From the NCBI GenBank assembly GCA_907165135.1, contig OU015567.1, positions 15,128,001-15,192,000 of the forward strand: a stretch of DNA of 64,000 bases, given 5' to 3'. Below, in pieces: positions 1-64,000 of this stretch; within the stretch, counting starts at the first letter, position 1, and every line of letters starts with the position of its first letter. Both the position numbers and the translations under genes were made by a program. Origin of the DNA: Oikopleura dioica (Eukaryota > Animalia > Chordata). Below the pieces are notes generated by a model that ran no database searches, was not told the DNA's origin, and saw only the letters and a program-made list of their open reading frames with translations.

Positions 1-256
1 CGTGGATTTTTGAAGTGTGGGTTTGTTTAGTTGCGCGATATAGAAAGAAATACAACTTGAAAAATATTCTCATGGAGAGCTGAAAAATTCACATGTCCGT
101 GCTGTCCAGCCCGTGGCATCGGCGCAAATTTGGCCACCTGCGCCGCTTACTATAACTCGGCTCTTCTTCGGAAAATGGATAATAACTTTGAATCTTTCAG
201 ATCACCTGGAGTATAAGCCATAATTTGATAACCCTTCTTATCATGCTTCCCCCTAC

Positions 257-2613
257 CTTGTCGTAGTTTGCATGCTGGGTTTTATTCGAGCCGTCGTTGC
301 AAAGACCCCATGGCGGCGGCAAGAAGTACACGCGCTGCTCCCTGGTCTAAATAGACAAACGAGATCATGGAAAACTGATATACTCACTTTACCGATACCA
401 GAGTCTGCCGCCCGGGACTAATGCCAAAGCCAAGCTCATGGATGAACGGCGGCTCATCCTGAGAGTGGATCTGGACTTTGAGTCCCGCTTCGTAAGTGAT
501 CTCGTCTAAATTAGTCCGTCAGAATTTTCAACGATGGAAAATTCGACCCGATTTTCAAATTTTGAAAATTTGAAAGAGTTATTGAACTGTGCTTGTTTTG
601 AATTTATACAGGAAGTCCAGTATAAATCCAAGTTAATATTAGACTGCCCGTTTTTGTGCGAAAATTGGTGCGTGTTTTTTCAAATTCTCAAAATTTGAAA
701 TAATCACGTGAATTCCATTTAATCCATGTGATATTCTCGGGTGCTCTCACGCTCAAAGATCAACAGCTCTGTGCTTGTGGATTAATCGAGCTGTGATTTT
801 AAGCGGAGATTTAAGCTCGACAAACCTGACTCCTTCCACATCGGCATGTATTCGTCCTGCTGGACATCGAGCAAGAGTTCAAGGCCATTGTCGACGCCAC
901 CCTAAAACACTTTATTTCCGCTTTTATTACGGTATTTGCTCGTTACCTTGAGCGTCTTCCTTATTTCGCTTTCATTGTCCGGGTGGTTGAAGGAATAGCA
1001 CTTCCCGTAGCGGGTAAAAACCGTCTTGAAATCTTTGAAGCCGCATTTTTCGCCTCGGTAAAAGCAGTCCAGTAGTAGCTCTTCTAGTTGAATTCCCGTT
1101 CGGTTGTAAAACTAGAATCTTCATGAAAATCGATGAGAAAAGGAAGATTCACCTCGAATAAGCTAAAATCAGCAGTTGGTTTAAAAGCGCCAGAAAAGTC
1201 GGAAAGTTCTGCGAGTCGGTCGTAAACAGCTTGGTATTGCTCGGGGTTCTCAATGTCCTCTTTTGGAATGGCGGCGGGGTGAAGTTTACGTTGCTCGTTC
1301 AGGAAGCCGAGAAATTCACCGGCATGATACATGTCATTTCTGAAGAGAGCGAAGTTGGATTGCTTTCTTTGCTGCAAACTGGATTGTTAATTTTAAGGGC
1401 GTATACCTTGTTATTTGGCTGAAGCGAAACTCATTCAAATTGCAAATGGTGACGACAGGGAAGCGAAGGTTGATGGCCGAAATCTCATCCAACTTGGTCA
1501 CGTGAGGCCGCTCCAGGTAGTAATTTACACGATTAGACGACTGAAAAAAGAGACAATCGTTACCAAGTCCATTAGTTTCGATCATACTATGTCTTGAAGC
1601 AACTCACCTGTAAAATCAATAAGGTCAGCGAGGCGAGAAATGCCAAACTCCAAGCAAAACGACGGATTAATGAATGATGTCGAGCTAAAATAAAATAATT
1701 AAAAGATGGCAAATTTCTCGATTTCGCTCTATTACCGAAGATGTGGTAAAATCCGTGCATAGTAACATTGGAAGCAAACACGTGAATCGAGGCAGGGCGA
1801 AAGGAGTCCAGCGAGGACCTAGTAACAGTTAGTGCAAATTAAAAGAAAAATTCCACAGATTTGTTGGTTCATCGGATTAATGATAACCAGCACCGCCGGA
1901 AGTGCTTTTCTGCCTATCAAATAAACAAAACAAGGAATTATCCGAATGCCCCTAAGAACCGTAGTTATGTCCGAATTACATCGTTGCTGTAGTTTTTCGA
2001 CCATTTCTAAGGACACAAGATTTGTCCGAATTTCGTCGATTGAGGCTTTCGTGAATGTAAATTTCCGCTTCATCGAGCTCGTCTTCCCGAAAGGAGACCT
2101 TTTTCTTGTCCGACATTTTTAGTTTCTTTCAAATTGCGGTTTTCTCTATCTTTTAAAAATCATATCCTCGTCAAGAGGTCAAATTGCGAAAAAAAGCGAT
2201 GCAAATTAAATTTCGACATTTGTAACCATTTGGACGCGGCTGGAAGCCTGCTTCTTTCTCTAATTTAATTCTCTAAGAAGGCTTGATCTAGTGGTGGTCG
2301 ACTTGATATGTTCCATCGTTAATCAACCCTGGATATGCAAACTTATCGACACATGACCGCAAGGATCACATTTATCATTTCGCTTGATTAATGCATCATT
2401 GAATAGAAAGGTCTAATCATCAACAAGTCTGTTTTTTCCGAACCCGAAAAAACTTACTCTGAAAGCGCAAAATCATCAGATTTCTTGTCCGCATCATCTT
2501 CGTCCAAGAGCTTGTGGTCGGAAGTTGAGTTGAGCAAATCTGAAAGAAATGGTTAAAATTTTCATCAAGAAAATCCAAGGCTGTACTTTTCCTACTTGTC
2601 GCCGCTGATCCAT
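257..2613 (-). CDS. ASIC: Acid-sensing ion channel (DEG/ENaC family), multi-exon; 3' part runs off the window start
   Basis: Spliced exons give [114 protein letters not shown] and [14 protein letters not shown]. These are hallmark ASIC motifs. The ATG at 2613 is tentative. Confidence 0.93.
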
Positions 2614-3361
2614 GGTCAAAAACGATAAAAAGAAAAATAAAATTTGAAACTTATTCGACCCTTTTTTCAAAATCCGTGAATTGCTTGTACGCCTTGTTTG
2701 CTAAGAAAAAGGGTTTGTCCCCAGAGGGACTCGGCATGGCCTCTTCCACCTTGATTCTCGACTAAATTATTTAATCAAATGGCTGCTGATTGATGTGTCA
2801 AATTATATTCCAAGAAAAAGACTGCACTTTTCTCTCTAAGTGGAAATTTTTATCATAAAGACTCTCCTGCAAAAGCTGCTCGTTGGCTAGCGTCGCGAAA
2901 AGGGATGAAATGGCCGAAGTTTGACGTTCTCGCACACTACTCCTAAGTAAATATGGTTTCGAGCAATAAATAATAAATTTGGTATAAACGCATTAATTGT
3001 CAGTTCTATTTTGCCTCAGGTGCTCTGCAGCATTCTGCCCGCGGCAAGTGAGCCTCATTCTCTACTAGCTCCGTCGTTCAAATGACTGTAAATGAAACTG
3101 TATCACTTTCAAATCCGCGAACGATCGGCTGCAGGAAAAAGTAATTTCATGGTAATTTTCGCGATTAGCGGATAATTATCACCGTTTTGGATGCTCAGGT
3201 GCGCGACACTACCTGTAGCCAGATGCAAGGTTTTAGCGGTTTTATGGGAACCTTGAGCTTGTTCTACTAATTTTGGCAAAACGCGAAATGCGGTAGAAAA
3301 GAATTCCTAAAGAACCAAATTGCAGAAAATAAGCAAAAAAAAAAACATTATGACTATAAAG

Positions 3362-3555
3362 CTTGGCTCGGCAACCTGTGTAGAGTCCTGAGTCCTGAGT
3401 CAGGGTCTGACAGATCTCTAAGGAAAAGCCGAGTCGAAAAAGTATTGGACGGATATTTTCGCGAAGCCGCTTCGCGGCTTTGTTTTTGAAAAAGCCGCTA
3501 CGCGGCTTTTAATTAATCATCTTTCGGACGCTGACTCAGGTTTTCTACACAGGTT
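3362..3555. mobile_element. MITE family A (hAT-like), long form; right terminus replaced by telomere-like repeats
   Basis: TIR core AACCTGTGTAGA..CCTGAGTCAGGGTC / GAC.CTGACTCAGGTTTTCTACACAGGTT, with internal AAGCCGC-N3-GCGGCTT palindromes. Confidence 0.85.
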
Positions 3556-3575
3556 AAGGTTAGAGTTAGGGTTAG
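3554..3575 (+). repeat. Interstitial telomere-like tract
   Basis: ttaagg ttagag ttaggg ttag directly abutting the MITE. Confidence 0.55.
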
Positions 3576-4455
3576 TTCAGCTGTAAAGACAGTCTGTCAG
3601 TCTTACTTCGAGTAATAACTGCAGTTTTCTGATTTCTCTGAATCTCAAATTTTGTCATCTGCAATTTTGTTACTAAGTGTTTACAGTTTTAATTTGATAA
3701 ACCCGGCTAAAGATTTCGCCCTCTTTTCAAGCGAGAATGTCAGATTTGAGAGGATTTTTTTAAATAATCGTCTAAATTGCTCCTCCCGAAATCATATTTC
3801 ATACTTTTCTTGAAAGATTTTTACGCGTCCTCATTAAAAGAGGGGAGGTACTCATTTTAATTTCTTTCTCTGAAATTTTTTTGAAAACTTTTTTTCTATA
3901 ACTTGTGTTCGATAAAAGGTTCTATGTAAAATCCTTTTATCTGTCTTTTTTTTTTGTAATTTAGTCTTATGAATACTTTAAAGCGGTACCCTTTGAAGCC
4001 GTAATATTGAATTAATTTTTAAGCAACTGTTTTATGCACTTACACTTTGCAATCCGCTCTGTGCGATTTTTAGACATCCCTCTCTTTTCTTATTTTTTGG
4101 CGAAAAAAGGTGTTTAGTGGAATTGTTTTTGGATCAATTCTGGAGTTGATCGACTCAATTTGAACATGTTGATGGCGTTTTAATTCCGTCAGCTCCAGGC
4201 TTTATCAATAAAAAATGGATCGTGCATATTTCTGATGGGTGGAAGCACCAAATGGAGCAAAAAATGAGACACACGTGACAGACGATTGAGATCGCCATAT
4301 TCTCAAATTAACGAGTGTTTAAAGGGCCTCAAAGTTAGCGGATCTATTATTTACAAGCACCTAGAAACATGAAAGAGCTCGCCAATATGGCAATTATATT
4401 TGGTCTAAATTTTAGTTCTGAGACATTAGGTACTAAGAACATAGAGTCTTATAAA

Positions 4456-4668
4456 CTGGGCTGGGCAACCTGTGTAGAAAACCTGAGTCAGGGTCTGAAA
4501 GAATTGAAATGAAAAGCCGCGCAGGTTCGCCAAAATTTTGGATTGATTGTAATGGGTATATTAGCGAAGCCGTTTTGCGGCTTCGTTTTTAAAAAGCCGC
4601 TACGCGGCTTTTCATTTCAACCTTTTGAGACCCTGACTCAGGTTTTCTACATAGGTTGGCCAGCCCAG
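4456..4668. mobile_element. MITE family A, complete, with perfect 8-bp TSD
   Basis: CTGGGCTGG...CCAGCCCAG termini; CTTATAAA at 4448-4455 and 4669-4676. Confidence 0.95.
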
Positions 4669-5420
4669 CTTATAAAGTTCGAATGTTTGCTATTAAAAAT
4701 AAATCATAGTTTGTTAAAAAAATTCATTTGATAAGATCCAGTTTCGGCTACTTCCATTTAGCTTCCATTTAGCTTGTCTGAAGATTGCTTCCGATCTTTT
4801 GATCCTCCAAATTTTAATGGGAAATGGGCACCTTAAAAACTGGCAAAATACAAAATCACTTCCGTTAGAAATCAAATCGCTAAAAGTGGAATCGTTTTAC
4901 TGCTCCTGTCCGAGCGGCCATAAATGACATGCGTCCACGACATCATCAAAGCCCCCCTTTTTCGCCTCAGAAGTCAAAAGAATGTCCCAAAAATCAAACA
5001 GGCGTCTAGTACCTCTTGTGATATTTTTCCATCTGTTGTGGACAATCGTCTCTCTCCGGTAGTTTCTCGTCGAAAACCTACACTTGGTTAAAGGCCTCCG
5101 CTGCATTTATCCTCGATGAAAATGAAAATTGAATTTTAATTTTGCCTAAATGAAGTGGACCTGAGGTTAACTTGTTTGCTGGCCATTTTCAAGTGAGTGC
5201 GGTGAGATGCAAATAACCGACACTTTCCATGACGGAACCCTTTTTAGATCGAAAATAATCACATCAAATATGCATGTTCTGCTGATCTTCGAATACGGGC
5301 ACAAATAGTAAATGCGCATAACATTCAGTTTTTCAAATATTTATGTCAAAAAAGTAGATACTCGTCATTTTGATGGGCAGTGGGTCAAAGTTATTGCCAT
5401 CAGAATAAAGGTTTTCCGAG

Positions 5421-5789
5421 CAGGGCTCGGCAACCTGTGTAGAAAACCTGAGTCAGGATTTTTAAAAAGAAAAATAATTTTATTCAATTATAATTTGATT
5501 TATGGCGAAGCCGCTTTGCGGCTTCGTTTTGAAAAAGCCGCTACGCGGCTTTTCGTTTTAGATCTTTCAGACCCTGACTCAGGTTTTCTACACAGGTTGC
5601 CGTGTGCAAACCTATGTAAAAAACCTGAGTCAGGATCTGTTTTTTAACGAAAATTAACTATTTCTATCTGATTTTGATTTATGGCGAAGCCGCTTTGCGG
5701 CTTCGTTTTTGAAAAAGCCGCTATGCGGCTTTTCATTTTAGTTACTTCAAACCCTGATTCAGGTTTTCTACTCAGGTTGGCGGGGCCAG
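5421..5789. mobile_element. MITE family A tandem dimer
   Basis: Two consecutive units (about 5421-5600 and 5601-5789) share one TSD pair, TTTCCGAG / ATTCCGAG. Confidence 0.85.
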
Positions 5790-6748
5790 ATTCCGAGTAA
5801 ATACAGTAATCTCATCAAAAATAGCCAAATTTCGGTAAAAAATAATTCTAAATCAGTCACTTTTCGATTACCATTGATAATTTACGGAGGTAAAAAACGA
5901 AGTGGAGCAAGAAGAATTCAAATAAAAAATCGATGCGTAAATATTTATGCGATTGGAAAATGTGGCGAAAGGAATAGTACGCCAGGCAGGTCCACTGATT
6001 CGCGACTGATTGAGCTGTCGCCCGAGTCAATTTGAAATCCAAAATCTGCTGTTTAATTTGGACAACGGAACATGTTCACACTCTGATATTGTCGCTTGAT
6101 GTACTTACTCTGGCTGTTACTGTGGTCCAGAAACTTCATGAATCGGCCTAGAGCGGCACATGTTGGGCCCAGGTCATTCTCGAGTTAGGGTTCTTTTTAT
6201 GAAGAAAATTCATTAAAATCATAAAAAATAGCTCGATTTTAGATCCTCAAGAGCCCTCCCGAAGCGACTGTATGCCGTCTGGTCATTCTCTTATTCTGCA
6301 GCAGCGAGCACCGTCTCTAAAAACGTCCCTTTCTGACAAATTCTCAAAGGGGCCGTACTTTCACTTTGCAAGGAACCGATTTATTTCGACGCGTTGTACC
6401 AGTCGCCAGTCTCTCATAATCGCTCATTTTAAAATTTATATGAAAAGAACAAAAAATACGTCAACAAAACTGTTCTTTAGATGTGAGTCTTTCCCTCTAC
6501 CAGATGCATGATTTTAAAAACACGATTTTCGAAAACGTAACCGCAAAGTCTCTCATTATTAATTGCAAATTCTTACCATCGATGGCAGGAGCATGGATCC
6601 TCAGCCGCGTGATTGACTTCTTCCGTGCGACTGTTGATGGCTTTTTATCGAAAATTGGGTAGACGAGTGCATCAAATGTCAAATCAAACGAAAACCTTTT
6701 AGCGCGAACCTTTCGTTTTGATATATTTTTAAGGGATCCCCCATGGAT

Positions 6749-6957
6749 CAGAGTTGGTAATTTTGCTATATTTTTGCTGAGCGGACCTGAGTAAAAATTT
6801 CTCTGAGCTGAGCTGAGCTGAGCTGGTTGAGATGAGCTGAGCTGTTTTTACTGTGTTTTTAGTAGTAAATTGTGCTAAAATCATTGAGCTGAGCTGAGCT
6901 GAGCTGAGTGAAAATTGCGACCGCTCAGCTCACTCAGCTCAGGAAATTTGCAACTCG
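6749..6957. mobile_element. MITE family B with (CTGAG)n subterminal arrays
   Basis: CAGAGTTG...CAACTCG termini and GAGCT pentamer arrays; TSD not preserved. Confidence 0.75.
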
Positions 6958-9428
6958 ATATGTTCATATAAATCCAGCCTCGAAATGAACTCGAACTCTG
7001 GAATTCATACGGTTCTTGATTGATGTTTTCGTCGCCCCAATTAGCGCTATAATTTTCTATTGATGCTCAGCAGCATCAAAAGAGAGAGGTCTCTCTATAG
7101 AACAATTTCAACTTTGAAACTTTGAAGCCATAATTTTTCTCATGAATAGTGGGAATAGTCTTCTGTTCTTTCTCTCTCTGTTGCGTTTGAGTTCTGATAA
7201 TTTGGGAAGCGAGGAAATGAGGAAAAGAAGATGGTAATGAGATTAGCTCAATGTCATTCCTTATAACAATCGTTCTATATTTTCCCGCCAGGGCAGGAAA
7301 AATATTTCTTTCTGTGATGCATTATTTACAGGCAAACCAGCGCCCCTGTCAAAGTAACTTACTCAAATGTACGCCTTTTTCGGACACTCTTCGCTCCATC
7401 TGTAAGGCCTTTTGGAAACGCAGTCGACCAAATATTCCGTATTTTCGCTCAACAAGACAATATGTAGAAGACATTTCTTCATAATTAGTAAGCATGACTT
7501 CCCTAGCGAATTATTACGAAAAGGGGTTTAAAGAGGGATAATAATTTATAACTCCGAAATTAAAATTTTCCAGTTTCCCCAAAATTCCAGGTGCAGCCAA
7601 AATTTCTCAGAGTGATTGATACTCTGACTGTCAGATAGCGAGGGCAGATTTCACGGTCACGCTCGTCAACCTTGCCGAAATGGCCTAGATGGGCCTCGGC
7701 TCCCTACTTCCTCCAAAAAAATTCTCGCGAAGCGGGGGGCTCTGGCAGCGCCCCCTAAAAAAGAGTGGCGCTCGTCGCACTTTTTTGTCGCGCTCGCAGA
7801 AGGAGTAAGACCTCCTCAAGCTTCTCGACAGCCAAATATTCAATTATACATTCCAAAATCCAAAACCGGAAGTTACCCTTCAAAAAGCCTGAAAGAAGAT
7901 AGAGAGATACAGTATCAGAAAGAGAGAGAGAGACAAGAAAACATAACTACGAAGAAGTTTTTTTAGCGAAAAGGTGAGAGCCATTAATTTCTAATTGAGT
8001 TTTTCTTCTGCCAGAAATGTTGGCACTGAAATTTGCGCGCACGTAGTAATCATTAATTTTTTACGATTTTTGGATTAGCGCGAATTATTGCCAGATGATC
8101 AGCATCTTTTTATTTATCATGGAAAGTTGGAGACGTTTTTATTTCGTAGAGAATCATCCATCTCGAGTTTTTCAGGTATAAAAATAGAATCTTCGCAAAG
8201 AACCATAATCTACTGAAAATTTTCTTTAGTTTATAAATTACTCTTTTGTTTCGACTTGGTACTAAAATCCAACACATAATACGTATGTTCCATGACAAGT
8301 AACTGTATCTCTCTACTGGGCATAAAGGAAATATAAGATTTTTAATTTCAAACAGTCGATAAAAATTTAGGCACTGATCCTTTTCAATTTTTTTTTTTGA
8401 TATCCGTGGATTTGCGATCAATAAACACAGAAAGAGCTGATCCAGCATGTAGCGATAAGATGATTACTTATGAGTTTATCGACATGCATGACGCGCGATA
8501 GACGATCAGAGGCCGGATAGGTGGGATCAGTCGATCGCCACTACCGTCAACGAACGCGGCGTAAATCCAGTGGGATTAATGATGCGGAACGTGCCCTGCG
8601 GGGAGTGAGTTCCCGGAGGAAGTGCTCAAACCTCGCGCCGAGACTTTGACCTTTTGAGTCTCGCCAGTTTACTGCCTTCTTTATATTTGATCAAAATTTT
8701 TATGTACACTCCCAGAGCACCTTTTTTTGATTTACTTAGCACCCCCTGAGGGGAGTGCGCGTCCCTGGGTGCCCGATTAGGAACTATTTTTGACGCAGCT
8801 GGATAGCAAGTGCTATAGTTGCCATTTCCGGCGACAAGGGAAAGAAGACTGTTAAAGTGTCACTCGCGACATCCGCTCTGAGGGTAAAGGTGGATTGAAT
8901 AAGGGTGTACCTGGCAGAGAGAACGCTTCCTTGGCGTCCAAAGTTGTAAATCAATCCGGAGATTCTAAATCCCCACAATAAGTCCATTCAACATTTGACA
9001 TCCTTGGGTCAGTTTTTTTGAGGGGGCCATTGTGTTTCCCGCCGTGGGTCTATAAAAGTGTGTCCCTGATTGTAATTGATCAATCATTTTTTCAGCTTTA
9101 CAGAGTTATGCGATCATCGATTTACGAGGATATTGATTAATTGGTAATATTCTCCGTGGATAGCTAGGCCACCTATCCTTTCTTTGACTGGTGGTCCTCT
9201 TTTACGTCAGATGATCATCATCTCGTCTGAAATGATCTATCGTCTCTCTATCCAGGCGGATATCCCCCGCTTTTTCCCATAAATGACTGATCGCCAGTGC
9301 TTAGATTTGTAGATTTACGAGTTCTGCCGTCTTCAATAATCAGTTTTTTAGAAACTTCCGAACGATGAAATAGCGACCGAGAGTTTCCGATTTATACTAC
9401 TGCCAAACACGAAAACAACGAAAACGAA

Positions 9429-12400
9429 ATGAAAATTCAAGCCTTTATCTTGCCCTTTACCGCCTTTGCTTGGCAAATTGGAGATCAGGAAAAGGTTCAC
9501 CTTGAGCTACGGGTAGCTAATGATGGATTAGTTATCTGTCGATTGGATTAGCATTAGCCAGCATAAATATAACTGGAAAGGAATGATGCAACGTCCGCAC
9601 CGCTGATCACCCCCTTGAGCCCGTCAAAGTCTTTCTTATCATATGTTGATCCCCATATGGCCCCGTGATTGAGCGCCCTAAGTCCATATGTGGCAACTAT
9701 ACAGTTAAAAAGATCCCAAGGACCCTTAGCGGGGATAATTGTGGATTGACATGGCTATTCAGAATTAGCCAATAAGATCCGCTTATGTTCAAAATTTACC
9801 AATCAGACTCATTTCAGACAGAGCATTTGAGTTTTAGCTGAGCAACGGGCTGACCTATATTTTCTGACCACTTTTTCGTGCCTAATACAATAGAACTCGC
9901 ACCTGGCTGCGCATCCAGGTGCTGGTATTTATGCATGAGGACATGTTGTATACTACTCCAGTTTTCGCCGCCTTTTGCGAGGTTTTGGCGCAAAATAGCG
10001 GACTTACTATATTTGTGGATAAATAGCTACTTAGCCCGAGCACTCACAATAACATAAACACTTTATTACGCCCCTAAATACCCTTGAAAGGTTGAGTAGA
10101 ACCTCTGTCCAGTTCGGATCGCCATACGACGGCGACATCGATCTCGGCCGCCCGCCCAAATGCGAAGAAATCAAGGTCCCAATGTGCCAGGGAATTGGAT
10201 ATAATTACACCTCAATGGAAATCTCCCCGTTTCATCTTCAAACTCAAATGGTGAGCAAACATATTAAAACTTAAAAATGGCTTTATGGCAGTTTCGCGCG
10301 GAGTTGAATACAAAACACTTTATACATTCCAAAGAGCTTGAGAATGAATCTTCCTCCATTCGAAAATGATCTGTTTATTTCAGGAAGTCATCGCAGAAGC
10401 GCATCAATTCTACGTCCTCGTCCAAAAAGGCTGCTCCGCCGATCTCCGACCATTCCTCTGCGGCCTGTACACTCCAGTCTGCATGCCGGACTACCACAAG
10501 TTCCTCCCGCCCTGTCGATTTCTGTGCGAACGCGCTCGCGCTGGCTGCGAGCCCATAATGAATGAGCACGGATTTGAGGTGAGAATCCTTTTCATACAGC
10601 GATTATTCCTCACTACTGATTTCTCAAATCAATGGATCTTGTTCTAATACTGTATTTTCTCCCTTCAGTGGCCGGAAAAGATGAACTGCGAGCTTCTCCC
10701 TGAAGATCAGTTGTGCAACGATTTCGGAAGGAAGCAAGAAAGAGTCGAGCTCCCAGATCTCATCCCTTCTTCAAACACCCGGCATTCTTCTTGCCGAAAC
10801 TGCCAATGCTCGCGCCACCTGATCGACCTGACCAAATCCTCATCCCCAAGCTTCGAGGCTGATCTACGCGCCGTAAGTATTTTTTATTTGAATCTTTATG
10901 ATTTCGCGTCGGATAATAATTGAGCGAAAATTACTCAATTTCCTCGTCGCTCACTATTCGGGACAGTTTTAGGGGGTTACTGATCCACTTCCGGAATCAG
11001 CATTGACGGCCTGGGAAAGTGTTTCTTTCGCCAAAAATCGAAAAGCAAACATTTTGATAAACCATAAAATTTAGCCCTTCTTCCCAGCGGGAGTTCGCCA
11101 AATAGGGCCATTTAGGCTAATCCAGATCATTATTTACTAATTTCATACAGGGGTACTCCAGCTTCATTAGCGACCTCAGATGGAAAAAGGGATTCTTAGA
11201 TAGCTCAGAGTTGCAAATTTGCTGAGCTGAGTGAGCTGAGCAGTCGCTCAGCTCAGTCATTTTCGAAAATGATCCGATCTTCTCAGCTCAGCTCAATGAT
11301 TTTAATACAATTTTACTATTAAAAATACAGTAAAAACAGCTCAGTTCAGCTCAGCCAGCTCAGCTCAGCTCTAATAAGGGTCTGCTCAGCTCAGCTCAGC
11401 TCAATGACCTCTGAAAATGGGCAGCTCAGCTCAGCTCAACCTAGTGAGCTCCGAAATAGGCCAGCTCAGCTCAGAGAATTTTTCACGCAGGTCAGCTCAG
11501 CTAAGTGAAAATAAAGCAAAATTTGCAATTCTTATATAGCTCGAGAATATGCCGGTTACTTCAAAGAATATGCATGAAATACTGGGGTTTCTTTCGAAAT
11601 AGCCAAGATAGCCAGATAATCTACCTGTAGGAGACAAAGCTTATCAGTATTTCAGTCAGTAGGGCCGCCGCGAATAAGCAGTTTAAAAACATAAAAGCAT
11701 CGATACGGCGTTTGGTGCCGAATGTATCTGTTCCGGGGTAAAATGTTTGCTTGGGCATTCACGTCAAAGTTCTGCAAAAACGACTTTGAAAGGGGAGTAT
11801 TCACAAACTGCCACCTTCTTGTGAATTTGTTTAGCGCGCTCGCCAAAATCTTTACGTTATCGTTTTCTTTTGTTTTCAAAATTAACATAAGTTTACCTTC
11901 CAACTGTCGCTCTTTTGAGTTCCGAGAGCGGAAGAACCCAAAATTTTTGGAGTTTTCTTTTGTTGGGAAAAAGGAGGGACGAGACGGAGTAAAATCCCCT
12001 TTAGAAAAAAGGAAGTTTACGGGACACTTGTAGGGCCCTCTTTCCAACGGATGCCCATGAATAGTCCTCGGACGTGGGATAATCCAATTATCGCCACAAG
12101 TGGCAAAGTTATGAAGTCGACTTGAGTCGAGGGAAATCCCTAAAAGATAGTTCCGCTAAAAGAGAGATCTCGAACGCGGAGTACAATGGGGATTAGGCAA
12201 ACTTCAGCCTGATTCGGGATCATTAAAATCGACAAAGAAATAATTTTTGTATCCTTGCCAAACCGAGTCCCCGTTTCCGAGTCTGAATTTTCAAGCTTGA
12301 AGATCAAAACTTCACAATTTCTTTCGGAACTTTGAATATTTCAACCCACAGCAAAAGCCTTAAATAAAATTGAAATTGATCCAGTAACCACTTTAGACCA

Positions 12401-14821
12401 CAATTTCTCCTCAATTATACCCCCTTTGTTCCCCTCCCGATAATCCGGAACCCCACATTTCCGCTTAAAAATATTCCTAATGCTCCGCATCAAGGACCTT
12501 TTCCCGCTAAGGCCGAATTTAAAGGTGTCGGATGTAGCGATTTTTTGGTCAATTTGCGACCTTCATGACCTTGGGAACCTAATTCATGCGTCAAACGGTC
12601 AAAGTGTTGTCTTTAGGCTTAACTTTTTTAATTCAACGACCTTTTGACTTGACACAACAATGACCCTGGGAATCGATGAAGAAATCGAATGGCTTTTTTG
12701 AAAATAAAAATTAAATAATTGAAGTTGCATTTCAAAATGTAGAAACACCTTTCTTTCAATTGTGTTTTCTCAAGCTGACTTTATTTTCCAAAAAATGGAA
12801 GTGCATTTCTTCAGTAAATGTTTGATTTCGATTTACAAGAACTTCCCTATCAAGGACAAAGAAAACACGGGTCAGGGGAGCAATTTTCGCGAATCCACAA
12901 ATCGCTGACTTGAACAAGGAAAGTTTGTGCCCGTCTCCAAAGCCAATATCATACAGTCGCTATTGCCAGATTATTGTCAAAACTGTCTGTCAATCATTCC
13001 AGACGACCTTCGACCATTTCAACTTTTGAGCAACTTTGGAGCAATTATCAAAGCTCTAGAAAGAAGGGTAAAAAAGAGGAAGTCGGTAATAGGATTAGCT
13101 TGCTTGTTTCATGTTTCTGTCACGTTTGGATAAGTTGAACATGTGCTTTTTGTGACTTTTAGCCAGAAAACGCGATTAGGGCCCTAACAAGCTGTGTCTG
13201 CCGATAATTTGTTCGGCGAAGGGTGAAATGTATCGGACGTACTTGCGGCCGATTACCATATGTTTTCTCCTGCTTTTTGCATAATTAGTAGCTTCAAATT
13301 AGTAGTAAACTATTGAATAGCGCATGAATGGCTGGATTATTTTCACCTTGACCATCAATACAGTAAAAACAAAACTTTTGACAAGGACATCTTTGTTTGC
13401 TTGGCAGAGAGCGAGATCACTTCCACGCTCCTAAAAGACGATTAATTGCCCGAGCGCTGATTAATAACCTTTTGCTTTAGTGGTCGACTGGTGGAGTCAG
13501 TGGCTGCGCACGAACCTGCCGCTCTCCCTTTCTTTCCTACGACAAGAGGAGATTCCTCGATTCGTGGGTTCTTTCTGGAGCAGTTATCGTCGCCCTTGCA
13601 ACGATCGTCGTCCTTGGCACTTTCTGCCTCGACCCCCAACGCTTCTCGTATCCGGAAAGGCCGATCTTGTACTTGAGCTTGTGCTACCTTTTCATCGCCG
13701 CTGGGTGAGTACATTTGCAGTCCTTAGATCCTCTCTTCTTACTTGAACTTTTAGATACATTTTGCGATATTCGATCGGAGGAGATGTTGTCGCCTGCGAC
13801 GCTGTTCATCCTGAACGTCTTGCATTACCCGGACGAGGAACTGCTTATTGCAATCTTGTTTTTGTTTTGATTTACTACTTTGGCATGGCTTCCTCTATCT
13901 GGTGAGTTTATTTCTTCAACCTGCAGCTTTTTTAATTTCCAATTGAAGGTGGGTGATGCTCACTTTCGCCTGGTTCCTTGCCGCCGGCATGAAATGGTCT
14001 TGCGAAGCAATCAGCAACTACAGCTCCTACATGCATGTGCTCGCCTGGACCATTCCCGCTCTTCAGACGGTTCTCATCATGGTGACCAACCAAGTCGACG
14101 GAGATCCCTTCCTCGGCATCTGCTCGGTTGGGAACAACAACATCGAGCAAATGCACACTTTCATCCTGGCCCCGTTAGGTATGCGATAGACATTTTTGAA
14201 TAGGTTGTAACGGCCATGTTTTCAGTTGTATACTTATCTGCCGGGGGCCTCTTTTTGATCGTCGGTTTCTTCTCTTTGTTCCGAATCAGGAATACCATGA
14301 AAAAGAAGCACGATAGGGAGACCAAGAAGCTTGAGAAACTCATCGTCAAGGTAAGAATTCACAAAATACAGCAAAATATTGCTTTTCGCAGAATCACGAA
14401 AAAAACATGGTTTTCAATTTCGTTTCAGATCGCGATTTTCTCCGTTCTTTACATGATTCCCGCTTCGATCCAAGTCTTCTGCTATTTCTACGAGTCGGAG
14501 TTCCGAGACGCCTGGGAAAAAGATCTCAACTGTCAAGGCTGCGGTTCTCGATTCGACGAAAACAGCTACTTGATCATCTTCCTCAAGCCAGCGATGAGCT
14601 TTCTCGTCGGCATCGCCGCCGCCACTTGGATTTGCTGCGACAAAACACTGCGAACATGGAGGAGAATGTGCTGCCGCCAGTCGCCAGCGGCTCTTTCCAC
14701 GACGACGACGAGCACTTTGTCGGATTCAAGCTACAGCCAGCCGCTGAATCGACACTACGAATTCGAATACACTGACTATTACGCACCAGCGACCTCTGCT
14801 AGACAGCCCTTTCTAAGCTAA
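9429..14821 (+). CDS. FZD5/8: Frizzled receptor, Fzd5/8-like
   Basis: Signal exon MKIQAFILPFTAFAWQ (9429-9494). CRD: [49 protein letters not shown]. TM region: RFSYPERPILYL, AAGMKWSCEAI, VDGDPFLGICSVG. KTxxxW motif (KTLRTW). A 2.6-kb intron spans 10874-13479. Confidence 0.95.
11206..11533. mobile_element. MITE family B in the frizzled intron
   Basis: CAGAGTTG / CAATTCTT termini, (CTCAG)n arrays, 8-bp TSD AGATAGCT / ATATAGCT. Confidence 0.88.
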
Positions 14822-15021
14822 GCCCAGTTTAACTCTTATATAAATATCTACCTCAGCGCTACTGTACTTCTTGTAAATATCTGTCAATAAATGAACAGAA
14901 AAATCAATCTTCCAAAAAGTATATTTTTCAAAATAAAAGTCCGCCCGCGAGGGAAATCGGTACCGACTTTTTCTTGATGCACTGGAGTTAAGGAATTTTC
15001 AGATGACGAGTTTGTTTTTTA

Positions 15022-17122
15022 ATGTTACCTTTGAGGCACCTAACATATTTTGCATCTTTTGTCTTTATTTTATTTTGCTCGTTTTTCTTGGTAAGAGACT
15101 TTGTGAAGCTGAATGAAGAGTTTTCGTCGCCAAAAGGAGACATTCTCAAAGAAATCTGGCAAGATCACTTGGACCAAACTCTCGACGCTGATACTACTCT
15201 CGTGCTTGATGAAATTATTCTAGCGATAAAAGTAAGCCTCCCAGAGCCGCAATGTCCGGAGTGTCCAGTTTGCGAAAGATGTGCAATTTGTGCGGCTTGT
15301 GCGGCTTGTGAGGTTTGTGATGTTTGCGAACCGTGTGAGAAGAAAAAGTGTCCAAAGCAAAAAGAATGTCCTGTTGTCGAATGTGAAGCTGATGAAAAAG
15401 CTTCTAGTGAAATATCAGTTGTGGCGCAAGAAAGTTGTTCTGACGAGAAAGAAGAGATCACTGCGGGAGATTTAGCCCGGCAACTGCTCGTTACGGACTG
15501 GGAAGAAGCTGTTATTCCGGATGATGCGAAGAATGTGACTTTTGAAGATCTCCCGGTAATCAACAACTTTGGAAAATTCCAGCGCGATCGAAAAAACTAC
15601 GACACAAGCCGGAGAGGGTACACTCCACGAAGACTCGTCTGCGATGAGCTTTCTGAGCACTTGGAAAGTACCCAAAGCAGTCACTGGACAACCGAGTGCA
15701 CAGGCGTACCGAAATTTCCGGAAAATGTCATCAGCTACATCAATTACGGCATCCCGAAATCTATCATCGAGAAAATCGAAAAAACTGGAATGAACAAAAC
15801 TTCGATCAAAAAATTATCAACGCCTTACGTTTTTCTTGGAGTCGATCTTTTTGACTTTGAGGAAAGCGATGCAAACTTCATCAGAATGGTCAGAGAAGCA
15901 GAAGCTCAAAATGCCGATATAATTTCTGGAGCCGTTGTTGACGAGCACGGTCACTGGTCGAGTCATTGCGGACATGTTCATGTGAGCAACTACACTTTGG
16001 ACATCTGGGACGGGTACTACAAGTCCATCAAAAGTACCATGCACTGCGACGTCGGAAACGGCCCGCTTGTTGTCCGAAAAGAGCTGCTCCAAGAGCTCGG
16101 CGCCGAGAAAATCGGTCGGTTGGCGAAATGGCCAGATCGGCTAGAAATTCTTCTGAAGCTTCGGGACAGAGTTCGATTCATTCATTGCCCCGACTGTATG
16201 TTTTATCAAAATGAAAACAAATTGGAAAAAAGTGATCTTATGCGGCTGTCAAGGAAATTCAAGCTGACGAATTTTAATTTTGATAGCAACGAGGAGAACT
16301 TTGAAATGACCTGTAACGAAGCCGGTATTCAATGTGGCGAGAATTTATATAACGAGAAAGCTCTTGCACAGGACTGGTTCTTACTCCTTTTTGATCTTCT
16401 ATAGTTTTCAGAAACTAGAACCGTTAAAAGCCGCCATGCTGTTTGAAAGTCTTGACGGGAATGAACCTCGCCATCGCTCACGAATATAAAACAAATAGGC
16501 TAGACACGTGTGTATACTGCGGACAAGTTCTAGCAAGTGTCAAGATGCCAGGTGGACAGCTTCCTTGGGACAAGAACGTTGATATGCCTCATGACAACAG
16601 GATGTATGCAGAAGCGAAGAAACTGATCGCTCCGATTTTGGATGAAAAATACGGCTTGCATTATGTCGAAGAGGAATCGGAAGACGAACAGAAACGTGTC
16701 ACGATAACGGTGTTCAAAATCTTGATGACTTTATTTTCATGCTTTTTCTAGCATAAAAAGACTGGCTACACTGCGGAAAATTATGGAAAGCACATCGAAA
16801 CGTATCAGTGCGGCGGGCAAGTTCTAAAAGGTCGCGCTGAAACGAAAGTTAAATTGAACGGTTGGTGGTTTCCCGCTCCCGACAACCCCGGAGCCTATGC
16901 CAGAGAATATGGAGATGAAATTCTTCAACACGTTACGCACTTTGAGGGAGCTGCTTATGCGGACCTCGAGGCCAAATTTCCAAGGTACTGTTTCACGCAA
17001 CTTCCAATTCCATATTTTCAAGGTGCACGGGAACACCTTCTCACGCCTGTTTGGAGCAGTTTCATAATGATGGAAACATTCAATTTCGAAAAGACAAGTT
17101 GAAATTGTTTACTTATGTTTAA
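15022..17122 (+). CDS. FKRP: FKRP-like type II membrane LicD nucleotidyltransferase, copy 1
   Basis: Signal anchor, CxxC-rich stalk and stem domain. After splicing it reads LAQ|PPCCL..YCGQVL..GQLPWDKNVD, compared with FKRP TPPCCL..IIPWDYDVD. Last exon ends ..GNIQFRKDKLKLFTYV*. Confidence 0.8.
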
Positions 17123-17455
17123 GTTCATATTCGATTATTAATCGGAAAACTTTCATAAAATAAAAATATTTCACAATTTTTTACTTGCAGTTTGTTGTTA
17201 AGTGACGGAGACGAGAGTCGGCTTTTTGCAGCTTGAAAACAAGCCCAGTCCGACATAAATCGAAAATATCCTAATAAGGTAAAGCTCCGGCAAACCTTCG
17301 TCGCTTTTACCGACCAGTTAACAGCATTTGCTATAATCTGCATTAGGTCCGGTACTGAATTTGCCCGCGGGGCATCTCTGTACCGATTTTAGAGGTCTCA
17401 AATTGTAGAGCACTGACTTCAGTCCTTCTCAAATTGTTCCGCTGATGTTTTTCCG

Positions 17456-19723
17456 ATGATGCAGATTCGAGGTTTTATTGCTGTCGCCTCGCTGCTCTTC
17501 GTTTTCATTGCATCCTTTTTTCTTCTCAGAGATTTTGTAATTTTGAACGAAGAATTCTCGTCGTCAAGAGCAGAGATTCTAAAGGAAAGAGTTTGTGAAA
17601 CTCATGTTGAACGAAAACATCGAAAGATCGAAAGTTAAGTCCCAAAAAAATATGCTAAGAAGTCAATATGTAATCTGTTTTACTTTTAACGGGTACGTTT
17701 ATTTACTATAAATATCGAAATGATCCGCCTCAAGAGGGTTTATTAATCCCGAATTAGTTAATTATAATTCATTCCCAAACTTACCGAAAGGAAATATGGA
17801 ATAATCACTTGGACGAGAAGCTTGATGCAGATACAACCCTAGTTCTTGAAGAAATATTGGTGGCAATCAAAGAAAGTACTCAAGTCCCAGCCCCTCATTG
17901 CCCAAAATGCCCAGAATGTGAGTCCTGTTCGCCATGCGAAAAACCGGAGCCCTGCCCGAAGCCTAAGCCCTGTCCGGAATGTCAAATTTGCGAAAAATGC
18001 GATCAAGAATCTTTCATTCAAAACAACAAATCGCTCGTCGAAGAAACTGCCGAAGATATTGCAATTAGACTTCTTAAAACAAACTGGGAAGATGCATCGA
18101 ATGTACCAGACGATGCAAAACACGTCGATTTCGTCGATATTCCAGTGATCAACAACTTCGGCAGCTTCCAGCGGGATGCAGAAGATTACAATATTTCGCG
18201 GACTGGCTACGAGCCTAGACGGCTAGTTTGCGATGAGCTTTCCGAGCACCTTCCAAAAGTTCAAACGCGTCATTGGATTGACGACTGCGACGACGTTCCC
18301 AAATATCCAGATGATGTGCTCAGCTTTATTAACTTAGGCTTGGAAAAATCAGTTTCGGATAAACTTGAAGATGCGGGACTGAAGATACCGGGGAAAGATA
18401 TTTCTACTCCATATGTTCTACTGGCCATTGATCTATTTGATTTCGACGCTGAAGACACCAATCTAATGCGAATGGTCAGAGAAGCAGAAGCTCAAAACGC
18501 AGATATCATCTCTGGCTCGTCTGTTGATGAGAATGGTCACTGGGTGAGCAACTGTGGCCATATCCACGTGAGCAACTACACTCTTGATATCTGGGACGGA
18601 TATTACAAGTCAATAAGGAGCATTATGCATTGCGATGTCGGTTCTGGCCCTATCGTTGTTAGAAAAGAGCTTCTGGAAGAAATAAGCGAAGAAGAAATTA
18701 ACCGACTCGCAAAATGGCCTGACCGCTTAGAAGTTCTTCTGAAGCTCAACGATAGAGTTCGGTTCGTGCATTGCCCAGACTGCATGTTCTACCAGAAGGA
18801 AAGCAAAGTGGAGCGGAATAATTTCATACGACTTTCGAGAATGTTCAAACTTACGAATTTCAATATCGATAGCAACAAGGACAATTATGAATTTACGTGC
18901 AACGAAGCGAAAATTCAATGCAGTAAGTCGGGATATGAAAATCAAGCGCTTGCACAGGCATGGTTCCTTCGATTCGGGCAGACAAGTAGTAGAATTTATA
19001 AGGAACCATAAAACAGCCACCCTGTTGCTTGACCGCTTTGACCGGAATGATGATGGCAGTCGCCGAAGAATTCGAAAAGCAGAAGCTCGATCTTTGCCTC
19101 TATTGCGGTCAAATTCTGGCAAGTATAAAAATGCCAGGAGGGCAGCTGCCGTGGGATACCGACGTAGATATGCCGCACGACGCGTTAATTCACGAAGAAG
19201 TAAAGAAGTTAGTCGTTCCAGCTTTGGAGGAAAAGTACGGACTGGAAGTTACCACGGGCCCGAAGAACGGCGATGGAAATGAAGGATTTGTTTTGATAAG
19301 AGTAAGACGGCCATTTAAAAATATTTTTTTATTTTGTGATAAAGCACAAAGCGACTGGCTTCACTACAGACAACTATGCAAAATTTGTGGAAACCACACA
19401 CTGCGGTCATCAAGTCCTAAAAGGAAGGGCTCAAACAAAAGTGAAAATTGACGGTTGGTGGGTTCCTGGGCCGGATAATCCTGGCCAGTATGGAAGAATT
19501 TACGGAGACGAAGTTTTAAAGCACGTGCCTCACGTGGTCTCTTCAAAAACTGCTTATGGAACTTCTCGGCCAAAATTTCCCAAGTAAACTTTTCCCCTTT
19601 TTCTGAAATTAATTGAATTTAAGATGCTCTGGTCAACCTTCACATGCTTGTTTGGACCAATTTCCGACGGATGGAAACATTCAATTCCGAGGCGACAAAG
19701 CAAAACTTTTTACTGTTTTCTAA
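17456..19723 (+). CDS. FKRP: FKRP-like, copy 2 (intact DxD)
   Basis: Paralog of copy 1. PPCCLTALTG..GQLPWDTDVD; five exons splice in frame. Confidence 0.82.
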
Positions 19724-20155
19724 TTATTAGTTTATTTTTCACCAATTTCTTCATTATTATTCCTCATTTTTACACAAAGTATTTAATTAAAGAAACTCAT
19801 CACCAAAGTTTGAGCTCTCGAATTCTTCATTTGTGATCAACGGTATTAGTACGTGGTCGTTCGTCGGGGTCGCCCCGACAGATGAAAGGTGAAACAACAG
19901 TTTTCAGAAGAGAGCCGGTTTTTTGCAGCTTGAAAACAAGGGCCGTCCGACGAAAGTCAAAAATGACCAAATAAGGAAGAGTTCCGGCAAAAAAAAAACA
20001 TCGTATTAACCGGCCACTTCGCAGGAGTCATTATAATCTGAATTAGGTCCGGTACTGCATTCGGCCGCCTTGCATTTCTGGACCGAATTCAGAGGTTTGA
20101 AATTGTAGAGCACTGACTTCAGTTCTTCTCAAATTGTTCCACTGATGTTTTTCAG

Positions 20156-22383
20156 ATGTTGCAGATTCGAGGGTTTATTGCTGTCTCCTCCCTGGCCTTC
20201 CTTTTCTTTGCTTCATTTTTTCTTGTCAGAGATTATGTCATCTTAAACGAAGAGTTCCCGTCCTCAAGAGCAGAGATTTTAAAGGAAAAAGTTTGTGAGA
20301 TTTACTTTTAACCACGACTCTCGTTCGAAATTTAGGCTTGGGCTAGGTTTAGGGTTAGGGTTAGGGGAAACACATAAATTATAAGTTATTTTTTAAGGAT
20401 TAAATTCAAAAACTTATCAAAAGGAAATATGGAATGATCATTTGGACGAGAAGCTTGATGCAGACACAACTCTAGTTCTTGAAGAAATATTTGTGACAAT
20501 CAAAGAAAGTGTTCAAGTCCCAGCCCCTCATTGTCCAAAATGTGAATCCTGTTCGCCATGTGAAAAGCCGGAACCCTGCCCAAAGCATAAGCCCTGCCCA
20601 GAGCCTAAGACCTGCCCGGAATGTCAGGTCTGCGAAAAATGCAATCAAGAATCTCTGATAGAAAACAACCAAAAAATTGCCGAAGAAACTCGCGAAGATA
20701 TTGCAATAAGACTTCTGAAAACAAACTGGGAAGATGCATCGGATGTACCTGCAGATGCAAAAGACGTCGATTTCGTAGATATTCCAGTGATCAATAACTT
20801 TGGTAGCTTTCAGCGAGATGCAGAAGATTATAATATTTCGCGGGCGGGGTACGAGCCTAGACGGCTAGTTTGTGATGAGCTTTCGGAGCACCTTCCAAAA
20901 GTTCAAACGCGTCATTGGATTGACGACTGCGACGACGTCCCCAAATATCCAGATGATGTGCTCAGTTTTATTAACTTAGGCGTGGAAAAATCAGTCATCG
21001 ATAAGATTGAAGATGCTGGACTAAAATCAACTGACAAGAATATTTCAACCCCATATGTTCTACTTGCATTTGATCTGTACGATTTCGACGCTGAAGACGC
21101 AAATCTGATGCGAATGGTCAGAGAAGCAGAAGCTCAAAACGCAGATATCATCTCTGGCTCGTCCGTTGATGAAAATGGTCACTGGTTGAGCAACTGTGGC
21201 CATATCCACGTGAGCAACTACACTCTTGACATTTGGGATGGATACTACAAGTCGATTAGGAGTATTATGCACTGTGATGTTGGCTCTGGCCCTGTTGTTG
21301 TTCGAAAAGAACTCTTGGAGGAAATAACTGAAGACGAAACAGAAAGGCTCGCAAAATGGCCCGATCGCCTGGAAGTCCTTCTGAAACTCAACGACAGAGT
21401 TCGATTCGTACACTGCCCAGACTGCATGTTCTACCAAAAAGAAAGCAAAGTGGATCGCAAAAACTTTATACGACTTTCGAGAATGTTCAAACTAACAAAC
21501 TTCAATATCGATAGCAACAAGGACAATTATGAATTTACCTGCAACGAAGCCAATATTCAATGCAGCACGTCTGCTTATCAGAATAAAGCGCTTGCGCAGG
21601 CATGGTTCTTTAGAAACAGATATTTTGAAAGGAAATTAGAATTGATAAAGAACCTTAAAACAGCCACCTTGTTGCTTGACATCTTTGACTGGAATGGTGA
21701 TGGCAGTTGCCGAAGAATTCGAAAAGCACAAGCTTGATCTTTGCCTCTACTGCGGCCAAGCTCTTGCTAGTATGAAAATGCCAGGTGGCCAGCTTCCCTG
21801 GGATACTGATGTGGAATCCACATTGTGGATATGCCGTTTGACGCGTTAATTCACGAGAAGGTGAAGAAGTTAGTCGTTCCTGCTTTGAAGGAAAAGTATG
21901 GAATGGAAGTCAGCACGGGCCCTAAAACTGGCGAAGGGAATGAAGGATATGTTTTGATACAAGTAAGACTTGCCTGAAATATTTTATAGTTTGTGATTCA
22001 GCATAAAGCGGCCCACTTCAGCACTGATCACTATGCGAAATTTATCAATACCACACTCTGCGGACATCAAGTCCTAAAAGGAAGAGCTCAAACAAAGGTG
22101 AAAATTGACGGTTGGTGGGTTCCTGGACCGGATAATCCTGGCCAGTACGGAAGAAAATACGGGGACGAAGTGCTAAAGCACGTGCCTCACGTGGACTCTT
22201 TAAAAACTACTTATGGAACGTCCCGGTCAAAATTTCCCAAGTAAGATTTACCACTTTTTATTCCGAAATTTATTCAATTTTAGATGCTCTGGTCAACCTT
22301 CTCATGCTTGTTTGGACCAATTTCCGACGGATGGCAACATTCAATTCCGAGGAGACAAGGCAAAATTTTTCACTGTTTTCTAA
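20156..22383 (+). pseudogene. FKRP: FKRP-like, copy 3, frameshifted in the catalytic domain
   Basis: Close paralog of copy 2. A 14-nt insertion at 21816-21829 gives a TAA stop at 21847-21849. Confidence 0.7.
20332..20366 (+). repeat. Interstitial (TTAGGG)n tract in intron 1 of FKRP copy 3
   Basis: Three perfect TTAGGG units (20349-20366) preceded by degenerate units; absent from the copy 2 intron. Confidence 0.7.
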
Positions 22384-22459
22384 TTATTTATTTATTCTTC
22401 ACCAATTTCTTCATTATTCTTTCTCATTTATACACAAAGTATTTGATTAAAGAAAAATA

Positions 22460-23927
22460 TCACCAAGGCAAGTTTGAGCTCTCAAATTCTTCATAAGCCA
22501 TCAGCGCGCAAAACAAGTATCCGCAAAACATGCCGAAGTTTTGAATAGCAAATGCCTCTAAAATACCCGCTCAGTATGCGTCTTTGTGAAGTTACAAACT
22601 TCCTGGTGAGCATTCAGCCGCAATAAGAAGGGCTTCAGACTGTTCTAACTGAGGCATGGTGATTCCAAAGGCGCAGTATAGAAGGAACCCAGCTGCCAAT
22701 GTAAAAAGCCACTCGGAAGTGTACGAATTCTCGACGACTGTTTGGGGCTTCTTTTCAATTAAGAGAAATTCATATCTTAGTTGACTGAAGCCATTCCTAT
22801 TCCAAGCGCGCAACCTCCATAAATTGACAAACTAGAGACAGCATTCCAGACGACTGCGTGAAAAGAGTTCAGTCCATGTTCCTTAAATAAGGAAAATTCG
22901 TCGGTGAACTAGAATCGGCGTACCTGATAGTGAATGTAGTCTGAGAGCTTTTGAGTTATTTCGTGAAAGAAAAGCGTAACGACTACGCAAATTCCTTCGG
23001 CGACTGAAAAGTTCATCGTGGAAGTCATCGTCAATCCAAGAATAAACATTCCAATCAAATTTGAAGAAGCCATTAAAAGACCCATTGGCTTGATGTCGAA
23101 CAGTCCCTCGAGTTTTGCTTCCTTCTTTGATGGATATCCGATTCTTCCACTTCGAACCATGTCTTTTCAAAATAGAATATTGCTAGAAGAAATTTCGTTT
23201 ACCTGATAGTTGAGTAATTCCAGTCGTTGCTGAGGTCATTGATATTCCAGTTTGACCGGTGACATTTGTTAGGAAAGTTGTTCTACCAGTAAATCGTTTG
23301 CTCATTCTAGCAGACTGGTAATACAGATGGCCTCCTGATTGAGTCAGTCTTGATCCTTCAATTTGACTTTCGAGCTGTTTCATATCTAAAACTGTTTAAA
23401 ACAAGCTGTTTTTTATGTTTTACCATCTTTGGCCATCATGGAATTTCGAAGCTGAGATTTTCGTTGTTGATTTTCATCGATATCCAGCTCATGAGTATTG
23501 AGAACCTTTCTCGCAAAGAAAAAGTTTCCGAGACGATCGAAGATGAAGAAAAACCAAACGCAGCCGCTCATTATTGTCCCGACGTGTCGCAATGTTATGT
23601 GTTCCGCAACTAAATACTCCCTAAAGAAATAATGAGTGTTTACGCATCGGGTGAGGTTTACCTGTTTTCAAGGCAAGAAGGAAGAATTAGGTAGAAGACA
23701 GTTCCAGACGTCAGAGCTAGTGAAAACGCAAGAACAAAGGAGGTAATCTTTAAGGAGTCATTTCAAAGACCACAAATATTCTTATACTCGTTTCTCTACT
23801 GACGTTCCTGAAGATATATTCCTCTTTGAACGAGAGATATCCAACCCAAACATAAAATCGCGGTGCTCCAAATAATCGTCGTACAGCCGAAAGAAAGATT
23901 TATTGATTTCTGGCATCGGACACCTCT
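22460..23927 (-). CDS. SLC39A: ZIP (SLC39A, LIV-1 type) transporter-like protein; first exon unresolved
   Basis: Spliced TM pattern: FVLAFSLALTSGTVFYLILP, GCVWFFFIFDRL, IKPMGLLMASSNLIGMFILGL, VTLFFHEITQKLSDY, WLFTLAAGFLLYCAFGITMPQL, FAIQNFGMFCGYLFCALMAYE. Confidence 0.8.
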
Positions 23928-24293
23928 TTGAAATTTTAACAATAGATGAAATGTAGGTAATTACTCGTTGATTGTAAAGTCAGGCGGTGAGGAACAATTA
24001 TGAAAATTATCATTATCCGAATTCGGCCACATTGTTTTCTCTCTATCGCATCTGAATTAAGCGTCATAGATCTAACATGCAACGGTTGGAATTTGCTCAC
24101 TCATAAATTTTAACCTGCGATGCCAAGTGAATTTTGCAGTAAAACGTCAATCGAAAATAGTTGTTGTTCGAGCATTTTATTTATGGCTTTGTGATGAGAA
24201 GAAAACATAAGAAGATATTTTGAAGAACGGAAAAAGAAGGAAGAATAATAAGGTCAACAGTTGACTTTGAAAAGCGGGGAGATTGTCGAGCGA

Positions 24294-25226
24294 TTACTGG
24301 GTAGATTCGTCGATGAGTTCTCGGGTGCCATCAGCGTTGACTCTCCAGGTTCGGAAGACGGTCTGCACTTCGGGCTCGGGTTGAACAACGACGACTTCTG
24401 GCTCAGGCTGGACATAGACGACCTCGGGCTCGCACTTTGTTTTGCCTTGGTTCATCATCATGAAGAAGAGGAGGGTCTCGTTGTCGCCGCTGTCGTCCAT
24501 AAGAAGAAGAGGGAGCATCATGTCGGTGCCGAAAGCAGAGTTGGGGGCTTGAGATTGCATAGCCATCATGAGAACGAGCATGTCGGTGGAGCTGCTGTCG
24601 GAAGAGCTGTCGTCGTCCATGAGGAGAAGAGGGAGCATCATGTTGAAGTTGTTGTCGAATCCTTGCTGGGAGTTGAGGCCGCCGGTCATCGAGTTGAGGA
24701 GGACCATAAGCAAGATGCTGTCGCTGGAGTCACTGGAGTCGTCGTCGAGGAGGAAGAGGAGGGGCATGATGTTGTCCATTCCGACGGGAGAGTCACCCAT
24801 GGTCTGCATCATCATCATGAGCATCAAATCGGAGGAAGTGCTGTTGTCGTCGCCCATGAGAAGCATTGGAAGCATCATGTTGAACTGGTCGTCGGTGGAA
24901 GTAGCGCAATCGGTCTGGAGCATGGAGGAGAAGAGGAAGAAGCTGGTGAAGTCGATGCCGTCGTCAGAAGAGTCATCGTCGGAGAGGAGAAGAAGAGGAA
25001 GGATCGAGTTCATGTCCGAGGTGCTGCCGCCTTGCATCATCATCATCATGAGAGCGAGAGAGTTGTCGGTCGAGTTGTCGTCTGAGTCCATGAGAAGAAG
25101 GGGAAGCATCATGTTCATTTGAGAAGTCTGGCCAGGAGCGACTTGCTGCTGTTGCTGCATCATCATCATGAGAAGCATCTCGTCGAGGGCACAGCTGAGG
25201 GTGAAGAAGAGGCTGAGGACCTTCAT
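24294..25226 (-). CDS. Intronless 310-aa Met/Leu/Asp/Ser-rich repeat protein, probably secreted (copy 1)
   Basis: Long ORF with a short hydrophobic N-terminus and six MLPLLLM-D/S-rich-poly-M units; TATA-like element about 100 bp upstream; conserved in a second copy. Confidence 0.85.
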   Translation of the reverse strand: MKVLSLFFTLSCALDEMLLMMMMQQQQQVAPGQTSQMNMMLPLLLMDSDDNSTDNSLALMMMMMQGGSTSDMNSILPLLLLSDDDSSDDGIDFTSFFLFSSMLQTDCATSTDDQFNMMLPMLLMGDDNSTSSDLMLMMMMQTMGDSPVGMDNIMPLLFLLDDDSSDSSDSILLMVLLNSMTGGLNSQQGFDNNFNMMLPLLLMDDDSSSDSSSTDMLVLMMAMQSQAPNSAFGTDMMLPLLLMDDSGDNETLLFFMMMNQGKTKCEPEVVYVQPEPEVVVVQPEPEVQTVFRTWRVNADGTRELIDESTQ

Positions 25227-25699
25227 TTTTGTTGGTTCGTTAGTTTGTCTCTTTGCTTTTTCTTTTGTTGTGTTGAGAAGAGAAGCTGATTATTTGATGC
25301 TCTGAGGATCGTCGACACCAGATTTATACGACGTTGGCCATCTTGCGACCGTCCGGTTGGTTTACTTTACGCTCTGATTGAGCAGCGGTCGTTAACGGTA
25401 GATCGCATCGCGCATGATCGAACCACATGGCACATGAACTTTTCAACTACTGACGAATGAAAAATACAATGTTCTATGATTTTTTTTCTTTTGGAAATCT
25501 TCATGATACAACTAAGAATTAAGACGAATTCTACTAGCATAAATAAGATGAGTCCTTGTTGATTTCAATATTTTTCTTTCCTTTATAGAGCTTGCCCGAT
25601 ATAGACTTTTCAATAAGAAGACACTAAAATCGATTGTTAAAATCAACCAGAGGTCATTTGAAATTTCTTATTTCCCAATTTTTCTTCCTGGGCAACAAA

Positions 25700-26215
25700 A
25701 TGGATCGAGGTCAACAACAGGTCTGGATGCATTTAGCGACATCCGCAGTTCCGGATGTCGTGTTAGCTGTCACATCCGAAGCCCTAAAAAAATTCGCCAA
25801 AAAATTCGGGCGGGCGGGGAAATGGCATCTCGGCATCCTGAGTAGGCATTCTAGTGGTAGCTGGCGGAGTCAGGCATACGGGCCGGAACTCAGGCACTTG
25901 ATCCGATTAATGCATGTTGCAGTTATCGGCAGGCTTCCGGGAGCTAAACCGCCAAAACAAAATCGAGAATATATTTCTCCCCAACGCGTGGCTGAAAATA
26001 TTTGGTTAAAAGATTACCAACATATTATATGGAGACGAGCCATGACTTCCTCGAAATTAACTGGCGTCAATGCCACGCCAAAAATGCTAATCAATTTGTT
26101 TCTTCAAAATTATGGAAATAAAACTGGAAAAAAACTCTTGAATACTTATTTCGCTGAACAAACATATCTTGGAGAAGAGTTTATGAAGAAGTATGTACTT
26201 GTCAAATTGATCTAG
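25700..26215 (+). CDS. Hypothetical orphan protein (about 171 aa)
   Basis: ATG-initiated ORF only; no recognised domain. Confidence 0.3.
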   Translation: MDRGQQQVWMHLATSAVPDVVLAVTSEALKKFAKKFGRAGKWHLGILSRHSSGSWRSQAYGPELRHLIRLMHVAVIGRLPGAKPPKQNREYISPQRVAENIWLKDYQHIIWRRAMTSSKLTGVNATPKMLINLFLQNYGNKTGKKLLNTYFAEQTYLGEEFMKKYVLVKLI

Positions 26216-27885
26216 CCATCTCGAGCTTCATGGGAACGTGGCAAGACAGCTGCATCTTGGACCTAGAGCAACGAGGATAATTAGAGCCAAAATGAATGTA
26301 TATTTAACACTTAAACACGCGAGGAAATATTTTGGGACAAACACGAACTACGCTAAGTTGTTGTGTCCCCTGTCAAAATGGAGCAATAAGTTTGCGTCCG
26401 GAAGAGGGATCGTGCTCGAGCGGAAGCAGTCGAGGATTTTTGGATTTCGAAGAGGGGCCAAATGTCAGTAATGGTGACAAAACCTTTGACTCCTACCTAA
26501 AGAAAGGTTGCTAGCGTTTTGGCAACCAACCATTTTTACTGTTTCCGGGTCTTTAGGATTGAGTTCCCTAATAATCGAATTGCGATGATCATTATTTTCT
26601 ATTCTGGAAAAGAAAAACAGCTGTTGTTTATCCGGATTTCCTGATTCGGTCGGTCACTTCTGTCCGCTAAGAGTTTAATCCAAGGCCATTATCCGAGTTT
26701 AGCAGGTGCACCGGTTCTTCAGAACGCGCTAGAATGAAAAGAATGTGCTCTTTCACTGCCTACTGAGTCCGAAAACAATGTCAGCCAGATCTTCCTTGGC
26801 ACCATGGACGATTTTTTTTTGTAAATGACCTCATTGTTTTGTCACTCAGTCACGAAGGTTATTTTAGGATCATGTTGTGGTTTTATGTGCGGATTTGGAA
26901 AGGATCTTGCACGCTTTTTGTCCCCTAATTACTGCTGTACTTCGTTTTTGGGGGAATCAAGAATCTCTTCTTTGGAAGAGTTATTTTATGAACAATGGAT
27001 TCTGTCCGCGGTAATTTTGGAAAAATAAGCACCGCCGCCGATTTGAGTCTTGTTTACGGGACGGCGTAAATTGGAAGCGGATCAGAAGTTCTGCTTTATT
27101 TGTGCTCTGGCCGACGTGATCTTGATAGGGTCGGCAGGGACCGTAAAGACGGAGGCATTAGCGACGATCCTTCTGGTTTAGTGTCCTCCGTCCGGAAAGA
27201 TGATCCTCGGCCGGCTGCGGCCTCTGACTTGCCACTAAAACCAACACCACCCGCGTCACATTTGCACCATCCGGAGACAGCCTAGCACAACATTCAGAAA
27301 TGTCAAATTCACTTCCGAGAAAGTGAATTAGAAGCTCTGATTTCTATCTCAATTTCAGGAGTTTCTAAAATACCCCGAAGTTTGGTTATTGGAAGCAATT
27401 CACTAGTAAGATGTAAATTCCTGAAAAAGCCCCAAAACCAAATTCGGCAGATGTTGTTGGGTAGTAATGAGCAGTTTGTCAGATTCGATCGGGGCCAAGC
27501 AAAGTGGCCCAAATTACCAATTTGAACGCTGCAACCACCACTCATTACCGGGGCGCATTACCGGTGCTGAAATTTCGAATAATTTCCGCCAATTTGATTC
27601 CTATGCCAATTTCTTAAAATTTTAAATTCTTCATTCTTCTTCCTCGTTCTACCGTCATTCAGTGGAAGAAAAGATTCGGCAGGTGCAGGAGAACGGCTCG
27701 TCCGGGGTCATGAGCCGGGATTTTGTAATAAAGTAACAGGATTATGCGAAATGCCGCGATCGCATGAGCACTCGAAAGGGTAGGCCGAGGTCGGATTCCC
27801 AGCACTTGACGTTTTTCCGCCCATTCTCATCACTATCACACTGTTTTACTCGCTAAGGATTCCTACTGTCGATAGATGTATACTA

Positions 27886-28340
27886 CAGAGTTGGAAATTT
27901 TGCATTATTTTTGCTGAGCTGACCTAGGTAAAAATTTCTCTGAGCTAACCTGAGCTGAGCTGGCCTATTTCGGAGGTCACTGAGCTGAGCTGAGCTGGCC
28001 TTTTTCAGACGTCATTGAGCGGAGCTGCGCTGAGCAGACTTTTTTGAGGTAGTTGACCTGAGCTGAGCCAAGCGGACCCTAATTAGAGCTGAGCTGAGCT
28101 GGTTGAGCTGAGCTGTTTCTTGCTGTATTTTAAGTAGTAAAATTGTGTTAAAATCATTGAGCTAAGCTGAGCTAAGTGATAATTGTCTGAGGTGAGCTCA
28201 GCAGAACAGATTATGTTCGAAAATAATTGAGCTGAACTGAGCAGATCATTATCAAAAATCACTGAGCCGAGCTGAGCTGAGCGACTACTCAGCTCACTTA
28301 GCTAGCTCAGCTCACTCAGCTCAGCAAATTCGTAACTCTG
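27886..28340. mobile_element. MITE family B, long copy
   Basis: CAGAGTT...AACTCTG termini, extensive (CTGAG)n arrays, 8-bp TSD GTATACTA / GTATACAA. Confidence 0.92.
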
Positions 28341-28991
28341 GTATACAAAAGAATATCAGGGAATAAAATCGCGATAGTGGTAGTAAAGTTGTTTTTATAC
28401 AAGTATAATCGCCAATTTTAAGATTACGATATTCAACAGGTAGCTCGCAGGTGCTCTCGACCTTGGTCAGTTTGGTCGACATTTCCGGAAGATTATGGTT
28501 CCACATGATGGCCAAAGCGATAACTAAAAACCGCTCGTGTCAAAATTGGCCCTTGACACCGGAAATGGGAAGATAAGTTGAACTAACAGCCGGATTTAGA
28601 TGCAATTAGCGATTTGCTCAAAGTGGAAAGCAGCCAAATGAAGAGCTCATGAATTCGAGGGAAGAAAAATTATTCAACGGCGATTTTGTTGCTTTTTATT
28701 TAGACCCGCTCGATGGATTTCTGAAATAAACAACACCTTCTCCGTTGACCTTTGCGCGAGTTTTTTGACTTTTTCATCGTGAAAACAAGTTATTTCTTGC
28801 GGAATCCGCGGCGCCTAAATCGCTCCACCAAAAAACACTCACCCAGTCTGGCGCCTGCATTCCGCTCGTGCAAATTTTACGAAAAAAGGGGTTTACAAAT
28901 GATCCCTTCGTATATATGTAGGGTACTAGAACATCTTCAAATACAGACAGGCTCGAGATAAGAAAGTCCTTTTTGGAGAAAATTAGCAGCT

Positions 28992-29173
28992 CCGATCGAT
29001 AACCTGCGTAAAATCCTCAGTCAGGGTCTGAATAGGAAAGCAAATGCAGATTCTCACGGATATTTTGGCGAAGCCGCTTTGCGGCTTCGTTTTTTAAAAA
29101 GCCGCTACGCGGCTCTTCGGTTACGCTCTTTTATAACCCTGACTCAGGTTTCTTCACAGGTTGGAGAGCCAAG
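28992..29173. mobile_element. MITE family A, long form
   Basis: TIR cores plus internal AAGCCGC palindromes. Confidence 0.82.
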
Positions 29174-29730
29174 ATTGACCCATTTCATTCAGTAATTCAA
29201 GCTTGGATATCATAAGAAAGATATAAAAAAAATTTTTATCGCCTCAAAATTTTAGTTTTGTCACGTGGTCATCTGAAAAAGTATTAATTTCTTGTGCCCC
29301 ATAAATCAATCGTGAAAGCAATAAAATTTTGTAAACGAGGAATTAATCCCCTCAACTTTTTCGCCTCGCGGAAATGAGTGGATTAGATTAGTGCGAAAAG
29401 GTGGAAGGGATTTATTTTCTCAGTCCGGTGCCGTACTGGTGGTGGTGTTGGTGCAGTGCGAGCACGAGCGCGCTGCCCACTTAGCCAGCTTGAACAAATA
29501 ACTTTTTGTCCAGCACTTGAGACACTGTGCTCTGGCATAAACGTATTGTTACCGAACACTAACGTGTTAAAGTTTTGCCACAAAAGGTGCTTCAGCGTTT
29601 CCTAGAGTGCTATTTAAATTTCCTCTGCCAAGAAAAAAATAATCAAGGGTCATCAAAAAATATCAATACTCTTAGAAATAATGCAAAAAATAAGCAATAA
29701 AAATTAATATTTTGATGCGTTGCAATCATA

Positions 29731-29923
29731 GAACTTATCGTGAAATCCTGAGTCAGGGCCCTGAGAGAACTAAAGTGAAAAGCCGCGTAGCGGCTTTTTT
29801 TTAATGAAGCCGCAAAGCGGCTTCACTAGAATTAAATATAATCCTAGATTTTCGGATGCGGCTTTTCATTAAAGCTCTTTCAGGACCCTGACTCAGGTTT
29901 TCTACAAATGTTTCCAAGCCCAG
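29731..29923. mobile_element. MITE family A, long form (opposite orientation)
   Basis: CCTGAGTCAGGG / CCCTGACTCAGG cores; ends in GCCCAG. Confidence 0.82.
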
Positions 29924-30235
29924 GTCGTAAATAAAACAAGAATTTTGACAGCAGAAGTTATTCTAGCGACATGATTTCCCGCCGTGACATTATCTCAGGA
30001 CCACAAAGTTTTATCTGTTTTCGGTGTTGCCAATTTTCTGCCAACGAAGTAAGCCAATTAAAGTGATACAGTGGTGGGTACATATTTCGGAAATTGAGGA
30101 GAGCAAAATTGATCGGATTAGCTGAGGTCTGAAAGCTTACTCGCGTGGTGGGATAAGCGACGACCCGGATAGTCCGAAAAATAGATAACAATCGGATTTA
30201 TCAAAAAATGCGTCCGGACTCTCCAACTTAGGGAC

Positions 30236-30339
30236 CTTGGACCGGCAACCTGTGTTTAAACCTGAGTCAGGGTCTTGAGAGAGCTTTGATACAGCGCTCA
30301 GGACCCTGACTCAGGTTTTTGCACAGGTTGCCGAGCTGG
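30236..30339. mobile_element. MITE family A, short form
   Basis: Paired TIRs around a spacer of about 25 bp. Confidence 0.85.
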
Positions 30340-30976
30340 AACCATCCATTATCAAGTCATCTGATGGTGAGATGGTTCAAGCGCCGTTTACTATTTATTG
30401 ATCTCGTAATCTGTCACATAAATGGGAAAATAAATGGCTTAGCACTCGGGTCTCATACACTCGCCAGCCAAAAAGTTTCTGTTTGCGGAGAAAAAAGCGG
30501 AAGTTGGAAAGTGACCAGAAGCCGAGTTTCCTATCACACGATCGTGAAACAGTGAAAATGCGGAATAATGTTTGTTCACACGAGCTTCCGCCAAATCCAA
30601 CTTGTAAATTTATGCCCTGCTCTGTAGAAATTCCGTGAAAGCAGCAACGGGAGAAGGAAAGAACGGATGTTGTCGGCCAAAACCCGATTAGGCGCGAGCT
30701 TGGTTCAATTTGCAGCGCGGTGGAGAAAATTTTCAAATTGAATTTTCCGCCCTTCGGAAGTTCAAAATTTTCTTCCAGGTATAGGGCTCACGGAAGCACC
30801 TGTTGACAAGAGATTTCACACGTTGTACCGCCTTGGTCGCTCGGATCGGTGGGAGACCTTGCTCTTTAAGGCAAGATCTAATTATTTCTTCGATTCGCCA
30901 TTATTTTCTTGTCAACAATACAACCCATTTTGTAGGTAAAAAGGAAGGTCTAATTTTTAAGTCGATCTGTATGGAG

Positions 30977-31082
30977 CTCGGCTCAGAAACCTGCATAGAA
31001 ACCTGACTCAGGGTCCTGAAAGCGCTTAAATGAAAAAGCATTGACCCTGACTCAGGTTTCTTAACAGGTTTCTGAGCCCATG
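30977..31082. mobile_element. MITE family A, short form
   Basis: Paired TIRs. Confidence 0.82.
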
Positions 31083-31103
31083 GTTAAAGTCTCGCAATAA
31101 CCA

Positions 31104-31146
31104 TAAGGCTCGACAACCTGTGTAGAAACCTGAGTCAGGGTCCTGG
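31104..31146. mobile_element. Solo TIR of MITE family A
   Basis: ACAACCTGTGTAGAAACCTGAGTCAGGGTCC with no partner seen. Confidence 0.7.
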
Positions 31147-31872
31147 AATGGCTTTTATAAAAGGGTTGCCGTATAAAAACTCGTAATAACTATACTTATA
31201 ACTCGTGAAAATGATGGATTTCCGAGTGGACATTCCATTTCACCTCCCTTCCTGAAATATCTTGCTCCTTTCCACTTCCCGTGAAATTCCCGCCCTATTA
31301 TGTTTAAGTATTGGCTCCTCGAGCAGCCGGCACTTGAATTTTTGTATCATTTGGAACACGTTATGACTGTCACGTGTCGCTGATATTCAGTAGACGCAGG
31401 GTGGCCGAATTCAGCGCTGGGAAAAAGCTGCTGCGACTATTTCTGATGCGGCTGACCAATTTCGAGAAAAATGAAAAAAGAAAAGCGCCTCTCTGTTGGT
31501 TTTCTTCTAATGACTTCATAATCTGCTGAGAACTAGGGGCGATTCCGGAAAGGATTGTCAGATGGCAATTTGGGCCAAGTGCCACCGACCCTTCGCAGGT
31601 GCAGCGATCCTCGAAACGCTAATCCAAGGTGAGGGGAATGGATTAAACCCGCTCTGCTGGAACTGCAGCCTTACCAATACTCGTAAGACCTGGGTTAACG
31701 AGATGTAGACATGTCTAAACAGCTGGGAAGAAATTGCTAAAGAGATCCGGATTAGCGGATCAGCCGGATGTGCATATTGTGCTCTGCGGGCTTGTCTGAG
31801 CCACCGCAACTTCCGAGCATGATACACAGTACAGGATTTTTATAAACACTGCGTGAGAGTATAGATCAACTG

Positions 31873-31987
31873 TTAGGCTTCATAACCTGTGCAGAAACCT
31901 GAGTCAGGGTCCTGAAAAGTCTACGCAGGTTTTAATAAAAGCTTTTCGAGATCCTGACTCAGGTTTTTTCACAGGTTTCTGAACCCT
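31873..31987. mobile_element. MITE family A, short form
   Basis: Paired TIRs. Confidence 0.82.
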
Positions 31988-33760
31988 TATACACAAAGTA
32001 AGTCGGTTTTTATCAAGCCAAAAATTACGAATGACAAAAAGAGACGTTTTATTGAAGAAAAAACATCGTACAAATTGAATACCAGGATAAACATTGTAAT
32101 ATTTTCACCAGAAGCTAATCCGCCTCAAAGGTGCACTCCACGGGATTCAAAATAAACTAATTGTAATCATTGTTCGCCTTATTTGCCCGGTGATTTGTTT
32201 ATTATCTCAACCCTTTTCAGAGGCGTCTTTTTTTTTGGCCGCGTATCAGCGAAAAAAGTGAAAATGTCAACATCATTTTCGCGCTGAGCCTCAAATTATT
32301 CGAAAGTTGCTGTTTGCTGGTGGCCTTGGCCTCTCTCTTCTGGTGGTCCAAGACGTCAGTGGCGTCAAGTAGGGGCTTGATTGGGGCTCGATTCTTGAGA
32401 AAACGTCAGAGAGATAAAAAATACTCTGAGGTTTGAATGGCTATGCTAACTATTCTGATGAGCGAGAGCAAGAATGCTAATGAGGAGGGGCTTCTCAAAG
32501 TAGTTGAATAATGCATTTTATTCTTTCCCTGCCATTTTCTTGCTTGTTTTTTCTTTGAAAGGCTGTAGAAATGTCCTTTTCTTTTGAAAGTCTTGAGCGT
32601 TTCTGATGAAGATTTCAAAATAGGTCGTGTTTTGTAAACAGCTGTTTCAATTCTGCTCTGGGAGTTAAATTTTTATACGTGCTCGTCGGTTGTCACGGGG
32701 AATCTGTGCCAATTTGTGCACTTGCCTAATTAACCCCGTCAAATATTCATCATTTCGTCGCACGGCTGTGGTAGCTTTGAGTGATCTGCTCCGCACCTTT
32801 TGTACATAGAAGGTTTCCTTTACGATTATGTTTTTCTCAAAAGAATATTGAAAAAACTGGAGACTCGAATTTTGAACTTTCACCTAAGCAAAGGCAATCA
32901 AGTGCCAAGTGGCTCCAAACATCGATCGCTTTCTCGCATAACTGCTCATTATATCCTTGGCTGTATCGGCTCAGCCCTTTTCTGGATGGCCTTGTGTCCA
33001 GAGCTAATTGTCACCAATGACACGAGGAGCGAGATTATTGACGAGATTCACCTGCGACCACTTTGCTTTGAAAATTCCATGCCTCTGAAAAATCATTTTA
33101 AAAGAAGAACTTTTACGATTCCGCAAAGAGAAGGCCTATTTATTAGTTGGTTAGGGACGAATAAAGATGTAATATCTGAGAAAGAGGTTGTTCTTGATTT
33201 TCGATTCTTCTTCTTCGCAAGTTTTAACAGCTTTTTGGGCCATCGTAAACGCTTATTTTCGACTGCAAAGAGAGAGAAAGAGAACGCGCATATGATCATC
33301 TTGTGTCATGGTTATCCTTGTTTATGGATAGTCATTTGATGATGCCGTCGACAAGGTGGGCTGGGCGCAAGTTGCGCGTCAGCGGGTGTTCTTCGTCCCA
33401 TTTTCGCCGCGGCGAGTTGTTTAGCGCCTCCGCGCATCGGCTCTTTAGCGCCGCTAGCAACGCGCTCCGAAAGCTCCCTGGCCATTGAGGACTTTCCCCT
33501 TGATTCTGAGCAATTTTTGCCCAGTTGGAATAATAATAATAAAACATAACTGCATTTTTTCAACCAAGAGCTTTAAAAAACTGCGAAAATTCCACCTAAA
33601 GAGAGCACGGATTCATATGATACTAGAGATATGCAGCCGAAAACGTCAGAAACAAGTAAAGGTAAAGATTTAAGATATTCCTGAATAAAATACAGTACAT
33701 AGAGATTACCATGAGTAGCTATATGATATGATATGGAGCCGAGACTTTTCCCGATGATTT

Positions 33761-33783
33761 TTAGGGTTAGGGTTAGAGTTAGG
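33761..33783 (+). repeat. Interstitial telomere-like tract
   Basis: ttaggg ttaggg ttagag ttagg. Confidence 0.6.
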
Positions 33784-36700
33784 ATCGCGTTTTTGTAAGT
33801 GTAGGGATTTTTAGTCCCGTGATTCCAAAGGGGTTAATTTTCTATCTGATACTTTTGAGCACCATCTACTTCAAATTGAAGGATTCCGATGCCGACCGCG
33901 GGTTAATTGTTGAATCGTCGAGATTGTGGCCATTTCGATGATGCCTGGTGGTGCAGGTTTGTTTTGGGCTTGTTGTTGGATCTTATCGCGCATCCCTTTT
34001 TCATTATTTTATTTTCATTTATGCGCTTATCGGTGCGAAAATGGCGATAATTGCGATGATACTAGCTTGTCGTTGAGCTACGTGGTGGAGAATTGGTCCT
34101 TCTGGGGGACCACACCCGAACCGACTAGAAAGTGTCAGCCAAAACATACGCTTTTCTTGAGACTCATTCTGAAGCACTCATTGAAATCTATATTTCTGGC
34201 GAATTCGCCACAGTGCCAAAAAAGACACCATTTTGTTCAGCTACAATCCTGAGAAGGCATTCTCGAGTGTTTCCGCAAATACAAGCCCCCAAGGACCGAC
34301 TCTTGACTGGGGCCACTCCATCAAGAGGAGAACTTGTCAAAACCAACCTGTTAATCGTCGCTGACGGATCTAATTTCGACCCGGATAAGCTGGCTTCATC
34401 TGACAGTGAGTGGCTCATCCGGCTGTTTTTTAATTATTTACGAAGGGTAAAGTTTTGTTATGAAAGAAAAAGGATGAGGACGTGCTGATAATAAGAGCTA
34501 ATTAAAGGATTAACTGGCTATCAAAAGAGCTCTGACAAATAGCAGATTTTTCGAATTAGAAATTAAGGGAAATCCTTATTTGTGAAAGTGATTTTCTCCT
34601 CCTGAAAGCTTGGCTAAGAAATTTCTTGGCTCAAGAATTGAATAATCAAAATTTGATTTTCAGATGAGCTAAAAATGCACTTCGGCGCCAGACAAATTGC
34701 CCAATTTGCGGAGGATTTATTTTTAATGAAGGCAGAATGATAATTTGTTATTTGCGCGAAAATTAATTACTGACAGAAGATAACATATCGGTGACGGCAG
34801 GCCCTCACGTGGGAAGGTTATGCTTATGATCGTTTTAATTATTCATAGCGTCAAGGTGGCCTGGGGATGAGAAAGAATAAAAAAGTTAATTGAACTTGTG
34901 GCGCTTCTTTTTTGTTTTTTTGAGGGATAACCTCCGGAGTATCCTCACGGGGTTTCGGAGCAGTTACAGTCAGCCCAGCTGTCAATGCAGCCTCATTACT
35001 GTATTTTACGCACAACAAATCAATGGCCGCTCCGATGAGCATGGTCACGTGCACGCGTCTCTCACCGAGCGTAACTCGGATTATAAGACCCTTGTCGCGC
35101 TGCAAAATTATTTATACGCCTTTGAGTACTGCAGGTAACCGCGTGTGACAACAAGCAATAGCCGGAGCGTAACTCATCCTGCTGCGGTGTTTACAAACAC
35201 GAAAAAACGCACCCTTCATAAATATACTTCGCGGGCAATAGGGTAATTGCAGCCTCAAGGAGGGATCGCGAGGCGAAATTATGGTTTCCCCCTTTCGATT
35301 GTCACCTCGGACAACCGCCAATTTGCGACATGAAAATTTCGGGCCCTCTCGATTTGGAAGGGACAAATTCGATTCCTCGGGAAAAGGTTGACACTTAGCG
35401 CCAGATAGAATTTTAATGCTGGGCTCTTATTCTTGGCGGGGCATAGTTTGGTGTCACCAATTATTTGTCAAGAATTAATCGACCGCATAGCGCGAAATTA
35501 AGCTTGAAGGAGTCAGAACTACGTGTTCCTTCAGTCGGTTTTTAGGATATATTTGGCGTTGGATTTGCTCGGGTCTAAATTGATTCGCGCTGGCTGATCT
35601 CGGTTGATATTTTCACTTGCGAGGGGAAATTATCACTCGCCGTCATATGGCAGATTAACCCAAATGCGGGCTCAGCCACCGCCCGGTCTAATCCATCGCA
35701 TCCGAGCTCCAACAAAATTCGCGAAATCACGATCCGTCCGGGGCCAAATATTTTCGCGAAATTTGCATAATGCTGAGTTACGCCCAAATAAAATGTCGGC
35801 CACCGCGCTGATCTTATCGCAAAACACTAAAACGTAAATATCACCAAGAAGGGCAAGTCCTTCCTTCACCAGAAAATTCTCAATAAAAAAACACCCTTGA
35901 AAGTTTCAAGTTGAAACGAAAGAAAAAGACCAATTTCATTTTGTGGCTTCAACTTTGATTTTCCTCCAGTGTTCCTAAAATACAGAAAGAAAAACAGCGG
36001 GCTTATGAAAACACCAACTATTCGGCTTTTGTCAACAAGTGGTTAAATTTCGTAGACTTTTGAGTATTTACTAAAATGGGCTGCTTCCGCTTGGGCGGAG
36101 GGCTTTTCGTGTTTGGAAATTCAGTAGGGTTTGGTACTTTGTCATCGGGCAGTTTGTTTGGAGGCAACAAAACCGAGGATACTCCAGGGCCCTTCTTCAG
36201 CCAGCACCACCTCCTCCGAGGCAGCGCTATAAACACTTGTGGTGGACCCGGCCAGCCACAATTTGACGGATTATGGTTGATTTCTCCACCACCTGAATCA
36301 AGCTCGATTCTTATATTTTCGACACTTTCTAAGAGGATGTACAGTTATTATTCATAACTTTAGAATAACAGCTTTTCAATTAGAAATTAGCGAGCCGGAA
36401 ATTATTTTTACGCTGCTCGAAATAAAAAATTCTTGATAATGGGCGATTAAAATGGTGTTTGGCCCGCTGACAGCGCCATTGTGTTTAGGTCCTTTCACAC
36501 GGGTGCTGTATTTTATCATCATATCAAAAATCCGGCCTTGCTTGCTTACTTGTGCCCGGGCACGCGCGAATCCGTTATCGTGCCAGAGTTAGCCTTATCG
36601 CCTTGGAAAATTAACCTGAAGGTGCGGAAGTTGCCTCTCAGGTGTCTGACCATAAAACCTTTATCGCAAATAAACCCATTTTCGCTTGCTCGAATACGTA

Positions 36701-37669
36701 AGGCCTAAAAGCTGTGAAAATGGTAATTTGTAAGGTGATGAGGGTCGATAGGACTTTGAGCCGTAAGCGGCGGATCATCCGGACTGGGTTGCGTAATCTG
36801 AGAGCAGGAGCGATTTGTTCGCTGCAGCTGATCCGAAGAAAGCATTGCCTGAAGAAAGCAATCTTCAAATTCGAATGGTCTGAGTGATTTTGAGCTTGAG
36901 CCAGGGAATCATCTTTTTCCAGGCGTGGAGAATTGGTGGGTGCGAAGAAGAAACCGCGGAAGAGAATTAAAGCCTATTTAGGGTATTCCTTCTTGCGGTG
37001 TAATCCGAGGCAGACGCGTGGTGGAGGTGGTGGGGCGGGATAAAGTGGCCAAATTTGTGCAAAATGCTCGTCGCGGTCAGACCTGGCGGTTCTCGGCTGA
37101 ATTAAGATGCGGCTGCATTTTTTATTAGGCATAGTCGGGAATTTTAGACTCTTCTCTTTCCAGCGCACTGCGCATCTGATGAAATTATGGAATAAATAAA
37201 GATGGATATTCTATTTTTATTCTGTTTGAATAGAAATTATTCGAATGTGTTCCGGTGAATGATCATCGCAAAGATGGGAATCGTGTTTTTGCTCCACTGC
37301 CAGTGGAAGATATAATTTATTCCCACCGCGCTACATTTCCGCAGCTCTATCCTCTCGAAAGAATAATTATTCGAAGAGGACAAAGGTGCGTGGTTTTGGC
37401 CACTTCCCCTCCAAGGTCAAAAACGAGCTGGTATCCGGCTTGAATGAAAATAAGCGTGGAGACACTCGAGGTGACACTTCCGCGGTTGTATTAACGCCCG
37501 TCAACCGGTTAAATTATATAATCACCGGCCCGTGCATTAGCACGTGACAACATACATTTGAATTTACAAGGATTTACCATTTACGCACGCGGGAAAGTCT
37601 CGGAAATCCACGATCTCCAGTCAAATGGAACTTCAATTTCAAAAAAAAAAATATAACTTGTTAATTTAG

Positions 37670-39256
37670 GTTTCTACCACTCGTTCGCGGAGTTGATCGA
37701 GTCCCGCTCGGGGATTGAGGACTTTCTCAACTTCCTGAGCAGCTCGGACTCTTCTTCATCTTCCTCCTCTTCGTCCACAGAGTCTTCAGAAGGCTATCAT
37801 CTGCTAAAACTCTGGCTGACGATCCGTGGCTATCGAGCAGAGTTTTCGAGGAAAGCCTCTCAAGATGTCCCTCCCAAATTCTTGAAATGGAATATCAAGT
37901 GCTGCAACAAGATCGCTCTCAGCTACGCAAAACAAATCAACAATTTCCCCAGTACTTCAAATCAGCTTACTTCGCTAAGAAAGACAACTACCAGCACAAT
38001 CGAGAAAGTCGAAGAAATGCGGGTGAAGGCAAATCTCGTGAAATCAACGATGATCACGCTTATGGCCGAGATTGAGAGTCAATTGAAGCTGAAGCATTTT
38101 CTGTCTTTTGTCAAGGCAAGAAAACCGGCTAACGATCGAGTTCCGGAAATTCTTTCTTTGGTGAGTAAAAATTTTAAGAAATCGAAAAATAAAATTTGTC
38201 CCTAGAATTCGATGTTTCCAACTGATTCCGACACCAATTCGAGCTCCAAGAAACTGACTCCTCGACCAGTAAAAGAAGCAGAAATTGCCACGAAACGCCC
38301 AGATATCTTCGCTGAACGGCTCATCGAAAAACTCAACCGGCTCGTTTCCGTAAGTAAAAACAGTCACTTACAGTTTCTTGGAAAATCATCTGTTGCGTCT
38401 ATTTATGTCGCTTAGAGGGGGTTAGCATCCGTTTGTTAGATCAATCGAGTACATCAAAGTCGCCCCCGCCGTTGGCACCTCGGCTTCTAATGACGCGTTA
38501 ATTGCGGAAAATCTTACTGTTTATATTTACTCGGGAAAGCACCTTTTGAAATTTCAAATCCGAAATTCGTTGTTCTCAATTATAAAATTAAAAATTCAAA
38601 TTTTCAGGAATCGACTGAAGTTGTACCCACCGTCCTCAAGCCAAAAAGCTCGCCCAAGTGGAAACTTCCTGTTTCGAAAGATTCTTACAACACAAAGGTA
38701 AATTCATTATCCCAATTTCTTCCAAGAAACCTATAATTCCTAGGTTGGCGACTGGCTCGAGAGGAATCATACCAGCTCTCCCCAACTAGACATCAATACG
38801 AAACGAGTCTCCATCATCAAACCTGACGCCAAAGCAGCTGTGCTTCCTCCACCACCAAAGCAGCACACTCGACCCACTCGCCATGTTGGTTCTTCCGTTC
38901 TGAGCTCCGATTCCGGTCTTGATTCGCTCAAGGTCGACCATCGTGCATGCGAAAATTCCGACGAGATCAACGCCATCAAAAGGAGATTGATTTCCGACCT
39001 GGAAAGTCAGCAAGAAAAACCCCCAAATCAGCCCCCAAAGCAGACGAAAGTCATCTACCACTACAAAAACGAGACATTTGTAATCCGCATCGAAGAAGCT
39101 ACCCTGGCCCATCTAATGAAGAAATTCCACGATCAGAAAATCGCCAAAGAAAGTAAATTCTTCATCAAGCAAAATGACGGCGCCTGGGCGGAACAATCGT
39201 ATCTTCACCAGAAACTCGCCACAGAAAACGACCTCGTTGAAGCAAGAGTTGTTTGA
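37670..39256 (+). CDS. AXIN: Highly divergent Axin (RGS, GSK3-binding helix, DIX); 5' exon unresolved
   Basis: Exons 37670-38160, 38206-38349, 38608-38697 and 38744-39256 splice in frame through GT-AG introns. RGS: LIESRSGIEDFLNFL..LLKLWLTIRGYR..EIESQLKLKHFLSFVK. GSK3 helix: PDIFAERLIEKLNRL. EINAIKRRL. DIX: TKVIYHY..ATLAHL..SKFFIK..LVEARVV*. Confidence 0.8.
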
Positions 39257-40218
39257 TCGAATTTTTTCTGTAAATATGAAAATTGAACTTGTTAGTTATC
39301 AAATGACTGTATTAATTTATTCAAACTTCTGCTAAAGTACATACAATAAACTGCCCATTGTTCAACACTTTCGATTCTTGTAAGAACTGTCAGTCCTGCC
39401 AGCTACATGTCCAGCGAGGTAATAGCAGATGTAGGCTTTTGCGGATTACAAGCAAAAAATTGAGCCGCTTTGGGTGCGTGAAAAGGCCACAATCGCGTTC
39501 TGTGGCCAGCGAACGGGCTCATCCATTCTAGCCAGTTTGAGTAATCTGTTTCCACCAAACAAAATTAACACCGCACCGAAGTCGGAAACTGCACCTCCAA
39601 ATAAATTAGTGGCAATGCAAATATCAAAATTGTTTGTGCTCGCAATCGTCTGAGCGGCTATTTTGAGAAGAGGTTTTTGTTGCTAGTGAAAGCAAAAAAC
39701 CAAAGCTGAGTGTTTGGAAAGCAATTTCGCAAATTGGAAGATGGCATCTTTGCTTGTTTCCATATTTTGAGCGAGTGGTACAAAGAACTCTTTTATTAAA
39801 AATATATTCAGAAATTAAATTTCTGAAAAAAAGTTCCCATGAAATCAATAGTTGCTTGAAGACGCCGCGTTTATTTTTCCAGAGCTCATTCAAAATGGCA
39901 GCCCGCTAAAATCCAAGCAAAAATGTTGTGAGAATGTGCAAATGGAGATTAGCCCGCTTCTTAGTCTGACTTTTGACATGTGAAAGTTTTCGAAAAACAG
40001 CACTGAATAAATCTTGGCGGAATATAACACGAATGAGGTATCTCTTATTCTTGGAGGCAGGAGGAGGATTTTCATTTTCTATCACCATTTCGATAATATT
40101 AAATTTCAAATAGATTATCTCAAAAATATGATATCGGTTTTCGATCCGATTTCTAGAACATTTATTGTTGATTTGGTATAAAAGGGAACTAAATTTTAGT
40201 TGAAGCTCAGATCACAAG

Positions 40219-41786
40219 ATGCCACCCCAACGACGACACGGTCACCTCCGACAGCAGTATGAAAACTCGATGTACAGTCAGGTAGAGTATCGGGTTCTAG
40301 AAAAATTTGTTGATTTTTTGAAATTTTGAACATTTTTCTTGGAAACCAAGCGAGTCTCTAGAACAAATTTTGTGTTTCAGTCGAGCAATCGAAGCAGCAT
40401 TTATGCTCCCTTCATGCCAGATGGACCGGCTTATCATCATCATCATCAAGAGGCCCAAATTCCAAAGCCCCAAATTCCAAAGCGAAATGTCGGAGGATTT
40501 TCTGACCAAAGATCCGAAACGGTAAAAGCAAGGTTAACTGCGGTTCTTGAATCATTTTTAGTCGAGTGCATATAATGATTTCATCGGCCTAACTCCAACT
40601 GAAGAGAAGAAATGCGATTCCGAAATTTCATCCAAGCTTTCCAGTCTAATTGAATCCCGTTTCGACGACCAACGCGATGAAACTAAAGAACTGATAACGA
40701 AAGCAGCTTCTGAAATCAAGGAAGACGCCAAGGGGAACGCGAGCGATCTATCGTCAAAGTTGGACGATATGAATAAAAGAGTGACGAAGTTGGAGGAAAA
40801 GTCAATTACGAGAAAAGACTTGACTGCACTTTTCGAATCTGGCAAAGCGGCATTGATGGTCGATCTAAAGCAAGAAATCGACAAGAAGGCGAAAGAATTG
40901 AGCGCCGACTATACAATTTCCAGAAACACTGCTTCGCAAGGAGTCCAGTGTTCCATGTCCCAGGTACAATGAACACTGATTTAAGCGGTCGTTAAAACTT
41001 TATCTAGGAAAGCATTTGCTCAACGCCTGAAGTGCCGAAAAAGAAACGGAGGAAGCGATGCGATTCGACTCCGCCAGCTAGCCCGATGCGTCAATCTCAG
41101 GGCATCACGAAACGGCGGTCGGGATCGAAGAAGTTCTTGTCTGAAAAGCCTGCAAAGCTTGGTCTTCAAATGGCCGACGTGAACAAGAAAAGAAAGGTAA
41201 ATAAAAAAAGTGATGCTTAAACTAAAGCAGATGCTTAGACTCGACGCTTCAGCGATCGTCTCGGGGCTGAAGAAGATGAATTCTTCCTTTCATTGCGTCC
41301 GACTACACCAGAGATGCCTAAGAGAGAAAAACGGCCTAGACGGATTGATATATTAAGGTAAATGTACCTCATAATTTAATCTTTTTAAATCAAAAATTTT
41401 AGAGAAGAAGATTCGCCGGTTTACCCAAGAACATGTCCTCCTCGGCCAAGAACGCAGAAAAAACCGGCTCCGTGCCTTCCTGTTCCAATCTTCAGGGATG
41501 AAACTCTCGAAGTTATTCCTGAAAATTACGGAGATTCATCTGAAGATGATACTTACCGAAGATCTCAGGTAAGATAAATTGACATGGAATCAGAAAATTG
41601 ACAAAATTTATTAAGATTACGCCCGGAACAATTCTTCAGAGAAGAAGAAGAAAAATCAGGACCTCGAAAAGTATCTTCGATTTTTCAAAGGGAGAGAGTT
41701 CTAGCGACGAAACCACAATTTCTGTCGACTCTTCCCACGAAAACTACCGAACTTCTGAATACGGAACACAAGATGGTTCTTTTTGA
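40219..41786 (+). CDS. Multi-exon orphan protein with coiled-coil and basic regions
   Basis: Open exons bounded by GT-AG short introns (e.g. 40381-40520, 40563-40965); boundaries approximate. Confidence 0.5.
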
Positions 41787-42427
41787 TTTTAAAAATCCTG
41801 AATAAGTTCAACCACTCTCCTCAAACCATTGATCTACTTTCCTACATCCTACTTCATTGATCTGTCCTACTTTTTCATCCTCGTTTGTTACGAACGATAA
41901 TTCTTATTTTTTTTTCTATTTTCCATTTTTATGGCCCACTATATTTTCTATGTTTGTTTGCCTCTTTAGAGTTCTTGTGTCTGTTTTGTCTTCTACCAAC
42001 ATTCCAAATCATTGAAAATTTCTCATCTCCCAATATATTATCTGCCATTTATCGCCAAATATACTCAATGAATATTTTCCATCAATATTGCATCAATATC
42101 AATTTTATTGTTTGAAAACTGATATTGATTCTTTCGTTGTAAGGCTTTCTTTTTCATAAACCTATTAACCCATTACTTGCTTGCAATAAGTACTTGACGT
42201 TTTTAGTGGTTCCGCTCCAGCGGAGGGGATTGAGTTCAGGTTGATAGAAAGGTAGATTGCACCTGATCTTATCAGAGCATAAAATGAACCACCGCTTGTT
42301 ACGGTCGCAAGGTGGCTAGCGCCAAATAAATCGGCGAGCGATTTCAGAATTCTCATCAAACAATCAGCTTCTTTTCTCAAACCAACAAAGACAAAAAGCA
42401 AAGAGACAAACTAACCAAACAACAAAA

Positions 42428-43360
42428 ATGAAGGTCCTCAGCCTCTTCTTCACCCTCAGCTGTGCCCTCGATGAGATGCTTCTCATGATGATGATGCAGC
42501 AACAGCAGCAAGTCGCTCCCGGCCAGACTTCACAAATGAACATGATGCTTCCCCTTCTTCTCATGGATTCAGACAACAACTCCACTGACAACTCTATCGC
42601 TCTCATGATGATGATGATGCAAGGCGGCAGTACCTCGGACATGAACTCGATCCTTCCTCTTCTCCTTCTCTCCGACGATGACTCGTTTGACGACGGCATC
42701 GACTTCACCAGCTTCTTCCTCTTCTCCTCCATGCTCCAGACCGACTGCGCCACTTCCACCGACGACCAGTTCAACATGATGCTTCCAATGCTTCTCATGG
42801 GCGACGACAACAGCACTTCCTCCGATTTGATGCTCATGATGATGATGCAGACCATGGGCGACTCTCCCGTCGGAATGGAAAACATCATGCCCCTTCTCTT
42901 CCTCCTCGACGACGACTCCAGCGTCTCCAGCGACAGCATTTTGCTCATGGTCCTCCTGAACTCGATGACCGGGGGCCTCAACTCCCAGCAAGGATTCGAC
43001 AACAACTTCAACATGATGCTCCCTCTTCTCCTCATGGACGACGACAGCTCCTCCGACAGCAGCTCAACTGACATGCTTGTTCTTATGATGGCCATGCAGT
43101 CTCAGGCCCCCAACTCTGCTTTCGGCACCGACATGATGCTCCCTCTTCTTCTCATGGACGACAGCGGCGACAACGAGACCCTCCTGTTCTTCATGATGAT
43201 GAACCAGGGCAAAACCAAGTGCGAGCCCGAAGTCGTCTATGTCCAGCCAGAGCCAGAAGTCGTCGTTGTTCAACCCGAGCCCGAAGTGCAGACCGTCTTC
43301 CGAACCTGGAGAGTCAACGCTGATGGCACCCGAGAACTCATTGAAGAAACCACTGATTAA
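42428..43360 (+). CDS. Intronless 310-aa Met/Leu/Asp/Ser-rich repeat protein (copy 2, inverted)
   Basis: Only about ten residues differ from 24294-25226; homology extends about 130 bp upstream. Confidence 0.85.
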   Translation: MKVLSLFFTLSCALDEMLLMMMMQQQQQVAPGQTSQMNMMLPLLLMDSDNNSTDNSIALMMMMMQGGSTSDMNSILPLLLLSDDDSFDDGIDFTSFFLFSSMLQTDCATSTDDQFNMMLPMLLMGDDNSTSSDLMLMMMMQTMGDSPVGMENIMPLLFLLDDDSSVSSDSILLMVLLNSMTGGLNSQQGFDNNFNMMLPLLLMDDDSSSDSSSTDMLVLMMAMQSQAPNSAFGTDMMLPLLLMDDSGDNETLLFFMMMNQGKTKCEPEVVYVQPEPEVVVVQPEPEVQTVFRTWRVNADGTRELIEETTD

Positions 43361-43591
43361 TCAAGCCTCCGCGAAACCAACTTTTAAGCAAACTGTTTAG
43401 CTTAATTTTCCTTCAATTTCTTTCTTATTTATCGCTCTTATTTTCCCCTCATGTGCTTATTACTCTTAATATTGCCAATAAATGTAAAATAACTGACATC
43501 TTTTTGCTTTTTTTTTTTATAAAAAAGTGTATTGAAGTGCAGATAATCGAAAAAATAGGGAAAAAAGACAGCTTTGTATCAAATTCAAAAG

Positions 43592-44320
43592 TCAAAGAAA
43601 TCGTATGTCTGACTTTGGTTTCGGAAGGTTGACTTTTCTCTTCTCTTTTGCTTTTTTCATCTCGGCTTCGTCAATCAGCTTCTGAGCTTCGATATCTTCC
43701 TGTAGTTTCTCAGAGTAATCGAAAGGGTCGTCTGCTCCAAAGCGTGAAATCATGACATCATCATCGTCCATCGAAAGGTCAGGCATTGTAAAGTTTCCTT
43801 TTTCTTGGAATTTATTTCTTTGAAGGCTTCCGAGCTTTCGTGCTCCTGGAGTTTCGATTTCTTCGTCTACGATTGAGGAAGCATCACTTTCCTCGCCTTC
43901 GAGCATAGGAATAGAGGAATCGCTGCTGGAACTGCTGCTGTAGTCGTCGTATCTTTTCTTCGGAAGTGATTCGGCAACCATCGCCGGTTTTTCAAAACAA
44001 ATTTTTTGAGTTTCCGAAATGTCCATTCCCGTCATTTTTACAGTGATGCTCTCTGTTTCGTCGATTCCAAATGTCTTCACGAAAATGTCCCGTCTCCATC
44101 TTGAGTAAGTTCTGTAATTCAGCGGCTTCCAGCATTCTCTCTTACAGATGTTTTGCAGCTCGTCGAATGTGTTGCCATCATCGATCAATTTGCACAGTTT
44201 TCTCTTGATTACTTTTGCTTCCTAACAATTTAATTATTTGATTCCTTCAAATGTCCTTTACCTTTATTCTCCACTTGAAGTGCTCTTTGAATTTTCGGTT
44301 CATTTTCTTCCGGATCCACA
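43592..44320 (-). CDS. Orphan protein with a possible N-terminal helix-turn-helix and an acidic/Ser-rich tail
   Basis: 198-codon ORF plus an upstream exon; KRKLCKLIDDG..FDELQ..YRTYSRWRR loosely resembles CENP-B/psq-type HTH. Confidence 0.4.
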
Positions 44321-44806
44321 TTGAAAATTCTGTAATAAAAGGATGGCGTCGTTTTCGCGGTTTTCCCATCTTTTCTTTTTCTTCTTTGAAAAACAGTTTT
44401 ATTCATCATTCTAGAAAAATAAAATTTTCATTTTTTATTCTAGTGTTATCTCCCTCTTCCTTTGACAGTCGTTTTCTTGTGGATGGAAGAGCGCCGCGCG
44501 CTTATCCAATCAGAGAGAAGTAAAAGTTCTCACTTGGAACCGGAGGACCTTATTTCAAATTTTAAAAAAAGAGAAAAGAGGAAAAGTGAAGCCTTTTTTT
44601 AATTTTATCAATTTATATTCTGATTGCTGTGCATCCGCGTTAACTTTGAACTCCACTGTATACTGACTTTTATTCTTTACTATGATTGTATATTATTTTG
44701 AATACTGTTATTTCAGACTGATCCAGAGAGAGTCAACTTTTTACCTTTGTCTATGGCCGCTAAAGGTTAGTTAATAATTCGGTTGGCTGAAGAATATGAA
44801 GATTGT

Positions 44807-45899
44807 ATGGCAGCCGCACCCCCTTTTTCGCAAAGGATATTTTGCGTCTCAGGAGCTCAGTCAGCAAAAACACCTGCTCATTTTGCATGCGTTGCTGAAT
44901 ATCGGAAGATAGACTGTTCTCTGCTAGACAATATCGGGTCATTTTTGATGCTGATTTCAGGTTCGCTTGATGACGATGAAAAATGGGAAGCGTTCAAAAA
45001 TGGCATGAAACAGGCGACGAAGAAGACACATGACGTCCAAGATTTGGCGATTAACGGATTATTCGTCCTAAGGAAACGTTCATCTGACCGTTCCATCTGT
45101 AGATTATTCCTTCTTTCCTTTTCCTTATGACAGTATTTGAACCTCAAAAAGCCTTTACACAGGCCGTAGCGACTCTCTCTGGATCGAAGCGCTTTCAAAG
45201 TTCCACTACATTTTCAAAGAGCTAGAAACGGCGTTTCAAGAAAACAAGGAGCTCGAAGATTTCGACATCCCTGGAATTCCCGTTTCGCATTTGATGAAAG
45301 AAGATGTTTGTCAATTTCTTTCAAAAGACGCTCCTCCTCCTTCTCCGGCGACAACAGAATGGATACGAAACATCAGAAGCTTACTGAAAACTAGTCCAAA
45401 GTCTGGGCTCTGCAACCTGTGTGGAACCCTGAGTCAGGGCCCACATTATTTGGGGAAAGCAGCTTTCAGATCTTTCAGTACCCTGACTCAGGTTTCTACA
45501 CAGGTTGCCGAGCCCAGTCAAAAGCTCGTTGCACCGTACATTTACCATATGTTCCTCGGCCTTTATTCAGGAGGCAAAATTTTGCGTCACAAATTTAAGC
45601 TCAAAGGTAAACCATCAGAAGGCGCTTTTATTCTAAAATTTCTCTAAGGAGAAGCGGTGAAGCTCGATGAAAAGGCAAACAACGTCAAGCCTGCATTGAG
45701 AGCAGCTTTCAAGAAGTTGTTCCTCGAAAACTCAGAGTTAGAGAATGAGTTTTACGCTCACTCGGAGAATATGTTTCGTCTCAACAACAAGATTATCAAA
45801 GAATGTGAGCTAGGAACGAATAAGCTCAAGGTTTTCTTCACTTGTACTGTTCTTTGTGTCTGTATTTCTGCAATTTACTCGTTTAAGTTCTTTCAATAA
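44807..45899 (+). CDS. HMOX: Heme oxygenase (invertebrate type) with C-terminal membrane anchor; start uncertain
   Basis: MKQATKKTHDVQD (proximal His helix), FHYIFKELETAF, LVAPYIYHMFLGLYSGGKIL (distal GG motif), SENMFRLNNKII, hydrophobic tail VFFTCTVLCVCISAIYSF. Confidence 0.82.
45403..45517. mobile_element. MITE family A, short form, inserted in the heme oxygenase coding sequence
   Basis: CTGGGCTC...GAGCCCAG termini; TSD TCCAAAGT / TCAAAAGC. Confidence 0.92.
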
Positions 45900-46017
45900 T
45901 TCTTTTTCTTCAAAAATTTACCTTTCAAGCCCAATATTTGTTCTATCTTCTTGATTCAAGTCTTAAAAATTGTCTTCAGTATCAACTGTATCAATGTAAT
46001 TTCTGGGAGAGTGTCCC

Positions 46018-46050
46018 CTGGGCTTGGTTCTACACAGGTTACCAAGCCCG
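46018..46050. mobile_element. Minimal remnant of MITE family A
   Basis: CTGGGCTTGGT-TCTACACAGGTT-ACCAAGCCCGG. Confidence 0.5.
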
Positions 46051-46238
46051 GAGTCTGGCCCCCAGATTGTCCCACTCTTTTCTTTCAGCCTTCCGTTAAA
46101 TGTTCCGTATTCGATTCATTGTGAACCCAAATTCTTCCAAAAAATATTCAACTCAAAGCTGACCCTTTTTTCTTCAGAATAACTCGAAAGGAATCAATCG
46201 CCCGGGTACTTTGGAAAAAGTAGATTCGATTCGGCGTC

Positions 46239-47023
46239 ATGGAGAACATCAAAAACGTCAAAATCACCAATCTCGAGAAGGGTCGTTTCGTCAAACCCCT
46301 CCTCGTCGATTTTGAACAAGACGGCAATGCGCGAAAATGGGAAATGGTCAAATTTGGCAACGCCGTCTTCATCGTCATTTTCAACAAAGACACGAACTCT
46401 TTCGTCCTGGTCAAGCAGTTTCGCCCAGCAGTTTACGCTAGAAAAATGCTCGAAAGCGGGAGCGAAGAAGAGCTGCCAGCATCAGAAGGAGTGACGCTTG
46501 AGCTCTGCGCGGGTCTGATCGACAAACAAGGAAAATCCGTCGCACAGCATGCGAAAGAAGAGATTCTCGAAGAAACTGGCTACGATGTTTCTCTTGACAA
46601 AATAGGTACAGTAATAGCTCGTTCTTAGATCGGCATCCTGTCTGAAAACCTGAGTCAGCTTTGTTACTCTCTCTTTCAGGACCCTGACTCAGGTTTGTAC
46701 ACAGGTTGCCGACTCGAGTGCTCCTCATTGAGCATATCATTTACTAATACCAGTCTTCAGAACCTATCAAGCGATTTGTCGGCGCGATTGGCATCGCTGG
46801 CATTGAAAACACCATGTACTACGCAGAAGTCTCTAACGCCGACCGAAAAACAGCTGGCGGAGGCATCGACAGTGAAATGATCGATGTTGTCGACATTCCT
46901 TTCGCCGAAATGAAAAAAATGGTCACAGAACCAAACGACACTGAGATGGTGAACTTTGACGCGAATTTGATGATGGGAGTTTACTGGTTTCTCAATTCCA
47001 AAGCTGCTTCTTACAATCTTTGA
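46239..47023 (+). CDS. NUDT14: Nudix hydrolase, UDP-sugar diphosphatase (NUDT14-like), two exons
   Basis: FVLVKQFRPAVY, GVTLELCAGLIDK..AKEEILEETGY (Nudix box); exon 2 TMYYAEV..EMIDVVDIP. Confidence 0.88.
46624..46718. mobile_element. MITE family A, short form, in the NUDT14 intron
   Basis: CCTGAGTCAG / CCCTGACTCAGG cores. Confidence 0.8.
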
Positions 47024-47116
47024 TACGACTTTTGTTTCTGGATTTTATTTTTTTTTTCATTCGTGCATAATTAATAAATTGATAAAATGCAGTCTTCAGT
47101 CAAATTCAAAATAATC

Positions 47117-47555
47117 TCAGGAGTCCATGAAATCGGCGATCATCTGGGAGTTGAGATCCGAGTAATCGAATGGCTTCTCAATTTTGTCACATGCTTCGCT
47201 TTGCAAGACTTGAAAAAGATTCACGTCATTCTATAATCGGAATAAACTTACTTCCCAGCTGGCAAAGAACGCTTGCGGAATCAACAAAAGCTCCATAATA
47301 TGAAACGATGGATATTCAAACTGATTTATTCTGGGCCCTGCAACCTGCGTAGAAGCCTGAGTCAGGGTCCCGAAAGAAAAATAAGACTACGCTTTCTCAG
47401 GGCCCTGACTCAGGTTTCTTAGCCCAGGCTTTATTGAAAAAGCTAGAGTATATTCTTGAAAATTTCATGTTTTGAATATCCGAAACAACGTCATTTTCTC
47501 GCATCGCAGTGCAAAAACTAAAAGTCAAAAAGAAAATAATTTGCATAGCTTTCAT
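47117..47555 (-). CDS. Small putatively secreted protein, tandem copy 1 (contains an in-frame TGA; may be a pseudogene)
   Basis: MKAMQIIFFLTFSFCTA leader; last exon LQSEACDKIEKPFDYSDLNSQMIADFMDS* differs from copy 2 mostly at synonymous sites. Confidence 0.45.
47331..47427. mobile_element. MITE family A, short form
   Basis: CTGGGCCC...GCCCAG termini; TSD GATTTATT / GCTTTATT. Confidence 0.9.
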
Positions 47556-47747
47556 TTTTAGATCTTAGCAAATGATTTTACCGTCGATAGAACACAAGAT
47601 TGCTCTGTCATGAATAAATTAACTGAACATAGAGCGCATCACTGGTGATAATGTATTTTTACGGTAGCTATTTCAATATTCTATTGAGTAGCCTTACAGT
47701 ACATAAATGTATTTTGTCACGTGTTGTTGCCGCCGAGAGCTCTGTTT

Positions 47748-48578
47748 TCAGGAGTCAATGAAGTCGGCAATCATCTGAGAGTTGAGGTCCGAGTAATCGA
47801 ATGGCTTCTTGATTTTGTCACATGCCTCGCTTTCCAAAACTTGGGGGATTTGTATGTGGACATTTTTCAACATAAAATCAAGAAAATACGACGGTACTGA
47901 ATATGTAACGAATGTAACGAATGTAACGAAAACTCAAAAACATGTCCTTTTCTCGTTACATTGTCAGTAAAATTCTAGAGATTTTTTGTTTTTCTAATTT
48001 CACCCCCTTGAGAATCCTACAATTTTACCCGCGGAGCGGGCGTTTTCCATCAACCCATCGAATTTCGAGGGGGTATGGAGAACGAATATACCATTTTTTA
48101 TGGTTTTCTGTATTTTTTTGGTCTTTTAGACATGTTTAATCGTTTTATTAAATATCGCACCCCAAAATCGCTCTTTACCAAAAGTTTCTAGAATCAGCTG
48201 ACATAAAACAACATGTTTCTGTTTTCGTTACATTGTCAGCAAACTCGTTACATTCGTTGCATTCGTTACATTCGTTACTTATTCAGTATCGACCAGAAAA
48301 TACTTACTTCCAAGCTGGCAGAGAATAGTCGTAGAATCAACGAAAGCCTCATAATATAAAACGATGGATATTCAAGCTTATTTCTCAAAAGAACCAATAG
48401 TAGTGCCTATCCTTGAAATTTTAAGCCTAGAATCATTCAAGTTGAATATCCGAAACATAATCTCTCTCCCGTAACGCACCTCTCCAAGCAACAGCCAAAG
48501 GAAAAATAAATCGAGCAGCTTTGATCTTGGAACAAGGCAAATGATAGAACACACGAAAATATATTTTACGGTCGCCAT
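47748..48578 (-). CDS. Small putatively secreted protein, tandem copy 2
   Basis: Paralog of 47117-47555; shares an upstream CACGTG plus TATA-like block (47690-47725 vs 48610-48647). Confidence 0.45.
47890..48294. mobile_element. Non-autonomous TIR element with 9-bp TSD (Mutator-like)
   Basis: Inverted ends GTACTGAATA plus (GTAACGAAT)n; perfect AGAAAATAC at 47881-47889 and 48295-48303; absent from the paralogous intron. Confidence 0.85.
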
Positions 48579-48646
48579 TTATATATTCTAATTTGTCAAT
48601 AGACTATTGAGCAGCCAAACAGTATATAAATGCATTTTGTCACGTG

Positions 48647-48960
48647 TTAGGTGCCGCCGAGAAGGAGTCGCCGCTCTTGAATCATTTTGTAAACTCGTCC
48701 AGATGTCAGCACGCAGAGTTCCTTACTCGGTTGCCAATCATTTCTATTATAAAATAGTCCTCTATCATTGACAACAAGCCTCGACAGCTGGTGTTTCCGG
48801 ACGACATGGAGGATCAGCGCCCTTCGGAATGTCCTCGATCTTGAGTTCGTCTTCTGCAACCGTCGCCGTTTTCATAATAATTTGAAGAAAATCCTCGTAT
48901 TTTTCATGTCGTCTAGATTTTCTTGATGCCGGGGCTCTTGAACGCCTCTTCCGAAATAAA
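48647..48960 (-). CDS. Small orphan protein, 3' exons
   Basis: Open exon RHEKYEDFLQIIMKTATVAEDELKIEDIP.. and terminal exon ..KMIQERRLLLGGT*. Confidence 0.3.
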
Positions 48961-49163
48961 AAATCAGACTCTTTATCACTTTTTGAGTACCTTTTGCGCC
49001 TTCTCCGGCAAAATAATGTCCCGCATTTAAACTGAAGCTGATATTTTATCGTAAAAATAGGTTGATAATTGTTCTAGAGACAAACAAATCTCATTTCAAT
49101 TAAAAAGACAAAGCGGAAATGATTTAATAAAAGCATTGAATCACTACTTTTTTACGAAAAAAA

Positions 49164-49454
49164 ATGTATTATTCGGTGCAATCAGCGAAGTACTGGCGAA
49201 ACTCGGCATTTTTTCTTGGATTCCCGATAGTTGGGCTGGCAGTTTACGCTGCTCATCACAGAGAACCAAAGTGGCACAAGAGAGAAGGCTGGAACAAAGT
49301 GGATTTTCTCAACCCTTGTCCAAGACATACGGTTTGTTTTACGTCAAATTCCCGATCGCCGAGAACGTTCGAATATTATTATTTAAATTTATTGGCGAAA
49401 TCTTTCTGTCAGCCGCATTATGCTCTGAATTTAAGATGCTCAAAATACGAGTAG
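49164..49454 (+). CDS. Cytochrome c oxidase subunit 6A-like (N-terminal/TM part only)
   Basis: SAKYWRNSAFFLGFPIVGL..AHH resembles COX6A SARMWKTLTFFVALPGVAV..SHH; C-terminal exon not resolved. Confidence 0.45.
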   Translation: MYYSVQSAKYWRNSAFFLGFPIVGLAVYAAHHREPKWHKREGWNKVDFLNPCPRHTVCFTSNSRSPRTFEYYYLNLLAKSFCQPHYALNLRCSKYE

Positions 49455-50969
49455 TGCGCCTAGGTGCACCACTTTCCTTTGAAATCCCGACGTCGATGCG
49501 TCCAAATCCGCCTAAAAGCTTTTTAATGGCCTTTCTTCTAGGCTCATCCGTAGTAACCCACAGACAGATGTAATAATCCAGCGTAATGAGATTTGCGACA
49601 AATTGTCCTAAATAAGGGACAGTGTCTTTTATCTTCAACTTTGCGACCAACAACAAAATGAAAAAAGTCAACTGATTTAAAAAATTTCGAAAACAAGAAA
49701 ACTTGAACTCAAAAATTCAAACAAACTCGTCATAAATCCCACCGTAACGGTGCCCAGTCATTGAGTATAAAATTTATATTGGACGCTTTATGCGAGCTTT
49801 TATATTTAATTTCCGTATTCAGCAAGTTTACGAAGCTGACAGTAACAGATGTTTGTTTTACAACGCAGGAATGAGTTTGAGTATTTTACGTAATTGGATT
49901 TCGTGATTTGGTGATTAGACAAATTTAAACTCGTCAGAAATCAACTGGATTACTTTGACCGGCTTTGCTGACGGTGAAAATGACGTCACGATTTTGAGGT
50001 AACGGAGAATATAAGTTATATTATATAACTGAATAAGTTGCTAATAAATTCATTAAACCGCTTGCGATCCCTTCGCTTGTCAAGCAGCAATTTATGATCA
50101 TCATCGGTCGATTAAGAAACGAAGAGAATGGAGAAGTTCGTCACTATCCTTATCTCTCTGAAGTCGAAAAAACTGACCTTCGCTGGGACGCTCTCGGAGC
50201 AAGTCAACTCGAGGTTACATCCCACCTTAACTCTTCCTTTTACCCATCAACTGTAGCCGCTTAATCCCGAGATGAACTACAAGACTCCTGAAATGACGGC
50301 TCATCTCCGAAGACGACAACTCGCAAAAGCTGAGCTCACCAAGGCTCCAAAGAAAAAGGCACAGAAGTCATTCTGGAATTGGTAAATTGGTCATTAACAA
50401 TCATTCTCTCTCTCTCTCTAATAAAAGTACTCTTGTGAAAGAAAATAATCATCAACGATGATTTAAAAGCTTGATTTGTTTGTGCGCTTATTAGAGGAAG
50501 TACTGTCCTTGTGAGTTGTTTTCAGGGGATCAATCACTCTCAAGTATTCTTGTTGTTGAAGGAAATTCCTAAAATAGCTCAGGCGCTCGATCCTCTGAAG
50601 ATTTGTCTAGACGTGGGGCCTTCACAAAGGCTTGGAATTGGAGTGGGTCCAATCAGTAGAATCATTTGGGCACGAAATTAGCCAGTCATCCATGTTCTTT
50701 ATCCTGAGGAACGGTAATTAAGCTTCGAATTCCTTAATTCGAAAGGGGCCTTTCGGAATGCTGGAATAGTAAATAAGAAAGACACAGTAATTTATCAAGC
50801 TTGGCGGCGGTTATCTTGACCTCGACATTTGAAAAACCGCAGGTACCTAATGGTGAAGGCTCTGTTTGGCAATGTCGATGGTGGAAAAAATAATGTTACC
50901 AGTTCATTATATGAACTCGTTCGTTTTAATCAAGGCAAGGAATAAGAAAGGATCGACCTTTTTGGCGGC

Positions 50970-51577
50970 AGGAAAACATAAATCTCCAACCGCAACGTCC
51001 CTGAGCAAGGAAGAACCGTACAAATCAGAACTCTCCGACGCCTCTCGATGAAAAGAAGAACTTGCCCTCGAGCGCGTGTGTGCGTAGCGTGGCGTAGTAC
51101 AGTCCACCGCTGTCGTCCGTCAGATAAAGACTTTCAGCTTGAGATAGAGCGTCAGAAGTTTATTCAAAATTGAAACAAAAAGATACGTTTTTTGATAGAA
51201 ACAAAAAAAAAATAAAAAGAAAAATGAGAAAAACACAAATTTCTTTCAACGAAGAATTAAATGTTGCTGAAGCGCCGTTTTGGGATCGAAAATCAAAGGT
51301 ACAGTTTCTTCTGAAAACATCGATAATTATACTTTTCCTTGATTCCTCGAGCAATAAATTGAGCAATAATGATTTTCTTCAGCAAAAATGGTGCACCTTG
51401 TCAGCTGAGCAAAAGCTAGAAATCCGACTCGAATTGAACTACTACAAACTCTCCGAAATGAAAGTTCACCCTCACAGTCTTCACAACAACCAGTATTACA
51501 TGTTTCTTCCCGGGACGCTTGAGAAAATGATGAAGAAGCGGAAAAACGCGAAGCTATTAAAAGCGCTGTCCATGTGA
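50970..51577 (+). CDS. Short Phactr-like protein (C-terminal PP1-binding domain); 5' end uncertain
   Basis: Splicing 51299-51381 gives ISFNEELNVAEAPFWDRKSK|QKWCTLSAEQKLEIRLELNYYKLSEMKVHPHSLHN. This parallels Phactr [48 protein letters not shown]. Confidence 0.7.
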
Positions 51578-52562
51578 TACTGTAACATTGACCCATTTTT
51601 ATTTATACTCGACGAAGAAACCCGACCTTCGAAACGGCGGAAAGGCCCTTCACACTGTACAAACACTATCTGATGATGAATATACACTTCTGACTTTATT
51701 GCTAGTGAAGATTTATGTGGGATAAGCGACTTTTGAGCTACTATATTTGATTTTATTTTCGAAAGTAAAGAGTTTAAAACTGAACTCAAATGGACGTAAA
51801 CGAGGTCGTAGAATTCAATAGACATTCGAAAAGATACCAAATATATGCAGTGACTGCTGTAGAAGGGAACGTCTACTGTAGAGCAGACTGATGAGTTCGA
51901 TTATAGTTTCAGTAGCAATTGGCGTGAGGAAAGTTCATTTGCACGAGTTGATTAGCCAATTAACCGCGTCCGAACTTGCGGTCTGAAAATATATGTCTGT
52001 ATTGACCAGGCTACAATCAGAGAAAAATACCAATATTCGATAATTCATTGACAGTAGTCTTGTACCCAGGGTTGAGAAACTGACAAGCATGACTTAGACC
52101 GTCAGAAGAATTGTTTGCCTGTCAGTGCTGGTCTACTGTATCTCAGCCGACATCAGCTGTCTCCGCTTTTGAATATTTTCTTTGAGAGGCGAATTACAGC
52201 TCATCCAATCTTGTCATGTCTGAGTGATATTCTCGATGGAGACTGAGCCCTTATTTTGACAAGGTTTCCTTGAGCCATGAAAAGCGGATGGATGAAGAAA
52301 TGATCGCCGATCATGCTCTCGTCTGCTGCTCACTCAATCAGCTTTCAACAAATCCGAGTAAATGTCTACCACTCCATTGAGAAAATGGTCAGATTCAAGG
52401 CCTGAGGAATGTGCCGCTATATTGGAGTTCATTTATTTATTGAAAATAGACAGGAAATTCAGCGTCATTTTCTGGGTTGCTTCCTGTTCGGAATCGATAA
52501 ATACAGGGGTTCCAGTCTATAACTATCATTAAGATACTAGGTTGACGGAGTCGACGGCCAGT

Positions 52563-53770
52563 ATGTCCGACCATGAAGAACAGTGGTGGCTATTTGAGCC
52601 CATAGAGATTGATGATGATCCGAACGAAGTAATCTTGTAAGAATAACGATTTATCAATAGAATGCATATTACTTTTATTTAAGCTCGTCGGACGATGATT
52701 CTTTCTGGGATACAAGTGACTCCGAAAGCGAATCTGACGATGATAGTTTCGACGATGATTCTTCTACTCATGGTTCTTCGGACGACGATTGTTCCGACGA
52801 CGACTGCTCGGACGACGACTGTTCGGACGACGACTGTTCTGACGACGATTGCTCTGACGACGATTGTTCGGACGAGAGTGAGACGAGTTCTTCTGACGAA
52901 GAAGACGGTTGTCCGTATAGAGACAACAGTTGTACCAAGGACAAAAGCAAGGATAAAAAGAAGAACAAGAAGAAAAAGAAGAAGAAGGATAAGAAGAAGA
53001 AAAAGAAGAATAAAAAGGGTAAGAAGAGCAAGAAGAAGAACAAAAAGAAGGACAAAAGAAGGACAAGAGCAAGGACAAGAGTAAGAGCAAGAGCAAGACC
53101 AAGAATAAAGATGAGAAGAATATAGATTTCAATCCGGATAAAGCACTGAAGGCCGGGTATAAAAAGTGTCTTCAAGCGCATAATGAAAAACGAAATCTTC
53201 ACGAAGACACTCCCCCAATGAAGGTAATCTCTAATTGCACCCATATTTTAACTACTTTTTCAAAGCTCGACAAAATACTTTGCTCACAAGCTCAAGAAGG
53301 AGCCGAAGATTTGGGCAAGCGAAATGCATTTGCTCACGACACGCCAAGGTTAGATTTACTTCCTGTCATATTAAAAAACAATGAATTAGATACGGTGCTG
53401 GTGAGAACTTATTCATGACCAGTGCTGGCAAAAATGAGGATGGACTGTCAAAGGAACGCTGTGTAAGCTTTGGTCAATCTTCCGTCAATGCTTGGTACGG
53501 TGAGATCGACAACTACTCCTTCAGCAAGCATGGAAAGAAGAACGATGGTGTCATTGGTCATTTTACTCAACTTGTATGGAAGAAATCTGTCAAGCTCGGT
53601 GTTGGAATCGCCAAACGAAAGGATGGAAAGACCATCGGTAAAATTCATTACATTTTTTCCTCTTCTGTTAATTTTTTTTAGTACTTTGCCGATATTCTCC
53701 AGCGGGAAATATGAATATGTCGAAGAATCTCCCTGACCAAATCGGAGACTTGAAATGCAAGAATTGCTGA
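52563..53770 (+). CDS. CAP/SCP (GAPR-1-like) protein with acidic (CSDDD)n and poly-Lys N-terminal extension; apparent 1-nt frameshift near 53055
   Basis: CLQAHNEKRNLH, YGAGENLF, SVNAWYGEIDNYSF, GHFTQLVWKKSVKLGVGIA, VLCRYSPAGN. Confidence 0.85.
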
Positions 53771-54538
53771 AAATCATTAATCTTTCGCTAAAATTATAAC
53801 CAGAAATAAATCATTACAAATTTATAAAAGTTTAATATTCGTCCATTTCTTCTAGCATTTTGTCAAGAAAGGGATTCGAAGCGACGACGGGGGGATTGAG
53901 TAGGGGATCAAAGATGGGCTCGGGAGTGGGGTAGGTTTTACGAGTGACTGTAGTTACTGTATCAGTTTCAGTTTCGATTATGAAAATGTCATTTGCTTCT
54001 GGGTCTTCGGGTTCTTCTTCTTCGACAATTGTCTAGAATGTTTTAAAAAATGGCGGATTTTTTTGTTGAAAAAAAAAATGGTAATTACCCTTTTCATTCC
54101 ATAACTTTCCCAGTCGATATGAGGGCAACATCTCTTCATGTCATCAGAAAGCGTATAAAAATTCTCCATGCTCTTGTGGCAAATGTAGCAAAACATAAAA
54201 ATTCTAACTCGATCAGCTTCATATTCGCGCTTTTCTTTATTGTTGACGTCTCTTAAAAATTTTTCAAACAGATCTTCGGACGAAAATCAACCTCAGTTCT
54301 TGGGAGCTCTCACTAAATTCGGTTTCACTTGGAGGACGCTCAATTTGTCGAGCATTTGCCTGCTGAGCGTCGCTCATTTTTCCTTCAGATCTTCTGTTCA
54401 AAAGGTGAGTAAAACTCGCCCGTGCTAAGCAGAAGAGGACGAGCCAGATATGCAGCGTGAGTAAAAAGTGATGATGTTTCAAAGTAAGTGATAAGTAATG
54501 AAACTACTATTGTTTCTAGCTCAAGGGGCGATCAGAGT

Positions 54539-55264
54539 TTATTTGAGATTCTTGAACTTGGACAGAGAAATGATGTCAAAAATGTAGTTTCCATAAGAAG
54601 CAATCATTCTGTCGTGCTGCTCACGTGTTCGGTCTCCGCAGCACTCGGGGACAATGCCGACATTGAATCCAACCTGGAAAGCGCCGTTTGCAGTGCTCAT
54701 GACGCAAGCGCCAGTGACGAGGCCACAGACGATAACCGACTTCAAGACTGTCATAAAATCATTGATAATATAATCCTTTATGTTTTTTTGTTAGTCTTCC
54801 TTGATTCCAAGAGCATTGAGTTTTTCTTCGAGCCCGGTATCTTGAAATCCATTGAAGGTATGTTTTTCGATGATTATTTCTCCGGGCAACTCTTTCGCAA
54901 ATTCTTCGGTACAGTCGTTTTGAATTTCTGGGTCAGCCTAAACACTCGAGGAAAAAAAGTTTTCCGAGAAAAACTAACCTTGTCGGGATTGATTCGTTCA
55001 AAAGCGCGCATCCACTTGGATTGTTGATGATTGTAGACAGCTCTTACATGAACAATTGTCTGACCTTTGCTTCTTGCAGATTCAAGTAGCTCCATCACAT
55101 TTTTACCTAGGTCGGGAAATGCAGACGAGACAAGCTTGCTGTCGCGATAGAAGAATGTTTGTAAATCGACAAGAATGAGTGCTGAAAATGCTGTAACTTG
55201 CTTCTCAATCTAATCTACCAGTTTGCGAAGACTTGTAGAGATTTTCAATATTAGCGTCATCCAT
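54539..55264 (-). CDS. Isochorismatase-family cysteine hydrolase
   Basis: ALILVDLQ (Asp), IIIEKHTFNGFQDT (Lys), VIVCGLVTGACVMSTANGAFQVGF (Cys); triad intact; start approximate. Confidence 0.85.
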
Positions 55265-55551
55265 TTTCTCGCTTATACTGAAAAAATAATGTTTAAGAAG
55301 CTGCAGACGGTCGGTATATTTGTTTTACTGAGTTATTAAATAAAGAAGATCATATTTTCGGATTGTTTACCGAGAAATCAGCCAATTTGCTTTTTTCCGG
55401 CTAAAAAGCGTTCGTTAGAACCGGCGATTATTTACGGTCCTTATATTTGTCGATTGATGGTGATCGATTAACGCGCAGATACGGTCGTTCCGCCTGGTTT
55501 CATACCCTTCCACGCAAAATTTTTGGATTTCGAAGATTTTTTTAATAGAAG

Positions 55552-56339
55552 ATGACTGAGAGAAAAAGAGACAGTACTTCGAAAAGTACTGAATCCCCAC
55601 TTGGTGACTTTAGAACTGATATTACCGATGCCGACGTTGAAAGTCACTACAAAAGCTTGATCCAACCTAATAATGTGTACGCGAACAATGCGAATCAGAC
55701 AAAACACGAGGTAAGTTTAATAATTTAAAGGTAATATGCAATTGATCATCAAAATTTTAGATTCGAGCATTGATGGATGCGCATTACCATTTGAGTGAGA
55801 CGAACAGAAAACAAGAAAGCAAAATCAGAGAGCTAGCAAAGGAAGTTGATGAACTAAAAGAAGCCTTGTCGAATGCGCGAAAGAATGATCGACCAGAAAA
55901 CTATGAAAGAAAGCCGGTGAATGCTGATGAACCAAGTTCTTTTGAGAACAATCAGCGAGAAACCCTAGAAACATCTGAATCAAGTCAACATGAGAAAAGC
56001 TATTCTATTAGTGATATTTCAGCCGACTACAATGAATCAAGACAAACTAGAGAAGAACGACGAAACAACAACATAGAGACGAGAATCGATTCTATGTTCG
56101 AGGCCATCGTTAAAGTCACAAAACAATATGAGATTCTAAAGGTTCGAACGAGCATTAGTTTTTCTTCCACAAATCTTTCTATTTAGGCCGAAAACCGAGA
56201 CGCTTTTCAAACTATTCGTCAGAACCAGCGAGAAATGAACGAAGACTTACAGATGAACATAAGTCGTGTGAACGAGCTCTTTCCACAAGAGTCGTTTGAA
56301 ACTTCTTTGGCGAAACTTCACAAAAGAGATTCAATTTGA
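55552..56339 (+). CDS. Orphan coiled-coil protein, paralog 1
   Basis: Three exons splice in frame; PLGDFRTDITDADVESHYK and IRALMDAH are shared with the gene at 63504. Confidence 0.65.
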
Positions 56340-56404
56340 ATGCACTGCATTAAAACCGAGTAGAAATTCTATACTTTATTTTTATACAATTCTTTTAAGA
56401 AAAT

Positions 56405-57854
56405 TTATAAGACCAAAATGCAGTAAATTTTTTCTTCAAAAGTGATGGCGTAGCCAAAACAACTCGCCCGATAAGAACATGCTTTGTAGCAGAATGCATC
56501 AGGTTCTCTTAAAATAATTTGTCTATTCAATAGACTCTATTAGAAACAGAATCGTTCGAACTTACATCTCGTTAACTGGAGGAACAGGTACTTTTCTATA
56601 ATCCAAATTTCCGATGCCATGATAAACATTTTCTTTTCCTGGACAAACGAGCAATCCTAGCAATCTCAGCTTGAATTTTTAAAACAGAAAAAGCTTGCCT
56701 TTATGATTGTTGTAAAACGGGGTCATCTGAGAAAGTCCTCTCGGGCAAAAACTTTTGAACTCGCAAGCCTTTGGGGTTTCAAAAAGAAATGCTGAGAATC
56801 CATATGGCTGGCGAGAGCAATCTCGCATTCTTTTCGATCCGGTTGATTCTGTTCCCGATCCATAGCCACAAGAAGAACAAGCTGATGATCCACGAGTATC
56901 AGAAAAGAAGCCTTTCGGACAAATGAATTCCTCTTCGTTCAGACAGTAATGTCCTGTATCACATGGCTCGCAAATATTTTGCTTCCCAGGTCTTTTTTCT
57001 CCGGGATTGCAGACGCAATAGTGGGTCATGCCATCTTCAGTGGGATCTTTATCGATACAGTGTCGCCCATCGGAACATGCGACTTCGGCGTTTTGACATT
57101 CGTTTATGTTTTCACAGGACTCAGCATCGGTTTCCTCGTCATATTTGTACTCATATCCAAGTTTGCATCTACAGATGTTTTCTTCAGGATCAAGCTCCGC
57201 AAAATCCACACATCTACTTGGACTTTCTCTTTTTACACAGGTCAAAAACCTGTCGAATTGATCATCTTCTTCTCGGAAATGCGGCTGGAATTCTGGCTTG
57301 CAAGAACACTGTCTTTCGTTGACTTGCTGTTTTTTCCTAACAGTGAAATATCTTTATTGAAAACAAGCCTTTGGTTCTTTATTCTCGTCCAGTTGAACAA
57401 CGACGGTTGTTGCGCTAGAACGACAGCAAATTGTTGGCTCAGTGGTGTAATAATCAGTGGGATAAGTTTCATTTCCAATTGTCAGCGATTCAAAGAATGA
57501 CGGAGTAAAACCAGGATCGCATAAACACTTTTCTTGTTTTCTCCGACTACATTTTTAAAAATTTGAGTATCGAAAACATCCCTCATTTCCAGTTTTGACC
57601 GCTTTTGGATCTCGGCAAGTTAGATTTGTCCACCAATGTGTGGTGGAGATATCAGTTGCTGAGTTGGTAGAGGAAGTGTCACCATCAAATTCTTCGAAGT
57701 TAGTGTTTGAAGAATTTTGGCTTTTCACTTTCCTTGGACCATTGACAAGAACATTCGAAATCAGCAAAATTGACCGTAACCACAGGGACATTCTCTTTCT
57801 GCGGCTGCTTCTTCCAGCCTTCACTTCTTGTATAACTTTAGAATATTCTGACAT
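56405..57854 (-). CDS. Membrane or secreted protein with EGF, Ca-EGF, ephrin-receptor-like Cys-rich repeats and a PAN/apple-like C-terminus
   Basis: CRCKLGY..CENINECQ..CIDK..CVCNPG, CEPCDTGHYC..CPKGFFSD..SACSSC; last exon FCYKACSYRASCFGY..YCILVL*. Confidence 0.75.
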
Positions 57855-58189
57855 GGCGGTCAAACAATACACTTCCGAGTTGAAAAAATTTTGTTGAATA
57901 TTTTATGTTTTTTTCATTGTATTGATATGAAGATGTTCGGCAAGTTACATAGTAAATTCTCAGAATAGGAAATGAGCTAGGCGTTTACGTAAATAGTTAT
58001 ATCTTAAAAACGCGCTGAATTCCCTGAAAGTGCCGAACTTGTCCAAATGCCCGAAATGCCCGCTTTTGCCCGGCCAAATTTAAGGTGCTGAGCCGTCCGA
58101 ATGCCCGGCCGAACACATTTTGCCCAAAAATTGTCCGTTTCCCCCGACTTCCCGATGCGGCATCGGCGATGCCCGAATGGTCACCCCCA

Positions 58190-58445
58190 GGCTTATGAAT
58201 TTCGTTAGAAAACCCAAAGCGAACGCGAAGCGAAAGCGAGAAAATTGATGCTTCATTCGGCGAAACGAAGGCGAAGTCAAAAATAATTCCGTCAGGCGAA
58301 GCTAAAACGAATTCGCCTTCAAGCGAAAGCGAAAAATGTCGCCTCAAAGCGAAAGCGAAAATGTTCGCCTCAAAGTGAAATGATTGTGAAAAGCCACAAA
58401 AGGAAAATTTAGTGACAAAATCGCTTGAAAGCGAAGTAATTTTCG
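58190..58445. repeat. (GCGAA)n-rich fragment of a further MITE family (family C)
   Basis: Clusters of GCGAAA/GCGAAG; related copies at 62770-62905 and 63090-63255. Confidence 0.6.
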
Positions 58446-58670
58446 AATAAAAATTCAAATTTTTCGAGGTTTCAAGCGCAAATCTTCCCTTTCCTTCAAA
58501 AGTTCGCTAGTTCGACCATGCTGAATCTTTCCCTAAAAACTATTTCGAGCGCAAGGGCAAGGTCAATCTTACCTTTTCTCGAAATTCTGCTACTTCGACC
58601 ATTCTGAATCTATCCTTACAAAACTTTTTCGAGCGCAATTTTTCGAACTCAAGGCGACATTTTCCCTTAA

Positions 58671-58902
58671 GGACCCCCGTCAGCATTTTTCGAAAAATCA
58701 AATTTCGGAATTTTAAAATTTTGACCCCGGAATTGGATTCTACGATATTGAAAAAAACGATTTTGAAGCTTCTTTTTATGGTGGTCTATCTCGACTCCTT
58801 CACCTCCAAAATCGCATTTGAAAATTGGACATTTCGGCGAAAATTGACGAATTTGCTCAAATTTTGGCAAAAATATTGATTTTCCTTGGTCATATATTCC
58901 TC
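58671..58902. mobile_element. TTAA-flanked element, partial (same family as 59715-59867)
   Basis: TTAA|GGACCCCCGTCAGC..TTTTTCGAAAAATCAAATTT shared with 59715; right end uncertain. Confidence 0.55.
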
Positions 58903-59421
58903 TTAAAAATGGACGGTATTATGCCCTCCGTCATGTTTTGAACAGCGATAGTGCAGAAAAAAGTGCCCTTTCTTCCGGAAAAATCGACCCTTTAGACAGT
59001 TGTGATAAGCTCGCGCGACATAATCAACGTGTTTTCTTGTCGGAGCTGAATTTTTCAAACAAAGCCATTTTATGATTTGATAAAACACGAAGATTCATGT
59101 CTGATAAAGCGCTAATTTCGCTGGATCGATTAAACAAAGATTAAAATCGCCAAAATTATGAGCTGGATTTTCTTTTCCCGTAAATGTTGGCTTCAGTCAT
59201 TCTTCATACTAAAACTTATTTATGATGAAGAACTCAATTGTAAAAATGACTTATTCAAAGTTAAAAAATTTTCACAGATTGTAAATGATCAAAGGTTATG
59301 AAAAAGCATTCCCAGGAAAGCTTTCCCAGGCTCGTCGTATTTTGATAAATTTTAGCAATGAAAACGCGCGTGATTTTCAACCTAGATATAAGGAACCGAA
59401 TCCACTCAGAAAACCAAGAAA

Positions 59422-60388
59422 ATGAATATTTTTACTTTTTATTCGTTTTTGCTTCCTTAGGAAGTGCTTGCTGGTGGGTAGATGACGATGACGACGAGAC
59501 CACCACAACAAGACGCACTACAACAACTCGGCGACCAACAACAACAACGACAACACCACCACCACCACCAACAACATCAACAACAGCAGCAAAGCAAACA
59601 ACAACGACGACTTCCTCAACAACATCGGCAGCTGTAGACGAGACAACAAGTAAAAAGTTGTCAAAGAGAGAAATATTTAAATTTAAGAGATCTCTTTAAG
59701 AGATTGAGAATTAAAAGCCCCCGTCAGCTTTTTCGAAAAATCAAATTTGGAAATTCTTAAATTTTGACCTCGAAAATGGATTCTACGGGTCAAAAATCGA
59801 TTTTAAGGCTCCATTTTTTGGGTTATAAAAACTTTCATTTTTCGAGGGAAAAAGGTGACGGGGGTCCTTAAATAATGGTCTTTACCTAATTTGATGCTTA
59901 ATAAAAATTTCACAACTTCATGCAGTGCTACACTTGATTGCCTTCAATTTAAAAGAATAGGCAGCGATTTATCTGCCTCATGGGATGAAGCGAAGCAAAT
60001 GTGCGAAGATGTCGGTGGAGAATTGTCCTATTTTAATAATGCGACAGAGTTCGAAATGTGGAAATCTCAGCTAGGCGTGGGACGATATCTCACAATTCCA
60101 CATTGGCTTGGAATTAAGAGGTTGATAGGAGGCTTTGGAGTTAGGAGATTGAACGTGAATGTAACCGGCATTGTTGAATCTGAATATATATATTTAAACT
60201 CGGCAGGTGATAAACAAGAGTTTATCTCACCATTGCCGCATTTCGATTCTCCTGGACTCATTGACTGTATACAAATTGGCCGATTTACATTCAATGAAAA
60301 TTGCGACCGGAAGAAATATTTTTCATGTCGATTTGATTATTGCTCAAACAATGGTGAAGGACAACACTCCAATTTCGAGAATGAGTGA
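59422..60388 (+). CDS. Secreted Thr-rich mucin stalk plus C-type lectin domain; apparent 1-nt homopolymer deletion after the ATG
   Basis: FYFLFVFASLGSACWW leader, poly-Thr stretch, SWDEAKQMCEDVGGELSYF..HWLGI..DCIQI..ENCDRKKYFSC. Confidence 0.8.
59715..59867. mobile_element. TTAA-flanked MITE (Kolobok-like termini) in the lectin intron
   Basis: TTAA|AAGCCCCCGTCA...TGACGGGGGTCC|TTAA. Confidence 0.75.
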
Positions 60389-60782
60389 AAATAAACTATC
60401 TTCTTTATCGAAGTTTGACTGCGTGAAACACCCTTTCTTTACTTTTCTTTCATGAAAAAAATGAATAAATGGCCACTATTCAATTTTAATAATAATTTTC
60501 TTCCGATTCCTATCGCACCAGTTATCAGTGAATCTGCAACCACACGGATGGTCAGCCAAGTCAACACTCAAATGAATGACCGAGGAACTCAAACATGCAA
60601 GCTACGAATCTGTTTTAATAAATTTAATTAAGGTCAAAATGAGCAATTATTAATTTCCAATTAATTATTCGACAAATCCATTCTAGTGCAAACTAAATTA
60701 CTTTATAACCTTGACGACCCGAAGTACCGGTCCTTTTTCGCTCTCTTTCGCGGTGGAAGTCGATCGACCACGATAAGCTTAA

Positions 60783-61465
60783 GGGTAGAGTAGGATCCTT
60801 GCGCGCGCCCTTTGACGCAATTTCTTATCCTCAGAGAATCTGATGGGATGATTATGCACCAAAATTTCTTTTGAAAGTTATATTCAAATTTTGCAGGCTT
60901 TCTTCTTGTATAATTCATTTTCTCGCTTATCTGGTTGAGCTGCAATTTACCCTCGATATTTTCTTTCTTTTGCTATCTCCTCCTAGATTATGATAAGCAG
61001 GTCATTGTGACTGGTACTGTTGGAAAGGATTTTCATAGGGCTTTAATAAATGGCTAAAAGATTTTCAAATTTCCGCCTCAGTCACTAATTAGGTCCATAA
61101 ATGACCTATTTATAGGGCGCGCGGCGCACTCCGGGATTAAAAATCGATCATGATTCGCGAGCGAGGCGGAAATTTGAAAATCTTTTAGCCATTTATGAAA
61201 GCCCCATGAAAATCCTTTCCAACAGTACCAGTCACAATGACCTGCTTATCATAATTTAGGAGGAGATAGCAAAAGAAAGAAAAATATCGAGGGAAATTTG
61301 CAGCTCAACCAGATAAGCGAGAAAAATATGAATTATACGAGAAGAAAGCCTGTAAAATTTGAATATAACTTCCAAAAAGAAATTTTGGTGCATAATCATC
61401 CCATCAGATTCTCTGAGGATGAGAAATTGCGTCAAAGGGGCGCGCGCAACGATCCTACTCTACCC
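60783..61465. mobile_element. Foldback element with inverted arms of about 300 bp and TTAA flanks
   Basis: Arms at about 60783-61079 and 61163-61465 are near-perfect reverse complements; TTAA|GGGTAG...CTACCC|TTAA. Confidence 0.88.
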
Positions 61466-61538
61466 TTAAAAAGAAAGAAGGAAGAAGCTACGCGTCCCTC
61501 AAAAGAAGAACACTTTTATCGTCGAGAGGGATGCTTAA

Positions 61539-62223
61539 GGGATCCCCCGATTTCGCCAACTTTGACCTCTATCTACTTTTTTGAGCTTACGTAGGAAGCT
61601 GGTTTTGGGCGCATTAGAATGCCCGCTTTAAAAGGAGCAAATTCTGGTAGAATCAGCTTGCCAGCAAAACATTTGCTTATGCATTACAGGCCGTCAAAGT
61701 GATTAACATTTTGAAAAATGGCCATTTTAGGCCATTTTCAAATCGTATCTACTTTTTTTTGGGCTTTAGGATTCAAAATCTTTTTAGTTTATCTAAAAGT
61801 ATAGACGCTCATCTTTATTTTTTGGTAGAATCAGCATGATCGGATAAGTTAATAAAAAAATTCTTGTTGTAAAACTTTTTGATACCATTTTTGCCGTTTT
61901 TTGGGTGTTTAAATGCTCTCTAGCGCCATCAATTGGCCGAAAAGTCAAGTGCGGTTATTATTTTCGTAATCTACACATTCTAAGCTTTCAATAGACCCCT
62001 TATTTGTCCTATTTCGATGAAAATGAAAAATCGAAAAAAATTGCGATTTTCACGCTAAGTACAATTTACATGCATTTTCCCGAACTTTGGGAGCGAAAAT
62101 TTCGGGGATGCATTTATGTAAAGGGGTACTATCATATATCAAAATGATTCTCAGAACACGAGGAATCTTATCATTGGCAATAATGGCCGGTGCCAAAGTT
62201 TTGAAAAATCGGGGGGTGATCCC
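61539..62223. mobile_element. Non-autonomous TIR element with TTAA flanks
   Basis: TTAA|GGGATCCCCCGATTT...AAATCGGGGGGTGATCCC|TTAA. Confidence 0.78.
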
Positions 62224-62769
62224 TTAATAATCTGAAAATCTTTCTTCTCGAAAATTTCGAGTCGAAATCGTGCGGTTTAGAAGCAAGTTTAACCTGAGGA
62301 TGCATTAACGCTTGAACGCATATTGCGCAGATTTCTGCGCCGTGCCCCTTTGAAGCTCGATATCTCGTACTTTTTTGACCAAAATTTTAAATGTACCCCC
62401 ACTTTAGGAGCTCTTTTTCGATGAGGAATCCGAATCTTGCATTGAAAAAAAAAATTTGACTTCAGGATAAAAATTTGGCTTCAGAATGAAAATTTCCGAT
62501 TTTTACGAATCATGTTTTTTAGGTTTTAAACAGTTCTGTATTCATCTTTCCGTCGATAAAAAATATTCTTTTCGACGTTTTATCGCATTTCTGCATCGAA
62601 TTCAATATAAATTTTATTTGAAAAGTCATTTTTGGTGTTTTAGTTGCTCCCAAAGTTTCAAACTTGTATCTATTACAGGGAAAAAGTTGATTTTTTTGTG
62701 CGTTATGCCTATAAATATCTTTTTTGAATGCTTGCATTTAAGATCAATGAAAAAGAAAAAAAAAGTTGA

Positions 62770-62905
62770 CTGCTTAAAGCGAAAGCGAAGCGAAGGCGAA
62801 AGGATCTTTCTCTCGGGGGCGAGAGGGAAAATTTCGCTTCGCTTTCGCTTCGCCTTCGCTTTGATGCGAATTTTCCAAGCGAATTTAAATGCCTGGTCAC
62901 CCCTG
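62770..62905. repeat. Family C (GCGAA)n MITE fragment ending in GGTCACCCCTG
   Basis: Inverted GCGAA/TTCGC arrays with a hAT-like CAGGGG terminus. Confidence 0.6.
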
Positions 62906-63089
62906 ATATCGAGTTTATTACTAACTTGGAATAATCTACAGTTAGACCCACCTTTCGGCCTATATTGACGAGCTGAAAAAAGTACAGTAACAGATTTTTT
63001 TGATATTTTCTGCCCCAAAAATAGGTTTTTGAAATCATCTTCGCTTTTGAGTGTCTGATTGCTAAAGATTCTTGCCAGAGAATGCGTTT

Positions 63090-63255
63090 CAATTCAAGCG
63101 AAAAAATTTTCGCTTTTTTTCGCAATTTTCAATGATATTTCGCTTCGCACATAGGCGAAAAATTCGCTTCGCTTTCGATTCGCAAAAAATTTGAAAAAAT
63201 GTTTCGCTTTCGCTTCGCTTTCGCACTAGGATTTCGGCTGATATTAAGACCCCTG
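63090..63255. repeat. Family C (TTCGC)n MITE fragment ending in GACCCCTG
   Basis: TTCGC arrays with a CAGGGG-type terminus. Confidence 0.6.
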
Positions 63256-63503
63256 TTCCACTCATTTTCTCTCTCTCTTTAGACTTGCAGAATAAGTATT
63301 CTGTCAAACAGAGGGTGGTTATATTTGCTTTACTGAGTTATAAAATAAAGATAAGCATCTTCAAAGTATAAACTAATCGCATGATCTGGCAGTTTTGGTG
63401 GGAAAAATGTTCTCTGTAACCGGCGATTAATAACAAAAATGTTTAAATATTTGTTGGCTGATAATGACCAATAAACCCTCGCGCTACTTTTCTTCCATTG
63501 AGA

Positions 63504-64000
63504 ATGTCAGAGAAAAAGAAAAATGATCGCATAAATAGTTTGGAATGTCCACTTGGGGATTTTAGAACAGATATCACCGATGCCGACGTCGAAAGTCACT
63601 ACAAAAGATCAATCAAGACAAACAAATTAAACACTAATTGCGGAAACGAAACGAAACACAAGGTTTGTTGATTTGTTATTTATCGAAAAATCTTCTTCAT
63701 CAAATTAAGATTCGAGCATTAATGGATGCGCACTTTCATTTGAGTGAAACGAATAAAAAACAGGCACAGAAGATCAAGGGACTAGAAAAACAAGTGAATG
63801 AATTGAAAGAGAGTCTGTCGAAATTGATGAAAAATACTCACAGCGAATCCTGCTCAACGAAAACAGCGCATGTGGAGATGTCAAGCTATGAAGAACATAC
63901 CGGTAGTCAATTAGAGTCCACAGAGTCACCGGTACCAAGTGAGGAATCTTTTTCATCCATCGAATTCTCTGAACGACAGAAAACAACGGAAACGAATGAC
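63504..64000 (+). CDS. Orphan coiled-coil protein, paralog 2 (runs off the window end)
   Basis: Same first-exon motif and intron position as 55552; upstream 200 bp also similar. Confidence 0.65.

What the first reader, a model, noticed from the sequence alone, without database searches (positions are those of the whole stretch)
37670..39256. Cryptic, extremely divergent Axin ortholog
Seen in sequence: four exons splice in frame to about 410 aa in the diagnostic Axin order. There is an RGS domain (with a poly-Ser insertion), a GSK3-binding helix PDIFAERLIEKLNRL (cf. human EPQKFAEELIHRLEAV), VGDWLER (cf. IMQWII), EINAIKRRL (cf. QLEEARRRL) and a C-terminal DIX domain. It is about half the length of vertebrate Axin1 and split over short ORFs, so BLAST could miss it. 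My recollection, which needs verifying, is that appendicularian Wnt-pathway surveys reported no clear Axin or APC. If so, this changes the view of the beta-catenin destruction complex in this lineage, as PRY-1 did in C. elegans.
Basis: partly seen in the sequence, partly recalled or inferred. Interest (0 to 1): 0.85.

Follow-up and report, generated by a model that had tools for sequence, protein, structure and literature searches.

The report
Divergent Axin gene in Oikopleura dioica
This is a real, expressed and strongly diverged Axin gene (the scaffold protein of the Wnt/beta-catenin pathway) in the tunicate Oikopleura dioica, a species for which a published survey lists Axin as absent.

Summary
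One more small exon, 4 kb upstream (33631-33661), supplies the start codon. The 422-aa product is identical to the unnamed GenBank model CAG5114189.1 (O. dioica Okinawa, chr2). An intron-free mRNA contig from a sister lineage carries all five exons.

Single-sequence searches fail: Pfam gives nothing on the full protein. Deeper tests support the Axin reading:
- **RGS domain.** The predicted fold matches the Axin RGS-homologous domain best (VIA-align Z 12.1). Profile-profile comparison with Axin-like RGS regions gives 92% probability.
- **GSK3-binding helix.** Its best match in the whole PDB is the Axin-1 peptide crystallised with GSK3.
- **DIX domain.** It is confirmed by fold and by relatives that pass Pfam DIX.
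- **Relatives.** All informative relatives outside the lineage carry Axin features (RGS, beta-catenin-binding motif, DIX).
- **Constraint.** dN/dS is 0.11.

No beta-catenin-binding helix and no tankyrase-binding motif were found.

Martí-Solans et al. 2021 list Axin and APC as "Absent" in O. dioica. So this is a new member of a known family that corrects a gene-loss claim, not a new mechanism. Its role in beta-catenin destruction is inferred, not shown.

The parts
33589..33661 (+). Exon 1: about 42 nt of 5' UTR, then the CDS at 33631-33661 (MQPKTSETSK plus the first base of Gly11). Donor G|gtaaag.
   Evidence: Exact match to the N-terminus of P0098. The 5' end of mRNA contig L009 aligns from 33589.
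33662..37669 (+). Intron 1, 4008 nt, unusually long for this genome. It holds conserved non-coding blocks at about 35975-36650, 36950-37100 and 37250-37620.
   Evidence: The blocks are 80-97% identical to lineage L002, and their mismatches show no codon periodicity.
37670..38160 (+). Exon 2: the RGS-homologous domain.
   Evidence: Pfam RGS E 0.023 over profile positions 2-110 of 117. AF2 model pLDDT 79. Top Foldseek hits are Axin RGS entries 7y1p, 1emu and 1dk8. VIA-align Z 12.1, rmsd 2.4 A, 118 residues, to 1emu. hhalign 92%.
37738..37788 (+). Ser-rich insertion in the loop between the early RGS helices and the next long helix.
   Evidence: pLDDT is below 50 at residues 29-37 of the model. 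The insertion is absent from L001 and shorter in L002.
38206..38349 (+). Exon 3: a Ser/Thr-rich stretch followed by the GSK3-interaction helix.
   Evidence: Collinear alignment with the GID region of Axin-like relatives. dN/dS 0.055.
38296..38343 (+). GSK3-interaction helix RPDIFAERLIEKLNRL.
   Evidence: A profile of four sequences of this lineage has the Axin-1 peptide of the GSK3 co-crystals (4nm0_B) as its best hit in the whole PDB, aligned to EPQKFAEELIHRLEA, E 0.28. The same match appears as 8vmg_C.
38350..38607 (+). Intron 3 (258 nt). It holds an element at about 38422-38535 that is 90-100% identical across three lineages. Its function is unknown.
   Evidence: No Rfam family and no tRNA. 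No stable fold. Unspliced poly(A) reads cover it in runs X6 and X7.
38608..38697 (+). Exon 4: a 30-aa linker in the place where canonical Axins carry the beta-catenin-binding helix. No such motif is present here.
38744..39256 (+). Exon 5: the VGDWLER motif, a linker, the SSDSGLDS motif, a helix, the DIX domain and the stop codon TGA (39254-39256).
   Evidence: BLASTP E 9e-11 to the C-terminal 170 aa of the RGS+DIX protein P0025, collinear to the end. Profile search.
38888..38926 (+). Invariant motif GSSVLSSDSGLDS (DSGxxS type).
   Evidence: Invariant across the relatives in alignments A1 and A3, and present in the canonical relatives P0012, P0014, P0017, P0021 and P0025.
38963..39007 (+). Helix EINAIKRRLISDLES just before the DIX domain.
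   Evidence: Predicted helix at residues 7-23 of the model. It aligns with LNGLKxRLIxE of the relatives.
39044..39253 (+). DIX domain.
   Evidence: The AF2 model has pLDDT above 90 in the core. Foldseek hits: Dvl2 DIX E 7.7e-5, then Dvl1, Ccd1 and Axin DIX (1wsp, TM 0.69). Relatives pass Pfam DIX. The family profile hits DVL DIX at 7.5e-5.

Best explanation
The locus is the single Axin ortholog of Oikopleura dioica. It is a five-exon gene (33631-39256, + strand) encoding a 422-aa protein with the Axin order of parts: an N-terminal RGS-homologous domain, a GSK3-interaction helix, and a C-terminal DIX domain preceded by a helix.

Most likely it acts as Axin does elsewhere (inferred, not shown). 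The helix would dock GSK3. The DIX domain would polymerise head to tail and pair with the DIX domain of Dishevelled. The assembly would then promote phosphorylation and destruction of beta-catenin.

The protein is a reduced Axin. The beta-catenin-binding helix and the N-terminal tankyrase-binding motif, both present in its nearest Pfam-positive relatives, are not recognisable. The partner of its RGS domain is open, because APC is reported absent from this species.
For: **Gene model (shown)**
- Identical to CAG5114189.1.
- The spliced mRNA contig L009 covers all exons.
- A partly spliced mRNA of a more distant relative (L005 against the genomic contig L006) links the RGS exon to the DIX exon.
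- Sister-lineage poly(A) reads match exons 2 and 5.
- dN/dS is 0.11 overall, 0.055 for the GID exon and 0.066 for DIX.

**RGS (shown at fold and profile level)**.

**GID**: the best PDB hit is the Axin-1 peptide bound to GSK3, with P, F, A, L, I and L conserved.

**DIX**.

**Family placement**
- A profile of exon 5 searched against 1.84 billion representatives found 18 proteins. The informative ones share KVGxWL, DSGLSS, LNGLKxRLI and DIX.
- P0025, found with P0012 as query, has Pfam RGS at 5e-11 and DIX at 4e-9. It starts with RPPVIGQE, and its best PDB match is the Axin RGS domain.
- P0014, P0017 and P0021 give sub-threshold hits to the Axin beta-catenin-binding motif (E 5e-4 to 5e-3, below Pfam's cutoff).
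- The ESM Atlas feature search with the full protein returns only RGS+DIX (axin) clusters in its top ten. The top three score 0.88-0.89 with 175-182 shared features.
Against: - No direct, significant single-sequence match to any Axin, RGS or DIX model. Pfam gives nothing on the full protein at E<=1.
- The link to Axin is partly transitive, through unnamed metagenome and metatranscriptome proteins of unknown species.
- The GID match alone is not significant (E 0.28).
- The beta-catenin-binding motif scores at most about 3 bits in the proteins and in all + strand frames of the gene.
- There is no tankyrase-binding motif in MQPKTSETSKG.
- The DIX domain is closer in sequence to Dvl DIX (25% identity) than to vertebrate Axin DIX (12-14%). 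The canonical relative P0025 shows the same pattern.
- No RNA reads from this very strain were available to show the junctions in the window itself.
- No binding or functional data exist.
Confidence: 0.85

Rival explanations
1. It descends from Axin but no longer works in beta-catenin destruction. Having lost the beta-catenin-binding helix and the tankyrase motif, and with APC absent, it now serves another role, for example as a GSK3/Dvl scaffold in non-canonical Wnt signalling or in another GSK3 pathway.
For: - The beta-catenin-binding motif was not detected in the window, L002, L001 or P0070, although it is present in the more distant relatives.
- APC is listed as absent.
- The RGS domain is the least constrained part (dN/dS 0.155) and carries a Ser-rich insertion.
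Against: - The motif is a single short helix and could have diverged beyond recognition.
- Atlas clusters of named axins carry Pfam Axin_b-cat_bind in only 35-85% of members, and the nematode RGS+DIX cluster does not list it.
- The GID and DIX parts are under strong constraint.
- From general knowledge, nematode PRY-1 still regulates beta-catenin despite similar divergence.
Confidence: 0.12
2. It is a Dixdc1/Ccd1-like or Dishevelled-like DIX protein rather than an Axin.
For: - The DIX sequence and model match Dvl and Ccd1 DIX better than vertebrate Axin DIX.
- Like Dixdc1, it has its DIX domain at the C-terminus, preceded by a helix.
Against: - The N-terminal domain has an RGS fold, not a calponin-homology domain, and there is no PDZ or DEP domain.
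- The GID helix and the shared linear motifs tie it to RGS+DIX proteins that carry the Axin beta-catenin-binding motif.
- Dvl is already assigned to another O. dioica gene in PMC8220140.
Confidence: 0.02
3. The RGS exons and the DIX exons belong to two neighbouring genes, and the joined reading frame is an artefact.
For: No spliced reads from this exact strain were obtained. The reads laid were from a diverged lineage and showed no intron joints.
Against: - The intron-free mRNA contig L009 (1389 nt, 420-aa ORF) spans all exons.
- L005 does the same in another species, from the 3' part of the RGS exon onwards.
- Independent public gene models in two assemblies agree.
- The exon order is collinear in L001, L002 and L006.
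Confidence: 0.01

Closest known systems
Axin / Axin1 / Axin2 (conductin) of vertebrates and arthropod Axin
   Same: - Order of parts: RGS-homologous domain, GSK3-interaction helix, C-terminal DIX.
- The RGS model superposes on 1emu/1dk8 (Z about 12).
- The helix matches EPQKFAEELIHRLEA at P, F, A, L, I and L.
- A helix precedes the DIX domain.
   Different: - About half the length (422 aa).
- No recognisable beta-catenin-binding helix (PF08833).
- No RPPVxGxE tankyrase-binding motif.
- A Ser-rich insertion in the RGS domain.
- The DIX sequence is nearer to Dvl than to vertebrate Axin.
- No significant direct sequence match.
Unnamed RGS+DIX proteins from marine metagenomes and metatranscriptomes (P0025, P0012; fragments P0014, P0017, P0021)
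   Same: - The KVGxWL, S(S/I/V)DSGLSS and LNGLKxRLI motifs and the DIX domain, in the same order.
- BLASTP E 9e-11 over exon 5.
- hhalign 92% for the RGS region.
- The GID region aligns.
   Different: - They keep the beta-catenin-binding motif (ILSEHxxRV).
- The full-length ones keep the N-terminal RPPVIG(S/Q)E motif and a longer Ser-rich SQSSDxxSDxLSFT stretch.
- P0025 passes Pfam RGS and DIX outright (P0012 is sub-threshold for both).
- Their species are unknown.
Nematode PRY-1 / AXL-1 (Axin-like, from general knowledge; the Atlas cluster 'RGS domain-containing protein', mostly Nematoda, is the top feature hit)
   Same: A short, fast-evolving RGS+DIX protein that standard searches missed at first and that has no recognisable beta-catenin-binding motif. 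It is the nearest cluster by language-model features (0.89, 182 shared).
   Different: It arose by independent divergence in another phylum. No sequence alignment to PRY-1 itself was made here.
Dixdc1/Ccd1 and Dishevelled
   Same: DIX fold, with the aromatic and lysine positions aligned to Dvl2 Y27 and K68 kept as F and K (alignment; the role of those residues is from memory).
   Different: No CH domain, and no PDZ or DEP domain. The N-terminal domain is RGS.

Membership tests
Axin | N-terminal RGS-homologous domain | tested here: met
   - AF2 model pLDDT 79.
- The top three Foldseek hits are Axin RGS entries.
- VIA-align Z 11.7-12.1 to Axin; the top 29 rows are all RGS domains.
- hhalign 92%, E 5e-7, to the RGS regions of RGS+DIX proteins.
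- Pfam on the single sequence stays sub-threshold, E 0.023.
Axin | C-terminal DIX domain | tested here: met
   - The relative P0004 (41% identical, E 7e-24) passes Pfam DIX with 33.5 bits.
- 11 of 14 aligned relatives pass.
- The model's top hits are DIX domains at E 7.7e-5.
- No direct Pfam hit for the window protein itself.
Axin | GSK3-interaction helix between RGS and DIX | tested here: met
   The motif P-x-x-F-A-x-x-L-I-x-x-L is present. The best PDB hit of the lineage profile is the Axin-1 GID peptide (4nm0_B), but at E 0.28, which is not significant alone. The region is collinear with the GID of the canonical relatives. Binding was not tested.
Axin | Beta-catenin-binding helix (Pfam PF08833) | tested here: not met
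   No Pfam hit. A motif HMM built from five relatives scores at most about 3 bits in the proteins and in all + strand frames of the gene. This is not a universal family feature: named axin clusters in the Atlas carry it in 35-85% of members, and the nematode RGS+DIX cluster does not list it.
Axin | N-terminal tankyrase-binding motif (RxxPxG) | tested here: not met
   The N-terminus is MQPKTSETSKG, with no such motif upstream. P0012 and P0025 have RPPVIG(S/Q)E. This is an accessory feature, not a defining one.
Axin | All parts on one transcript, in the order RGS, GID, DIX | tested here: met
   mRNA contig L009, L005, and the public models P0098 and P0077.
Axin | Nearest relatives outside the lineage are Axins (orthology) | tested here: inconclusive
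   The profile search returns only relatives with Axin features, and Atlas features point to axin clusters.
Axin | Promotes beta-catenin phosphorylation and degradation; binds GSK3, Dvl and APC | not testable with these tools
   Needs binding assays or knockdown.
Dixdc1/Ccd1 | N-terminal calponin-homology domain | tested here: not met
   The N-terminal domain has an RGS fold. No CH hit in Pfam.
Dishevelled | N-terminal DIX followed by PDZ and DEP domains | tested here: not met
   The DIX domain is C-terminal, and there are no PDZ or DEP hits.

The most novel reading that the evidence does not exclude
O. dioica runs beta-catenin control with a minimal Axin (RGS, GSK3 helix, DIX) that has truly lost direct beta-catenin binding and tankyrase control, in a genome without APC. 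Substrate recruitment would then be rewired. One possible route is the invariant SSDSGL(D/S)S motif, which has the form of a beta-TrCP phosphodegron. Another is a new partner of the RGS domain. This would be a natural experiment showing which parts of the destruction complex a chordate can do without.
Probability: 0.2. Interest if true: 0.7.

Novelty: new member of a known kind. Interest (0 to 1): 0.5.

Why it matters
O. dioica is a main model for studying how development copes with massive gene loss. The published Wnt survey lists Axin and APC as absent (PMC8220140), which implies a beta-catenin pathway without its scaffold. Finding a constrained, expressed Axin ortholog removes half of that puzzle and sharpens the other half: whether APC is really gone, and what the RGS domain now binds.

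It gives the field a concrete target for the knockdown methods already used in this species on beta-catenin. It also shows that KEGG- or BLAST-based absence calls in this fast-evolving lineage need profile and structure checks. Finally, the reduced architecture offers a chordate parallel to nematode PRY-1.

Tried and rejected
- **Single-sequence searches found nothing significant.** Pfam on the exons and on the full protein and phmmer against PDB gave no significant match. The RGS profile of the lineage alone against PDB also found no RGS domain.
- **RNA reads.** The only raw RNA runs offered come from a diverged lineage (88-95% identity). Reads lay only partly on exons 2 and 5 and showed no true intron joints. 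The one 'joint' (37913 to 38029, CG..AG) falls inside the RGS exon, where the lineages have equal length, so I read it as a poorly matching stretch and not a splice.
- **Hunt for the start codon near exon 2.** I scanned ATG-plus-donor combinations and tankyrase-like motifs in 33000-37700 and considered tiny non-canonical introns and trans-splicing. All were dropped once the public model and the cDNA placed exon 1 at 33631.
- **Conserved donor-like site at 37385/6.** Rejected as coding, because an in-frame TAA lies 7 codons upstream (read directly from the sequences).
- **Conserved element in intron 3.** No Rfam family, no tRNA and no stable fold. It is also not a hidden beta-catenin-binding exon.
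- **Dixdc1/Dvl and two-gene readings.** Rejected; see the rival explanations.

Full report
**Observation**

On the + strand, 37670-38160, 38206-38349, 38608-38697 and 38744-39256 are joined by GT..AG introns of 45, 258 and 46 nt. They read through in one frame to 411 aa, ending at TGA 39254-39256. The frame is closed just upstream (TAA at 37654) without an ATG, so an upstream exon was needed.

Cluster look-ups of the fragments found by homology search brought up full-length public proteins. P0098 is GenBank CAG5114189.1, 'Oidioi.mRNA.OKI2018_I69.chr2.g8253.t1.cds', 422 aa. Its residues 12-422 are identical to my model. Its first eleven residues, MQPKTSETSKG, are encoded at 33631-33661, with donor G|gtaaag. 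The gene therefore has five exons and a 4008-nt first intron. The window is O. dioica (Okinawa assembly or a near-identical genome).

The Bergen ortholog is CBY20712.1, which is UniProt E4WSH9_OIKDI, named only 'RGS domain-containing protein'.

**Is the gene model real?**

- Against a sister lineage (contig L002), exons are 63-75% identical and the two short introns 38-41%.
- Mismatches pile up on one codon position inside exons and nowhere else.
- dN/dS against the cDNA of another lineage is 0.11 (dS 1.2), with 0.155 for RGS, 0.055 for the GID exon and 0.066 for DIX.
- A Logan contig from run SRR17272677 (L009, 1389 nt, starting with an Illumina adapter) carries an uninterrupted 420-aa ORF. 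It aligns to exon 1 (33589-33662), exon 2, exon 3 and exon 5 of the window. Against genomic contigs of its own lineage (L003, L004) it lacks the introns within their span.
- In a more distant relative, the transcript contig L005 has at least three introns removed relative to genomic contig L006. It runs from the 3' part of the RGS exon to the DIX stop codon.
- The raw RNA runs I could lay (X5-X7) belong to the L002-like lineage. Their loose ends match L002 exactly. This shows expression of the ortholog but gives no junctions on the window itself.

**What is it?**

Direct searches are almost blank. Pfam gives RGS at E 0.023 for exon 2, nothing for the DIX exon and nothing for the full protein. 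phmmer against PDB gives nothing. This explains why KAAS missed it.

*RGS.* An AlphaFold2 model of exon 2 built on a seven-sequence alignment has pLDDT 78.7 and pTM 0.74, and is all-helical.
- Its three best Foldseek hits in PDB are the Axin RGS-homologous domain (7y1p, 1emu, 1dk8), followed by RGS16, RGS4 and others.
- VIA-align gives Z 12.1 (rmsd 2.4 A, 118 residues, 19% identity) to 1emu. The top 29 rows are all RGS domains.
- A three-sequence profile of this lineage aligns to the RGS region of P0025/P0012 with 92% probability, E 5e-7, over 124 columns.
- The less derived relative L001 matches the Pfam-defined RGS domain of P0025 by BLASTP at 4e-6, and matches the window exon at 2.6e-12.

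*DIX.*
- The relative P0004 (41% identical over all of exon 5, E 7e-24) passes Pfam DIX at 33.5 bits.
- 11 of 14 aligned relatives pass.
- The lineage profile's only PDB hits are Dvl DIX domains. With the wider alignment they reach 7.5e-5.
- The AF2 model (pLDDT 81, core above 90) hits Dvl2, Dvl1, Ccd1 and Axin DIX structures. The best is E 7.7e-5, and 1wsp has TM 0.69 with rmsd 2.5 A.

*GSK3 helix.*
- RPDIFAERLIEKLNRL aligns with (D/E)xELA(T/N)KxPxKFAxxLIxKL in all relatives.
- The four-sequence lineage profile has the Axin-1 peptide of the GSK3 co-crystals as its best hit among 177,635 PDB sequences (4nm0_B, EPQKFAEELIHRLEA). The E-value of 0.28 is not significant alone.

*Family.* The exon-5 profile searched against 1.84 billion representatives found only 18 proteins.
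- Besides short fragments of the same lineage, they include P0012 (571 aa) and the fragments P0014, P0017 and P0021.
- A further search with P0012 as query found P0025 (591 aa).
- All share KVGxWL, DSGLSS, LNGLKxRLI and DIX with the window protein.
- P0025 has Pfam RGS at 5e-11 and DIX at 4e-9. It begins with RPPVIGQE (a tankyrase-binding-type motif, from my knowledge of Axin). Its best PDB match is the Axin RGS domain, E 2e-4, ahead of RGS2.
- P0014, P0017 and P0021 give sub-threshold hits to Pfam Axin_b-cat_bind. The joint profile hits the Axin chain of the beta-catenin complex 1qz7 at 7.8e-5.
- The ESM Atlas feature search with the full window protein lists only RGS+DIX clusters among its ten best hits. 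The top three are a nematode RGS+DIX cluster and two arthropod axin clusters (0.88-0.89, 175-182 shared features).

**What is missing**

In the canonical relatives the helix ILSEHxxRVMKTP follows the GID within 5 to 40 residues. In the window, L002, L001 and P0070 it is absent. A motif HMM finds nothing above about 3 bits in the proteins or in any + strand frame of the gene regions.

The N-terminus (MQPKTSETSKG) has no tankyrase-binding motif.

The protein is thus a reduced Axin. Whether beta-catenin still binds is open.

**Mechanism**

- *Shown:* fold-level RGS and DIX domains, the GID motif, one transcript, and purifying selection.
- *Inferred from established Axin biology:* the helix docks GSK3; the DIX domain polymerises and pairs with Dvl (the positions aligned to Dvl2 Y27 and K68 are F and K); the complex promotes beta-catenin destruction.
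- *Unknown:* the RGS partner, since APC is listed as absent, and how beta-catenin is recruited.

**Literature**

Only two papers in the library hold both 'Oikopleura' and 'Axin' in a relevant sense.
[quoted passage not shown] Its supplementary table lists 'Axin | Absent' and 'APC | Absent'.
- PMC5882950 says that orthologs of Axin and others were identified 'in all Tunicata genomes'. The supplements held in the library list an Axin gene id only for Botrylloides and none for O. dioica.
- No paper cites the accession numbers.

**Verdict**

This is a new member of a known family. Its value is that it corrects a published gene-loss call in an evo-devo model and opens direct tests.

Noticed in passing
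window 38422-38535 (inside the intron at 38350-38607): An element of about 110 nt is 90-100% identical in three O. dioica lineages, although synonymous sites of the flanking exons are saturated. It has no Rfam family, no tRNA and no stable fold on either strand. Unspliced poly(A) reads cover it in runs X6 and X7 but not in X5. It may mark regulated intron retention or a control element.
   Followed up: partly
window 35975-36650, 36950-37100 and 37250-37620 (inside intron 1, 33662-37669): Long blocks are 80-97% identical to lineage L002, and their mismatches show no codon periodicity, so they are conserved non-coding elements inside an unusually long (4 kb) intron. One block holds a TATA-like AAATTATATAATCACC near 37510-37525, and a conserved AAAG|GTGCGT donor-like site lies at 37385/6. 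A metatranscriptome contig (X1, 37156-37349) and minus-oriented reads in X6 overlap the region.
   Followed up: partly
window 38888-38926: The motif SSDSGL(D/S)S is invariant in all relatives, including the canonical Axin-like proteins P0012 and P0025. It has the form of a DSGxxS beta-TrCP phosphodegron (resemblance recalled from memory to IkBa DSGLDS and beta-catenin DSGIHS). I do not recall it in human Axin1. Untested.
   Followed up: no
L001:5127-5310 and P0012/P0025 (about residues 225-250): The less derived relatives keep a Ser/Thr-rich stretch (SFSDTTETYSLTMDLSD in L001; SQSSDCTSDTLSFTTE in P0012) between RGS and GID. It resembles a human Axin1 stretch that I recall as SLSSDADTLSLTDSS. 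In the window only a remnant remains (FPTDSDTNSSS, 38215-38247).
   Followed up: no
window 35017-35052: A 35-nt stretch collects about 30 reads per run in X5 and X6 (about 12 in X7), with long unmatched ends on both sides. This is probably a short shared segment of an abundant transcript encoded elsewhere.
   Followed up: no
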